From: Dictyostelium discoideum
Lineage: Eukaryota
DNA: 64,000 nucleotides
NCBI GenBank assembly: GCA_000004695.1
Contig: CM000152.2
Span: forward strand, 960,001-1,024,000
Direction of reading: 5' to 3'
Shown: positions 1-64,000 of the stretch, piece after piece
Layout: each line of letters starts with the position of its first letter
How positions within the stretch are numbered: position 1 is the first letter of the stretch
Position numbers and translations under genes: made by a program
The notes under the pieces: model-generated
Seen by the model: only the letters and a program-made list of their open reading frames with translations
Told to the model about the DNA's origin: nothing
The model's database searches: none

Positions 1-91
1 TTTCTTTTTTTTCCTTCTTTTTTTTTCTAAACAATTATTAATTTTTTTTTTTTATTATTTTTTTTTTATTTTTATTTTTTTTTATTTTTAG

Positions 92-489
92 ATCTGTATT
101 TAAAGCAATTAAAAAAGGTACAGAAGAAATGGTTGCACTTAAAAATTTTAAAGGTTGGACTGAAGGTGATAGAGCCTCAAAGGAAGAATGTTCATTATTA
201 CAACAATTAAGACATATTCCATATATTACACCAGTCATCGATATCTATACAAATTTTGAAACCTCAGAGTATATCATTGTATTTCCATACTTTGAACATG
301 ATCTCTCTGGTCTTTTAAGTGAACATAGACTATCAATTCCACAAGTTAAATGTTATTTCAAACAATTATTAGAGGGTATAAATGAAATTCATAATGCTGG
401 TGTTATGCACAGAGATATTAAAGGTAATTTATTATTATTATTATTATTATATTTCTCATTTTTTTTTATTATTTTTTATTTGTTTTCTC

Positions 490-527
<38 letters not shown>

Positions 528-2183
528 ATCAAAAAAAAAAACAATGGTATTTTCATAAAAAAACAAAAAAAAACGTTCACCCCCCAACTGACATTCAACT
601 TCAATTTTATTTTTTTTTATTTTTTTATTTTTCCCAAATTTCCGTTTTTTTTTTTTTTTTTTTTTTCGCCAAATTTTTTGATTTTTTTATTTTAATTTTT
701 TTTTAATTTTTTTTTATATAGCTGCAAATTTACTTGTAAATAATAAAGGATCATTATTTATTGGTGATTTAGGTACAGCAACATCATATACAAAAAGATC
801 AGTATTTTCAAGTAAAGTTGTAACATTATGGTACAGAGCACCAGAATTATTATTGGGATCAACTCAATATGGACCAGAAATTGATATGTGGTCAATTGGT
901 TGTGTTTTAATTGAATTAGTTACTTCACGTAACTTTTTACCAGGTAGTTCTGAACAACAACAGCTCGAGGCAATTTGTAAATTATGTGGTACACCAACTG
1001 ATGAAATTTGGCCAAACGTTTCTCAATTACAAAACTTTAATCAAATTTCACATTTACCAGTTTATCCAAGTAGATTAAGAACTGTTTTTAAAAAGTAATT
1101 ATTATTATTTATTATTATTTTTACATTTAAAAATATTCTATAAATTTATTTTATTAATTCATCTTTTTTTTTTTTAATAATTTTAATTTTAATTAAATTT
1201 TTAGCTTTTCAAATGATTTTATAGAATTATTAGAAGGTTTATTAACATTAAATCCAAAGAAAAGATTAACAGCTGAACAAGCATTACAATCACCATTTTT
1301 TACAAATCATCCATTACCATTTAAACCAGAGAATATGCCAGGTTATCAACCAATTCATGTTTTGGAAGCAGTTCAAAAGAGAGTTCAACAACAACAAGAA
1401 TTGGAACAACAAAAGAAACAAGAGGAACAAAAGAAACAACAAGAGGAACAAAAGAAATTAGAAGATCAAAAGAAACAAGAGGAACAAAAGAAACAAGAAG
1501 ATCTATTAAAGAGACAAAGATTGTTAAAGAGACAACAAGAATTAAAGAAACAACAAGATGAACAACGTCAACAAGAATTAATCAAAAAACAACAAGAACA
1601 AGAACAATTAAGATTAAAAGTTGAACATGAAAAACAAAGACAAGAACAAGAAAGATTAAGATTAATTCAACAAGAACAAGAAAGATTAAAAAGACAACAA
1701 CAAGAACATGAACAAAGATTACAAAGAGAACAACAACAACAATTAAATCAACTACAACAACAAAAAGAATCACCTTTAAATAATAGTTATGGTAAAATTA
1801 ATTTAAAGAGATCTTTAGATTTAGTTAATGATATTAGAAATTATTGTACAAGTGAAACTGAAAGTGAATATGAAAGTGATGAAGAGGACTTTTATACTGA
1901 AGAAGAAGTTGAAGATTATTCAAGTGATGAAGAAGATGATTATTATAATGCTCAATCAAATAAATCACTTTATACTCCAATTAAAGCAATGATTCAACAA
2001 CATAATAATAATCAACAACATCAACAACAATATCCATATAGTCAACAACAACAAGAACCAATTTCATCAAATCCATTTTTACAACCACCAAAGAAACAAA
2101 GAACTGCATCAACAGGTTTCAATAATAACAATGGTAATAATAATAATAACAATAATTTATCAACTCCACTCACTATTCATTAA
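92..2183 (+). CDS. Cyclin-dependent kinase, CDK9/CDK12-like, 5' end outside the window. Exons about 92..423, 722..1094, 1205..2183. C-terminal Q/E/K-rich coiled-coil tail.
   Basis: First exon follows a tttttag acceptor at 90-91 and reads ...SVFKAIKKGTEEMVALK (kinase subdomains I-II). Catalytic loop HRDIKAANLL spans the intron 424..721 (donor gtaatt, acceptor tatatag). DLG, VVTLWYRAPELLLG and DMWSIGC motifs follow. Second intron 1095..1204 (gtaatt...ttttag). The frame is continuous to the stop at 2181-2183. Confidence 0.8.
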
Positions 2184-2771
2184 GTTTTTTATAGTCGGTG
2201 ATAGTATGAATACTTTATTGTTTTAATCATCACACACATCAATTTCTCTTTTTTTTCTCCAAAAATATATTCTTAATCATGTCCGATCTTTTACCAATTT
2301 TATAAAAAAAAAAAAAAAAAAAAAAAATCAAAAAAAAAACCAAAAAAAAAAAAAAAAACCAAAAAAAAAAAAATCAAAAAAAAAAAAAATAATCTAATTA
2401 ATCTTGATCGATTTATCCAAATTTATCAAAATTGTTTTTCGCGCAAAAATGTATACAATATTAAAAAAGTAATGTACATATTTATACATACATAAATAGA
2501 TCATATAATCAACTATCTTTTGTATGTCAACCCTTCCCTCTTTTTTCTCTCTCAACTTCCCCTCTCTCCGATTGCCAATAATTCCACAACCCTCTCCACT
2601 CAATCGATCAACCCATAAAATTTTTTCAAACACACACACACAACAATCAATCCGGAAATCCACAATCTTAAAAAATTATGGATGCATCTTTGCTCTCATT
2701 GGGTTTTTTTTCAATAAAAAATTCAAAATTGCGCTTGGTATGGTCTTTAACACAACTTACTTCCTTTTATC

Positions 2772-2815
<44 letters not shown>

Positions 2816-2951
2816 ACCATCTACTCTCAAATCTACTATTGCAAATAATTAATTTAAAATATTTAAATAATTTTTTTAAATTAATAAAAAAGTAATAAAA
2901 AAAAAAAGAGAAGTTTTTGATTCACTTAAAAAAAAAAAAAACACACAGAAT

Positions 2952-2970
2952 TTAAATTCCAAATTTATTT

Positions 2971-3005
<35 letters not shown>

Positions 3006-3877
3006 GTTATTATAAGTTGATGGTGTATAAATGATTTGTTGTTTTGATTGTATGATTGGTTGTTGTATTAATGATGATTTCGATGATGCTTTTCTTTTTT
3101 CTTTTTCAAATACAATCTTTAAACCTTTATTGAAATTAGCAGAAGCTTTTATACTATAAAATAAAACCATTGCTCTTGAAATTATTGAGATGACACAAAA
3201 TAATAAAATTGGAATTGCAAATTGAATTCTTCTATTTTCTGCATTTGTACCATTCACAAGGTCAAGAATTATTAATGTCATTCTCCATATACAAAATCCA
3301 ACTGTAATCCAAGATGTACATAAAAATATTTTGAATATTTTTTTATCTTCTTTCTTAATACCATGATAACCAATTAAAGCCCATACAAAATTTAATAAAA
3401 ACACTGAAACATCTATATAGATTTCATAAATATGATTTAAATAAAATAATATTAAATTTGAAACAACTAATCCTGATATAAAAACATCAATTTTAATGAG
3501 TGATAAGAAAATTTGATAATTTTTATATAATTCTATAATATAAATTTTTAAATTTTAATAAATTAAAATGGTTAGTAAAATAATATATATTTATTTTTCC
3601 AAAATTTTAACTTACTTCTTAATTCAATACTTGTTCCAATTTTCCTGTACAATTTCCAACCAAATTTTTTATAAGAAAAAATACCTAAAATTATATTTAG
3701 AGGTATAAAAACCAATACTGATATAAATCTTATTGAATTTAATACATCTCTATTAAATGTCCAAATATGGTAAAATTGATATGTACCACCCATTGAAATG
3801 GTTGACATTATAAGAATAAATAAAAATAATTGAAATTTATTTTCTTTCCAAATCTATTTTATTTTAAAATTATTAAT

Positions 3878-3935
<58 letters not shown>

Positions 3936-4345
3936 AAAAAATTTTCTTTATTACATACCGAATCAAAAGAATAATAAAATAAGAATAAAGAACATGATAA
4001 ACCTAATATTGAAATTTTTACATTGTCATCCCACCCATCCCATTTGGCAAATCTTATTACAAGCATTGATAAACCAAAAATTAATTCTAAGAAAACACAA
4101 ACTAAAAATATTTTACCAATTGCAGGAATATCAAAAAATTCCGACTTCTTTTTCTGTTATTTTATTATTATAATATTAATATTATTATTAATTAATTATT
4201 TAGTAATTTTTATTTTTAAATTATTTACTTTATTTTAAATACTAACCTTTGGGAATATATCTATAAAAAGTTCTTCATCTTTTACAATTTCATTCGTAAT
4301 ATTATTGTAATCGTTAAAGATTATATTTTGATCTTTATTAATATA

Positions 4346-4405
<60 letters not shown>

Positions 4406-4582
4406 GTTATTTATATCTAGAGTATTATAATAATTATTATGATTATTTAGATATGGTGCAGAAGGGAGAGGAGTTGGTTGTGATTGATAGGTAGTTGATG
4501 ATGATGATGGGCCATAATAAATGTTGTTTTTATTTTCACCTAATAAATTATCCATACTACTATTACTTCTACTTCCATTCAT
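2952..4582 (-). CDS. Multi-pass membrane protein with an N-terminal Asn-rich region. Four exons about 4247..4582, 3959..4147, 3616..3853, 2952..3472 (minus strand).
   Basis: ORF segments 4235-4582, 3854-4066, 3572-3808 and 2952-3404 are linked by phase-compatible splice sites: donors GTTAGT at 4246, GTATGT at 3958, GTAAGT at 3615; acceptors aaaaag at 4149-48, aaaatag at 3855-54, atcag at 3474-73. The predicted protein has 6-7 hydrophobic helices. No family assigned. Confidence 0.5.
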
Positions 4583-4833
4583 TTTTTTTTTTTTTTTTTT
4601 AAAAAAAAAATAAAAAAATTATAAAATTTTTTAATTATACTATAAAGATTAAAAAACTAATAAATAAACTTGAAAATAGTTTCCCTATAAAATTCCAAAT
4701 TGCATACAATGAAAATAAATAGTTAATAAAATAGTTTGAAAATAAAAAAAAAAAATAAAAAAAAAAACTTATAATTTTAAAAAATGGTGGTGGTATATAA
4801 GAATTATTATAAAATAAATAAAATGGAAAGAAA

Positions 4834-4869
<36 letters not shown>

Positions 4870-5268
4870 TTATAATTATTTTTATAGATTAAAATTAAAA
4901 GTATAACTAATAAATAATATTATTTTAAAAAATAAATTTATTATAAAAATTACCCCATCCACTAATATATATTTACCTGTTAAAATTTAATATTAACTTT
5001 CAATGGCTTTACCTAATTTAAATAATAAGGAAAATAATAAATAATAATAATAATAAAGAAAAAAAATAAAAAAGAAAAATTTATATTATAAAAATAAAAA
5101 AAAATAAAAAAAAAATAAAAATAAAAATAATAATAAAAATTAAATTAATTACATTGTTTAAAGCCAGTAAATAAAAAAAAAAAAAAAAAAAAAAAATCAA
5201 TGCAAACAATTACCATTGGTAATTCCACACCCCTCTTAACTTTTTTTTATTTTTTTTTTTTTATTATC

Positions 5269-5299
<31 letters not shown>

Positions 5300-5452
5300 T
5301 GAAATTTAAAAATTTAAAAATGGTAGTGTTAAGATGTGTGAAAAATGTGGGTGATCCAAAAGATTAAAAAAAAAAAAAATCCAAATAAAAATAAAAATAC
5401 TTTTTTAAACAAAACATGTCAAAAAATATAAAAAAAAAAAAAAATTATTTTT

Positions 5453-5914
5453 TTATTGTTTATAATCTATATTTGGATCTTTAATTTCCCCAGGATTATT
5501 ATTATCGTTATTATTATTGAAATGGTTATCTAAATTATCTAAATTATTAAAATTATTTTCTTCATCACGATTATCATTATCATTACCATTATCGTTATCA
5601 GTTGTAGTAGTAGTAGTAATTTCACCATAAGTATTTCTTCTTAAAAAACCTTGATCACCAACCCATTTCTTTTTATTGACAATATATTGTTTATTATTTT
5701 GTCTAATTAAAGTATCAATTAATAATTTCAAAGATTCAACCAATGAATCACAAACTTGTTCACTTTCACCCAATGATTTCATTGATAGAATAGTTGCCTC
5801 CATTGTTGAAATTCTATCAACTTGTGGTTGACTTCTAATTGTATTAAATAATGATTTAAATTTTAAATCTCCAAATTCTAAATGTATCTATTTTTAATTA
5901 AAAAAATTAGTGTA

Positions 5915-6005
<91 letters not shown>

Positions 6006-7016
6006 TAATAATAAAAAAAAAATAATAAAATAGTATACTCTTTTTATATCTTTTGGTATCCTTTTATTAAGTGATTTTGCATTATTCCAAGTACCATCAG
6101 CAATAATAATTGTTAATTTCTCTAATTTATCAATATCAGAACCATCTTTAAAATTAATTTTTTTAATTGAATCTGTAATTGTAGTAATATCATTCTCGAA
6201 ATCATCATCATTAAGATTTTCTTTTTCATTTATTTCATTATTATTTAAATTTTTTTTAAATAATTTATCATTATCTAAAATTATTGATTTTGATTTTAAA
6301 ACATCTTTAATATTAATTGAATCTTTTGAAGGGAATAAAACAAAAGTTGAATCTCTTGAAGATGATTCTAATTTTTTGAAAAATAATTCCTCATCTTGTT
6401 TTTCACCCATTATATAGATTTTTGAAGATGATGAAAAAGTTTGATTATTTATATTATTATAAATTGATGAAGAGTAGTCTGGTGACATTGTTGTTGAATG
6501 ACCACCACTGCCACTGCCACTACCACTACCGCCATCTCTATTCTTAAAATTACTTTTATCACAAAGTAATAATAATTTACCTGTATTACTTGCTCTACAC
6601 CATTCATTTGGATGAAATACAAAGATATATTCATGTTTTAAATCAACTTTATTCACTTTTGAACAAATACAATTTGTTAAGAGTAACCAACAATCATTAC
6701 ATTTTAAATCCTCTTTAAAGTATGAGAATTTTCTTTCCTTAACACCATCATTAATTTGAGTGTAAATTAATTTATTAACTTCTCTATTCTCTCCTGATAT
6801 CGGTTTAACAAATTCTTTTTTAAATTCCATTTTATTTAATCTTCTTTCATTATTAATTTCTTTTCTAAATTTTCTTTTAATTTCATTATTACCATTTTCA
6901 TTTTCATTTTCATTTTGAATTGTTGATGTTAAATTTTGTATTGGTGGTGTTGAATACATAATATTTGTTTGTTTTAGTTTTGAAATTGAATAATAAAGTT
7001 TACTTCTAACAAACAT
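5453..7016 (-). CDS. DTW-domain protein (DTWD-family tRNA-uridine aminocarboxypropyltransferase-like). Exons 6039..7016 and 5453..5887 (minus strand).
   Basis: N-terminal Cys cluster CNDCWLLLTNCICSK and the defining motif LTIIIADGTWNNAKSL (DGTW). Intron 5888..6038 has donor GTATAC and acceptor aaaaatag and contains an (ATT)n tract. Both exons are in phase 0. Confidence 0.7.
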
Positions 7017-7113
7017 ATAAAAAAAAAAAAAAAATGAAAAATAAAAAAATCTGAATCGAAAAAAAAAAATAATGGAGAGGGGTAAGGTTAAAAAATTTTA
7101 ATGGAAATTTATG

Positions 7114-7152
<39 letters not shown>

Positions 7153-7225
7153 AAAATAATTTTATTTATAAAAAAAAAAAAAAAAAAACGAACGAAATTT
7201 ATATATAAATATATATAAATAAAAA
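7017..7225. promoter_or_regulatory. Divergent (bidirectional) promoter region between the DTW gene (minus strand) and AK6 (plus strand).
   Basis: A 209-bp AT-only spacer between two divergent start codons. It contains the TATA-like tatatataaatatatataaataaaaa 20 nt upstream of the AK6 ATG, and oligo(dA/dT) runs typical of dictyostelid promoters. Function inferred from position only. Confidence 0.35.
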
Positions 7226-7869
7226 ATGAATATAAAAAGAAATAAACCAAATATTTTAATTACAGGTACACCAGGTACAGGTAAAACATCACTTGCAGGT
7301 GTTATTGCATCAAATAATGAAATGAATCATATTGATATTTCATCAGCTGTTAAAGAAAAGGAATTACATGATGGTTGGGATTCAGAATTTCAATGTTACA
7401 TTTTAGATGAAGATAAAGTTTGTGATGAATTTGAAGATGTCATGGTTAAAGGTGGTAATGTCGTTGATCATCATGGTTGTGAATGGTTCCCTGAACGTTG
7501 GTTTGATTTAGTAATTGTATTAAGAACTGATATTAAAATTTTAAATGATAGATTAGAAAAAAGGTAAAAAAAAAAAAAAAAAATAATAGTAATAATAACA
7601 CCGAACCCCCCCCCCCTGTCTCCTCCCCCCCATTTCTTTTCTTTATTCTTATCTTTTTTTTATTTTTATTTTTTTACAGAAATTATAATCAACATAAAAT
7701 TACAAATAATTTAGATTGTGAAATTATGCAAGTTATTTTAGATGAAGCAAGAAACTCTTATAAACAAGAAATTGTTGTAGAATTACCATCAACCACATTG
7801 GAAGATAATGAAAATAATCAAAACTTTATTTCACAATGGATTCAAAATTGGTATGAAAAGAATAATTAA
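7226..7869 (+). CDS. Adenylate kinase isoenzyme 6 (AK6/Fap7/hCINAP-like). Exons 7226..7563 and 7680..7869.
   Basis: P-loop PNILITGTPGTGKTSLAGVIA. C-terminal exon RNYNQHKITNNLDCEIMQVILDEARNSYKQEIVVELPS... is collinear with AK6 proteins. Intron 7564..7679 (gtaaaa...tttttacag) is phase 2 and gives an in-frame join. Confidence 0.8.
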
Positions 7870-7898
7870 ATAAAAGAGTTTTATTAATTTATTTATTG

Positions 7899-7930
<32 letters not shown>

Positions 7931-8064
7931 GGAAAAGGATTTACATTATGATAAATAAAATAAATATATAATTATTATTATATATTTCTTTTTTTCTTTT
8001 TTTTTTTTTATTATTATTATTAAATTTTGTTTTGTTTTGTTTTGTTTTTTTTTTTTTTTTTTTT

Positions 8065-9744
8065 TTATGGTTTAGGAATAAAATCTTTTAATGATTCTGT
8101 AATTGATTGAATATCTAAATTTAAAGTTTTAATGATAAATGAAGCAATATCTATATTATTTATATTACCTCTTAAGATTGGATCAATATAATTATCAACT
8201 ATTTCAGTTTGATGATCTTTTAGACGAGTTTCAAATTTACCTTCAGAGATTGTATCACCAAAGGTGTAGAGATTGACATCCTCACCAGTATGACCACCAG
8301 TGGTGAAACCAATATCAGCATAGTTTGAAACGATACGACCAATCACTTGATTGAGATAATAGGCAGACTTGGTTCTATTGATTTCTTTTAAATCATCTGA
8401 TGTTAATGTGTAACCTGTATTATCGAAAATCAATTTCGTTGGATCAGCACCACCTTTGATAAGTTCTGCCATGAGATCAGCAGATTTATTCACTGTCAAT
8501 AATGTCTCTGGTGACCATGAATATTTTGGATTACCATCGATAACCATTTGATTTGCTAATGTAAGACCACCAGTTTCATGATCTGCTGTCACAATTACAA
8601 TGGTATTACCATCCTTCTCTGCCCATTCTCTAACTAGATTAAAAGTTTGATCAAATGCATCAGTCTCCCAAATCTGAGTGGGTGCGTCATTGATATGAGC
8701 TGCCACATCAATCTTTGAGCCTTCCACCATTAAAAAGAAACCATTTTCATTGTTTTGTGAGATTAAATTCAATGCTTTGGTGGTCATCTCCTGTAGGGAT
8801 GGTTTGGTTGAAAGTAATGTTGGATCTCTTAAACGATCGATTTCCCAAGGTATGTTGTAATCTGCAAAGAGTCCTAAAATTCTACCTGCTTCAACTTGTT
8901 CCATCTCTTGTTTACTCTCAACATACGAGTAGTTGTATTTGCTTGATACAGCATCTTGAAGTGTTTTATTGCTAAAGAATTGTTTACCACCACCCAATAT
9001 CACATCGATCTCCTTGTCCAACAATTGATCGATAATGAATGCCTCGTCATGACGCGTTGCGCTGTGTGCGAAATAGCATGCTGGTGTCGCATCAGAGATA
9101 CGAGTTGTGACGACCAATCCTGTCTTCATACCCAACTTTTTAGCTGCCTCAATGATTGTGCCTGCTGGCTTGCCATTTGCATCGACACCCACTGCATTAT
9201 TATACGTCTTGACACCACTTGCATAGGCCGTTGCCGCTGCGGCACTGTCGGTAACCACACTGTTGCTTGAGTATGTCTTCACTGTGCCCACTATATATGG
9301 GTCTAAATGTAAATGTGCCTGACTTGTACTCTCACCTTTTGTATGAAAACATACTCTTGCCATGGTCAACGCTGCTGGTCCCATACCATCACCAATCATC
9401 ATAATTATATTTGTCTTTTTCTTTGGGCCTTCCCATCCTCTTGGTAATAAAAACACAATCAATAACACAACAGTCACTAGTATTGCCAATGATGTCAATA
9501 TGTAAAAAATTCTCTTATGTGTACTTGTGAATCTTTTCTTGCTATCAAAATCTTCTTCTAATAAAAAGTGGGATACAACTTTACCACCACCACCACTACT
9601 TACACCTGATGATGATGTCATTGGCTCCATTGGAATTGCAGTGGATCCATCCATTTCATCTTTATCATTACCACCACCACCACCACCACCACCACCGCCA
9701 ATACCCGATTCACGGATTGATGATGAATTTGGTGCTTGTTCCAT
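8065..9744 (-). CDS. alp: Alkaline phosphatase (559 aa) with an N-terminal Gly-rich cytosolic segment and one TM helix. Single exon.
   Basis: Alkaline phosphatase family signatures: MMIGDGMGPA..., VTDSAAAATAYASGVKTY (active-site Ser region), VTADHETGG. The uninterrupted 1680-nt ORF is exceptional in 78% AT DNA. The gene symbol is my recollection of the Dictyostelium alp gene and is not verified. Confidence 0.75.
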   Translation of the reverse strand: MEQAPNSSSIRESGIGGGGGGGGGGNDKDEMDGSTAIPMEPMTSSSGVSSGGGGKVVSHFLLEEDFDSKKRFTSTHKRIFYILTSLAILVTVVLLIVFLLPRGWEGPKKKTNIIMMIGDGMGPAALTMARVCFHTKGESTSQAHLHLDPYIVGTVKTYSSNSVVTDSAAAATAYASGVKTYNNAVGVDANGKPAGTIIEAAKKLGMKTGLVVTTRISDATPACYFAHSATRHDEAFIIDQLLDKEIDVILGGGKQFFSNKTLQDAVSSKYNYSYVESKQEMEQVEAGRILGLFADYNIPWEIDRLRDPTLLSTKPSLQEMTTKALNLISQNNENGFFLMVEGSKIDVAAHINDAPTQIWETDAFDQTFNLVREWAEKDGNTIVIVTADHETGGLTLANQMVIDGNPKYSWSPETLLTVNKSADLMAELIKGGADPTKLIFDNTGYTLTSDDLKEINRTKSAYYLNQVIGRIVSNYADIGFTTGGHTGEDVNLYTFGDTISEGKFETRLKDHQTEIVDNYIDPILRGNINNIDIASFIIKTLNLDIQSITESLKDFIPKP

Positions 9745-10191
9745 CTTTGTATAATTTACTTTTGAAGAAGTAGAATTATTTGTAATGTTACTGGGATTTG
9801 TAATTGTGCTTTATTAATCCTAATAGTTTCTTTAACAAAAAAAAAATAATAATTTCAAACAAAACTATAAAAGATTTTGAAATTATATAAAAAGTATTAT
9901 TATAATTATTATTAATATGATATTTTAATTAATTTAAAAAAAAAATAAAAAAAAATAAAAAAATAAAAAAATTGGGAAAAAAAAAAATAAAAAAACAATT
10001 AAAAATAAAAAAAATAAAAACAAAAATAAAAATATTTACCAACGTTTTTTTATTTTGTTTTTTTTTTTATTATTTTTTAATTTAACAGTTTAATTTTTAA
10101 TTTTTAATTTTTATTTTACATAAAAAAAGATAAAATAAGAATAAAAAATAATAATAATAAATAAGATTTAAAAAAAAAAAAAAATTATAAG

Positions 10192-10254
<63 letters not shown>

Positions 10255-10897
10255 AAAAGAACAAAAGAAGAATAAAAAAATGTGTGTGTTAATAGTAATA
10301 GAAATTATTATTAGAATATAAACCACACACACACAAACACAAACACACACACCATTAAGGTTTCTGTTTTTTTTTTATTTTTATCACTCTTAATACATGA
10401 TCGAAAACATATTTAATTCGAGGTAAAATTTTAAAAATAGAATTTTTTAGAATTAGAACAAAAAAAAAAAAAAAAAAAACAGGATTGGTTCTGTTTTTTT
10501 TTGTTTTTTGTTTTTTTAAAATTATTAATAACTTTGATTTGGAGTAATAAATATTAATTTCTTCTTGAAGGTGAAATTTTTAAAAATTAGTGTGAATTAT
10601 CATTGTTATTGTTTTAGCTAATTACAATTAAGGAAAAAAATAAAATAAATAATAATAAAAATAAAAATAAAATAAAAAAATTAATATTAATAGTTATAAT
10701 CTTACAAATTCACAAAAATATTGATTGTGATAAAAATCAATTTTCAATTATATGTATATTGCATACATTTTTTTTTTTTTTTTTTTGGATCTGTTTGTGC
10801 AATAAACAATTCCCAAAAAAAAAAAAATTAAGGAAAATGAAGTTTTTTTAAAAATATAATTCAAATAAAAAATTTTTAAAAAAAAAAAAATAAAAAA

Positions 10898-10930
<33 letters not shown>

Positions 10931-11317
10931 ATTTTTTGAGCGTGTGTGCACCCAAATTTTATTTGTTTATTGAATTATTTATTATTTATTTTTATTTAAC
11001 AATAAAAACAACTACAACAACAATAACAATAACAACAACAATTATTATATATATATATATATATATCTATCTATATATTACAAATTGAGTAATATATTTG
11101 TATTTATATCAACACATACAGAAAAATAAAAAAAAAAAAAAATAATAAATAATAAATAAAAAAATAAAAATAAAATAAAAATAAAATAAAAATAAAAAAA
11201 AATAAAAAAAACAATAAAAAAAAAAAAAAAAAAAACTCAAACAACAACAATTATATCATCCAATAGCAACACAACAAAAAAAGTAATAATAATAATAATA
11301 AATTAATAAAAAATAAT

Positions 11318-12646
11318 ATGGGTAATATTATCGATAAATCAAAAGATAATCATGAACCTGTGAATCAAGATGCATTTGTATTTTGGAGATCTTTAAAAAA
11401 GATTTATGAAGATCCTGATTCTTTAAATACAAGATTCTCTGAATTCATGGATGGCTTTCAAAATGGTGATTTTAATAATGAATCTTCAAATTCCAAATCA
11501 GGTAAGTTTATTATAATACTAATTAAAATAAAATTTTAAAAAAAAAATAAAAAAAAATAAAAAAAATGAATTAATAATAATTTTTTTTTTTTTTTTACTA
11601 TTTATTTATTAATTTTTAAAAAATAATAAATAAATAAATTAATAAATTAATAAATAAATAAATAAATAAATAAATAAATAGGAAAAAGAGAATCAAAAAA
11701 TGAATCATATGTTTTAATGGGAGAAACATCAAAAGGTGATGTAAAGAAACCAGTTAATTCAAGTAAGATATCATTTGTATTTTCAGAAAGTCAAGAAGCA
11801 GAGGCAATTAATAGAAATTTATTACAAACGATCAATTGTAAATTACAATTGATTCCAATAGAATTGAATCATTTCACATTGAATTTAGATAATCATTATA
11901 TAAGTGAGAGGATGTTTCTCTCTATATGTGCAACCTTTTTAGAGAATAATAAAAACTATCATAATCGTCATATGTCGACAACGTTGAAGGAGACACCATT
12001 GAATACAGTGAAAAAGAAGAAAATTCAATCAGAGTTACAAGATTACATTTCAAAATATTATTTCACAATTACAAAGTTGTCTTTGAAAAAGATATTACTC
12101 TCAACGAGATCATTGGAAGGTTTATCACAAGTTTTGAGAACAAATAGATCAATTGTAGAGTTGGATTTGGGTGGCAATGATTTAAGTTGTAATGGTGGTA
12201 TTCCAATTTTAATCGCAGGTCTAAGGGAGAATAAAACCATCACCCGTTTAAATCTATCAGATATTCATGCATATGATGAAGGTGCCTTTATGATCTCTGC
12301 TTATCTATTGTGTAGTAAATCTGTCAAAATCATTGACCTCTCAACAAATCATATCTCTGACAGAGGTTTCGAGTCATTATTGGCCGCTGTCACTAGAAAC
12401 ACTCTCATCACTTCATTATTCCTATCAGATAATAATATAGAATCATCAAAAATTCATTCTCTAAATCATCTTCTTAAAAGAAATACTGCAATTCAATCGG
12501 TTTTTGATCAAATTTTTGATTCAATCCCTTGGAATAGAAAATTTAAAACAAAGGTAGCTTCATTTAAAAGAAATGTTTTAAAAACTAGAACAAATAGTAC
12601 ATTAAATGTTGAACAAATTGAAGATGATAAAACTCCATTATTTAGA
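11318..12646 (+). CDS. N-myristoylation-motif (MGNII) leucine-rich-repeat protein, ribonuclease-inhibitor-like LRRs. Exons 11318..11501 and 11682..12646. The 3' end is uncertain: a GTAAGT donor at 12647 has no clear downstream exon, and read-through would add a hydrophobic tail ending at 12724.
   Basis: Exon 1 MGNIIDKSKDNHEP... ends at donor g|gtaagt (phase 1). Acceptor aaataaatag at 11680-81. Exon 2 contains RNI-type LRRs: LDLGGNDLSCNGGIPILIAGLRENKTITRLNLSD..., IDLSTNHISDRGFESLLAAV..., LFLSDNNIESSKIHSL. Confidence 0.55.
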
Positions 12647-13213
12647 GTAAGTAAAATAGTTTATTTTTATTTATCATTTTTATTTTTAATCATATATTTT
12701 TTTCGCCAGTGGAAAACTGGTTGAAATTTGTAGAAAAATTTTAGATTTTTTTTTTTTTTTGTTTTTTTTTTTTAATTTTTTTTTTTTTATTATTTTTTTA
12801 TTTTATTTTATTTTTTAAAAATTTTCTTTTTTTTTTTTTTTTTTTTCTTTTAATTTAGTTTATAGAAATCACAACACAAATTTATTCATTCACATATATT
12901 CACATTACACACAATCAACAAAAAAACATAAAAAAAAAAAAAAAAAAAACATAAAAAAAGTCATAAAATTATTTCGTGGGTCAAATTAATTATTTTATTT
13001 TTACTTTAATTAAAACCCCACCTTTTTTTTTTTCTTTTTTTATTATTTTTTTAATTTTATTTTATTTTTTATTTTTTTTTAATTTATTTTTTATTTTTGC
13101 ACAAATACGAATTCAAAATTAATTAAAATTTCACCATATACTTTTCCACACGTTTACATAAATATAAATAATATTTTTAAAAAATATAAATATATACATA
13201 TAATAATAATTTT

Positions 13214-13250
<37 letters not shown>

Positions 13251-13270
13251 TCAATTTTTTTATAAAAATA

Positions 13271-13351
<81 letters not shown>

Positions 13352-14508
13352 CAATTAATCGCCAACAATTTACCATAATTTCATTTAATATAAATAAATT
13401 TGTAGTTTATTTTTTTCAACAAATATATATAAGTATTTTTTTTTTTTTTTTTTGAACATCAAAATAATAAAAAAAAAATATACCTCCTCAATTCTTTTAA
13501 TTTTAAATACACCACCTTTTAAAAATTAAGTTATTGTGTAAAAAAAAAAAAATATATATATATTTTTTTTTTTTTACTTTGGACAATAACAAAAAAACAA
13601 TCAAACCATAGGTATTATTCACAGTTGTTACTCAAACGTAAATTATCATTTATTCATTACTTTATTTTTATTTTTTTATTATTTCAATGTAATTCCACCT
13701 TTTTTTTTTTTTTTGTTTTTTTTTTTAAAAAAAAAAAAAAAATCCTCCTCTTTTATTCCCAAAATTAAAAGATTTAAAATTTCAAACTATAAAGGTGTTA
13801 TTTTTACTTTTTTTTTTTTTTTTGTTCAAAAATCAATTTCAAAAATTTCACCCAATTATCCACCAAAACTCATAATAATAATAATAAAACAATAATAATA
13901 TCTTTGATAAGAAATTTTTTTTTTTTTTTTGTAATTGCGGAGATCACGATCACTTACTTTTTTATTATTGTGAAAATAACTACAAAGTTTTTTTTATTTT
14001 TTTTAAAAATTTAAAAATTTTTTTTTTTTTTTTTCTTTTTTCAAAAAAAAAAAAAATTTCTTTGTTGTCATAATCAATCAATAACTTTAAATCAATCTTT
14101 ATCCCAAATATATATATATATTTTTTTTTTATAAATTAAAAGGGTGGGTGTGAAAATATTTTTTTGATTAACCCAAAGATATCTTTTTTGGGTTTTTTTT
14201 TTTAAAAAAAAAAAAAATCCAAAATTAAAAGTTTTTTTTTTTTTTTAATCACACAAAACTAAACCATATAAACGATATAACAAAATAATCACCCAATTAG
14301 GTTATATACAAGTTATTATTAATTAATTTAATTTCAATTTTTTATTTGTTTTTTTTTTTATTTTTTTTTTTGTGTTTATATTTTGTAATTAAAAAAATAA
14401 AAATAAAAATTTTTATTTTATTTTTTAGTGTATTAAAAAAAAAAAAAAATTTATTAATTTATTAAAATTTCCTTTCTTTTAATATATTTATATATATATT
14501 TATAGTTA

Positions 14509-15359
14509 ATGAATAAACAGGGTAGTAGCAGTGCACTAACTGCCTCACCAGAAGAGTCTGATGGCTCTAGATTTAAAGTTGGAAAGAGTGAAATGACTGG
14601 TAAAAGACCGACAATGGAGGATAGAATGGTAGCATATGGAAATTTTAGAAATAATCCAAATTCAGAATTATATTGCATTTTCGACGGACATGGAGGACGT
14701 GCTGCTTCAGATTTTGCAGCAGATAATATCTATAAAATATTTGCAGAGTTTTTAGATGCAAACAATACACCAGAAGAATCATTCACAAAAGCATATAAAA
14801 GTATCAATACACAGATTTCACCTTGGCCGTTCATTGGTACCACAGCAGCTTCTGTATATATATGTGAAAATAAAGTTTATATAGCAAATGTAGGTGATTC
14901 AAGAGTAGTTTTAGGTAAAATTATAGGTTCCGATAGTAGTGGTAATAGCGGTGGTGGTGGAGGAGGAAGTGCTGAAGGCGGAGGTGATGAACAACAGCAA
15001 CTACAACAACAACAACAACAACAACCACAACCACAACAACAACAAAAAAAAACTACAGCAGAAAGATTAACATTTGATCACAGACCTGTCGAAGAGTCTG
15101 AACGTTTACGAATTACAGAAGCAGGCGGTACAGTTTTAAATGGACGTGTCAATGGAATGTTGGCAGTATCAAGAGCTTTAGGTGACTCTTTCCTCACTCC
15201 TTATGTCATTCCAGATCCTCATCTATCTTCATTTACAATTTCAAAAGATGATAAATTTTTAATTTTAGCTTGCGATGGTGTTTGGGATTTGGTATGTTTT
15301 TTTTTTTTTCATTAGATTATAATTTTTTCCTTCCAAGAATATTTACTAATAATATATAT

Positions 15360-15391
<32 letters not shown>

Positions 15392-15668
15392 TCTCATAAT
15401 TTTTATAGATATCAGATGAAGAAGCAGTTGAAACTATTGCAGGAATTTCAGATCCAAATAAAGCTGCAGAAACATTAAGAGATTTGGCTTACAATTCTGG
15501 AAGTACTGATAATATCTCTGTGTGTGGTAAGTTGTTTATTTATTTATTTTTTTTTTTCTCTTCATTATGATAACCTAAAATTCAGTGAAACTAACAAATT
15601 TTATTTATTTTTTTTATTTTTTATTTTTTTATTTTATTTTCATAGTGGTAAAATTAAGTGATTATTAA
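14509..15668 (+). CDS. Protein phosphatase 2C (PPM family). Exons 14509..15291, 15409..15526, 15646..15668.
   Basis: PP2C motifs: FDGHGG, ANVGDSRVVL, LACDGVWD, NGMLAVSRALGD. The C-terminal signature DNISVCVVKL is reconstituted across intron 3. Introns are GTATGT...tatag and GTAAGT...catag with consistent phases. Confidence 0.8.
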
Positions 15669-16179
15669 GTTGTAGTATATAAATAGTTCTCAAAAATAAA
15701 AAAATAAAAAAAAATAATAAAAAAAAAATTTTAAAAAAAAAATAAAAATTATCATAGTTGTTATTTCTAAAATAGTGACAATAAAAATTATTTATTTATT
15801 TTTATTTTTAATTTATTTTTGTTTTTATTTTCTTTGCATATAAATCAAAAATCTAACCAAAGGAAAAAATTAAAACATTTTTAAAAAATTAAAAAAAAAT
15901 ATTTTTTTTAATTTTTTTTTTTTTTTAATTTTAATTTTTTTTTTTTTTTTTTTTTCCCCAACATATAGTTTTGTTTTTATTTTTTTTATACCTCAAAGTT
16001 TTAACAAAACAAAAAACAAAAAAAGTGAAAATAATAAATAAAATAATAAAATTTAGTTTTTTTCAATAAAGTTCTTTGTAAATAATAGTTTGATAAAAAA
16101 AAAAAAAAAACAAAAAAAAAAGTTTTAATAATTCTTTTTCTTTTTTTTTTTAAAAAAAAAGAAAAAGAAATAATTCACA

Positions 16180-18777
<2,598 letters not shown>

Positions 18778-19307
18778 TATCAATAATTAATAATAATAAT
18801 AAAATTCTCAATAAATAACTTGGAAAAAAAAAAATAAAAAATAAAAAAAACAAAAAAAAAAAAAAAAAAAAAAAATAAATTTAAAAGTAAATATTTTGGT
18901 AAATGATATTTTTATTTTTACTCTTTGTTGAAATAAAAAAAAGGATGGTAAATATATTATTTCTAAGAATAAACTTTTTTATTAAAAAAAAAAAAAAAAA
19001 ATGGAAAAGGTTTTTCATTTTTCTCTAAATAAAAAAAAAAAAAAAATATCAGAAAGAATCAAATAATTTGAATTACCTTAAATTATTAGGCGACGAAGAT
19101 GTCATCAGTTTTATTGATTTTTCCCCCAAGATATTTTTTTGGTGCATTTTTGTTTTTTTTTTATGATTTTTTTTTTTTTTGATTTTTTTTTTTTAACAAC
19201 AAAAAAAATTATTTAAACTAAAATTTTCTTCATTGGATACCAAGGTCAGGACCATTTATTCAATTTGTTTATTAATATTTTAATAAAAAAAAAAATAAAA
19301 AAAAATA

Positions 19308-20073
19308 ATGAAAATCCTATTTACACTTTTAATTATTCTCTCAACATTTAATTGCTTAGTTAAATCACAAAAATTTATTAATTTTGTTCCATATCAAGAT
19401 TATGAATGTACAACTAATTCATATGGGTATATTATTTAAAAATAAAAAATTTAATTACTATTAGGTCAATTTTATAAAAATCTATTAATTTTTTTTTTTT
19501 TCTTTTTTTTTTTTAAATATAAATAGTTTTGGATATTCAATTTCAACATCTCAAGAATGTATCTATAATTTAGGAAATGGACCATCTAATAAACCATTAT
19601 CTTACTCTGCAAGTTGGGAGACTTTTCAAAATGAAACATATCTTTATTTTAAGACTTATAACTATACCGATACAGCATGTCAAAGTCCTTTAGAACAATA
19701 TAGTATGCAAAATAATTCATGTAGTCCAAGTGTATTTTTACCAACACCATTTAATGGTACAATTGTTGGTTCTGAATACCAATATTCATTAATTTCTCTT
19801 ACTGATGAACCAGTTTATTCTCCAAATTCTCTTGTATTCTCACAATATCAACAACCAGATTTTAACGTTTGTTCCAATGGTGATCTTTTATTTTCCACAA
19901 CTGTTTCAAATGGTTTGAAAACTGTAAATGGTGAATATTCCACTTCCTACATTTGTAATAACAATAATGCATATCTCTATAACTGTATTGATCGTGTCAA
20001 TTGTAAACTCTCAAATATTACATTATCTTGTAATCAAGCTGGTAATATTAACAATCAAGTAAATTATTGTTAA
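19308..20073 (+). CDS. Secreted cysteine-rich N-glycosylated protein. Exons 19308..19426 and 19527..20073.
   Basis: Signal peptide MKILFTLLIILSTFNCLVKS. Donor GTATAT at 19427 (phase 2) and acceptor aaatag at 19525-26 restore the frame. The mature part has about 14 Cys and several NxT/S sites. No family assigned. Confidence 0.55.
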
Positions 20074-20320
20074 AATAAAAAAATAAAAAAAAAAACATAT
20101 ATAAATATTTAAATAAATATTTATATATCCTTTTAAAAATTTTTTTTTTTTTCTTTCCACCTTTTTTTAAAATATTGTTACTTTTTAAAAAAAAAAAAAA
20201 AAAATTTTGTCATGACAAAACTTTTTTTTTTTTTTTTATTTTTTTATTTTTTTTAAAACCAATTCCTGTTGATCAAAAGTTTCTATTGTTTTTTTTTTTT
20301 TTTTAAATGTTTAATTATAA

Positions 20321-20722
20321 ATGAATTTCATTCATTTATCAAAAAGATTTTATTGTAATAAAATAATTAATAAAAATGTTTTAGAAATTTTAAAAGATAC
20401 AAAAGAAAAACTTTTAAAAAGTAATAATGAATTAATTTCAAATTATTCAGAATTGGAGAGTAAATTATTAGTTTCTCATGTACTAAAAATTAATGATCAT
20501 AATGATCAATATCAATTATTTAATAAAAAAGTACAATCTAGAATTATTTCAAATGAAGAATATAATCAATTACAATCATTTATTGAAAGAAGATTAAATA
20601 ATGAACCAATTAATTATATAATTGGTTATAGATACTTTTGGAAAAATAAATTCTTTTGTAATCATTCAACATTAATACCAAGACCTGATAGTGAAACTGT
20701 AAATTCTATATTAATTATTTTA

Positions 20723-20788
<66 letters not shown>

Positions 20789-21476
20789 TCATTTGTTATT
20801 AATATTTATTTATTTAATAAAGATAATTGAAAAAATTATTGAAGAATCAAAAGAAAAAGAATTAAAAATTAAAAAAATATTAGATTTAGGTACTGGAACA
20901 GGATGTTTATTATTATCAACATTAAATGAATTTAAAGATTCAATTGGAGTTGGTATTGATAAATCAAATGAAGCATTAATAATTGCAAATAAGAATGCTA
21001 TTGAATTATCATTAGATAAAAGAGTTTCACTTTTAAATTTTGATTGGAATAATTATGATAAAAATCAAATTTCAAAATTATTATCATCACCATCATCATC
21101 ATCACCATCGTCATCATCAAATACTAATAATGAAAATAATGAAAAATTTGATTTAGTTATTAGTAATCCACCTTATATTTCAAATGAAGAATTTAAATAT
21201 TTGAATCCAATTGTAACAGAATGGGAACCTAAAACAGCTTTAATAGCTGATGAAAATGGTTTAAAAGATTATAAAAGTATTGCATCATTTTTAAATGAAA
21301 ATAAAGATTCACTCTTATCTGATAATTGTTTAATCGTATTTGAAATTGGTAAAGGTCAAGAAAAAGATATTCAATCAATAATGGAAAATAAATATTCATT
21401 TAAATATATTGGTTATAAAAAAGATTTAAATTCAATAATTAGATGTTTAGTTTTTATGAAAAAAGTAAAAAAATAA
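20321..21476 (+). CDS. HemK/PrmC-family protein-(glutamine-N5) methyltransferase (release-factor glutamine methyltransferase-like). Exons 20321..20698 and 20823..21476.
   Basis: Motifs NEPINYIIGYRYFWKNKFFCNHSTLIPRPDSE, SAM-binding ILDLGTGTGCLLLS, and catalytic DLVISNPPYIS (NPPY). Intron 20699..20822 (GTAAAT...aataaag) is phase 0 and contains (ATT)n. Confidence 0.75.
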
Positions 21477-21523
21477 AAAAAATAAAATAAATGAAATTAT
21501 ATTATATAAACAATATTTTTTTT

Positions 21524-23342
21524 TTATTGAAATAATACACTCTTTTCTAAAGTATACTTTAATATTTCTTCTTCATTATTTGTTGAAAGAATTTTTTCAA
21601 GTTCTTGTTGTTCTTTTTCTTGTTGTTCTTTTTCTTGTTGTTCTTTTTCTTGTTGTTCTTGTTGTTGTTGTTGTTGAATTTCAAAATCTTCTTTCTTTTC
21701 TAACGATACAATATATTTTTCATCATTTATAATTTCTTTATCATTTTCAGTATTGGTGATGGTGGAGGTGGTTTCTTTGTTAATGAAATTTTTTTCAATA
21801 ATTAATTTACCACCACCTTTAACGACATTAATTGGTAAATTTTTAACATTCATTGCAGTATCGAAAACATCTTTTGATATTGAAATGGTTTGATCGGTAA
21901 CTTTGGCAGCATGTTCACCAAATTTATAATTGACTAAATCAACGGTTGTTCCAGTGGCTTCATCATAGACCATACTAATACCATCACCAATTGCACCAAT
22001 GATTGAACCAATTGATTTAATTGTAGTTTTACCGAAATTTAATGCTTCATTTTTATAAATATTTTCTTCTTCTTTTTCTTCTTCTTCTTTTGATTTTTCA
22101 CATTCACATTCACAATCATCACCATCTGAAGGACGGACTAAATTAACAACACCACCACCAACGGTTGCAACTGCGCTCGATAATGAACCAATGATATAGG
22201 AAGAACCTTGTTTAGCATATGAGGTTACGCTTTTTACACCTTCGACTGTGTTTACAATTATTGGTGAAACCTCAGCAGGTTTTTCATTCTTTTCCATAGT
22301 TGACATTAATTTATAACCACCACCTCTTAAACTTAATGATATTATTGAAGATGCTGATAAAATACAAGCAGCAATAGTTTGTGAACCAGAGTCAACACCA
22401 TTTGTTGCAGATTTAATTGAATTGACAACAAAATCAACATCTTTACTTTTCTCTAAAATTGCTGTATCACCATCATCTTTAATTATTAATTTATCGTTTT
22501 CTTGAGAAATTTTTGTAGTAGTAATATCATCTTCTTCTCCATCACCATTTGCAGTAGTTGTAGTAGTAGTTGTAGTAGTAGTAGTAGTTGTAGTTGATTC
22601 ATTTTCATTTGGTAATGTAATTAAAAAAGAGATCAACTCTAACTTTCTTTCAAGAATATCAATATAAACCAATGGTATATTATGAGGGAACAATAAACCG
22701 AAATAATCTTCATCACTCTTTATAACGTAATGACCTTTTGAGTGAATTAAAATTGGTGTTTGTGAAGTTAAAATAAAAGTTTGATTTGAAATACCATTTA
22801 TACCTTGATTTTCATTATTCTTTAATGAATCTTTGAATTTAATTTGAATGTAATGAATTTTATCATTTGCTTTCTTTAAATAAAATATACCACTTCCAAT
22901 AATTTGTTTTTCAATTACAATTTTATTTGTTGACATCAAATGGCCACTTACACCAACGCCACCAACACCACCGCCAATCTTTGGGGAAGATGTTAATTCT
23001 AGTGCTCTTTTTTGTTCGATATTATCTTCTTTCCATTTATAAATTACACATTCTGATATGGTTAATAATGTTGTGTGTTGTTGATTTTCAGTGTTATTAT
23101 TTACATTTTCATCTTTTGATAAGATTCTTCCTTTAATTTCTATAGCTTTATTTCTTTTCTTTATTAATTCAAATCTTATATTTTCAATTTGACATTTTAT
23201 ATTTTCATTAATTTCTTTATCTAAATTTTAATAAAATAAAATAAAATAAAAATTAATTAATTTGTTTAGGAAAAAAAAAAAGATAAAAAAAAAAAAATTA
23301 ATTATTTTAATTTGTTTAAATAAAAAATTATAATTATAATTG

Positions 23343-23433
<91 letters not shown>

Positions 23434-23660
23434 TATATGTATATATTACCTTCAGAGATATCATATGATAAATTAATTGCTTGTAAATAATGGTCAATGA
23501 CTGTGTTTATATGTAATTCACCAACATTACTATCGATGCTATTAATTGTATCTTTTTTTATTGTTTGTTCTATACTATCCAAGATATCATCTGCAATTGA
23601 TTGAATTGATTTACAACTGTATATTGAATTTTCAATTTTGGTATTAGTAATACTTGCCAT
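21524..23660 (-). CDS. Senescence/spartin-associated-domain protein (ERD7/spartin C-terminal-like). Exons 23450..23660 and 21524..23220 (minus strand).
   Basis: Exon 1 MASITNTKIENS...YDISEG has donor g|gtaata (phase 1). Acceptor aatttag at 23222-21. Intron contains (ATT)n. The C-terminal region GKTTIKSIGSIIGAIGDGISMVYDEATGTTVDLVNYKFGEHAAKVTDQTISISKDVFDTAMNV matches my recollection of the senescence domain (KYGxxAg...T). The family call is from memory. Confidence 0.5.
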
Positions 23661-23995
23661 TGTATGTTGGAACAGTTTGTAGTTTTTTTTTTCTTTTTTT
23701 TTTTTTTATTGTGTGTGTGTGTGTGAGAGAGTGGGTGTTGTCAACAGTGTTATGATAATAATTATTATTGTACTGTTTTTACTTTTTTTTGTTTTGGAAA
23801 TTCTATTTTGAACTAAAAAAAATAAAATAAAAAAAAAGTTTAATTAAAATTAAATAATATTTATAATAATTATTAATAATGCAAATAAAACAAAACAATA
23901 AATCTTTTAAAAAACAAAAATAAAAATATAAAAAAAAAAAAAAAAAATAGAAAATAAAAAATTAAATTTAAATTAAAATAAAATAAAATAAAATT

Positions 23996-24036
<41 letters not shown>

Positions 24037-24172
24037 TATTTTATATTTATGTAAGAACTAAAAAAATTGTTAAAAGAAATCTAACGAAGCAAGAGTGAGG
24101 CATTAAAAAAAAAAAATTAAAAAAAAAAAAAAATTAAATAAAATAACCAAGAATTCCAACGTTTTGGTTTAA

Positions 24173-24226
<54 letters not shown>

Positions 24227-24484
24227 CTTTTTTCTAAAAATATGACTTGGTTTTAAAAACTCGTTAGATTACCTGAAATTTTTTTTTTTTTAATTTTTTT
24301 TATTTTTTATTTTTTTATTTTTTATTTTTTTTTTTTATTTTATTTTTATTTTTTATTTTTATTTTATTTTATTTTTTTTTTTTTTTTTGATTCCCAACAA
24401 AGCACTGATTTGATTGATTTAAATTATTTTAATTTTAAGAAAGTTTGTCTTTCTTAAAAATTTTTATTAAACGCTTAAAATAAT

Positions 24485-24515
<31 letters not shown>

Positions 24516-24667
24516 TAAAAATAAAAATAAAAATAAAAATAAAAATAAAAATCAAATAAAAGTAAAAATTATCGCTCACACACACATAAACAAAAAAAAA
24601 AAAAAAAAAAAATTCACTAAAAATATTATAATCACCAAATTAATAAACTAAACAAAATAAAAACCCG

Positions 24668-24706
<39 letters not shown>

Positions 24707-24752
24707 AAAAAAATAAAACCAAAGAACGCACCACAGTTAATCGATAATCGAT

Positions 24753-25497
24753 ATGAGTAAAGTTATTGGCTATATTGATTATGGTGACCCGGATGGAAAT
24801 GAAGAACCGTCAAAACAAAATGGTGAATATATAGATTATTCCAATGAAAATGGCTATAATGCTTACCATTCTGTGAATGGTGGTTATGACAAAGATAACA
24901 ACAACCACCACCACCACAATCAAGAGGAAGATTATGATTATGATAATAATACACACGTTAATTATCTAACAACAAAACATTCACAATTTCAATTAAGTAG
25001 AGGACGTTTATATCAGGGTCATCAAAGTTCTCATATAATTTATCCACATCAAAGTTATAAATTAAGTAATAGGTAATGTATATATATATATATATATATT
25101 TTTTTTACGTTTTTTCATTTTATTTATTTTTTTTTTTAAAATCTCACCATTCACACACACACACTTTTGTTCGTATTTTAATTATTAAGAATTTATTTAT
25201 TAACCAATTGACTTTATTATTATTAGTGGCGAAAGTATGAATAGATCAATTAACCAAAGTAAAGAAGAAGATCATTTAGAGAATAGTTTACATGATGATG
25301 AATATTTATATGGATATGAAGATCATCATGATGATCAAGCTAGTAGTATATCACAAGAATCATCACAAGGTTTAGATGAAACTGATTTTGATAATATAGA
25401 TAAATATTTTGAAAGTAATCAACATTTATTGTTACAAACTCTTCAAAATAATAATAATAATAATAGCAATAGCAATAGTAATAGCAATAGTAATAGC

Positions 25498-25553
<56 letters not shown>

Positions 25554-25822
25554 TACTAAAAATAATATAACTGATGAAAATCAATTAGAAATTCATTTAA
25601 ATGATTTATCAATTGATAGTGATAATAGTAATAATAAAATAAATAAACAATATGTAAATAGTGATAATAGTAATAATAATAATAGTAATAATAGTAATAA
25701 TAATAATATTGGAAGTAATATTAATAGTAATTGTAATATAGAAAATGAAAAAAATAGTAATAATACAGATGATAATAATAATAATAATAATATAGAAAAT
25801 GTAAATAAAATAAATATAGAAG

Positions 25823-25921
<99 letters not shown>

Positions 25922-26537
25922 TTGAAGTAATATCAAATAAACCAATTCAATTATTTTCAGATTATGATCCACCAATATTAACAACATCAACATCAACATC
26001 ACAAAGTAAAATAAAAACACAACAACCATTTTTATTTTTTAGTTCAAATTATTTAAATTCAAGTAGTACAGAATTAGATTTATCAGAACAAGAATTGAAT
26101 GAATTTCCAATATTCGATGAGAAAGAGATTGTTCAAGGTTACAAAATCATTGATTTATCATTTAACAATATTAAATCAATACCATTGGATGCATTTACAA
26201 ATATATCAAATCTTGAACAATTGATTATGTTTAATAATAATTTAAGTGATGTTCCATCATCAATTGAATTTTTAAAACATTTAACCATTTTAGATTTATC
26301 ACATAATAATTTACATGAAATTTGTAGAGAATTAGGTAATCTAAGTTTTTTACGTGAATTATATTTATCAAATAATTCTTTAAAAAAGTTTCCAACAACT
26401 GGTAATCTTTATAATCTTAAAAAATTAATTTTAGATAATAATCAAATTACAACTATACCAATTGAATGTGTTGAACCATTAATACAATTACAAACTTTAG
26501 ATTTATCATTTAATAAAATTGGTACAATAACTTCATC

Positions 26538-26569
<32 letters not shown>

Positions 26570-28653
26570 ATAATAATAATAATAATGGTGGTGGTGGTAG
26601 TATTTATCAAAAAATGAAAAATTTAAAACAATTAAATTTATCACATAATGAATTGCAAGAGATACCATCATCATTAAGACATTTATCAAAGTTACATAGT
26701 TTATCAATTGATTATAATCAAATTAGTGTTTTACCAGATAAGGTTGTGGCGTCATTATCACGTTTAGCTAAATTGACAATTTCAAATAATAAAATTAAAC
26801 AATTACCATTTGCAATTAATAATTTATCATCATTGATTGAATTAAATGCTTCAAATAATGTTATTGAACTTTTACCAGATTCAATTTGTTATCTAAGTAA
26901 TTTAAAGAAATTAAATTTAAATAATAATAATTTAAAAGAGTTACCAAGTAATATTGGTTTCTTAACTAAATTAGTAGATTTACAACTTTACAATAATCAA
27001 ATATCATCATTACCAATTAGTTTCTTAAAATGTCGTTCAATTAGAGAGATTGGTACCGATGGTAATCCATTACCTTCATATTATCATCTTGGTATAAAAG
27101 CAATTCGTTATCATATTAAAAATCCTGATTGTGATTTAGATGATCTTAATTCAATTTCACCAACAATTGATTCATCAACAATTGAACAACAACAACAACC
27201 AATTCAATTATTTGGAGGTGGTAATTATATTGATAGTAGTAATAACAATGGTAATGAATCATTTTGTAATAGTGGTGAATTATCACCATTAACTGATAGT
27301 TTAGAATGTATTGAAATGCCACCACCAATGCAAATATCTGAAAACCTTAGAAAACCATTAAATGTTAATTCACCATCTTATCCATTTCAAAAATTAGATC
27401 CAATTCCACAATCACTTTATTCTTCATCTAATCCAAGAAGTCATACTGAATCTGATATTCAAAAATTAAAAAATAATGATGAAACAATAACAACTACAAA
27501 TTCAAGTATTTCTACTACATCATCACCACCATCATTATTATTTGGAGTATCAATTAATGGGAATGGAATTATATCAACAACAACAACAACAACAACAACA
27601 ACAACCACCACCAATGGTAAAACTTTAAGTAGACAATCATCATTTCAACAAATTCCACAACAATTTAATTTATCAACATCAACAACAAATATTACAAAAT
27701 TACCAAGAATTAAATATACATGGGAAATTGATTTTGACGAAATTCAATTCTTTAATTTAATTGGTCAAGGTGGGTTTAGTAAAGTTTATCATGGTGTTTG
27801 GAGAAGTAAAGATGTTGCAATCAAACAAATAGAATTACAAAATAATAAATCATTGGATGATTTTAGAAGGGAAGTTGGTATTTTAAGTAAATTGAAACCA
27901 CATGAAAATCTATTAGCCTACTATGGCGCTTGTAAACATGCAAACTATTGTTACATCATCACAGAATATTTACCAAGAGGTTCACTACATGATCTATTAC
28001 ATCGTGAACAATTGATGAAATTAGATTTTAAACAAAAAGTTAGTTTTGCAATTTGTGTTGCATTGGGTTGTTATCATCTTTCAACCTATGAACCACCAAT
28101 TTATCATACAGATTTGAAAACAAAGAATTTATTAGTTACAAATGCTTTAAAAATTAAAATTGCTGATTTTGGTTTAGCTTCTTTTGCAAAGAAAAGTTTA
28201 ACAACAATAATCAATAATAATAATAATACTAATAATACTGCTACTAGTTCCACTACTACTTCTTCCGCCAATGGCGCAAATAGTATTTCCAACAACAACA
28301 ACAATGGTACAACTTCAGTCGATCAATCAAGATTAGCTTATGCTTTTTATGCTGCACCAGAAATTTTAAATTCAAAACATTTCTCTGAAAAATCAGATGT
28401 TTTCTCTTTTGGTACTATCTTATGGGAATTAGTTACAAATAAAATACCTTTTGATGGAATGGATCCATATGAAGTTAAAGAATTATTAAAATCTGGCAAA
28501 AGATTGGAAATACCTGAAAATTGTAATGAAGTTTTAAAAAATATAATTCAAGATTGTTGGAATCAACAATCTGAAGATAGACCAACTTTTTTAAGTATTT
28601 ATCATCGTTTGGAAAATTTAATGAAATCAATTACAAAAAAAAGGAGATTTTAA
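24753..28653 (+). CDS. Leucine-rich-repeat TKL-group protein kinase (LRR + kinase, no Roc/COR). Exons 24753..25072 and 25227..28653.
   Basis: Exon 1 ends ...KLSN with donor ag|gtaatg (phase 2). Acceptor attattag at 25225-26 joins in frame to GESMNRSINQ.... About 14 typical LRRs (LxxLxLSxNxLxxLP). Kinase domain has GQGGFSKVY, VAIK, HTDLKTKNLL (HTD instead of HRD), DFG, YAAPE. Long poly-N/T tracts. Confidence 0.7.
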
Positions 28654-28829
28654 TCAAAAAAAGAAAAAAAAAAAAAGAAAAAAATAAAAAACAGTGTTCA
28701 AAATTATGGTTCTTAGATAATATCTATTCATATCTTTTTTTTTTTTTTTTTTTTTATCAAAATCTTTAAAACACAATTGTTTTATTTCGTATTTTTAACC
28801 AAGTAATCATCATCTCCATTTTTGTGTAT

Positions 28830-29336
28830 TTAAATAAACGAATAAAAAAAATCTGGTGAAATAAAATCACCTATATCATGTGCGCCAAATGGAACTCTAT
28901 GCCATAACTTTACAAAAAATAAATGGATGTTATTGGAATGGTAAATGATAAGTTTACCTTTAAAATCTTCAAGATGAGATGGATTTACTTTGAGATTTGT
29001 GATTATTATTGGTAAAATATATGCTTCCTTGTAATGCTTTTCTAAATTAATACAATTTTCATAAATGTTTTTTATAGCTTCTTTACCAAGATAGGAACCA
29101 CATGATGAAAATTTAGTATTAATAACAACCATTATATACTTTTTACCAATATGATCATTTGGCAATTCGAAACAAATTCTTATAGAAGTTTGTATTTCCA
29201 CTAGCTAATAAATTAACCGATTTGGTATTATTCGAAGAAATATATACGGTGGTACCTTCAGTTTTTGCTGAGCAAAATTTTATTGCCTTTTGTTAATCTG
29301 TGATTTCCAATTTATCATTGGATCTAAATACATTGT
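28830..29336 (-). pseudogene. Copy 1, truncated: only the C-terminal-domain exon of the B-box/NACHT-like family gene. The exon body upstream of the ORF is degenerate and the copy is cut off at the intron.
   Basis: ORF 28830..29201 is 80-90% identical at the protein level to the C-terminal exons of copies 2 and 3 (...MVVINTKFSSCGSYLGKEAIKNIYENC...WHRVPFGAHD...). Upstream exon sequence carries an in-frame TAA (gat taa caa aag) and a 2-bp deletion relative to copy 3. At about 29331 the sequence jumps from the intron start straight into the shared flank element. Confidence 0.6.
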
Positions 29337-29908
29337 GAAAATGTTAATAAAACAAGTCATAATTTAATGGACGATTTGGATTATCTTTTAAATTAATAAT
29401 GTGAATTTATTCATTCAATTGGATGTCATCATTATCATATAACTCTATGGATTTTAATAATTATTTTCTTTTGTTTTAATTAATTTATTTCCAATATTGA
29501 TAGTTGGTTTTATTTAAATATAAGAATCAAATTCATAAGGTAAACCATATTAAAAAAATGACCAAATATTAAATAAACAAATTAATTTCTTTCAATACCA
29601 TCAATTAATTCTAATTTTAAAGGTGGTGAATGTTTTTAAATAATAAATGTTTTGTTGTTTCATTCAATTGATAATGCTTCTTCTAATGATGTGACACCAG
29701 TTTGGTTGGAACATGAATAAAAAAGGTTTTTCTAATATTAGAAAATTGATTTAAAGTTTTATTATTTTTCCAATTATTATTATTAATAATATTAAAATAT
29801 TTATAAATGTTATAAAAAACATTATCAATTTCATATAAAAATACAAGTTATATTTAGTATTTTTAAAAAATCATCATCTCCATATTTGTGTTTAAATATA
29901 TGAACAAA

Positions 29909-29944
<36 letters not shown>

Positions 29945-30042
29945 ATTTACTAATTTTTAAGTAAAATACAGTTTATACTATTTGTTATTTGTTATTTATT
30001 AATTGAGCATTTCTAAAAATACTCGAGAGATTTTATAATATT
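29337..30042. repeat. Shared ~0.7-kb non-coding flank of the gene-array unit, copy A. Lies 3' of the C-terminal exon of copy 2.
   Basis: Near-identical to 32836..33619 (begins caagtcataatttaatggacgatttggattatc, ends ...ctcgagagattttataatattttataaagaaatgttttctaa). No ORF >60 aa. Confidence 0.6.
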
Positions 30043-32099
30043 TTATAAAGAAATGTTTTCTAATTCTTTGCAGAGGTTTAAATCTGGTGAAATAAAATCA
30101 CTTGTATCATGTGCACCAAAAGATACTCTATGCCATAACTTTCCAAAAAATAAATGGATGTTCTTGGAATGGTAAATGATAACCTTTCCTTTATTATCTT
30201 TAACATGAGATTGTTTTACTTTGAAATTTGTGATTATTATTGGTAAAATATATGCTTCTTTGTAATGATTTTTTAAATTGACACAATTTTCATAAATGTT
30301 TTTTATAGCTTCTTTACCAAGATAGGTATCACAATTTGAAAATTTAGTATAAATAACAACCATTAAATGCTTTTTACCACCACTTAAGTTTGACAATTCA
30401 AAACAAATTCTTATATCGAAGCTTGTTTTTCCATAACCTAATAAATTAACTGAATTGGTATTATTCGAATAAATATGTTCCTTGTTGTCCTCTGTTTTTG
30501 TTAAGCCAAATCTTATTGCATCTTGTGGATCTGTGATTTCTAATTTATCGTTGGATCTAAATATATTCTGAAAATGTTAATAAAATATTCAATATTGAAA
30601 AAAGTGTAATAAAATATGTTTCTGATATCTTACCTATATAACCATTTGGAGGTATGTTGATATAATATAACATTACGTATCTTTACTTCAATAACTGCTA
30701 ACTCATGACTAATATCATTATCCAATGGAAAAAATTTGACTAATTTTGAAATTGTATTATTGCTACTTTCGACAAAGGTGTTGATTTTGTTGAGGATAAG
30801 AATTGCTATATTTTCTTCAAATGGGGTAGATTTAGTATAATCGATTAAAGGGAATTTTGTTAATTTTTCTAAATGTGATATTTTTAATTTTTGTGCAATT
30901 TTATAAAGACCAAAAATTGGTACAAATATGACATTTCCTTCAACCGCTTCGTCATATTGAAGGAATAAGTGGCCAGTGTACGACCAATATTCTATGGTTT
31001 TGTCGCATACTATGGTGCTCCAACTTACTGGTATCCTGCAAATAGAGAGATATAAAATAGTTTCCCAGAATTTATTATCTACTATTTTAACAGATTGAAC
31101 TTTTTTAACCAACTCTATTCCAAGACCACTGATGAAAGATGGAATGTCTATATCGTCTTTTTCAATGTTTTTCATTAATTCTAAATCCAATAACCACTGA
31201 AGGTATCTTGGAATTACACCAAGATCTCTAATAAATATGATAAATAATTTATCTTCTAATATTGTGGTCGTTGGTTTATTCTGGAGTATTGGTATATTAA
31301 ATCTATGTTTGATTATATCTTTACAAGATTCATAGCTTAATGGTGTTAAAGTAATTGATTTATAAGTCCACTGTGAGAGATGAATTTCGTGTTGTAAAAT
31401 TGTTGTGGTACCAGTTAATATTGGAATTATAAAAACATTACTAAGGGAGGCATCAGATTGGTCGGTTCCTTTACATCTATAAAATCCCAACAATTCTATC
31501 ATTTGCTTTATAAAATGTTGATTTTGTGTACAAGCTATTTCGTGTGCCATGGGAAATTCATCCAAGTGGATAAGAATAGAGAGAGTGTTTTTACCTCCAT
31601 GACCATGGTCACGACTATACAACTTAGAAATATAATGCAAAACATTTTTTACAGTAAACAAATGTTTCTCTTCTGTGTATAAATTTAAATTTGATCCAGC
31701 CAATGATGAACCTAAAACTCCTCTGATGAATAATCTTTTTGCGAGAGCCACTTGACAGGTATCTTCTTTTACTTCTTCAATTGAAATTGCATCACCGCCA
31801 CCGTTGAAGTCAATAAATATATACATTAAATTCTTCATTGTTTCTGCTAATTCTTTATTTCTCTTCCATTGATTACTCTTTAAAAAATTCCAACACTCTC
31901 TGCCAAATCTTGTTTTACCAATACCAGAACCAGTTAAACATTGTAAAAAGTAGTGATTTACTCTTTCTTTATCATTTGCAATAAAATAGTTGAACATTTC
32001 AATCAAATAATTTTCGATTTCTTTAAATTGGTTTTCTCTATCTTTTAATGGGAGATCAATACTACTATCAATTGATTTAGTTTCAACCATATTTTGCAT
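30043..32099 (-). CDS. Copy 2, apparently intact: NACHT-like P-loop NTPase with an unassigned C-terminal alpha/beta domain. Exons 30634..32099 and 30043..30556 (minus strand). A B-box-like zinc-finger ORF (32174..32425) lies immediately 5' in the same frame.
   Basis: Walker A FLQCLTGSGIGKTRFG, Walker B LSILIHLDEF, TTR-like motif FIIPILTGTTT (NACHT-type order). 489-aa ORF ends ...KWLY with canonical donor ag|GTAAGA at 30633 (phase 2). Acceptor tttag at 30558-57 joins in frame to RSNDKLEITDPQDAIRFG...KHLMVVIYTKFSNCDTYLGKEAIKNIYENC...WHRVSFGAHD...ISL*. Alternative intron (donor GTAAAG after ...VIE with acceptor ttttcag) is also in frame. Confidence 0.6.
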
Positions 32100-32173
32100 T
32101 AATTTATGTAACTCTTCTAAATCTATAAGTTTTATTAGAGGATTTAAATAATTATTAGTATTTCTAATTAGAA

Positions 32174-32425
32174 TTAATTTTTAATGATGTTAAATGAAAT
32201 ACTTTGAGCTGGCTTTCTTTTTATGAAAAAATTGAATTTAGTTTCTGTAGGTGGAATTGGAGCTTCAATATGTGTTATGGTAGGTAATAAACTAAGCTTG
32301 TGATGAGGGTGATCTATTATGCATTTTTCGCATAATAAAATCTTACACTGTTTACAATATAAAAGTATATCATTTTCTATAAATTGACAATTATGTTTAT
32401 ATGTACTTATATCATCATTTAACAT
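32174..32425 (-). CDS. B-box-like Cys/His zinc-finger ORF (83 aa). Probable N-terminal module of copy 2, separated from the NTPase ORF by two in-frame stop codons.
   Basis: HNCQFIENDILLYCKQCKILLCEKCIIDHPHHK (C-x10-C-x2-C-x4-C-x2-C-x5-HH). Same reading frame as the NTPase ORF that starts 75 nt downstream; only taa-ttc-taa intervenes. Confidence 0.45.
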   Translation of the reverse strand: MLNDDISTYKHNCQFIENDILLYCKQCKILLCEKCIIDHPHHKLSLLPTITHIEAPIPPTETKFNFFIKRKPAQSISFNIIKN

Positions 32426-32835
32426 TTTATTTGAAAAAAAAAAAAAAAAGAGTGTACTATAAAATAAAAAAATGGGTGTGATATAAAATTTATAGTTTTT
32501 CTGAATAAAAGAAAAAAAAAAAAAAAAAAAATAGTAAATTTTATGTCTTTTTTTTTTTTTTTTTTTTTACTTTTTTTGGGTTTTTTTTTTTTTTTTTTTT
32601 TTTTGGAGGGGAATTATTTTTGAAAAACCAGTTTTAAATGATAATAAAACTATTTATTCATCAAATCTTTCTATAAATCCAAATTAAAACTTTTTTAGTT
32701 TGTTCTTTAAAATCTAATGGTACTTCCATAACAGTTCTAGATATACCAACAAATCTTCTTCTCTTTCTAAAATTAATCCAATCACCTAATAAAATTCCCT
32801 CCAAATTTACAAATTCACCATATGGAAATGAAAAT

Positions 32836-33474
32836 GTTATTAAAACAAGTCATAATTTAATGGACGATTTGGATTATCTTTTAAAATTAATAATGTGGAT
32901 TTATTCTTTTCAATTGGATGTCATCATAACTCTATGATAATTATTTTCTTTTGTTTTAATTAATTTATTTCCAAATATTGGTAGTTGGTTTGATTAAAAA
33001 ATAAGAATCAAATTCATAATGTAAACCATATAAAAATGACCAAATATTAAATAAACAAAATAATTTCTTTCAACAACACCAATTAATTCTACCATTTTCA
33101 TTTTCATTTTCATTTTGAATTGTTGATGTTAAATTTTGTATTGGTGGTGTTGAATACATAATATTTGTTTGTTTTAGTTTTGATTTTAAAGGTGGTGAAT
33201 GTTTTTAAATAAAAAATGTTTTGTTGTTTCATTTAATTGATGTTTCTTCTTAAGATGTACCACCAGTTTGGTTGGAATATGAATAAAAAAAGGTTTTCTA
33301 ATATTAGAAAATCGATTTAAAGTTTTATTATTTTCCCAATTATTATTATTAATAGTATTTTTAATATATATAAATGTTATGAAAAACATTATCAATTTCA
33401 TATAAAAATACAAGTTTATTTATTATTTGTAACAAATCATCATCTCCATATTTGTGTTTAAATATATGAACAAA

Positions 33475-33510
<36 letters not shown>

Positions 33511-33619
33511 ATTTACTAATTTTTAAGTAAAATACAGTTTATACTATTTGTTATTTGTTATTTATTAATTGAGCATTTTCTAAAATTACTCGAGAGTTTT
33601 TAAAATATAAATAAATATT
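32836..33619. repeat. Shared flank element, copy B. Carries a 93-bp insertion (33091..33183) identical to 6891..6983.
   Basis: Aligns with 29337..30042 except for the inserted block accattttcattttcattttcattttgaattgttgatg...gttttagttttga. Confidence 0.6.
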
Positions 33620-34975
33620 TTATAAAGAAATGTTTTCTAATCCTTTATAGAGATTTAAATCTGGTGAAATAAAATCACCTATATCATGTGCGCCAAATGA
33701 TACTCTATGCCATAACTTTCCAAAAAATAAATGGATGTTATTGGAATGGTAAATGATAAGTTTACCTTTAAAATCTTCAAGATGAGATGGATTTACTTTG
33801 AGATTAGTGATTATTATTGGTAAAATATATGCTTCCTTGTAATGCTTTTCTAAATTAATACAATTTTCATAAATGTTTTCTATAGCTTCTTTACCAAGAT
33901 AGGAACCACATGATGAAAATTTAGTATTAATAACAACCATTTTATACTTTTTACCAATATGATCATTTGGCAATTCGAAACAAATTCTTATATCGAAGTT
34001 TGTATTTCCACTAGCTAATAAATTAACCGGTTTGATGTTATTCGAAGAAATATATACGGTGTTAGCTTCAGTTTTTGCTGAGCCAAATTTTATTGCCTTT
34101 TGTGAATCTGAGATTTCAAATTTATCGTTGGATCTAAATACATTCTGAAAATGTTAATAAAATTTTCAATACTATAAAAAAGTATAATAAAATATGTTTC
34201 TGATATCTTACCTATATAACCATTTGGAGGTATGTTGATATAATATAACATTACCTATCTTTACTTCGATAAGTGCTAATTCATGACTAATGTCATTATC
34301 CAATGGAAAAAATTTGAAATTGTATTATTGCTACTTTCGACAAAGGTGTTGATTTTGTTGAGGATAAGAATTGCTGTATTTTCTTCAAATGGAGTAGATT
34401 TAGTATAATCGATTAAAGGGAATTTTGTTAATTTTTCTAAATGTGATATTTTTAATTTTTGTGCAATTTTATAAAGACCAAAAATTGGTACAAATATGAC
34501 ATTTCCTTCAACCGCTTCGTCATATTGAAGGAATAAGTGGCCAGTGTACGACCAATATTCTATGGTTTTGTCGCATACTATGGTGCTCCAACTTACTGGT
34601 ATCCTGCAAATAGAGAGATATAAAATAGTTTCCCAGAATTTATTATCTACTATTTTAACAGATTGAACTTTTTTAACCAACTCTATTCCAAGACCACTGA
34701 TGAAAGATGGAATGTCTATATCGTCTTTTTCAATGTTTTTCATTAATTCTAAATCCAATAACCACTCAAGGTATCTTGGAATTACACCAAGATCTCTAAT
34801 AAATATGATAAATAATTTATCTTCTAATATTGTGGTGGTTGGTTTATTCTGGAGTATTGGTATTAAATCTATGCTTGATAATTTATTTACAAGATTCATA
34901 GCTTAATGGTGTTAAAGTAATTGATTTATAAGTCCACTGTGAGAGATGAATTTCTTGTTGTAAAATTGTTAGGAT
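33620..34975 (-). pseudogene. Copy 3, 5'-truncated and frameshifted: C-terminal-domain exon 33620..34133 plus NTPase 3' part 34213..about 34975. It lacks the P-loop half.
   Basis: NTPase ORF 34276..34899 is about 99% identical to residues about 270-489 of copy 2. A 10-bp deletion near 34318 (relative to 30738 in copy 2) shifts the frame. Homology ends abruptly near 34975 (the corresponding point in copy 2 is about 31400). Intron signals GTAAGA and tttag are conserved. Confidence 0.6.
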
Positions 34976-35254
34976 CTAGCGATTTTTTTTTTTTTTTATT
35001 TTTTTTTTTTATTTTTTTTTCTTTATTTATTTATTATTTTTAATTTTTTTTTTTTATTATCATTATTATTTTTATTTTTATTATTATTATTATGGTATAA
35101 TGATTTAACAAATTTTTTTATTTTTTATTTTTATTTTTTTTTATTATATATTAATATTTATATTATTTTTATTATTTTTTTTTTTTATTTTTTATTTTTT
35201 ATTTTTTTTTAATTTCAAAATTTTTTTAAAAAACGAATAAATGAAAATTATAAT

Positions 35255-36064
35255 ATGATAACCTCATATGTATTCTCGAGAATTATAATAAAAGGAAATA
35301 CAAGTAAAATTGTAAATTCTTTTTTATTTTCAAATAAATGTAATAATAATAATAATAATAGTTTTTTGAATAATGAAAATAAAAGTAATAGTTTTATTGG
35401 AAAATTTCTTTATCAGACGAAATCATTTTACACAACAAATAAAGACGATAATGAAAAAGTAAAAAGTAAAATAAAGAAATCAAAAAAATTAAATAACATA
35501 AATGGTACTAGTATAAAAGATGAAGAAAAAAAGAAATTAAAAGGTGCTAAAATAAAAAATCAATTTGAATCTCAATTTACTGATCCAACCATTTTCAATG
35601 AATGTAGTAATAATAATAATAATGATGATGACAATGATGAAGCAGGATATCAATTTATTACAGTTCCAACTAAATTTAAAGAGTATAATAGCAATGAAGA
35701 AGAAAATGGTGGAATAAAAGAAGATGAAGGAAAAGAAGAAGAAGATGATGAAAAAGAAGTTACTGATATTAAAGATTTAAAGAAACCTATTCCACCAACA
35801 AATTTATGTTGTGGTAGTGGTTGTGGTTCATCTTGTGTTTGGGAAGTTTATTTCAATGAAATGGATGAATATAATAAAAAATTAAAAAAAATAGATCCAA
35901 ATGCAAAAGAGTTACCACCCGATACTTCTGATGATAATGAAGATCCTATGCAATATTTCTTAAAGATGGAAAGATATAATTCAATGCTACAAAATAAGAG
36001 AGAAGAAAAACAAGAAAAAGAAAGAGAAAAAGAAAGAGAAAAAGAAAGAGGAAAAAATAATTAA
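35255..36064 (+). CDS. Oxidoreductase-like-domain protein (OXLD1-like), single exon, acidic/K-rich.
   Basis: Diagnostic motif PIPPTNLCCGSGCGSSCVWEVYF (P..P..CCGSGC..CVW..Y), as I recall the OXLD1 domain. Confidence 0.55.
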   Translation: MITSYVFSRIIIKGNTSKIVNSFLFSNKCNNNNNNSFLNNENKSNSFIGKFLYQTKSFYTTNKDDNEKVKSKIKKSKKLNNINGTSIKDEEKKKLKGAKIKNQFESQFTDPTIFNECSNNNNNDDDNDEAGYQFITVPTKFKEYNSNEEENGGIKEDEGKEEEDDEKEVTDIKDLKKPIPPTNLCCGSGCGSSCVWEVYFNEMDEYNKKLKKIDPNAKELPPDTSDDNEDPMQYFLKMERYNSMLQNKREEKQEKEREKEREKERGKNN

Positions 36065-36508
36065 TAAAGATGACAAATAAAACTAAATATAATATAAACC
36101 CCCATATAAATTAAATTGTGTAAAACATCACCACTATTTTTTATTTTATTTTATTTTTTATTTTTATTTTTAAATTTATCCAAAAATCTTTAATTACTTG
36201 GTATAAATCATTTTTATCCAAAAGTATTGAAATTGTAATTTTTTTTTTTTTCTTTTTTTTTTTATAATATTATGTACTTTATTCTAAAAACACCATTTAA
36301 ATACTAATTTAGTAATGAAATAGCGTCATGTGTTTCTTAAAACAAAAAATAAAAATAAAAAATAAATTAAAATTAAAAAATTAAAAAATTTAATTTTTTT
36401 TCATTTTGGTATTTTTTTTTTTTTTTTTTTTACAATTGTCAAATCTCTTTTTTTTTTTTTATAAACTATAATTTTAACAAATCAAATTAATTAAATAGAT
36501 CAAATAAA

Positions 36509-37466
36509 ATGACAGTGGATGTAAAAAAAGTAATAAATCATAAGATTAAACCAATCGAATATAATCTTACAAGAAAAGATGTTGCATTGTATGCAATTAG
36601 TTTAGGATGTGGTAAAAAACATTTAAAATTTGTTTATGAAGGTTCAGATAATTTCTCTGCTTTACCAACATTGGGTGTTATATTTCCTGGCCAAATGATT
36701 GTTGTAAGTTATTACTATTATTTATTATTTATTATTATTTATTATTTATTATTTATTAATTATTAATTATAAATTAAAAATAGGATGTAATTTCAGAAGG
36801 TATTGATGGAATAGAATTTGATCCAATGATGTTATTACATGGTGAACAAGAATTAGAGATTTTAAATGAGATACCAGTTGAAGGAGTATTTGTAACAGAA
36901 TCAAAGATTACCAATCTCTATGATAAAGGTAAAGGAGCATTATTGATATTACAATGTATTACCTCTGAAAAGTCAAGTGGTAAACCAATATTCAAGAATA
37001 TATTTTCATTCTTTATTAGAGGTATTGGTGGTTTTGGTGGTGATCGTGGTCCAAATGAAAAACCAATTCAAATTCCAAAAGATAGAGCACCAGATGCAAT
37101 CAGTAAACAAGCCACCTCTGAAGATCAAGCTGTCATTTATCGTTTGGCTGGTGGTGATTTAAATCCATTACATATCGATCCAGAAATGAGTAAAATCGGT
37201 GGTTTTGAAGTACCAATTTTACATGGTCTTTGTACTTATGGTATTGCTTCAAGAGGTGTTTTAGAACACTTTTGTGATAATGATCCAAGTAGATTAAAAT
37301 CAATTAAAACTAGATTCACTAAACATGTTTATCCTGGTGAAACTATTGAAACTGAAATGTGGAAAATCAATCCAACAACAATCTTATTCCAATCTAAAAC
37401 AAATAGAGATGGTAGTTATGTTTTAAGTTCTGGTGTTGCTATAATTGAACCAATTAAAAAAGGTTC

Positions 37467-37473
<7 letters not shown>
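36509..37473 (+). CDS. mfeB: MaoC-like (R)-specific enoyl-CoA hydratase 2, the standalone hydratase module of peroxisomal MFE-2. Exons 36509..36703 and 36784..37473.
   Basis: Hot-dog hydratase-2 motifs: LLHGEQELEI, AVIYRLAGGDLNPLHIDPEMSKIGGFEVPILHGLCTYG. Intron is GTAAGT...aaaaatag, phase 0. C-terminus ...KKGSL is PTS1-like. The symbol mfeB is a tentative recollection of the Dictyostelium hydratase-2-only gene. Confidence 0.65.
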
Positions 37474-37509
<36 letters not shown>

Positions 37510-37977
37510 AAAAAATAATAATAATAATAATAAAATTTTAAAGTGTAATAATAATTAATAATTAATAATTATAATTATTGATATGTATAAACTCTTTTTT
37601 ATTTTTTTTTTTATTTTTTATTTTTTTTTTTTTTCATACAGATATTAATATCTTAAAATCAAACACATAAAAAAAAAAAAAAAAAAATGAAAAATTAACT
37701 ATTTTCGACAATTAATAATTAAATCTGGCCTCTTTTTTTTTAAAAAATATTAGCCCCCAATTGAAATTGTCAAATTTAATTAATAATATTTTGATATTCC
37801 ATTTATAGGAATGTAATAACAATTAATTTTAAATTTGTTAAAAATGATGATTGGAAAAATAAGAAATAAAAAAAACTATAAAAAAAAAACTATAAAAACA
37901 AAGAAAAAAAAAAAAAAATATTCATTCATTCATTAAATAATAAAAGAAAAAAAAAAAAAAAAAAAAAGATAATTAAA

Positions 37978-38583
37978 ATGAAATTAATATTTTTGGTTTT
38001 AGGTTTAATTTTAACCTTAGGTTTAGCATCTGCTCATCATAGAAATAGACATTCTCATGGTAATTATGATAATAATAATTATAATAATTATCATAATGGT
38101 GGTGAAATTGAAGTTCAAGAAGTTGCTGTTGAAAGTCAAATTGTTGTTGAAGATTATTCATATCATCCATATCAATGCGGTCCATACAATAGATGTAAAT
38201 TAGGTGAAGTTTGTCAAAGAATTGGTGACCATTGTCAATGTTTACCAATTCCATCATACAAGGATATTTGTTTATCTGTAAAGCAAATTGGTGTATGGCA
38301 AGATGGTCAGCGTGGAGGTAAAACCTATTCACAATGGGATATCACAATTGAAAATCATAGTAATAAAAATATTAGAGAAATTTTCATTGGGACTGATTAT
38401 ACTTTTAGATTACGTGATAATTCTTTAAATTCTCTTTGGAATATGGTTATGTTACCAAAAGGAATACTTGCTTTACCATCCGTTCAAAACTCAATTAATG
38501 CTCATGCATCTTATACTTTTGGTTTTATTATTGACGGTCCTCAATCACCAAATCTTCATATTTTAAGTGTATTATTCCAATAA
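37978..38583 (+). CDS. Secreted protein with signal peptide, His/Asn-rich linker, Cys-knot-like segment and a C-terminal beta-rich domain that may bind carbohydrate (CBM49-like).
   Basis: MKLIFLVLGLILTLGLASA signal. Cys pattern CGPYNRCKLGEVCQRIGDHCQC. C-terminal W/Y-rich block WQDGQRGGKTYSQWDITIENHS.... The domain call is tentative. Confidence 0.5.
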   Translation: MKLIFLVLGLILTLGLASAHHRNRHSHGNYDNNNYNNYHNGGEIEVQEVAVESQIVVEDYSYHPYQCGPYNRCKLGEVCQRIGDHCQCLPIPSYKDICLSVKQIGVWQDGQRGGKTYSQWDITIENHSNKNIREIFIGTDYTFRLRDNSLNSLWNMVMLPKGILALPSVQNSINAHASYTFGFIIDGPQSPNLHILSVLFQ

Positions 38584-39217
38584 TTAAAAAATTAAAATAA
38601 TAATAATTCAATTTTTGTTATTTTTTAAAAAAAAAAAAAAAAAATTTTAAATTTATTTAAATAAATTATATATTTCTTTATCCCTGTTTTCAAAATTTTT
38701 AAATTTTTTTTTAATTAACCTTTTTTTTTATTCGTTTAAATTTAAATTTACAACACATTAAAAAACTTGGATATTTCTTTTTTTAATATATTTTTATAGA
38801 GATATTTACAATTATTTTTATCTGGATTATATATCTGCTCACTTCATATCTAATTTGGAAAGAAAATTTTAATTTGTAATAATTTACATCTACTAAAAAT
38901 TTGTATACATATATTTTATAATTTCAACACAAACCCCATAATAATTTGAATTTCGGGGTAATTTTTTTATTTTTTATCAAAAAGTGTGAAATTTGGGGTA
39001 TGAATTGAAAATTAAATTTAATTTATAACTTTTAAATTAAATTAAATTAAATTAATAACCTATAAAAAAAAAATAAAATAAAAAAAAAGAGTATAAATAA
39101 AAATAATTCCGATTTTTTAAAATTAAAAAAAAAAAAAAAAAAAAAAGTTTTATTATTAAAAAAAATAAAAGTTGTTTAGAAAAGTAAAAAAAAAAATATC
39201 ATCAAAAAATTTAAAAA

Positions 39218-39415
39218 ATGAAATCAATTCTCTCAATTTTATTTGCATTATTATTAATTGTTGCTGTTTCAATGGGTAATAATTTAGAAAATGAAGAATT
39301 TTACAACATGGAAATTGCTGATGCTGTTTATCCACTATGTAAAAACGGAAAATGTCCAAAAGGTTCTATTTGTATTGACGTCAGAGATACAAAAATATGT
39401 TTCCCAAATCAATAA
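39218..39415 (+). CDS. Small secreted cysteine-rich peptide (65 aa), paralogue of the N-terminal part of 40143..40757.
   Basis: Signal MKSILSILFALLLIVAVSMG, then CKNGKCPKGSICIDVRDTKICFPNQ. Shares the motif C-K-x-G-K-C-x(3-5)-C-I-x-[VL]-R-D-x-K-I-C-F-P with the next gene. Confidence 0.5.
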   Translation: MKSILSILFALLLIVAVSMGNNLENEEFYNMEIADAVYPLCKNGKCPKGSICIDVRDTKICFPNQ

Positions 39416-39600
39416 TTTTTAAAAAAAAACTATATTTTTTAATAAAACTAGTTTATTTAAAAAAAAAAAAAAGTTAATAGTTTAAATTTTATTTTATTTT
39501 AATTTATATAAAATGAGAAAATATTTCTTTTAAAATACTCTAATATTTTTTTAATATACAATTAATTAATTATTGTTAGATAAAAAATATTTAATAATTA

Positions 39601-39643
<43 letters not shown>

Positions 39644-39924
39644 TATCACTTTGTTTTTATCATTCCAAAAAAAAAAATTTAATATGGAACCACACAATTG
39701 TAAATACACCACCCAAAAAGAACAGAAATAGTTATTATTTATTTCAATGTGTGAGTATTAAATTTTTGAATATTATTTGTTTTTATTTTTTTTTTTTTTT
39801 TTTTGGTGTGTGATTGTTGAAGTGGTGGTTGTTGTAAATACAAAAAATATTTGTAAAATAAATATTCAATTTATTCGCACTCATATTTCATATTGCGATA
39901 ACTTATTTTTTTTATTTAATAAAA

Positions 39925-39961
<37 letters not shown>

Positions 39962-40142
39962 AATTATAATTTTTTTTTTTTTTATTTTTTTTTTTTTTTT
40001 TATATATAATTTTTTTTTTTTTTTATAAATTATTGATATATATAATTAATACATTTATCATTTATAATTTTTTTTTTTGTTTATTTGTTTATTTTTTATT
40101 TTAACCACATTATATTATTATAATAATTATTTAAAAGAAAAA

Positions 40143-40757
40143 ATGAGAATTTTATATTCTTTGATTGCAATTTTATTAATAATTTCAGTTTCAATGGGAA
40201 ATGTTCAAGAAACTGAAGGAATTTATTCAAAATGTGTCAAGGGTAAATGTAAAACAAATGAAGTGTGTATTGGTCTAAGAGATGATAAGATTTGTTTCCC
40301 AAAGAGTTCAGTTGAAGCTCAACGTCATTTGGAAGCCAATAAAAAAGCTGAATCTAAACCAGCTTCTAAACCAGCAGGTAAACCAGTTTCAAGAGCTGCA
40401 AAACCATCTCAAAAAACAGCTGCCCAAAAACAAGCTGCCGCTAAACAAGCTGCTGCCAAAAAAGCTGCCGCCAAACATGATGCTGCCAAACACGATGCTG
40501 CCAAACACGATGCCGTTAAACAAGGTGCTGCTAAACAAGGTGCTGCTAAACAAAGTGGAAAAAATGCAGCCAAACCACATCAAGAAGTAAAACCAGTTCC
40601 AAGAGCTGCAAAGCCAGCTGTCCATAAACCAGCACAAAAAGTAACTAAACCAGAACCAAAACAAGCCAAACCAGTACCAAGACAAGCCAAACCTTTACCA
40701 AAACAAGCTGTAAAACCACAACAAAAAGTTAATCAAAAGGCTTCTCAAAAACACTAA
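40143..40757 (+). CDS. Secreted protein with an N-terminal Cys-motif peptide like 39218, followed by a 150-aa Ala/Lys/Pro-rich basic tail (AAKxxAAK repeats, histone H1-like composition).
   Basis: MRILYSLIAILLIISVSMG signal, then CVKGKCKTNEVCIGLRDDKICFPK, then KPASKPAGKPVSRAAKPSQKTAAQKQAAAKQAAAKKAAAKHDAAKHDAAKHD.... The track ORF starts earlier at 40077 but the ATG at 40143 gives a proper signal peptide. Confidence 0.55.
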   Translation: MRILYSLIAILLIISVSMGNVQETEGIYSKCVKGKCKTNEVCIGLRDDKICFPKSSVEAQRHLEANKKAESKPASKPAGKPVSRAAKPSQKTAAQKQAAAKQAAAKKAAAKHDAAKHDAAKHDAVKQGAAKQGAAKQSGKNAAKPHQEVKPVPRAAKPAVHKPAQKVTKPEPKQAKPVPRQAKPLPKQAVKPQQKVNQKASQKH

Positions 40758-40911
40758 ATATTTAACATTAAGTTAATACTTCTATTTGAAAACATATTAA
40801 TAAATAAAAAAAAAAAAATAAAAAAAAAAAAATAGATTATTACATTTTAAATATATACACTAAAAATTTTATTTTTATTTTTATTTTTAATAATAATATG
40901 ATAAATTGAAT

Positions 40912-41707
40912 TTAATCATATAAATCGGAATCATTTTGATCACTTGAATAATCAATGATATCACCATCATTATCATAACCAATATCATAACCAGAACAAG
41001 TACCAACAGTGTAATCAGAATCACCACTAAATAAACCACCGCTAGTTGATAATGATAATTTTGCAGTTACAGCATTATTTAAATTTGTTATTGAGGATGA
41101 AGATGTTGATAAATCTAATTTACCATTATTTTGATTTTGATTTTGATTTTGATTTTGAATTTGGTTTTGATTTTGTTGTAATGGTACTAAGAATTTTGGT
41201 ATATTTGCAATTGGTAAATTTTGAATTATTGTTAAGATTTGATCAAACGAGGGTCTATTATTTGGATTTTGATCCCAACAAATTTGAATTAAATTTGACC
41301 ATCTATGATCAATAGTTTGAGGTAATGGAGGTCTTTCAGCATTTGCAATTTTAAAAGAGGCAGCTATTTGTTCATAATCATGAAATGGTACTCTTCTAGT
41401 GAACATTTCATATAGAATCATACCAAAACCAAATACATCAACTTTTTCACTATACTTTTGACCTTTGGTCACCTCTGGTGATCTAAATCTTGGATTACCA
41501 ATTGATGTCATAGTTTTATCACCAATATCATTCTTAAATCTTGATATACCAAAATCTGCAATCTTTGCAATACCATTTCTATCAATTAATATATTTTGTG
41601 ATGTTAAATCTCTATGAATAATTTGTGGTTTCAAACTATGTAAATAGTTCATACCATTTGCAATATTTAATGATAATGTATTAATTGATGGTAATGATTG
41701 AATTATA

Positions 41708-41740
<33 letters not shown>

Positions 41741-42312
41741 GCACCAGCACCACCAATTGGTATAGTATTTAAAATTGTATACAAACTACCATTATCACAA
41801 AATTCTAATACTAATAATAATTCTTTTTCTTCTATACAAGTTGCATATAATTTTACAAAACTTGAGAAATTTGATAATTTAACCATCAAGACTGCTTCCA
41901 ATATAAATTTATCTCTAATCCATTGATAGGATTTACCAGATTCCAAGATTTTTTCAATTTTTACTCTTTTAACAGCAACATTTTTATTTCTCCATTCCAC
42001 TAAATATACATCACCAAATGCTCCAGCACCAATCTTTCTAGCGGTTTTAAAATTAAATTCCTCTTTACCAACTATATAACCTTCATATTTTAATAACTCA
42101 ATTGCGATTGTAAAATGATTATTTAAAACTAATAAATCAATTGGTGTATTATTCTCTTTATCTGGTATTTGAATTGATTGTTGTTGTGTATTACCACCAT
42201 TTGAAATTCTTAATCCACCAACACTACTACTATTTGAATTTGTAAGATTATTAGAATTATTTTGTATTGTTGTTGCTGTCGTTGTTGTTATTGCTGTGGT
42301 TGTTGTTGTTGT

Positions 42313-42349
<37 letters not shown>

Positions 42350-43057
42350 GAAGGTAATAATGTGGTAGAATTCATTTTTGAATATAGTTCTAAAAAATAT
42401 CTAATTAAATCAATATTACCATTAACACAAGCATTATGAATTGGGTATCTACCATTCAAATTATCAATTGATAATCTTGCACCAGAATTTAATAAAATTT
42501 TAGCCAATGATAAATTACCACTTAATGAAGCTAAATTCAGTGGTGTATTATTACTTTGATCCAATGCATTAATTGTTGAATCATCTATTAAACATTTTAC
42601 AACATCTACATGACCATTTAAAGAATGATAATGAATTGGTAACATTCCTTTATAATCCATATCATGAATATTACAACCCAATTGTAATAATAGTAATGTC
42701 ATCTCTCTAGTAGTTGAATAAAATAATGCTGATCTATTGGTAATTGGTAATTTACAATTTACATTGGTAATATTATACACGTTTGGTAAAATTGATAATA
42801 AAAATCTAACTAAACTACCACCACCAATAACTTTTACAATTGCAAAATAAATTGGATAAACTTTTAATATATTCTCATTAAATGGTGGCACCATTGTTGT
42901 TGTTGTTGTTGTTGTTGTTGACGTTGAAAATTGTAAACATTTATTCAAATTTATTAATTCATTTTGTGTTGGAATTTGTTGATTGAATTGTATATTATAA
43001 CTATTATTTGCTAATAATCTATTACTATTACTAATATTACTAATATTATTATTATTG

Positions 43058-43100
<43 letters not shown>

Positions 43101-43325
43101 AATTTATATTTGATAGAATAAAATTTAATAAAAATAATAAAATTTGATCTTGTGAATAAATGATTGAAAAACAAATGATTCTATCTAAGGTTGATAATTT
43201 TTCACCTCTTAAAATTGTTATAAATAAATCATTATTATCTAAATATCTATGTAAATTAAATTTACATTGAATTAAAAAATTTAATCTTTCTGATATTACA
43301 CTAAAATTATTTTTAATTAATTTAA

Positions 43326-43392
<67 letters not shown>

Positions 43393-43638
43393 ATTATTAT
43401 TATTATTAATTATATTAATCCAATTTGGATTTAATTTCACTTTAATTGATAATAATTTAAATATTTTAATATAAAGAAAAAGATAATTTTTATTTATTGT
43501 TGAATAAAAGTAATCATCCTTTATAATGTTTATATGAAATTCTCTATTTATTAATGATAATGAATAAATGTCATTATCATTTATATAATTATTTAAATAA
43601 AGTATTGCTAAACTTTCTATAATTTTATTATTTGACAT
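40912..43638 (-). CDS. Ankyrin-repeat TKL-group protein kinase (908 aa), single exon, with poly-N/T tracts.
   Basis: Ankyrin repeats (GMLPIHYHSLNGHVDVVKCLI..., NTPLNLASLSGNLSLAKILLNSGA..., GRYPIHNACVNGNIDLIRYFL). Kinase motifs IGAGAFGDVY, VAVKRV, HRDLTSQNILI, DFGISR, SPE. Confidence 0.75.
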
Positions 43639-44447
43639 TATTATTATTATTATTATTACATGTAATATAATTCCTTCCGATTGAAATAATGAAAAAATTA
43701 AAAAAATAAAAAAATAAAAAAAAAATAAAAAAAAAATAAAATTTTTTTTTTTTTTTTTTTTTTTTTAATCAAAAATAAATTAAATTGAAAATATTATCAA
43801 CGTTAGATCACAAAACTGTTAAAACTCACATCAACTAATTTTAAAATATAGCTCAACAAATTAAATACTTAAGATAATTTTTTTTTTTTTGGTTTTTTTA
43901 ATCAAAAAATAAATTAAATTAAAAATATTATCAACATTAGATCACAAAACTGCCAAAACTCACATCAACTAATTTTAAACATAGCTCAACAAATAATATT
44001 CTTTGTAATATTTTTTTTTATAATTAAAAAAAAAAAAAAAGAAAAAAAAAAAAAAAAAAAGAAAAAAAGGGAAAGAAAATTAGAAATTTAGAAATTTTAG
44101 GGTTGTACATAAAAATACCAGATTGTACAATTTCTGATTTTTTGTAAATTTAATGTAAAAAAAAACAAATTTATAAATAAGCCACACGATTTTTGATTAC
44201 AACCATTTGATTACAATAAAATTAAAGATTTTTTTTGATATTTTGAAAAGAAAAAAAAATAAAATTTAAAAAAAATAAAATAATTTTTAATGATTTCTTT
44301 TTTTTTTTTATTTTTTTTATTTTTTTTTTTTTTATTTTTAGAACAACCTAGATTTTTTTTTTTTTTTTCACACTACTTTTTTTTTTTTTTTTTAAATATA
44401 GAAATAATAATAAACAAATTTATTTTTTTAAAAAAAAAAAAAAGAAA

Positions 44448-46232
44448 ATGATTATAAAATTAAATAAATTTATTACATTATTAATTTTATTAATAATAAT
44501 TAATTGTAATTTTCAAATTGTAAAAGCTGATGCTGAATCAAAAGCATTAGATATTATTAATAGATATCGTGACATTGGAAGATATACATTTTTTACAACT
44601 GATGGTCATGTAAGTTTTCTTGTCATAATCATAATATTGACACACTCACACAATTATTATAACCATAGTGGTTTTCAATTTATTAACTATAAATATTAAA
44701 ACTACAACAAATAATTATAGTTAGAACATTATCCAGAAGGATTTTGTGGTGGTATACAAGATCTTAACGATTGTAAATGGGATGAATATATTGAAGCAGT
44801 AGTTTTATTATCAGGTATTGCATTGGTAATTGGACTTATAACATTAGTATTTGGTATAATATTTTGGATATTCAGATGTATTTGTTTTGGAGGTTGTAAT
44901 GCTACCCATGGTTTCTTTTGTCCAAAAACAAGATATGATCCAGATATTGGTGAAGGTTACAAAAGTGGTAGTGTTTTCATTTTGAAAATAGTGACATTGG
45001 TTATGGTAGCAGGCTGTGTTGCAGTTTTCATTACAGCTCTTAAAGGTAACTCATCAACCACATCTGGTATTAATAATCTTAGTGATACAATTTTCAATAA
45101 GACCTCTTACATATTAGATGAATTGGTTGGAATTAGTATTGAATTAAATCAAACTAAATATGAACAATTTGGAGAAAGAGTTGAAATCCAAAATCAATTA
45201 AATCAAATCATAGATTATGGTAATGACATTGAAAGTAAAGGTGAAACCGTTAGTGATAATGCAAAGGATGTAAATACAATTAGAAATAAGATCATTGTTA
45301 TTGGTTTAGTTTTTTGTGTTATCAATGCTGGTACAATTGGTGTTGCTGCTCTATTCGGTCTTCCAGCTATGGCACGTTCCGCAGCAATGAGTTTGGTTTT
45401 CTTAATTCCATTTATGTGGATTGTTTTCTCTGTTCATTATCCAATCAATAGTGTAGTTGCCGATATTTGCATGAGCTACAATAATAACACTGGAAGTATC
45501 GAGCAACAGTTGGCCAATTATACAAATCCTATCGTTTCAGAAATTTTTGGAACCTGTCAAGATTCCAATAACTTTAATTCATCTGCATTGAAAAATTTAG
45601 ATACAACAGTGGTTAATCTCATTCAAAATGCTACCTCCTCAACCTGTGATAAAATTAATGACGCTTGTCAAGTAACATTCCCACGTTATCCAAACGATGA
45701 TCCAGCTGCAATTCCATATAATCAAAATGTTTTAGATTGTCCACCAAGTGTCACCTGTGGTAATAGTACAATTGGTATTTACATTTACAATTCAACCGTT
45801 CATAATTTCCAATATAAATGTAAGAATAGTGCCAACTGTGGTGATACTTCAACTTGTGATACATCGAATCCACTCAATCTCATGACATGTGGTTGGGTTA
45901 ATGTTACCTCTGTAAATGAATGTTCTCAAGGTAATTGTATATATAATAGCAATACTCAAGTCACTGATGCTGCCAAAGATATAGTTAATTTCTATGATAT
46001 TTTAACCTCGCTCATCAATATTTGGACTCAACAATTCTCTCCATTATTCAAATGTTCATCCATCTTGTCTTTTATTGATGATGTTCAAAATATTGTTTGT
46101 GTTGATGAAGTAAATGCTTTAGATCTTATCGTTGCTCCAACAGCTGTATTTGCTATTTTATTAACTGGACTTGGAATAACTGGTGTCCTTGGGTCTAAAA
46201 GATTTGACTCAAAAATGAGAGCTAAAAAATAA
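44448..46232 (+). CDS. Multi-pass membrane glycoprotein with about 5 TM helices and a large Cys-rich N-glycosylated extracellular loop. Exons 44448..44609 and 44721..46232.
   Basis: Signal/TM MIIKLNKFITLLILLIIINC, donor GTAAGT at 44610, acceptor aattatag at 44719-20 (phase 0). Hydrophobic segments GIALVIGLITLVFGIIFWIF, ILKIVTLVMVAGCVAVFITAL, IIVIGLVFCVINAGTIGVAALFGL, SLVFLIPFMWIVFSV, LIVAPTAVFAILLTGLGITGVLG. No family assigned. Confidence 0.55.
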
Positions 46233-46467
46233 TTTATTTAATAACATATTTATAAATGTAACTTCCGACAAAAAAATAAAAAAATAAAAAAATAAAAATA
46301 AAAATAAAAGTTACTTTTGATCAATCAAAATTATCGCTCACCACTTTGACTTTTATTTTTTGATTTAACAAGATTGGAAGACCAAAAAGAAAAAAAAAAA
46401 AAAAAAAAAAAAAAAAGAAAACATTTTATATATAACATTTATTTTTATTTTTTTTTTTTTTAATTTA

Positions 46468-47144
46468 TTAAAAGGTTTCACTTGGTTTATACATTTTTGA
46501 AACTTGAATTATACCAGTCTTATACTCAGGATTTTTGAGGGTATCTTTTAATAATTTTTGACAACTTGGAAGGAAAGAGATGATACGATAAAAGGTAGTA
46601 ATATTTATTAATAAACGTTGATCAATTTGAATGCCTTCAGTATTTTCTGTGAGTTTCTTATAGATCATGTGGAATTTAATGAAACATGAACGTTCTACAA
46701 AGAAATTTAATAAGGACTTGACATCTTTTTCACTGTATTTAGTATCGATTGACAAAGTGCCAGGTGCACGAAGTGCATTTTTTCTAGTTTCATAACTAAC
46801 CAAACTAAATAATTTACTTAGGTAATGTAGTGCATTTGTTAAAACTACATTACCAGCATTCAAACTGATTATATCCATTAATGCATTTAAATATTTACTC
46901 TTCTCCAAGTATTCAATATGACCATGATGGAATCTTATCATTTGAAAGAATAATCTCCAAACATTACGATTGAATTCAACATTCTTACCATCTCTACATG
47001 CTGGAATTAAAAATTTATTATAAAGATTACCTTCTTTTTTAATTGAATCGAAAATTTCTGATTGTTTTAATAATTGTCTTAATGCAATTAACATATCTAA
47101 AAATAATAAATGATAATAATAAAAATTTTAATTAATAATTTGTA

Positions 47145-47223
<79 letters not shown>

Positions 47224-50200
47224 GGTTTTTTTTTTTTTTTTTTTTTTTACTTACTTGTTTTAATTATTGAACAATATCTATTATTATCAAGTGAAGAATT
47301 TTGTAAAAAACCTATAATTTCAAATAATAAAGTTGGAGAAATAGCAACACCAGTTTCAACATCGTTTTGTTTCTTTGGATCAACTTTACCACCACTTTTA
47401 ATGCTATCACTATTTTTGAAAAGATTAAATTTAGCTAAAACCTTACAGAGTGAAGCGAATACTTTTGAAACGATTTGTGTACTTTGAGTGAAATTTTTAC
47501 ATTTTACAATTGCATTACAAAGTTGGAAAAAGATTGAATCATTCAATATAAATTTGTAGATTGGTTTTGGAATTGGTGTACTATTGATATTCTCTAAAAC
47601 TCCAACACAGAAATTAAATGTTAACTCAGAGATGAGACTAATGGAAGGTATTGCTAATTTTGGACCTTCTTTCATTGTGGTTAGATCTGTTAAATGTTGA
47701 GATTCATTCTTTTTAATACTTTCAGCATATGAAGCCATTAAAAACTCCTTCCAAGGATCTTCTTGAAGAATTTGATATAATCTTTTAGCTGCGAATCTTG
47801 AATGTGAGAATTTACTTGCTGATAAATCACGGATATGTGTCAAGAGTTCACCTTTTAACAATGATTGAACCGTTGGTGATTCAGACATTTTAATTAATTG
47901 AATCAATACAAAGAGGAAACAATTGCTAACCAAAATTGATTTTCTACCCAATGCTTTAAATATTTTATATAAAAACTCTCTATCATTTTGAAATTGAATA
48001 CCAATTCTTTCGGCTGCATCTTTTCTTGAGGAATTTACAAAACCAAGAATACCAACATTGTTTGAAAAGAAATTTAAACGCTCTTGAATTATACCTAAAT
48101 AATAATATACAAATACCAATCTGACCACTTCTTGTGTTGAACCTTTAAAGATGGATGGTGTTAACATTTCATTCAAATGGGTTGGATAAGTGAATAGATC
48201 CAATGGTACAGCATCAAAGAAGGAAATGGCACGTGCCAATCTATAGAGGGATTGTAAATCTTTTGAAAAGAGAATATTTTCAATGACCATTGTACCCTTT
48301 AATTCAGAGGTTAACACCAATAATACCAATGATGATATTTTTCCAAGTGCTAATTTCTCATTGGTTAGATCCAAAAATTTAAGTAACTCTGGGAAACTAT
48401 CGGTATTGATCAATGAAAGGAATGTATTACTACTAACACTTGGTGTATTTGGATGTGTACTAATACTACCACCTGAATGACTTCTTGGTGATGAACCACG
48501 CTCCACTACTGCTGCCAATTGTGATTGTGTTCTTGGTGATTCCAATGAACTTGAATTGGTTGGTGAAATTTTACCACCACCACCTGGTGAACCAATGAAA
48601 CTAAATGAACCTGTTGAACCTTGACGATTTGGTGGTGAACTTAACAATGATGAGCCACTTGGAATATGTGGTGACGATGGTGGTTGACCACCTCCAATAC
48701 TACTACTACCAGGACGAACTATATTTGGTGAAGTACCTGATGAAGTGGAAATACCACCACCGCTGGCACCCCCACTACCACCCCCACTACCACCACCAGC
48801 ATTGATGAAAACTGATGGTACAATTGCTGGTAACATTGGTATGGCTGGTGCATATAATCTTAGATCCACTTGATCGAATGTCTCTTGAAATTTATCTAAA
48901 AAGTGGGCAGAGTTATTAACCAATGACCAAACACCATTTTGTAAGTCAAATCCTGGTGCTGCAACCAACTGTTCAATATCTAATTTCTTCTCTTGTAGCT
49001 CCATTGGTGTGTAACCGCCTTCACTCCAACTATTTAATGCATCCAAACGAAAACTAAATTGTAATCTCTGTTCATAGGTTTGAAGTATCTTTGTATATTG
49101 ACGTCTATCTTCTTTGGTACCAACATTGGTGGTATTGTTAATGGAATGCATTGCAATATAGTTTGCTGTCTCTTTATCTTTATCTTTTTCACTTTTTCCA
49201 CTTGATCCACTTGTACCACTCATATTTAAACCACTTCCACTGCCACTACCAGAACCACTACCACCACTGCCACCACCAGAACCACCTTGTTGTTGGCCAC
49301 CAGTTGCTGATGATAAACTATGAGCGGTTGGCATTTCAAGCATACCTAAAAAGTATTGAAGATTCATATCTGGTGCTAATAGTTTATTGAAATTAATTGG
49401 TAATTCTGGTATTGGGAAAGAATGTTCAACACGTTTACCATCTGCCTCACTATTAATATCGAGACGACGTAATGCTTTCAAAGATAATGGTGGTAAGATC
49501 GAGGATTTCTTTGATACTGATTCTCTCCAACCACTTTGAATGTTTGGCATTAAAAAGTGATTTGCCCAAAGACCACCTCTAAACCAAGTGGAGGTTTGAC
49601 GTTGAATCGTTAACTTCTTTCTATACCAACGATCAATGGTTTCTGTAATCTTTAATTTTTCATCGGAATCTAAAGTTTTCCAAACTTGTGATGGTGGTAA
49701 CTCTTGATCGATTGAGAACAAATGATCGTACTCTGTATGCTTCAAATTGGATTGTGATAAAATTCTATTGAATATCATTGTTTCCTCTGTTATAATTGGA
49801 CGAATGATTGGACGAAGTGTCCAATTGGATTGATTCTTTGCCATTTCAAAATCCATTTCCAACATATGTCTTGCTGATCCACCCAACTGATGATTACCAC
49901 CAACACCATCTACCCCGCTTCCACCACTACCACCACCACTACCATCATCTGTTGATAATTCTGAATTCTTTGGTAATTGAATGAATTGACCTGGATGAGG
50001 TGGAAGGATTGAAGTTTTAGTGATAACTTCATGTGCCCAATTCTTCATGGCATATTCATACTCTTCATAGGTTGAGAATAAATCTGGATGTGGTTCAGTT
50101 AGAATCAATTGAGAATCCCATGGGTCCTTTTGAAGGAACCAACTCTCATGATCCATACCAAAACCTGAACCTGATCTACCCATTTTACCATACATTGAAC

Positions 50201-50855
50201 TATCCAATGATTGTGAATCTGCTAGACGACTTTGTAACATGGAATGTTTGGGTGAAAGTGAATTGGAACGTTGATTTCTCTGATCGAAATATGTAATACT
50301 ATTGGTTCTACTTCTTGTACCATTTGCTACAAATCCTGCCAATGATCCTGTACTTGGACTACCATCCATTGGACTTGATCCATCCAATTGTGTACCTTCA
50401 AATGATCCTGTACTTGTATCACTATTTGAACGTTCACGTAAATTTATACCAGAGTTTGGATGATTTAATGTTACACCATGGTTGGTGCCTTGTGAGGAGG
50501 CATTATCTTTATTTGAGGTATTATCATGATTATCACCGCCGCCACCAACTGATAATGAACTTCCATTGTTACCTCTTAATGTTGGAGAATGTGAAAAGGA
50601 CTCACCATCATCATTAACTGAGGAATTAGTTTCCTTAATATCAGAATCTGTTAATTTTCTTTCAATGTCATAAGAGATGGAATCATCATTTGATGCTTCT
50701 GAATTCTTTCTAAATAATTGTTCGTGAATTACCTTTGGTCTTGGGTAAGTTCTACCAATTGAATGTGGTAATTGAATTATACCAAGATTTTGTTCGACTT
50801 GTCTCTTCCATTCAACCAATGATTCTTCATAATCCATATAATCATCAAATGCCAT
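46468..50855 (-). CDS. Large (about 1410 aa) protein of unknown function with Ser/Gly-rich low-complexity regions and a C-terminal alpha-helical (ARM/HEAT-like) region. Exons 47255..50855 and 46468..47096 (minus strand).
   Basis: A 1202-aa ORF ends ...IIKT with donor a|GTAAGT (phase 1). Intron contains (ATT)n plus poly-T. Acceptor ttttag at 47098-97 joins to ...N-MLIALRQLLKQSEIF... in frame. Confidence 0.5.
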
Positions 50856-51536
50856 TGACTCTGGAAATGATGTATATATTTGATCGGTTGAATTAAAATT
50901 TAAATATGGTGTTAAATCGCTTATAGAATTATTCTTTTTAATTTGTTTACTATTATTATTATTATTTGGTGGTGGTGGTGTTGTAGATGTTGTAGTTGGT
51001 GGTGATGGTGATGATGAAGATGATGAAGAGGATGATAATGATGGTGATAAACCAGTTTGTGGTAATGGTTCATCAATTCCAATGATTTTAATTGGTATAT
51101 AATATTTATTATATAATGTTCCATTTGCTCCTAAAAATAGTGGTGTTTTATATTCCTCTGATTCTATATTAATATTAATTGGTTTCTTTATATTCTCTAT
51201 AATATCTGGTCCTGAATATTCCTCACCACCTAAAATATCATTAAAATAATTATTATTTTATTTTATTTTATTTTATTAATAATTTATTTATTTTTTTTTT
51301 TTTTTTTTTTTTTTTTTACTATGGTAATAAATAATTTGCTATGGGAAAATTAATTGATGATGATAATTACTTAAGAATCTAAATGCGTGTGGTTGTCCAG
51401 GTGTACCTTGTGGTTCTAAATTTAAAGCAGCTCTTCTAAAACTTTTAGCTTTAGAAAAGGTACCTCTTCTATTTGTACTTGGTGTTGTACTAAGCGAAGG
51501 ATCTAATGATGACATGTTATTTTATTTTTTTTATTC

Positions 51537-51570
<34 letters not shown>

Positions 51571-51731
51571 TTTTGACTACTATTTACTATTACAAATTTT
51601 TGTGATTATATGTTATTGATTATTTATTTTAATGTTATATGGTGCAATGGTATAATCTTTTTTTTTTTTTTTAAAAAAAAAAAAATTTTATTTTATTTTA
51701 CAAATTAATATTATTATTATTATTATTATTA

Positions 51732-51782
<51 letters not shown>

Positions 51783-52297
51783 ATTTTCTATATAAATATA
51801 TATATATATATGTCTTTTATTATTATTATTATTATTATTTTTATTTTTATTTTCTTATTACTATTATTTTTATTGTGCTATAAAACCTAGTGATATTTAT
51901 TTTTAAAAATTTTAGTGGTGAAAAAAAAAAAAAAAAATAATTAATAAAAAAAAAAAAAAAAAAAAAAAAAATATTTTTTTTTTTTTTTTTTTTTTTTATT
52001 TTTTTCATTTTTTAAAAAATTAAAAAAAAAAAATTAAAAAAAAAATTTGGCAAGAGTTTTGTTTTGTTTGTTTTGTTTTTTTTTTTTGGGTAAATCTGTA
52101 TTTATATACAAATATTCAAAATTATATATCTAAATTTGATTTGATTTATTAATTTATTTGTTTTTGATTTTTTGATTATTTTATTATTATTTTTCAAATA
52201 AAAAAAATAATATTTTATAAAAACTAAAAAAAAAAAAAAATAAAAATAAAAAAAAAAAAAATAAATATTAAAAAAAAAAAATTGCGATGATAAATTA

Positions 52298-52441
<144 letters not shown>

Positions 52442-52937
52442 TTAATATTTCTTTTGAACATTGAGAACTAAAAAAATTGTTTAAAAAATTATTTACTTTT
52501 ATTTTATTTTTTTTTTATAGTTAATTTTTTTTTTTTTTTTTTTTTTTTTTATTATTTCTTTTAATTTAAACAAATTATAATAAATACTATTTGTTTAAAT
52601 AAGGAAAAGTTTTTTTAAAATAAATTTTTTTTTTTCTTTTTTAAATAATCCTATTTTTAGAAATATAAAAAAAAAATAATTATTTTTAATAGCCCAATTT
52701 TTACTATTTCCCGCCATTTTTTTTTTTTTTTCCAACTTTTTTTTTCAATTTTTTTATTTTTTTTTATTTTATTTTTTACTTTAAAAAATAGTTTTTTATT
52801 TTATTATTTCTTATTTTTAATATCTTTTTTCATGTACACATAAAAATATATATATAATTAAGTTTATCTATATAACACATATAAAATATTTATATTAAAA
52901 AAAAAAAAAAAAAAAAACAAAAAAAACCAACTCAGAA

Positions 52938-53826
52938 ATGGTCAGAAAGGGTCGTAATAATAGTAATGATGATGATGACGATAGTACTATAGGTAGACAG
53001 TCAAAGAATAATGGACTTGATAATATATTAGATTTTGGAATCTCTAAAATACCACAAGAAACATTAAATTCAATTTGGAGAGGTGATGAATTACCAAGAG
53101 ATGGAAGGGAAATTGCTAATCATATTGCCAATAGTATAAAGAATGAACAATTAGAATCAGTTTTAAAATATTTAAGAATGATATCAAACAATATACCAGA
53201 ATTAGATATTTCAACTATAAGTTATTCATCACAACAAAAAAAACATTCACAACAAAAGAAACAATCAAAAAAGAAACAAAATGTAAATAATAATAATAAA
53301 AATAAAAATAAAAAGAAATCTTCAAAAAAGAAAAAAAATGAAAGTGAAGATGAAGAGGATGAAGAAAATGAAGAAGAAAAAGAAAAAGAAAAAGAAGAAG
53401 AGGAAGAAAAAGAAGAGGAAGAGGAAATTTTTGAAAAAATGGAAGAAGATACGGAAGTACAAACATCTAATCAATTTATTGAATTTTTAGAATTAAATGA
53501 AATATCAGTTCAAAATTTATCAGCAATATTATATTGGTTAATAACAAGTACTGGTGTAAAGAATCAAGAGGTTAAATTTAATGCTGCTTCCATTTATTCT
53601 CGTATGATTGTTTTAGCAAGAAAATCATTTCATCCATTCATTTTCAGATCAGTAATGAAATTATTTTCAATAAAAAAACCAGAAGTAAAGACACCATTTT
53701 CAAATAAAGAGAAAAAAGATTCTTCTAAATCGCAATCATCACAATCACAAGAAGATAATGAAGAGGACGAGGAACAACAAGAAGAAGAAGAAGATAATGA
53801 TGAAAATGATGATGGTGAAAAGGAAA

Positions 53827-53885
<59 letters not shown>

Positions 53886-56800
53886 GAATTAAATCAAAAA
53901 ATTTGGTTAAAAAAAGTTTGTATATTATTAGAAGATATAGATTGGTTATTTTATAGATTTTCATTGGCAACATTTAGTGAACCATTAACCAATTCAATTG
54001 AATCGATTGCAAATCTTGCACGTAGTCAAAACTTTAAAAAGGTTAAATCTAAAGGTCTGAGAGTTAATAACCAATTGGAGCACGATGAAAAGAATGTAAT
54101 TGATTCAGCATTCAAGATATTGGCTAATTTAACCCAAGAGAATAGACATGGACCATTACAAATTGTATTACCAATCGTTTTGAAAGAATTTATCAATACT
54201 CTCACATTAAATCCTGGTAAAATCATACCACCAACCGTCCCAAAACAATTAATTATGGATCGTGATTTCGTTTTAACATTCATTCATAATACTTTATTAC
54301 CAAATTCAAACACTCATGAACATATTCATATTTTAATTCAACATATTTGTATGAGGGTAATGGATCGTTCAGAATATAGAAATCATACAGTTGATTCAAT
54401 CACTAAAATATTTTCAAGTCTTTCTTCTCATCAAAGATTTATAAATAGTTTCTTTTTAGCTTATTCTAAAAATACAAAAGTAAGTATTTTTTTTTTTTAA
54501 AAAAAAAAAAAAAGTGTAAAATTATTATTATTATTATTATTATCATTTTTATTAACAATAAAATATTGTTTTTTACACAATTGTTAGAGTCATTTTAGAT
54601 CATTTTCAGTTGAAGTATCACTTTCATTATTACAAAATTTTAAATCAATTAAAGAAAATTTCCAAGTTGAGGAAGAGTTATTAATTCAACAACTTTTAGG
54701 TATACTTGTAAATAGATCATCTGATAAAGTTTCGGTTGTTCGTTCAAAAGCACTTTCTTGTCTTTCAATATTATTTGAAAATATAGAAACTTTGGATTTA
54801 ATCAAAAATCATTTAAAAAATGTATTTGATCTTGATCATTATGAAAATAAAAATGAAAATGATGCTGATAATGTTCAAAAGAAAATGATAGATTCTGATG
54901 ATGAAGATGAAAAATCAAATAATAAAAATAACAATAATAATAATGATAATAATGGAAAGAAGAAACCATCATTATTATCATTCCTTTCAAAGAGATCAGA
55001 AGATGAAAAGAGTGCAGTTAGAAAATCAGCATTACAAGTATTAGAAGTTATATCTTTACAAAATGGTGCAACAAAACCAATTTTAAATATTTTATTAAAG
55101 AAAACAAATGATTCATCACCATTAGTACGTAAACAAGTTATTTCAACACTCACTCTATTATTAAAATCATATCCAAATGATATGGCAATCATTGATACTT
55201 GGAGAAAAGCTGTAATACCATTAATCACTGATAGAGAACAAACTATTATGGATAAATCTTTAGATTCTATTAATGAAATTTTATTTGGTTCAATTTTAAA
55301 TCCTCAAAAGTAAGTTTTCTTTTTTTTTTTTTTAATTTTATTTCCAAACTAATTTAATAGTTTTATTAACTTTTTTAATTAAATTTATTTATTTTAAAAG
55401 TAATAATTTTATTTGGAAATTATTAAATGATATTTCAATTGAGATGAAACCATATTTACACAAGATTTGTGGATTAATGTCATCAAGAAAAATGATAACA
55501 CCACAATTGATAAAGAGTGTTCAATCAATTATTAAAGCATCAAAGGATGAAAATATTTCAGGTGGTTGGACATTATTTTCAGAGATTTCATATTGTTGTC
55601 CTGATAAATTGGATCAAGCATTAGTAATTGGTGCTTGGAATAGATTAAAAGTACAAGTTGAAGATCATTCATTATCCAATGAAGAACATGCGGAAAAAGT
55701 ATCATTATTATGCTCAGTTTTAACGGTTATTGAAACTTTATGTACTAGTATCTTACCATTGGATAAATCCAATGCATTATTCAATGAAATCTATTCAATG
55801 GTTATTAAATTTTCATATGATCCAACCATTACTCAATTATTCATAATCATTTTAGTAAAATTAACAACCAGAATTTGTAAGTCTGATGGTTTATCAAAAG
55901 TTAATAGTGTAATTGCTGATTGGACCAATAATATTTTAAAGATTTGTGATGAAAGGTTATCAAAATATGCACTTCCAAATTTATTATCAACTACAACAAT
56001 CAAAGCAACCTCAAGCGATGAAGAGAATCTTAATAAAAATGATGATATTGGTGGCGTAGCACAATCAAAAAAGAATGAAAAACAACAACAAGAAGATAGA
56101 ATTGCATTATATTTATTTACAATTGGTGAAATTATTCAAATACCACAATCAATAATACCAGGTAGATTAAGAATTGTGGTACAAGCATTGATTGCACCAA
56201 GATTAATGGGTGATGAAGGTGAAATTATTCCAGTATCAATTCGTGCTCATGCATTTATTACTTTGGGTAAACTATGTTTAGGTGATGATAAAATGGCAAA
56301 GAAATGTATTGCAACCTTTGCAAAGGAACTCGAGATATCCGAATCTCCAATCATTAGAAACAATGTTATGGTGGTAATGTGTGATCTTTGTATTAGATAC
56401 ACTCAATTAGTCGATAACTATATACCAAATATTGCAATGTGTTTAAGGGATCCAAGCGAATTGGTTAGAAGACAAACATTGGTATTATTGACACGTTTAC
56501 TTCAAGAGGATTATGTAAAATGGAGAGGTTCTTTATTCTTTCGTTTTGTTGAGGCATTGGTTGATCCATCACCAATCGTTAAACAATTTGCAAACTATTG
56601 CTTAATGAATGTATTACAAGTTAAATATGGCACAATTCAAGGTGGATCAAGTGGTGGTGCTGGAGGTGCTGGTGGTGCTGGTGGTGCTGGTGGTGCTGCA
56701 AATTCAAATAAAGATCATCATGGAAATGTATTTTTTACTCATTTCCTCGAGACTATTTTCGTATTGAACAACTGTAAAGCTCATCCAAACTATAATCAAT

Positions 56801-57689
56801 TATCAGCAAATCCATCATTTTCATTGGCAAATATTCGTAATGCTGCCAATGGTAATGCAGCTCAATTTTCACATCATGGTCAAGAGAATTTCGAAAAGAG
56901 AATGTCAATCTATACAACTTTTCTTACAAATATGAAAGATGAACATAGATTCCTTACAATGAATAGATTGGTAAAAGATATCCTATTGGAAGTCTCTGAA
57001 GAAAGATTTGATATTGAACAATGCTATGGTGTAGTCTATGATACTCTCTCAATTTTAGCTTCAAAAGATATTAAACTTCAATCAATCAATGCTTTAAGAT
57101 CTGCAATTGAAAATGCTGATGGTGAAGAAATGTCAGAGAAACAAGTACAAACCGAAGAGGCAAAAGGTAAATTATTAACACTTGTTCAAAAGAAAGCAAT
57201 CATTGAAAGTATCATTCCAATTTTGGTTGAACTTAAAGCCTTATTCGAGAAGAAAAGATCAAATTTAACTCGTTTGGTAGTTGCATTCTTTAGAGAGTTA
57301 TTTAAAGATTATAAAAAAGAATTATCGGAATTTCTTGCTGCCAATAGACAATTGGAGAAGGAAATTGAATATGATATTAAAAATTTTAATAAGAAACAAG
57401 TTCAATCACCAATGAAACCAAATCAACCACCACCACAATCATCTGTACAATCTGGTCAAACACCAATGAAACCACGTCGTAGTCTTGGTGGTATAAATGG
57501 TGCAAATGGTTCCCCCTCAGTTGGTACACCAACTAAACCTGATATGTCCAATTTCTTGGTACCACAAGTTCGTACTCCTAAACCACCTGGCACAAATAGA
57601 CGTTTATCAATTGCTACAACTACTCCAACATTGAAACCATTTAATCAACCATTAGGTAGACTTTCTGTAACTCCAATGAAACCTTCACC

Positions 57690-57730
<41 letters not shown>

Positions 57731-58512
57731 CAACAAATTCAGAAGAACCAACTACACCATTCAAACAAGGAAGTAATAATTTATTTGGTTCAAATTTAGG
57801 TGGTAATAATAATAATAATAATCCAATAGTTAATAGTACACCAATTAGATCAGCTATGAGACATAGTATTGGTGGAATTCCTTCATCAGCATTAAAACCA
57901 AATCATTCAACCCCATCATCAGTTAGATTCAATGATATTGAACCAATTCCACCACCAAAATTCACTACTATTCCATCTTCAATTCCTATTAGAATTCCAA
58001 TGGAAGTTAAAAATTCTTTAGGTGCCGATATTGTACTTCCAAATCCTGACAAACCTCCAACTATTCAAAAATGGAATATAAATATTGGAAATGATGATGA
58101 TGCTGATAAAAAAATGAAAGATGTTGAAGAAGAAGAAGAAGAAGAGGAAGAAGAAGAAAAAGAAGAAAAAGAAAAAAAATCAGAGGATGAAGAAATTGTA
58201 CAAAAAAAAAGAGGTAGAAAGCCACAACCAACATCAAAAACACAAAAAACTAGAACTTCCTTAAAAGAAAAAACTGTAAATAAGAAATCACAAGACCAAT
58301 CAGAAAAAGAAAATGAAGAGGAAAAAGAAGTTATATTACCTAAAAGAAATAAAAAAACTTCTTCAACCTCCACCACAATGACCACTAGAAGTAGAAGGCA
58401 ACCAATCGAGCAAGAAGAACAAGAGGAAGAAGAAATTGTACAAGTTAAAAAAAGGGGTAAAACATCAAAATCAAAGATTACTCCAACTACAACCACAAAA
58501 AAAAGAAAATAA
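52938..58512 (+). CDS. Condensin non-SMC subunit of the D2/D3 (Cnd1) type. Exons 52938..54479, 54588..55309, 55401..58512. Acidic/poly-N inserts and a basic C-terminal tail.
   Basis: Conserved Cnd1 C-terminal block [85 protein letters not shown]. HEAT-like repeats throughout. Donors GTAAGT at 54480 and 55310. Acceptors ttgttag (54586-87) and ttttaaaag (55399-400) keep the frame. Tail has a cluster of [ST]P-x-K sites. Confidence 0.65.
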
Positions 58513-58743
58513 ATAATTTATACAAGTAAACTATTTTAATTCATTCTTATTTTTTATTTTTTATTTTTTATTTTTTTTACCTATGGTTTGAAATAAAACA
58601 CAAATAATAATAAAAAAAATCCTTACTATAATTTTCTAATTTGAATAAACATCATTGATTCTTTTTTTTATTTCGCACATAAAACTTTAATGATATTTAA
58701 TAAAATAAAAAGTAATGTTTCATATAGGTTGATTATTATTATT

Positions 58744-58778
<35 letters not shown>

Positions 58779-58782
<4 letters not shown>

Positions 58783-59363
58783 TAATAATAGGTTGTTGAT
58801 GTTTTAGCTTGTAATATATCAGTAGCTTTATATGTAACGCCATCATTAACAGTTGTTGAACTTCTACCAGAACCTGTACCAGTATCATTGTCGCCTGTAC
58901 TATAACATCCTGTTTCTTGAAGGTTTTTTTTTAACTCTGATGATTTATAGGTTACTCCATCATTTACTGTTGTATCGCCATCATTATATCCTGTTCCTGA
59001 TGATGTACCACAACCTGATGATGTACCACTTGAACTACTACCACTACCACCACTGCCACCACTACCACCACTGCCACCACTGCCACCACTGCCACCACTA
59101 CCGTTAACACTTGATGAGTGTGCTAATTTATCTGGCATTCCAGCATCTTTTGAATATGTATATGATTCAACTTCAACATTTATTGCCTTTTTTAATAAAA
59201 TAATTTCAATTTTAATATTTGTTATTTTTTTTTTTTTTTTTTCCCAAGATTTTTTCAATGAAAAAAAAAAACAAAAAATAGAATTATATATAAAAACTAA
59301 TTTATAACTTACCCATGATAATGAAATTAATAAACAAAAGATTAAAACTAATTTTAATAACAT
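58779..59363 (-). CDS. Small secreted Gly/Ser-rich protein with two TTVNDGVTYK repeats. Exons 59313..59363 and 58779..59186.
   Basis: Signal MLLKLVLIFCLLISLSW, then donor GTAAGT. Acceptor aaaaaag at 59188-87. The mature part is (GSG)n and two copies of TTVNDGVTYK[SA]. The intron length (126 nt) is a multiple of 3, so the unspliced ORF also stays open. Confidence 0.45.
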
Positions 59364-59788
59364 TTTTTTTTTTTTTTTTATATTTATATGATTTTTTCTA
59401 TTTTTATATTTTTTTTATATTTTCTAAAAGAGTGATTGAAAAAAAAATAGTTTCTTTTTTTTTTTTTTTTTTTTTTTTGGGTGTTTGAATAAATTTTTAT
59501 GTTTTTTTAAAGGATATTAATAAAATTTTTAAAAAAATAAAAAAAAGGATATTTTCTTTGTTCTGGATTAAAAGAATCATTCTGAAAAAAAAAAAAAAAA
59601 AAAAAATTAAAATATCTTTGATATTTTAAGAATTTTATTAATCGAATTTTAATAAAAAATATCTTGATTGTGTCATATTTAAAATTAAGAATATACGAAT
59701 TTTGAAACAACAAATTTTTTTTTTTTATTTTTTATGTTTAATTTTTGATTGAAATTTATTAAAAGTATAATTTGATTCGATTATTTTC

Positions 59789-59833
<45 letters not shown>

Positions 59834-59967
59834 ATAATAATAAAAATTCCTTGTTAATAGAAATTTTTTTTTTTTTATATTTTTTTATGTTCAATTATAG
59901 TTTTTTTTTTTTTTTTTTTTTTTTTTTTGAGGTTTAAAATACAATTAATTAATTTTTTTATTATTTT

Positions 59968-61229
59968 TTATTCATCTTTTTTTAAATCGATAATTCTTTT
60001 AAGTAGATCAGCAGTTCTTATAAACTCTGAATCTTTTGATAATGCTGATGAACATTTTCTTAACTTTTCAAAAAATTCTTTTGAAGTATCACTAAAGCTA
60101 AGTAATGAATGAGTTTCGACAGAATCAAATCTTAAAAGGAAAGCATTGCTATCTTTAATATTTTGCATTGCTTCAATGTAGAGTTGTTGAGAAGATTTTG
60201 AATTTTTGTTTAATTTGATAGTATCCAAAAAATCAGTTATCCAATTACTCTTTAAATAATGTGGTACTGAGAAAATTCCTTTAGTTTCAACTCCATCTTC
60301 CATATTGTCAAGTAGTTTTTCCAAACGATCGTTAATCTCTTTATTATTCTCTGTTAATCCTTGCACATCCTTATCAGTACAACCAATTGAAATGATAACA
60401 AGATAATCATTTGGATAAATGATTCTTGCCTCATGATAAGCAATCTCCATTGGATTATTATATTTAAAACCACCATCTAAATATTCCTCATCACCTTGCT
60501 TATGTTTTTGAAAAGCTGCTGGAATACTTGACGTAGCTCTAATTGCATCAGCTAATGAAAGTGCTTCTTCACCAATTGTATAAAGTCTCTCTATTTCTTC
60601 ACCTTTAATAAAATGATTATTATTATTATTATTATTACCAGCAATTGTTGTTGTTTCATCAAATTTATAATTTGAAATGATTACTGGTGTTAAGATATCA
60701 TTTTTTTCACCAGTCTTTTTTAATGATACAACAAAGAATTTCTTTTCATTTAACTCTGTAATTTGGGTATCAGCTCCATCTGGTGATGATGGAAACCAAC
60801 TATTTGCAATATTTATGAGTTCATCTGAATTGAACATTTCTCCTCTTGTAAAAACACCTTTAACTTCGTCCCAAAGGGAACCGAAAATTTTCTTTGATTC
60901 TTTTCCTTCATACATGTTCAATAATTCTGAATTTGAAATCTCTTTACTCTTTGCAATTGATAAAATACCTCCAGTACTTGTACCACCAAATAAATCTACA
61001 TGTTTTGTAAAATCACTTCCTGATAATTTAACAAAATGTTCTATTACCTTTTTTTTTTTTTTTTTTTTTTATATAAATATTAAAATAAGAATTTGGGTTT
61101 TAAGGTGGTTATTTTTATTTTTTTTATTTTTTTTTTTTATTTATTACCTCGATTGTATATAATCCTTTTGTGCCACCACCGTCTAAACTAAGGATGATTC
61201 TGATATTTTCTTTTTTATTATCTCCCATT
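59968..61229 (-). CDS. Patatin-like phospholipase. Exon 2 is 59968..61047 and exon 1 starts at 61148. The only nearby ATG (61229..61227) is +1 out of frame with the DGGG motif, so the true 5' end is unresolved.
   Basis: Oxyanion motif LSLDGGGTKG in exon 1, which ends gag|GTAATA. Acceptor aaaag at 61049-48. Exon 2 has the nucleophile elbow GGTSTGG (GxSxG) and the catalytic-Asp motif DGGFKYNNP. Confidence 0.6.
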
Positions 61230-61661
61230 TTTTTTTATTTTTGTAGGTGTTGTGCGTGATTGGTCAGTGACTGAATGGTGAAAAAGAGAAAAAATTATAA
61301 AATAAAAAATAAAAAGATCACAAAAAAAAAAAAAATTATAAAATAAAAAAAAAATTATAAAATAAAAAGATCATAAAAAAAAAAAAAAATTAAAAAAAAA
61401 TAAAATAAAAAAAAAAAAAATAAAAACATTGAGAAATTAAATGATCAGGCGATTCATTCCTTGAATTTTAATAATTTTTTTTTTTTTTTTTTTTTTATTT
61501 ATTTTTTTTTTTTTTTTAAAAAAATTATTTATTACATTATTTTTTATTATTATTTATTTATTATTTATTGTTTTTAAAAGAAAATTGTTTTTTGTTTTTT
61601 GTTTTTTTTTTTTTTTCATCTTACCAGAATTTCTAATATTTGAAACAATCAAAAGTTAAAT

Positions 61662-61694
<33 letters not shown>

Positions 61695-61713
61695 TTAAAA
61701 AAAATAAAATTTT

Positions 61714-61766
<53 letters not shown>

Positions 61767-61919
61767 TTTCAAAAATTTAAAAAATCACTTTTTTTTTTTT
61801 TTTTTTTTTTTTTTGTTTTGTTTCAATAATAATAAAAATAGTAATAATAGTAAAATAATAGTAAAATAATAGTGATAAATTATAAAATAAATTTAATTTT
61901 TATTTTAAAATTACTAGAG

Positions 61920-61980
<61 letters not shown>

Positions 61981-62105
61981 CAAAAAAAAAAAAAAAAAAA
62001 AAAAAAATACCTTCACAAACATCAAAAAAAATAAATTTTATATTGTATAAGATATATACGTATATCAGTATATATTGTATACAAATAAATTCTATCTTAT
62101 AATAT

Positions 62106-63999
<1,894 letters not shown>

Positions 64000-64000
64000 A

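Follow-up and report, generated by a model that had tools for sequence, protein, structure and literature searches.

A 6-kb segment of the Dictyostelium discoideum genome carries three copies of one gene unit on its minus strand (positions 28830-34975 of the window, by which we mean the whole 64,000-nucleotide stretch of DNA that was analysed), and the one intact copy combines a Cys/His finger, a P-loop NTPase motif set and a C-terminal domain. The original prediction read this layout as that of an NLR-like immune protein, with a sensor-like N-terminus, a NACHT-type NTPase and a variable C-terminal effector, in a tandem array subject to pseudogenisation. What kind of protein does this locus encode, and to which known proteins is it related?

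The locus and its intact gene

Three minus-strand copies within 6 kb had been proposed, and their number and positions are confirmed by ORFs, repeats and tblastn. The copies, the spacers between them and the parts of the intact gene are as follows.

28848..29352, minus strand: copy 1, a fragment made up of part of intron 2 and exon 3 (aa 569-741), with one frameshifting 2-nt deletion and a divergent 3' end (tblastn)
29336..30042, minus strand: spacer on the 3' side of copy 2, with a repeat of it on the 3' side of copy 3
30043..32425, minus strand: copy 2, the intact gene DDB_G0278513, 741 aa in three exons (splice model and protein identity)
30043..30556, minus strand: exon 3 with the stop codon, predicted catalytic core of the PD-(D/E)xK nuclease fold (D618 at 30415-30417; Y640-T-K642 at 30343-30351)
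30557..30633, minus strand: intron 2 (GT…AG), interrupting the predicted nuclease domain ahead of the catalytic strands (splice model)
30634..32122, minus strand: exon 2, predicted to encode the AAA+ NTPase (ORC/Cdc6-STAND-like), its helical lid, a winged-helix-like region and the N-terminal portion of the nuclease (helix with E510)
32123..32202, minus strand: intron 1 (GT…AG) at the junction of header and NTPase, read from the sequence with the frame restored
32203..32425, minus strand: exon 1, predicted B-box zinc finger as a variable N-terminal 'header' (ligands at aa 11-42, about 32300-32395)
32829..33622, minus strand: spacer on the 3' side of copy 3, sharing 88-92% identity with 29336-29931 and containing a 94-bp insert
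33623..34970, minus strand: copy 3, a pseudogene fragment (aa 315-741), 5' truncated, with two frameshifting deletions (repeat comparison, tblastn)

Repeat comparison within the window gave 92% identity across 1.8 kb between 29605-31404 and 33174-34970, and the segment 28849-29352 is 96% identical to 33657-34162 and 86% identical to 30080-30585, values far above chance level. Copy 3 ends at 34970 and has lost 2 nt near 34863 and 10 nt near 34317. In copy 1, 2 nt are missing at 29184 and the sequence is divergent past 28848. A 207-aa ORF of copy 3 is annotated in a different assembly as KAM9948952.1.

Copy 2 presents minus-strand ORFs at 32174-32425 (83 aa, the Cys/His finger), 30630-32099 (489 aa, carrying GSGIGKT, HLDEF and IIPILTGTTT) and 30043-30396. 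Joining them via GT-AG introns at 32202-32123 and 30633-30557 restores the frame and yields a 741-aa protein identical at every residue to AX4 DDB_G0278513 (XP_642409.1; Q54XZ3). The earlier expectation that copy 2 keeps all its parts and has a spliced 3' exon is thus borne out by the introns and the intact 741-codon frame, and the accompanying caution that the family might already be annotated without having been characterised was well placed, as the database labels the product 'hypothetical'. Intact orthologues are present in at least four other assemblies.

Domains of the protein

At the N-terminus, the suspected B-box-like finger has the eight expected Cys/His ligands (H11-x-C13 … C24-x2-C27 … C32-x2-C35 … H39-x-H41). 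Pfam zf-B_box matches the AX4 protein with E 2.5e-4 (21.6 bits, just under the cut-off of 24.1), PF00643 is recorded for orthologue P0006 and paralogue P0013, and the best B-box score among the scanned family members reaches E 7.9e-7, in one member. The zinc ligands are conserved in every Dictyostelium homologue in the alignment, and, judged by these residues and profile matches, the predicted finger is a genuine B-box.

The remainder of the protein is marked by the following conserved elements.

31911..31931, minus strand: Walker A GSGIGKT, aa 139-145; G143 and K144 invariant in both alignments
31554..31577, minus strand: Walker B ILIHLDEF, aa 257-264; H260, D262, E263 and F264 invariant
31404..31430, minus strand: sensor-1-like strand IIPILTGTT, aa 306-314; P308, L310 and T311-T313 nearly invariant; strand E222-230 of the structure model
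31200..31220, minus strand: GVIPRYL, aa 376-382, a GxP or sensor-2-like motif; P379 and R380 conserved; aligned to GGLPRAL of the Crinkler-headed P0160
30816..30818, minus strand: E510, glutamate of predicted nuclease helix alpha-1; 91% of 78 family members have E; inside helix H427-445 of the model

D262 of Walker B is also invariant across 49 diverse family members. Together, the motifs and the structure model show a middle domain that has both Walker motifs and the predicted fold of an AAA+ P-loop NTPase of the ORC/Cdc6-STAND type, with a helical and a putative winged-helix-like region. Between NTPase and nuclease, the model places a helix, a second helix and a beta-hairpin at ORF residues 343-392, with a pLDDT of just 57-70. 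No significant Pfam match to ORC/Cdc6 or STAND families was found for the NTPase of the AX4 protein; its relatives show weak matches to AAA_16, AAA_22, ATPase_2 and nSTAND3, with AAA_16 in several and nSTAND3 in one. As for the proposed NACHT type, the Walker A/B P-loop NTPase stands and NLRs are among its structural neighbours, but the gene and 149 relatives are free of any NACHT/NB-ARC signature.

The C-terminal domain, previously held to be unassignable to a family, has its best Foldseek matches in MspJI, NucS and Can2, with probabilities of up to 0.97, which supports a predicted PD-(D/E)xK restriction-endonuclease fold. Conserved residues occupy the canonical nuclease sites, namely E510 in helix alpha-1, D618 in strand 2 and Q/N/Y640-x-K642 in strand 3, giving the family motif E…D…QxK. 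The AX4 protein keeps E510, D618, R620 and K642. At position 640, the Q of the family is replaced by N in sister genes and the D. discoideum clade, and by Y in AX4 itself; position 564, E/D in the family with E in half of its members, is H in the AX4 protein. Catalysis by the AX4 nuclease is uncertain because of these two residues, and, with Y for the catalytic Q, this allele may have little nuclease activity or none.

A Crinkler-type body

A dictyostelid profile search returned 359 relatives, and both modules, NTPase and nuclease, occur in 92 of the 162 proteins collected. Direct profile matches include a Gigaspora 'crinkler family protein' (P0146, E 1.5e-9) and a Rhizophagus 'Crinkler family protein' (P0144), and more than 100 fungal relatives are annotated as Crinkler. 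In P0160 and P0161, the Pfam Crinkler domain PF20147 (E 4e-24) is followed by the NTPase-nuclease module, and a BLASTP comparison between the AX4 protein and P0160 gave E 9e-12. In hhalign, the dictyostelid profile and a Crinkler-headed fungal profile are collinear over 672 columns (probability 99.9%, E 7.6e-33), and their D and QxK motifs fall in register.

At the level of sequence alignment, these comparisons show that the putative NTPase, helical region and nuclease form a single conserved unit, that the N-terminus varies between a B-box, a SAM domain and the Pfam Crinkler ubiquitin-like header, and that the body from NTPase to nuclease is homologous, in collinear order, to that of Crinkler-headed proteins from Mortierellomycotina and Glomeromycotina. 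Given this homology, DDB_G0278513 would belong to the Crinkler 'NTPase+HTH+REase' module. This is the most frequent C-terminal architecture of Phytophthora CRNs, in which toxicity has been ascribed to the REase and regulation to the NTPase (PMC5289972, summarising Zhang et al. 2016), and amoebozoan CRN homologues have been noted (PMC12957317). A Pfam scan found no PF20147 header in DDB_G0278513, nor did the N-termini of dictyostelid paralogues match the Crinkler header in hhalign (probability 0.1%). Read from the sequence, the N-terminus (MLNDDISTYKH…) is hydrophilic with no signal peptide apparent. Because the protein has neither the Crinkler N-terminal header nor an apparent signal peptide, the name 'effector' is not justified for it.

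Variation between isolates

At the same locus, two other isolates have one intact gene between the same flanks, and the fragments of copies 1 and 3 are absent from both; most of the spacer sequence 29336..30042 is missing there as well. The fragments may therefore be leftovers of lineage-specific recombination or duplication. The suggestion of tandem duplication with pseudogenisation holds insofar as copies 1 and 3 are broken and the locus is dynamic, but their absence from both isolates suggests that they may not be decayed full-length genes. The same two isolates also possess a second paralogue in ~3.9 kb of sequence that the window lacks at about 43705-43907, and a swap or replacement appears to have affected the nuclease exon (exon 3) in AX4. 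Against the orthologue, dN/dS is 0.48 overall and about 0.45-0.5 in all domains; against the paralogue, it exceeds 1 for the B-box and the nuclease core, on small counts. The differences in presence and copy number, the exon-3 replacement and the dN/dS values are consistent with biological conflict, although the overall dN/dS of 0.48 fits relaxed constraint equally well.

Proposed role and alternatives

We think it rather probable that DDB_G0278513 is a cytoplasmic or nuclear, NTP-regulated nuclease-type protein built on the module of P-loop NTPase, HTH and restriction endonuclease that many Crinkler (CR) effectors carry as their C-terminal body. The AAA+ domain would bind and hydrolyse ATP and gate the Mrr-like E…D…QxK nuclease, via oligomerisation or winged-helix DNA engagement, and the nuclease would be the damaging or executing activity. 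Perhaps the B-box, in place of the usual header, acts as an oligomerisation or partner-binding adaptor. The role would most likely be one in biological conflict and not a housekeeping one: the protein might be directed at other cells or at invaders, or serve as a selfish or defensive nuclease. The flanking fragments could be the residue of the paralogue recombination that replaced the nuclease exon.

Alternatively, the AX4 gene might be en route to loss like both neighbouring fragments, or be kept only as a DNA-binding or scaffold protein devoid of nuclease activity. The replacement of the family's Q640 by Y and of E/D564 by H points this way, as do the similar dN/dS against the orthologue across all domains, the broken state of two of the three window copies and the absence of the second paralogue from the AX4 genome. 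We nevertheless consider decay unlikely, if still worth weighing, as neither the 741-codon frame nor either GT-AG intron is disrupted, the protein keeps all of Walker A, Walker B, sensor-1, E510, D618, R620 and K642, dN/dS against the orthologue is clearly below 1, and intact orthologues persist in the other assemblies. Presence/absence differences and partial copies would also be explained if the gene belonged to a mobile element, as a passenger or as part of its core, with an AAA+ ATPase and an REase-fold nuclease like TnsC + TnsA of Tn7. The ~3.9 kb that bears the paralogue in two isolates and is missing from the window would suit such an element, and a transposon origin has reportedly been suggested for such modules, going by the title 'Transposons to toxins' of Zhang et al. 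in 2016. However, transposase, integrase and reverse transcriptase were not found in or beside the 3.57-kb unit, the copies detected by tblastn are tandem at a single locus and not dispersed, and a pattern scan of IMG/VR and GTDB prokaryotic genomes found no relatives. Terminal repeats or target duplications are not recognisable at the insertion boundaries, because these lie in AT-rich low-complexity DNA. A Tn7-like transposon is set aside for its missing transposase, and we regard any such mobile origin as very improbable.

There is also the reading in which the B-box senses a ligand, a STAND NTPase oligomerises and the C-terminal nuclease kills the infected cell, which would make the protein the eukaryotic equivalent of the Avs-type STAND nucleases of bacteria. 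It gains from the weak nSTAND3 and AAA_16 matches, from the Avs4 nuclease domain among the weak Foldseek matches of the C-terminal domain, from the polymorphism of the locus between isolates, and from the Crinkler ubiquitin-like and SAM domains that fungal NLRs also bear at their N-termini (PMC9815663). Yet NACHT/NB-ARC matches number 0 in 149 members, ORC/Cdc6 outscores NLRs in the structure comparison of the NTPase, PADLOC defence models gave no match, and LRR, WD40, TPR and ankyrin sensor domains were found in no member examined; DDB_G0278513 itself ends directly past the nuclease. Moreover, NTPase and C-terminal domain are constant and variation falls on a small N-terminal adaptor rather than a sensor, which is the opposite of the variable C-terminal effector originally envisaged. 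With its Crinkler-type body, and neither NACHT/NB-ARC nor repeat sensor, the protein is not identified as an NLR-type immune receptor, and a ligand-sensing killing role of this kind seems quite improbable.

Comparison with known systems

Read as an NTP-regulated nuclease-type protein, DDB_G0278513 touches several known systems. Like TRIM-type proteins, it has an eight-ligand Cys/His B-box at its N-terminus, but it lacks RING, coiled-coil and SPRY, and an NTPase-nuclease body follows the B-box. As modelled, its NTPase core shares fold, strand order, helical lid and a putative subsequent winged-helix-like element with ORC/Cdc6 and STAND AAA+ NTPases (NLRs, BrxC and archaeal PF01637 proteins with C-terminal DUF234). 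The archaeal PF01637 proteins probably likewise end in a small nuclease-fold-like domain. DDB_G0278513 differs from these NTPases in having neither origin-recognition partners nor repeat sensors, and from ORC/Cdc6 and eukaryotic NLRs in its fused nuclease. With Mrr-like or PD-(D/E)xK defence effectors (Can2/Card1, NucC, Cap4, the N-terminal nucleases of Avs, MspJI), it shares, in its predicted fold, the alpha-beta-beta-beta-alpha-beta core with D and (Q)xK placed in strands 2 and 3, respectively; the D…QxK arrangement is said to be like that of Mrr, as treated by Bujnicki and Rychlewski in 2001. Here, however, the nuclease would be under a fused AAA+ domain and not cyclic-nucleotide sensors, the sequences are at most 20% identical, and AX4 has Y at the Q position.

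The closest relationship is to the Crinkler/CR (Crinkler-RHS-type) NTPase+HTH+REase proteins of Rhizophagus, Gigaspora and Mortierellaceae. DDB_G0278513 differs from these in its header, a B-box zinc finger instead of the ubiquitin-like Crinkler/LFLAK-HVLVxxP domain, in its host, a free-living bacterivorous amoeba, and in the catalytic Q, for which the D. discoideum clade has N and AX4 has Y. In common with them, it has a body collinear from Walker A to the nuclease core and the motifs GKTRFGxE, (I/L)DF, HxDEF, TGT, GxxPRxL, W..FE, D.R and QxK, and most fungal members, as noted for the CRN-like proteins of Rhizophagus, are likewise without a signal peptide (PMC6131194). The 'NTPase+HTH+REase' module of Crinkler proteins has been known since its description in 2016, and what appears to be new is the membership of a B-box-headed protein, DDB_G0278513.

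Gene model and structure of the array

All of the minus-strand open reading frames that the original prediction had placed at 28830-34975 were found there, in a window of only ~22% GC, and the three-copy array that it described was recovered by repeat finding, self-BLAST and tblastn. The array consists of the following elements:

28848..29352, minus strand, copy 1, broken fragment
30043..32425, minus strand, copy 2, intact gene DDB_G0278513 in three exons (B-box / NTPase / nuclease)
33623..34970, minus strand, copy 3, broken fragment

Two canonical GT…AG introns (32202-32123 and 30633-30557) could be read from the sequence of copy 2, and with the acceptor of intron 2 set at …tatatttag/atcc so that the frame is kept, splicing yields a 741-codon reading frame. 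By exact-sequence look-up, its product is DDB_G0278513 (XP_642409.1; UniProt Q54XZ3) of Dictyostelium discoideum AX4, a protein known to the databases only as 'hypothetical' or 'uncharacterized'; the earlier suggestion that the family might be annotated yet uncharacterised was thus correct for this gene. A full-text literature search found no paper naming the gene identifier.

Within the array, repeat finding and self-BLAST aligned 29605-31404 with 33174-34970 at 92% identity over 1.8 kb, 29336-29613 with 32829-33091 at 88%, and 28849-29352 with both 33657-34162 (96%) and 30080-30585 (86%). In tblastn with the spliced protein, copy 3 corresponds to aa 315-741 and copy 1 to aa 569-741, and there was no further match within the 64 kb. 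Copy 3 ends abruptly at 34970, the equivalent of 31404, just past the LTGTT strand, and carries frameshifting deletions of 2 nt at ~34863 and 10 nt at ~34317; its 207-aa ORF is annotated as KAM9948952.1 in another D. discoideum assembly. Copy 1 starts within intron 2, has lost 2 nt at 29184 and is divergent past 28848. Pfam matches of copy 1 to DUF2080 and CdsD_C (E 0.008-0.03) were dismissed as noise, and neither tRNA nor Rfam scans of the array returned a match.

The surroundings of the array hold two further features. A stretch of 94 bp in the spacer downstream of copy 3 (33090-33183), missing from the equivalent copy 2 spacer, is 100% identical to 6890-6983, which lies 26 kb away in the 5' coding part of an unrelated gene on the minus strand (ORF 5907-7016); the stretch has no tRNA or Rfam match and looks like a templated filler insertion. 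Downstream, the array adjoins a plus-strand single ORF (25237-28653), which we take to be the neighbouring gene DDB_G0278509; its 1138-aa product combines leucine-rich repeats with a protein-kinase domain at the C-terminus. No entry of the protein collection has exactly this 1138-aa sequence, so that the annotated model is probably a different one.

Domains of the encoded protein

The N-terminal exon encodes a B-box, with the eight-ligand pattern H-x-C … C-x2-C … C-x2-C … H-x-H at residues 11-42 of the AX4 protein and its ligands kept across all aligned Dictyostelium homologues. Pfam zf-B_box scores 21.6 bits on the AX4 protein (E 2.5e-4), below the cut-off of 24.1, and reaches E 7.9e-7 in the best of the scanned members; PF00643 also stands on the database records of an orthologue (P0006) and a paralogue (P0013). 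Carried on a separate exon, the B-box has the look of a header swapped in by exon shuffling.

For the NTPase and the C-terminal exon, the Pfam and PDB searches that had been proposed were of limited yield: Pfam gave no match for either, even with the ORFs scanned separately, and PDB sequence searches with the protein and the family profile returned weak P-loop matches only (ORC1, E 0.01; TnsC, 0.24-0.38) and no solved structure for any family member. An AlphaFold model of the NTPase, built on a ten-sequence alignment and reasonably confident in its core blocks (pLDDT ~80), shows the AAA+ strand-helix order, then a helical region and a helix/beta-hairpin element. Given this strand-helix order, the domain is predicted to be an AAA+ NTPase of the ORC/Cdc6-STAND neighbourhood, and not specifically a NACHT domain. 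In the family alignments, little or no variation is seen in Walker A (G143, K144), Walker B (D262, E263), the TGT strand and a G..PR.L motif.

The C-terminal domain had been called unassignable, and Foldseek together with conserved residues now points to the PD-(D/E)xK nuclease fold. The exon 3 model (core pLDDT ~80) has the topology strand-strand-helix-strand-helix-strand-helix, and the structure search that the original prediction had recommended placed the nucleases MspJI, NucS/EndoMS and Can2 on top, with probabilities of <=0.97 and E no better than 0.018. Each of these scores is weak when taken alone; the nuclease call is credible because of the residues conserved over 78 family members, namely E510 (91%), D618 (91%), R620 (74%), Q640 (78%) and, at position 642, K (83%) or R (10%). 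In the models, the preceding helix (H427-445 of the exon-2 model) contributes E510, the first long strand D618 and the next one Q-x-K, and these would be exactly the positions of the catalytic motif in PD-(D/E)xK enzymes. Because E510 sits in an exon-2 helix, the nuclease domain would begin near residue 500 and be split by intron 2. The Q position is N in the D. discoideum clade and Y in the AX4 gene, and with this Y the AX4 allele may be catalytically weak or inactive.

A Crinkler-type family with variable headers

The hits of a word-indexed search were confined to six D. discoideum or D. cf. discoideum proteins (67-85% identity), two from Cavenderia and one transcriptome protein. Scanned as an HMM against all 1.84 billion representatives, a dictyostelid profile recovered 359 relatives at E<=1e-3 and 121 at <=1e-10, many of them aligned all the way from its NTPase to its C-terminus. 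With local domain HMMs, 92 of the 162 proteins collected were seen to contain both modules; the remainder are mostly fragments. Named members include another Dictyostelium paralogue, Luapelamoeba, Modicella, Capsaspora and Pithovirus LCPAC104. Pattern scans of GTDB prokaryotic genomes and of IMG/VR viral contigs found no relatives. The Pithovirus protein (P0158, QBK90691.1), from a metagenome-assembled genome, is a full-length member that matches the dictyostelid profile at E 2.5e-26.

Two other members have unusual gene models. The annotation of Cavenderia fasciculata DFA_06856 (P0008) joins a Tim17-family membrane domain (Pfam E 1.2e-12) to the family NTPase and lacks the central part of the protein; it is probably a merged or faulty model. 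In P0001, the orthologue from GCA_054859385.1, a short segment just before Walker A (residues ~120-140) is duplicated (…NHYFLQCLTGSE… repeated), either by in-frame tandem duplication or as a splice-site annotation artefact.

The relationship to Crinkler proteins emerges from fungal members. Two Mortierellaceae proteins (P0160 and P0161) match the family profile at E ~1e-76, and immediately ahead of the module each has the Pfam 'Crinkler effector protein N-terminal domain' (E 4e-24). A search with their module alone retrieved over 100 proteins from Mortierellomycotina and Glomeromycotina, the majority with PF20147 and several named 'Crinkler family protein'; the dictyostelid-only profile also matches five of these (P0055, P0102, P0114, P0144 from Rhizophagus and P0146 from Gigaspora), with E between 2e-20 and 1.5e-9. 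DDB_G0278513 itself aligns with P0160 over the NTPase (BLASTP E 9e-12), and hhalign of the dictyostelid against the Crinkler-headed fungal profile gave a probability of 99.9% and E 7.6e-33 over 672 columns (residues 14-738 against 46-819), with FDIRICF aligned to FGDVCVC and VVIYTKF to FALQAKK. On these alignments, DDB_G0278513 very probably belongs to the Crinkler-type module. A Crinkler-like ubiquitin fold at the N-termini of the Cavenderia and other Dictyostelium paralogues was also considered and is unsupported (hhalign 0.1%, three-sequence alignment).

A review of CRN proteins that summarises Zhang et al. (2016) describes Crinkler (CRN/CR) proteins as an N-terminal header, often ubiquitin-like, joined to C-terminal enzymatic modules, with 'NTPase + HTH + REase' as the majority architecture in Phytophthora and with toxicity thought to reside in the REase and regulation in the NTPase (PMC5289972). 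Zhang's numbered REase and NTPase subfamilies are also used for Rhizophagus, where most CRN-like proteins have no signal peptide and may function within the fungus itself (PMC6131194), and homologues are known in free-living lineages including amoebozoans (PMC12957317). Judged against the CRN review, DDB_G0278513 is a new member of an established kind, set apart by its B-box header.

The original prediction had instead seen an NLR-type protein, and part of that reading stands: NLRs are among the structural neighbours of the NTPase, and the locus behaves like a conflict locus. Fungal NLRs with Crinkler and SAM domains at their N-termini have been described (PMC9815663), so that the Crinkler header repertoire overlaps that of immune NTPases. 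What did not hold is the diagnostic architecture, since Pfam scans of 149 members found no NACHT, NB-ARC or repeat domains, and hence neither the signature nor the repeat sensor of an NLR. PADLOC likewise matched no defence-system model. The proposed variable C-terminal effector proved to be the reverse of what is seen: the NTPase-nuclease body stays the same and it is the small N-terminal adaptor that changes, with Crinkler PF20147 in three members, SAM in three and B-box in two. Given the missing signature, the missing sensor and the reversed variability, DDB_G0278513 is better filed with the Crinkler-type NTPase-nuclease module than with NLRs, and reveals no new class of immune receptor.

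Locus history and differences between isolates

The window was compared with contigs of two isolates labelled D. discoideum (GCA_054859385.1 and GCA_054859355.1; ~91-93% nucleotide identity). The first has one intact gene between the orthologues of window positions 34972 and 28770 (locus 1), without partial copies, and blastn of the contig of the second points the same way. Both also carry a second intact paralogue ~12.5 kb upstream (P0005, 727 aa; P0003, 752 aa), placed between the orthologues of ~43907 and ~43705 (contigs L002 9373-13529 and L003 9533-13474); the window has just ~200 bp of low-complexity sequence there. This second locus is therefore a presence/absence polymorphism of ~3.9 kb; when the site was searched for terminal repeats and target duplications, low-complexity matches swamped the output.

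Sliding-window identity of copy 2 to the locus-1 gene is 92-98% over the B-box and NTPase, which marks the two as orthologues in this part, and falls to 79-89% over exon 3. Exon 3 of copies 1 and 3 (28848-29352 and 33623-34132) is 93.6-94.5% identical to that of locus 1, whereas exon 3 of copy 2 (30043-30556) is 89-90% identical to the locus-2 paralogues and 85% to locus 1; copies 1 and 3 are thus the ones that hold the orthologous type of exon 3. The dS over the nuclease core agrees, at 0.08 to the locus-2 paralogue compared with 0.31 to the locus-1 orthologue. Together, these exon-3 identities and dS values suggest that recombination between paralogues near intron 2 swapped the AX4 nuclease exon and left the displaced pieces alongside. 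dN/dS was 0.48 against the orthologue, and against the paralogue 2.3 (B-box) and 1.8 (nuclease core), values above 1 that are no more than suggestive, given the small number of synonymous changes behind them (sd 3 and 7).

Over 20 kb of shared synteny, the isolate contigs (L001-L003) differ from the window by 7-9% of nucleotides. This is a high figure within a single species, and the isolates may therefore include cryptic species or deep lineages.

Proposed function and significance

Crinkler-type NTPase-nuclease modules are widespread, yet a limited literature search found no biochemical characterisation of them. We propose that the NTPase would gate the nuclease in an ATP-dependent manner, that the B-box may serve in oligomerisation or partner binding, and that the protein may act in conflict; taken as a whole, this proposal seems to us somewhat better than even. 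DDB_G0278513 and its paralogues, so far without functional annotation, thereby gain a testable identity as candidate ATP-gated Crinkler-family nucleases. In addition, a B-box can stand in for the usual ubiquitin-like header, and does so in a free-living, genetically tractable amoeba, and Dictyostelium would be a convenient system for the role of such modules inside their own cell. The pattern among isolates, with one gene, one gene plus fragments, a second paralogue present or absent and a swapped nuclease exon, is of the kind seen in conflict genes and could guide population-level work.

It is tempting to speculate further, although we consider it unlikely, that the Crinkler-type module has been turned inward in Dictyostelium. 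Perhaps the B-box fusion acts as a cell-autonomous sensor and executioner, or perhaps as a strain-specific nuclease of competition or kin discrimination. The nuclease exon would then be exchanged between paralogues, with copies 1 and 3 as 'orphan' nuclease exons next to the active gene, much as C-terminal cassettes are in bacterial polymorphic toxins.

Follow-up and report, generated by a model that had tools for sequence, protein, structure and literature searches.

The question raised by this locus of Dictyostelium discoideum is whether two neighbouring open reading frames (ORFs) of the minus strand, one encoding a small zinc finger and the other a P-loop NTPase, are the remains of a broken gene, two separate genes or parts of a single gene that is still intact. 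Both are contained in the window, i.e., the whole stretch of 64,000 nucleotides that was analysed, which has a GC content of 23%. The ORFs concerned are the following:

32174..32425, minus strand: ATG-initiated ORF of 83 aa (from the ORF list)
30630..32099, minus strand: ATG-initiated ORF of 489 aa (from the ORF list)
30043..30396, minus strand: ORF of 117 aa, joined to the preceding one by intron 2 (from the splice model)

The first-pass annotation of this DNA correctly described a zinc-finger ORF of 83 aa ending at 32174 (32174..32425, minus strand) and directly followed by TAA TTC TAA. It had also placed the two ORFs in the same frame, but the distance from ATG to ATG is 326 nt, which leaves a remainder of 2 when divided by three, and tblastn searches with the homologous proteins assign frame -1 to the B-box part and frame -3 to the NTPase part. 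The distance of 75 nt on which the shared frame was based is indeed the difference between the coordinates (32174 - 32099 = 75), but the spacer between the stop codon and the ATG comprises 74 nt; as identity of frame would need a coordinate difference of 76 (1 mod 3), the value of 75 reflects an off-by-one error. Nor are the ORFs separated only by taa-ttc-taa, since the B-box frame encounters eight stops before the NTPase ATG: when read through it gives N-stop-F-stop-LEILIII-stop-IL-stop-stop-NL-stop-I-stop-KSYIN-stop and never enters the NTPase frame. The peptide quoted upstream of the NTPase Met (LEITNNYL...) turned out to be a composite, in which "LEI" belongs to the B-box frame and "TNNYLNPLIKLIDLEELHKL" to the NTPase frame, one base having been read twice. 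The NTPase frame, which was thought to be open back to the second TAA of the pair, is actually free of stops over the 27 codons preceding its Met, up to the TAA at 32183..32181, and thus shares 7 nt (32180..32174) with the end of the B-box ORF, read in a different frame.

The most probable explanation (estimated probability about 0.93) is that the B-box and NTPase ORFs correspond to the first two exons of DDB_G0278513, an annotated and intact gene, with an intron of 80 nt between them. A model with three exons on the minus strand produces an uninterrupted protein of 741 aa that is an exact match to EAL68429.1 / XP_642409.1 / UniRef100_Q54XZ3 (DDB_G0278513, D. discoideum AX4; exact-sequence look-up) and also to KAM9948950.1, from an independent chromosome-level assembly. 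Over its span of 2383 nt the gene is 100% identical to its counterpart in the independent chromosome assembly L008. The two-ORF structure is therefore already known, as both ORFs appear in the reference annotation as exons of one gene. DDB_G0278513 is labelled "hypothetical protein" and carries neither an assigned function nor a domain annotation in the sources seen, and a literature search gave no papers on this gene; the 90% cluster that includes the AX4 protein is represented by a fragment of 207 aa (P0022). Two other ORFs of the window are likewise identical to annotated genes, 37978..38583 to DDB_G0278519 and 8065..9744 to the AX4 alkaline phosphatase, which identifies the window as D. 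discoideum chromosomal DNA of the AX4 type. The parts of the gene model are as follows:

32203..32425, minus strand: exon 1, 223 nt, ending in phase 1 (ORF list, Pfam, and a model that reproduces XP_642409.1)
32123..32202, minus strand: intron 1, 80 nt, phase 1, GTATTTCA...AACTTATAG (stop-free in-frame GT..AG join)
32154..32161, minus strand: candidate branch-site motif ATACTAAT, inside intron 1 and 31 nt upstream of the acceptor AG
32100..32173, minus strand: interval between the two ORFs, made up of the last 51 nt of intron 1 (32173..32123) and the first 23 nt of exon 2 (32122..32100)
30634..32122, minus strand: exon 2, P-loop NTPase and helical middle region (motifs conserved across 63 relatives)
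30557..30633, minus strand: intron 2, 77 nt, phase 2, GTAAGATA...ATATATTTAG (needed to reproduce the 741 aa)
30043..30556, minus strand: exon 3, C-terminal domain, stop codon included (splice model, tblastn)

According to this model, exon 1 encodes a B-box-like zinc finger and a linker (...FIKRKPAQ), while the stop of the B-box ORF (32176..32174), the TAA-TTC-TAA and most of the interval 32100..32173 are located inside intron 1. The donor of this intron is a/GTATTT at 32202 and the acceptor is AACTTATAG, with its last base at 32123; the GC content is 15%. Removal of 32202..32123 gives a join that reads ...KRKPAQNLEELHKLMQNM... without a stop and links ...KRKPAQ-N-LEELHKLMQNM..., the 23 nt from 32122 to 32100 completing the split codon N and then encoding LEELHKL before M82, so that the junction peptide is ...FIKRKPAQ-N-LEELHKLMQNMVETK.... 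Intron 2 (GTAAGA...TTTAG) links the NTPase ORF to the 117-aa ORF. With regard to length, the 80 nt of intron 1 are within the normal range for D. discoideum, whose introns have a median length of 104 bp (mean 132.6 bp; PMC4683709), and are similar to the 77 nt of intron 2.

All GT..AG pairs able to join the two ORFs without a stop were enumerated. The join from 32202 to 32123 is the only one in which both sites are conserved in all eight genes compared (see below) and which agrees with the annotated proteins; the 20 other stop-free joins listed, with donors at 32355, 32348, 32346 and 32292, delete zinc ligands or conserved residues. The first-pass annotation had considered a very short intron starting at the same a/GTATTT in phase 1. 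The donor was correct, but the length of 39 nt and the acceptor were not, the true acceptor being 41 nt further on: as 39 is a multiple of three, an intron at 32202..32164 stays in the B-box frame and reaches a stop after LEILIII, and it is not found among the stop-free joins. The first AG is the acceptor chosen by the annotations and is presumably also the one selected in vivo; the AGs located 6 nt and 9 nt downstream (introns of 86 nt and 89 nt, respectively) also keep the frame. From these features of the DNA, 32203/32122 would be the junction used in the cell. The strongest and common donor consensus is GTAAGT, from which the GTATTT of intron 1 departs. Branch sites conform to the consensus UACUAAC, and ATACTAAT is similar to it. 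This motif is situated downstream of the acceptor of the 39-nt intron, and within an otherwise indel-rich intron ATACTA is invariant in the eight sequences and ATACTAAT is present in seven of them, which makes it a plausible branch site.

All the homologous proteins are gene predictions, and concordance between annotations does not constitute independent proof; for this reason the DNA of the loci was compared, by aligning the first ~400 nt of seven homologous loci with the window gene (eight genes). The annotated homologues, from other D. discoideum strains and from D. cf. discoideum strains, are 66-89% identical, several of them having 720-760 aa, and in them a single polypeptide comprises both B-box and NTPase, joined at KPAQ-N/S-LEEL. 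None of the eight aligned genes departs from GTAT at the donor or from TATAG at the acceptor, and the intervening sequence has lengths of 80, 88, 89, 89, 88, 90, 76 and 74 nt that fall in all three classes modulo 3, meaning that the two ORFs do not stand in a constant frame relation across these genes. Once the interval is removed, seven of the eight genes have a continuous frame again; the exception is P0002, which carries a deletion of 4 nt in exon 1. In its evolution the interval behaves as non-coding DNA: one of its nine distinct indels is a multiple of three, versus 10 of 11 in the flanking exons, and its GC content is 15-19% versus 22-28%. Conservation at the protein level extends to the seven codons that precede M82 (LEELHKL / LEELRNL / LAELHGL), which indicates that translation does not simply start at M82. 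Conserved ends, restoration of the frame, non-coding evolution and a length in the range of the species, which are among the features of a spliceosomal GT-AG intron, are all found at this site.

In the exception mentioned above (L004:3001-3420, P0002 of ACTFIW), the 4-nt deletion lies just upstream of the conserved donor and shifts the frame, and the deposited model stays open by means of a different splice (...FIKRKLKLHKLMENM...); this gene is either a decaying copy or the product of an assembly error. Another annotated relative (P0001 of ACTFIR, L001:10001-12479) displays an internal repeat around the P-loop (ANHYFLQCLTGSEIKKLKERANHYFLQCLTGSGIGKT), and at its locus a simple two-exon splice meets stops at the repeat; this points to a short duplication that the gene prediction accommodates by an additional intron.

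On the basis of this model, the minus-strand transcript would lose an intron of 80 nt (phase 1) and another of 77 nt (phase 2), both of the GT-AG type, and the mRNA would encode a single protein of 741 aa with a B-box-like zinc finger, a P-loop NTPase and a restriction-endonuclease-like C-terminal domain; the TAA codons that follow the B-box ORF would be intron sequence and never be translated. The first-pass annotation was thus right in assigning both ORFs to one coding unit and in considering an intron that joins them, but a recent split by nonsense mutations does not hold, given that the frame identity is absent. The apparent split ORF is the result of a one-base counting slip combined with a typical short, TAA-rich Dictyostelium intron.

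That the locus is a pseudogene, in which a once-continuous B-box-NTPase ORF was recently broken by nonsense mutations, is very improbable. The TAA TTC TAA placed directly 3' of the B-box ORF is what such an event would leave, and decay does occur at this locus, as evidenced by shortened and frameshifted gene copies on both sides (33174..34970 and 28849..29352). However, the two ORFs are in different frames, with the eight stops described above between them, and splicing yields an intact product whose 741 aa are in line with the length of the orthologues (720-760 aa). The comparison with orthologues and paralogues that had been proposed to see whether the ORFs are contiguous elsewhere gave a stop-filled interval of 74-90 nt in 8 of the 8 related genes, in three classes modulo 3, from which an ancestral continuous ORF cannot be reconstructed. 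An even lower probability, close to nil, is assigned to a fusion of the ORFs without splicing, by a one-base assembly error or by programmed ribosomal frameshifting within the 7-nt overlap at 32180..32174, where the NTPase frame is open to 32180 and a single shift would indeed join them. Resequencing had been suggested as a check for error; the gene is identical in the independent chromosome assembly, and the 80-nt interval is identical in six Logan contigs from six sequencing runs, which excludes a sequencing or assembly error. Those contigs, from a strain that is 99.2% identical, carry the interval unspliced, base for base, and are colinear with the genome including the upstream flank; they look genomic and so have no bearing on splicing. 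As to frameshifting, the relative frame of the ORFs varies among the paralogues (intron length modulo 3 of 0, 1 or 2), and in 7 of the 8 genes the interval contains stops in all three frames, so that a conserved frameshift could not work.

It is quite unlikely as well that the locus comprises two genes, one for a B-box microprotein of 83 aa and one for an NTPase whose translation starts at the ATG at 32099. Both ORFs start with ATG, M82 is conserved in the eight sequences and distant homologues from Cavenderia are devoid of the B-box; against this, the long homopolymer A/T tracts that precede the B-box ATG (32430..32600) are absent from the 74-nt spacer, neither the GT nor the TATAG varies, the conserved in-frame codons preceding M82 would be unexpected in a 5'UTR, and the fused model is given by two independent annotations. 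A different proposal accepts the intron as real and adds regulation of its splicing. By this account, retention could release the 83-aa B-box peptide as a minor isoform, given that a retained intron stops the B-box frame at once (32176..32174); this seems unlikely, though less so than the readings above. The same applies to a minor isoform 2 aa shorter that could arise from the tandem acceptor 6 nt downstream, an in-frame alternative AG (32117) being present in 7 of the 8 sequences. Nothing in the sequence demands either isoform, and they would supplement, not replace, the single intact gene with a spliced 80-nt intron, which is the interpretation followed below.

With respect to the protein encoded by the spliced gene, the N-terminal ORF has four Cys/His pairs and matches the Pfam model zf-B_box (PF00643) weakly, with a score below the cut-off (E 2.5e-4; 21.6 bits versus a gathering cut-off of 24.1 bits). 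The same model matches 7 of 11 family members, with a best E of 5.8e-6, and the four pairs (H11/C13, C24/C27, C32/C35 and H39/H42) are kept in the paralogues as judged by eye. The B-box would serve as an interaction or targeting module.

The NTPase contains a Walker A motif (GSGIGKT, residues 139-145), a Walker B motif (HLDEF, residues 260-264, within ILIHLDEF) and TGT at 311-313. The name "NACHT-like", by which it had been designated, is not supported by profile searches: the 489-aa ORF matched no Pfam family at E <= 1, NACHT included, and among 63 relatives AAA_22 was found in four, AAA_16 in one and NACHT, at 1e-3, in none. Searches of the NTPase with NCBIfam and PADLOC gave nothing significant, the lone match being that of P0006 to MraZ (E 0.037), and a sequence search of the PDB with the family profile matched no solved structure. 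On the other hand, a full-library HMM search with the family alignment detected 441 cluster representatives at E <= 1e-3, most of which begin to match at the NTPase, i.e., after the exon-1/exon-2 junction. A Pfam Crinkler domain (E 1e-21) is present at the N-terminus of one relative, P0150, and the remainder of that protein aligns with the profile of the D. discoideum family at a probability of 98% in hhalign (E 2.7e-13, 557 columns).

Conserved in the family are GxGKT/S, a Walker B with DE, the GT motif and, towards the C-terminus, the pattern E...D...QxK, which is reminiscent of nucleases of the restriction-endonuclease fold; the residues of this pattern occur in 38 (E), 55 (D), 50 (Q) and 48 (K) sequences, with 58-62 of the 63 aligned relatives having a residue at each position. 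The window protein has H564, D618, Y640 and K642 at these sites, that is, two of the four positions are replaced (H564 and Y640), which makes a nuclease activity of DDB_G0278513 doubtful. An AlphaFold2 model built from an 11-sequence alignment was poor (mean pLDDT 52.7), with values below 50 for residues 1-30, which include part of the finger, and for residues 491-636 in the C-terminal region. Foldseek searches with this low-confidence model gave ORC1/ORC5/Cdc6-type AAA+ proteins (E ~1e-4) and Card1/Can2 (E 0.01-0.6), a hint that the NTPase fold may resemble that of the ORC/Cdc6-type AAA+ proteins.

The C-terminal modules of Crinkler/CR proteins have been described as a combination of P-loop NTPase, HTH and REase (Zhang et al., 2016, as summarised in PMC5289972). 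Judged by profile similarity, the NTPase and the C-terminal region of the window protein belong to a module that is also found behind a Crinkler header, and "Crinkler-type AAA+-like P-loop NTPase" fits better than "NACHT-like". By homology to such NTPase-nuclease modules, the NTPase would regulate a C-terminal domain that targets nucleic acids. No match to the Crinkler header was obtained at the N-terminus of the window protein, and as a B-box-like finger occupies the position of the ubiquitin-like header, it is not strictly a Crinkler protein. A homolog from Cavenderia fasciculata, DFA_01524 (P0008), has no B-box in its N-terminal ~80 residues, a region with no Pfam match recorded among the tested members. 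The region terminates in ...RIYVSSP, reminiscent of HVLVVVP, the end-motif of Crinkler headers, and this suggests an exchange of the head domain between lineages close to the site of intron 1.

The gene is accompanied by partial copies of itself. The segment 33174..34970 (minus strand) is a tandem duplicate, 92% identical to 29605..31404, which covers the 3' 1.8 kb of DDB_G0278513 and its flank. The B-box exon, intron 1 and the P-loop are not part of this duplicate, whose tblastn frames switch -1/-2/-1; it is probably a pseudogene fragment, although two "hypothetical proteins" (207 aa and 175 aa) are annotated for it in another assembly. On the other side, 28849..29352 (minus strand) is 86% identical to 30080..30585, a part of the nuclease-like C-terminal exon 3, with a change of frame (-2/-3). 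In the strain ACTFIR a single full gene without fragments is found at this locus, and ACTFIR and ACTFIW each have a second full-length paralogue (P0005 and P0003, respectively). P0003 lies in an insertion of ~3.9 kb (L002:9533-13474) between positions corresponding to 43705 and 43907 of the window, which contains ~200 nt and no insertion at 43705..43907, evidencing a presence/absence polymorphism of a family member. The partial duplicates beside the gene and the second paralogue in an insertion absent from the window indicate that the locus varies between strains.

The discovery value of the gene structure itself is small, since it is already present in the AX4 reference annotation. A practical lesson for genomes with ~23% GC is that, where a stop-rich stretch of ~70-100 nt lies between adjacent ORFs, these should be examined as possible exons and their frames computed before pseudogenisation is invoked. 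Of modest additional value are the placement of an uncharacterised "hypothetical protein" in the Crinkler-type NTPase-nuclease module family, its unusual B-box head and the variation in copy number between strains. Tentatively, the combination of a B-box head, an NTPase-nuclease module and strain variation might reflect a fast-evolving function in conflict, immunity or self/non-self recognition in this social amoeba. In such a function the B-box would replace the usual header as a targeting or oligomerisation module.

Compared with known systems, the window gene matches DDB_G0278513 (XP_642409.1, Q54XZ3) in all 741 residues, in its span and in both introns, without any difference, and intron 1 resembles the canonical GT-AG spliceosomal introns of Dictyostelium in being short, AT-rich and filled with TAA and in varying in length out of frame. 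With the NACHT/STAND NTPases the protein has in common a Walker A of the type GxxGxGKT, a Walker B of the type hhhhDE, a multidomain organization and an N-terminal adaptor-like domain; it differs from them in that its NTPase has no NACHT match and that the fold matches of the weak model are ORC1/ORC5/Cdc6-type AAA+ proteins. As far as the summary of the Crinkler/CR modules describes them, the family of the window protein shares with these the Walker A, the Walker B and the C-terminal E..D..QxK, and in the window protein a B-box-like finger takes the place of the ubiquitin-like header.

Follow-up and report, generated by a model that had tools for sequence, protein, structure and literature searches.

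Distant templated insertions and the capture of DNA fragments, with junctions of the end-joining type, are established phenomena (PMC11724301; PMC5110952), and classical NHEJ is retained in Dictyostelium (PMC6635534). No earlier report of templated insertions in Dictyostelium was found in the literature. The closest described system is the human class 2 templated sequence insertion (TSI/TSIP) of Onozawa and Aplan, for which an RNA-derived patch is the proposed mechanism (PMC5110952). These insertions are short patches from a distant donor that stays intact, they have neither a target-site duplication nor poly(A), their junctions are of the end-joining type (microhomology, microdeletion or non-templated bases) with overlaps of 1-2 nt, and the donor region is transcribed. 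The insertion described here, from D. discoideum chromosome 3, agrees with class 2 in each testable feature, transcription of the donor region being predicted in our case. It differs from the human examples in its amoebozoan host, in that an RNA origin is not needed to explain it, and in having its donor on the same chromosome at a distance of 26 kb.

Fragment capture in yeast (Dna2, Rad27, RPA; PMC11724301) is also similar, since it yields genomic inserts of ~0.1 kb with NHEJ-like minimal microhomology and leaves the target otherwise intact. However, the yeast events follow induced breaks, mostly in mutants, whereas the Dictyostelium event is spontaneous and fixed in a wild-type lineage. A 'fragile-site' origin of the donor would be hypothetical in the Dictyostelium case. 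Filler DNA and synthesis-dependent MMEJ in plants and Drosophila (Pol theta; PMC5728401, PMC7454005) share with our insertion the templated bases and the microhomology at junctions. The inserts of alt-EJ, however, are local and about 2-35 bp long (PMC11724301), whereas the Dictyostelium insert measures 91 bp, its template lies 26.2 kb off, and no deletion accompanies it.

Three further classes can be compared. LINE-type copies (class 1 TSIP, processed retrocopies) likewise bring transcribed sequence to an ectopic site, but class 1 is recognized by a target-site duplication of at least 5 bp together with poly(A), and the Dictyostelium insert shows neither; moreover, it is the 5' end of a gene and contains no mRNA 3' end. 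Transposable elements and MITEs are recognized by terminal inverted repeats plus a target-site duplication, which the insert does not have. The microhomology expected of MMBIR/FoSTeS is present (2 nt and 1 nt), a feature that does not discriminate this route from end joining.

The window, that is, the whole stretch of 64,000 nucleotides that was analysed, contains the donor near its left end. The features of the donor locus are the following.

6890..6983, minus strand: source segment, the 5' end of DDB_G0278491
5453..6959, minus strand: DDB_G0278491, a DTW-domain gene (tRNA-uridine aminocarboxypropyltransferase) of 451 aa, with two exons and an intron at 5888..6038
7019..7034, minus strand: T16 tract upstream of the DTW gene, to which the poly-T rule (PMC3371697) applies

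The two-exon model is 100% identical to the 451-aa DDB_G0278491, and the DTW domain matches Pfam PF03942 (117.8 bits; cut-off 33.7). Read on the minus strand, the source segment consists of a 24-nt leader (6983..6960), the ATG (6959..6957), 23 codons with the ATG counted (MYSTPPIQNLTSTIQNENENENG; M...G) and one more nucleotide; it ends directly past the (GAAAAT)3 microsatellite of the gene. The initial annotation had rightly named the DTW gene start, leader and ATG included, as the source, as the identity of 94/94 bp with the 5' end of DDB_G0278491 confirms. Its figure of 22 codons is one too low, and the peptide given with it itself has 23 residues. The domain begins at residue 86 and the copied residues are all N-terminal to it; no conservation of these residues was found in D. 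purpureum or Polysphondylium. Since the DTW donor gene is intact, the segment was copied, not moved.

According to the poly-T rule, transcription begins ~2 bp past the 3' end of a poly-T tract on the sense strand (PMC3371697). Applied to the T16 tract (7034..7019), it predicts a DTW transcription start near 7017; the fragment would begin ~34 nt further downstream. The N-terminal region of the gene (6890..7016; 8718..8870 in the fetched locus L005, with equivalents in L007 and L008) is polymorphic among assemblies, showing an in-frame indel of 12-15 nt and GAAAAT (Asn-Glu) units that vary in number. An in-frame upstream ATG at 7016 serves as the start in the annotation of GCA_054883475.1 (470 aa); the AX4 protein starts with MYSTPP (451 aa). 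Given the start predicted near 7017, the ATG at 7016 would be nearly leaderless.

Comparison of the window with itself shows that 6890..6983 and 33090..33183 are identical at 94 of 94 bp, both on one strand. The exact copy of 93 bp first reported (33091..33183 against 6891..6983) is indeed identical, although the repeat is 94 bp long and extends one nucleotide further to the left. Each 20-mer within it occurs at just those two sites of the window, on the same strand, and a 39-mer taken from it and allowed up to three mismatches found the same two sites and no others. With the G+C content of the window at 23% and its length of 64 kb, the number of exact 94-mer pairs expected by chance is ~3e-37. 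When the 300 bp flanking source and target on each side were aligned, the similarity did not exceed that of shuffled controls, so that the boundaries of the repeat are sharp. The two copies are separated by 26.2 kb on the same chromosome and have the same orientation.

A small dispersed repeat, or a mobile element, that happens to reside at both sites is a very improbable account of the 94-mer. The segment supplies a single-copy gene with its leader, start codon and N-terminal codons, and in three other assemblies it is syntenic and shows ordinary orthologous divergence. The 64-kb window holds it twice, and the ~100 kb of loci fetched from three diverged assemblies contain it once for each assembly, at the DTW locus. 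The insert has neither terminal inverted repeats nor a target-site duplication, and nothing notable was seen in its secondary structure or snap-back potential (z = 0.27). A retroelement targeted to tRNA genes was considered and rejected, as a search of the 64-kb window for tRNA genes gave none.

The target of the insertion is a non-coding spacer, S21, in the degenerate minus-strand tandem array DDB_G0278511/513/515. The array is composed of the following parts, given here with the inserted copy and the corresponding empty site.

33620..34970, minus strand: G2, a 5'-truncated array copy comprising DDB_G0278515 and a 207-aa ORF
32620..33435, minus strand: S21, the insertion-bearing spacer between G2 and G1
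33090..33183, minus strand: the inserted copy, 94 bp that match the start of the DTW gene exactly, of which 91 bp (33092..33182) are net gain
30043..32425, minus strand: G1, the full array copy DDB_G0278513 of 741 aa
29336..29859, minus strand: S10, the spacer between G1 and G0, 94% identical to S21 when gaps and the insertion are excluded
29602..29623, minus strand: the paralogous empty site in S10, where CAATTAATTCTA is followed directly by ATTTTAAAGG, with the junction at 29613/29614
28849..29352, minus strand: G0, the array fragment DDB_G0278511

S21 and S10 differ at 30 of 503 aligned sites (6%), and their alignment contains one clean gap of 91 bp, in agreement with the earlier statement that the other flank copy does not have the segment. 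The filled site reads CAATTAATTCTA, then the insert (CC...TTTTG), then ATTTTAAAGG, which is a net gain of 91 bp relative to the empty site, with a paralogue diverged by 6%, rather than an orthologous empty allele, standing for the pre-insertion state. The junction overlaps common to donor and target are TA (33090-33091) on the left and A (33183) on the right. No target bases were lost, and there are no untemplated bases at the junctions. A target-site duplication, poly(A) and terminal inverted repeats were looked for at the insert and none was found; its end reads ...GAAAATGGTA, without a poly(A) tract or signal. The 2-nt and 1-nt overlaps, together with the absence of these three hallmarks, support the original proposal of filler DNA from double-strand-break repair or template switching. 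The insert is located 437 bp downstream of the stop of DDB_G0278515 (33620) and 665 bp upstream of the ATG of DDB_G0278513 (32425), and all that it opens at the target is an ORF of 29 codons.

A second assembly, GCA_054883475.1 (chromosome CM142509.1, 6.43 Mb), has the exact 94-mer at the same source and target sites. It departs from the window by one mismatch and 8-9 indels per region (12.6 kb for the array, 9.7 kb for DTW) and hence is a different assembly; it belongs to a clonal lineage shared with the window, and in this sense provides independent sequencing rather than an independent natural lineage. Its junctions are identical to those of the window, which answers the concern, voiced when the repeat was first described, that it could be an assembly chimera. 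With the same insertion, site and source recovered in this non-identical assembly, a chimera is extremely improbable. The Logan collection was searched as well. None of eight ORFs spanning or abutting the junctions is present in the protein collection, and an exact look-up returned no contig for DDB_G0278515 or DDB_G0278491; the sole Logan member found nearby lies on contigs of at most 1.2 kb, too short for the junction.

The polarity and age of the event were addressed with three diverged assemblies, ACTFIR and ACTFIW (labelled D. discoideum) and ACTFIY (labelled cf. discoideum). In neighbouring coding sequence ACTFIR diverges from the window by 0.3-5%. The 5' tract of the DTW gene is in place in all three, with SNPs and indels of its own in each; the variants within the 94 nt include CAAGAT for CAAAAC, an extra TAT, 12-15 extra nucleotides, an A to G change and added GAAAAT units. 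The array locus of each of the three holds one gene with the same neighbours on both sides. The array gene lies at these positions in the fetched loci.

L002, 10001..12479: array gene
L003, 10001..12386: array gene
L004, 10001..12392: array gene

The insert was not found at the array loci of ACTFIR, ACTFIW and ACTFIY, with positive controls that worked. The spacer (S) is absent at the single-copy locus of ACTFIR, and the S marker is absent in ACTFIW and ACTFIY, again with positive controls; in ACTFIW and ACTFIY the absence of both insert and spacer is that of single marker patterns. Because the DTW tract is in place in the three assemblies and the insert was not found there, the DTW copy is ancestral and the array copy derived. 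The insert corresponds to the DTW allele of AX4 and ACTFIT at all variable positions. At the 6% divergence of the spacers, 5.6 differences would be expected per 94 bp and none is observed (P = 0.003), which makes the insertion younger than the spacer duplication. The suggestion that the array copies diverged after duplication is thereby upheld. On these comparisons the transfer ran from the DTW gene to the array, and recently.

The opposite order of events deserves mention here. The segment could have been ancestral to the spacer and lost from the other copy, or its identity to DTW could have been kept by gene conversion, and presence or absence in a paralogue gives no polarity by itself. Both versions are nevertheless highly unlikely, given the 0/94 differences against 6% in the adjoining spacer (P = 0.003), the lineage-specific DTW allele states that the segment carries, and the lack of flanking homology to support conversion.

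The divergence of the compared assemblies is of some interest on its own. Between ACTFIR and the window it reaches up to ~5% in coding and ~10% in intergenic sequence, and the ACTFIW array protein is just 83% identical. Such divergence is far above that usual within D. discoideum. The assemblies labelled D. discoideum (loci L002, L003, L005 and L007) may represent cryptic sister lineages.

The array gene (28849..34970 in the window) is present here as one full and two partial copies and is single-copy at the locus in three other assemblies. Its main exon is 91% identical to that of ACTFIR, compared with 94-99.7% for the neighbouring genes. It is fast-evolving, copy-number-variable and dictyostelid-restricted, and a second paralogue is found nearby in other assemblies. 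The N-terminus of its product gives a weak B-box match, under the Pfam cut-off, and a GSGIGKT motif can be seen by eye. G0 and S10 join inside a 17-bp overlap, TGAAAATGTTAATAAAA (29336..29352), which also occurs in G2 (34146..34162, 17/17) and in S21 (32829..32845, 16/17). The TGAAAATGTTAATAAAA junction is the footprint of a homology-mediated deletion. With its duplications, the 5' loss of G2, the fragment G0 and the 17-bp homology junction, the array locus is structurally unstable in this lineage.

Neither the rest of the window nor the ACTFIR loci showed DNA or protein similar to the spacer S; the best ORF of the spacer has no homologue among 5.8 billion proteins and no Pfam match. The spacer stretch 32664..32934 has an open frame on both strands. 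A poly-T tract at 33475..33506 (minus strand) was considered as the start of an S transcript. The tract is also present at the single-copy locus, and as a start it was rejected, being a duplicate of the poly-A mark at the end of a plus-strand kinase gene. Elsewhere in the window, 43737..44019 holds a short tandem duplication (~150 bp, 87% identical), and a few other dispersed matches of 72-79% identity look low-complexity.

The event is of the copy-and-paste kind: 91 bp were copied from a locus 26.2 kb off, in the same orientation, into a target that stayed intact. We consider that this patch is very probably a distant templated insertion, or captured fragment, made when a double-strand break was repaired by end joining. 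The break would have hit the non-coding DNA that separates two tandem copies of the fast-evolving array gene, in the lineage shared with GCA_054883475.1, and a patch of 91 bp with the DTW 5' end as its template would have entered it. In the course of end joining either a free copy of the donor segment would have been ligated in, or a short synthesis would have been primed on the donor, followed by rejoining. The product would be the same whether it arose by ligation of a captured fragment, by donor-primed synthesis, by a replicative template switch or from a cDNA patch.

A replicative template switch (FoSTeS/MMBIR) would need no two-ended break: the nascent strand in the spacer would anneal through 2 nt at DTW, copy 91 nt and return via 1 nt. 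Templated insertions are produced by MMBIR (PMC8421209); such switches belong to replication or break-induced replication and are often accompanied by more copy-number change or by several switches. Such a switch would account for the microhomology at both switch points, equally compatible with end joining, and for a donor that was copied, not moved, on the same chromosome, in the same orientation and 26 kb away; the locus is also prone to duplication. Yet the strand would have had to return to the exact next base, without loss or duplication, on a single nucleotide, and ligation into a clean break is simpler. There is also one switch segment only, without a copy-number change at the junction. 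We therefore regard the template switch as unlikely, if still the foremost competitor of end joining.

The patch could alternatively be RNA-derived, a 5'-proximal piece of the DTW mRNA having been reverse-transcribed into the break; this seems doubtful to us. The fragment lies fully inside the predicted DTW transcript (start near 7017), and the junction features are as in the class 2 insertions (PMC5110952). On the other hand, the 5' end of the fragment (6983) is ~34 nt past the predicted start, hence it would not be the end of a run-off cDNA; poly(A) is absent, the window holds no tRNA gene, and the sequence read around the target showed no obvious retroelement. The fragment spans no intron, which makes splicing uninformative on an RNA origin. 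The genome of Dictyostelium is gene-dense. A random fragment would for this reason often fall within a transcript, and the agreement with the predicted transcript is weak evidence.

One further feature beside the junction may bear on the choice of donor.

33069..33083, plus strand: target-flank 15-mer TTCAACAACACCAAT, 14/15 complementary to 33140..33154 of the insert (6940..6954 in the source, plus strand)

TTCAACAACACCAAT is situated 7 nt left of the insertion junction. Among random window sites, 0.8% have within 30 nt an equally good match, in either orientation, to some 15-mer of the insert; the test is post hoc, since it was chosen after the match was seen. At the same place in the empty paralogue the match, as read from the spacer alignment, is 13/15, which makes the near-homology older than the insertion. 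Its inverted orientation makes priming of the observed copy impossible. We put forward, as a long shot, that the donor was non-random, in that TTCAACAACACCAAT on the resected left end might have tethered single-stranded donor DNA or the first-strand cDNA of a promoter-proximal DTW transcript, to be joined in afterwards. If true, a homology-guided capture step in break repair, possibly RNA-derived, would be legible from a natural event. The near-homology could also be a coincidence in sequence rich in CAA and ACC.

The repair patch itself is most likely a neutral, functionless scar: it brings no promoter, opens an ORF of 29 codons only and lies hundreds of base pairs from coding regions. A function is not indicated. 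The finding leaves the known mechanisms of repair unchanged, and an effect on either gene is not indicated. What it offers is a clean natural distant templated insertion in a model amoeba, one more instance of a type of repair scar already known, and sequence is enough to read its polarity and relative age as well as its donor and its paralogous empty site. The insertion could serve as a marker of the clonal lineage common to the window and GCA_054883475.1. In general, it provides a natural counterpart to experimental work on break repair in Dictyostelium and flags the array DDB_G0278511-515 as unstable.
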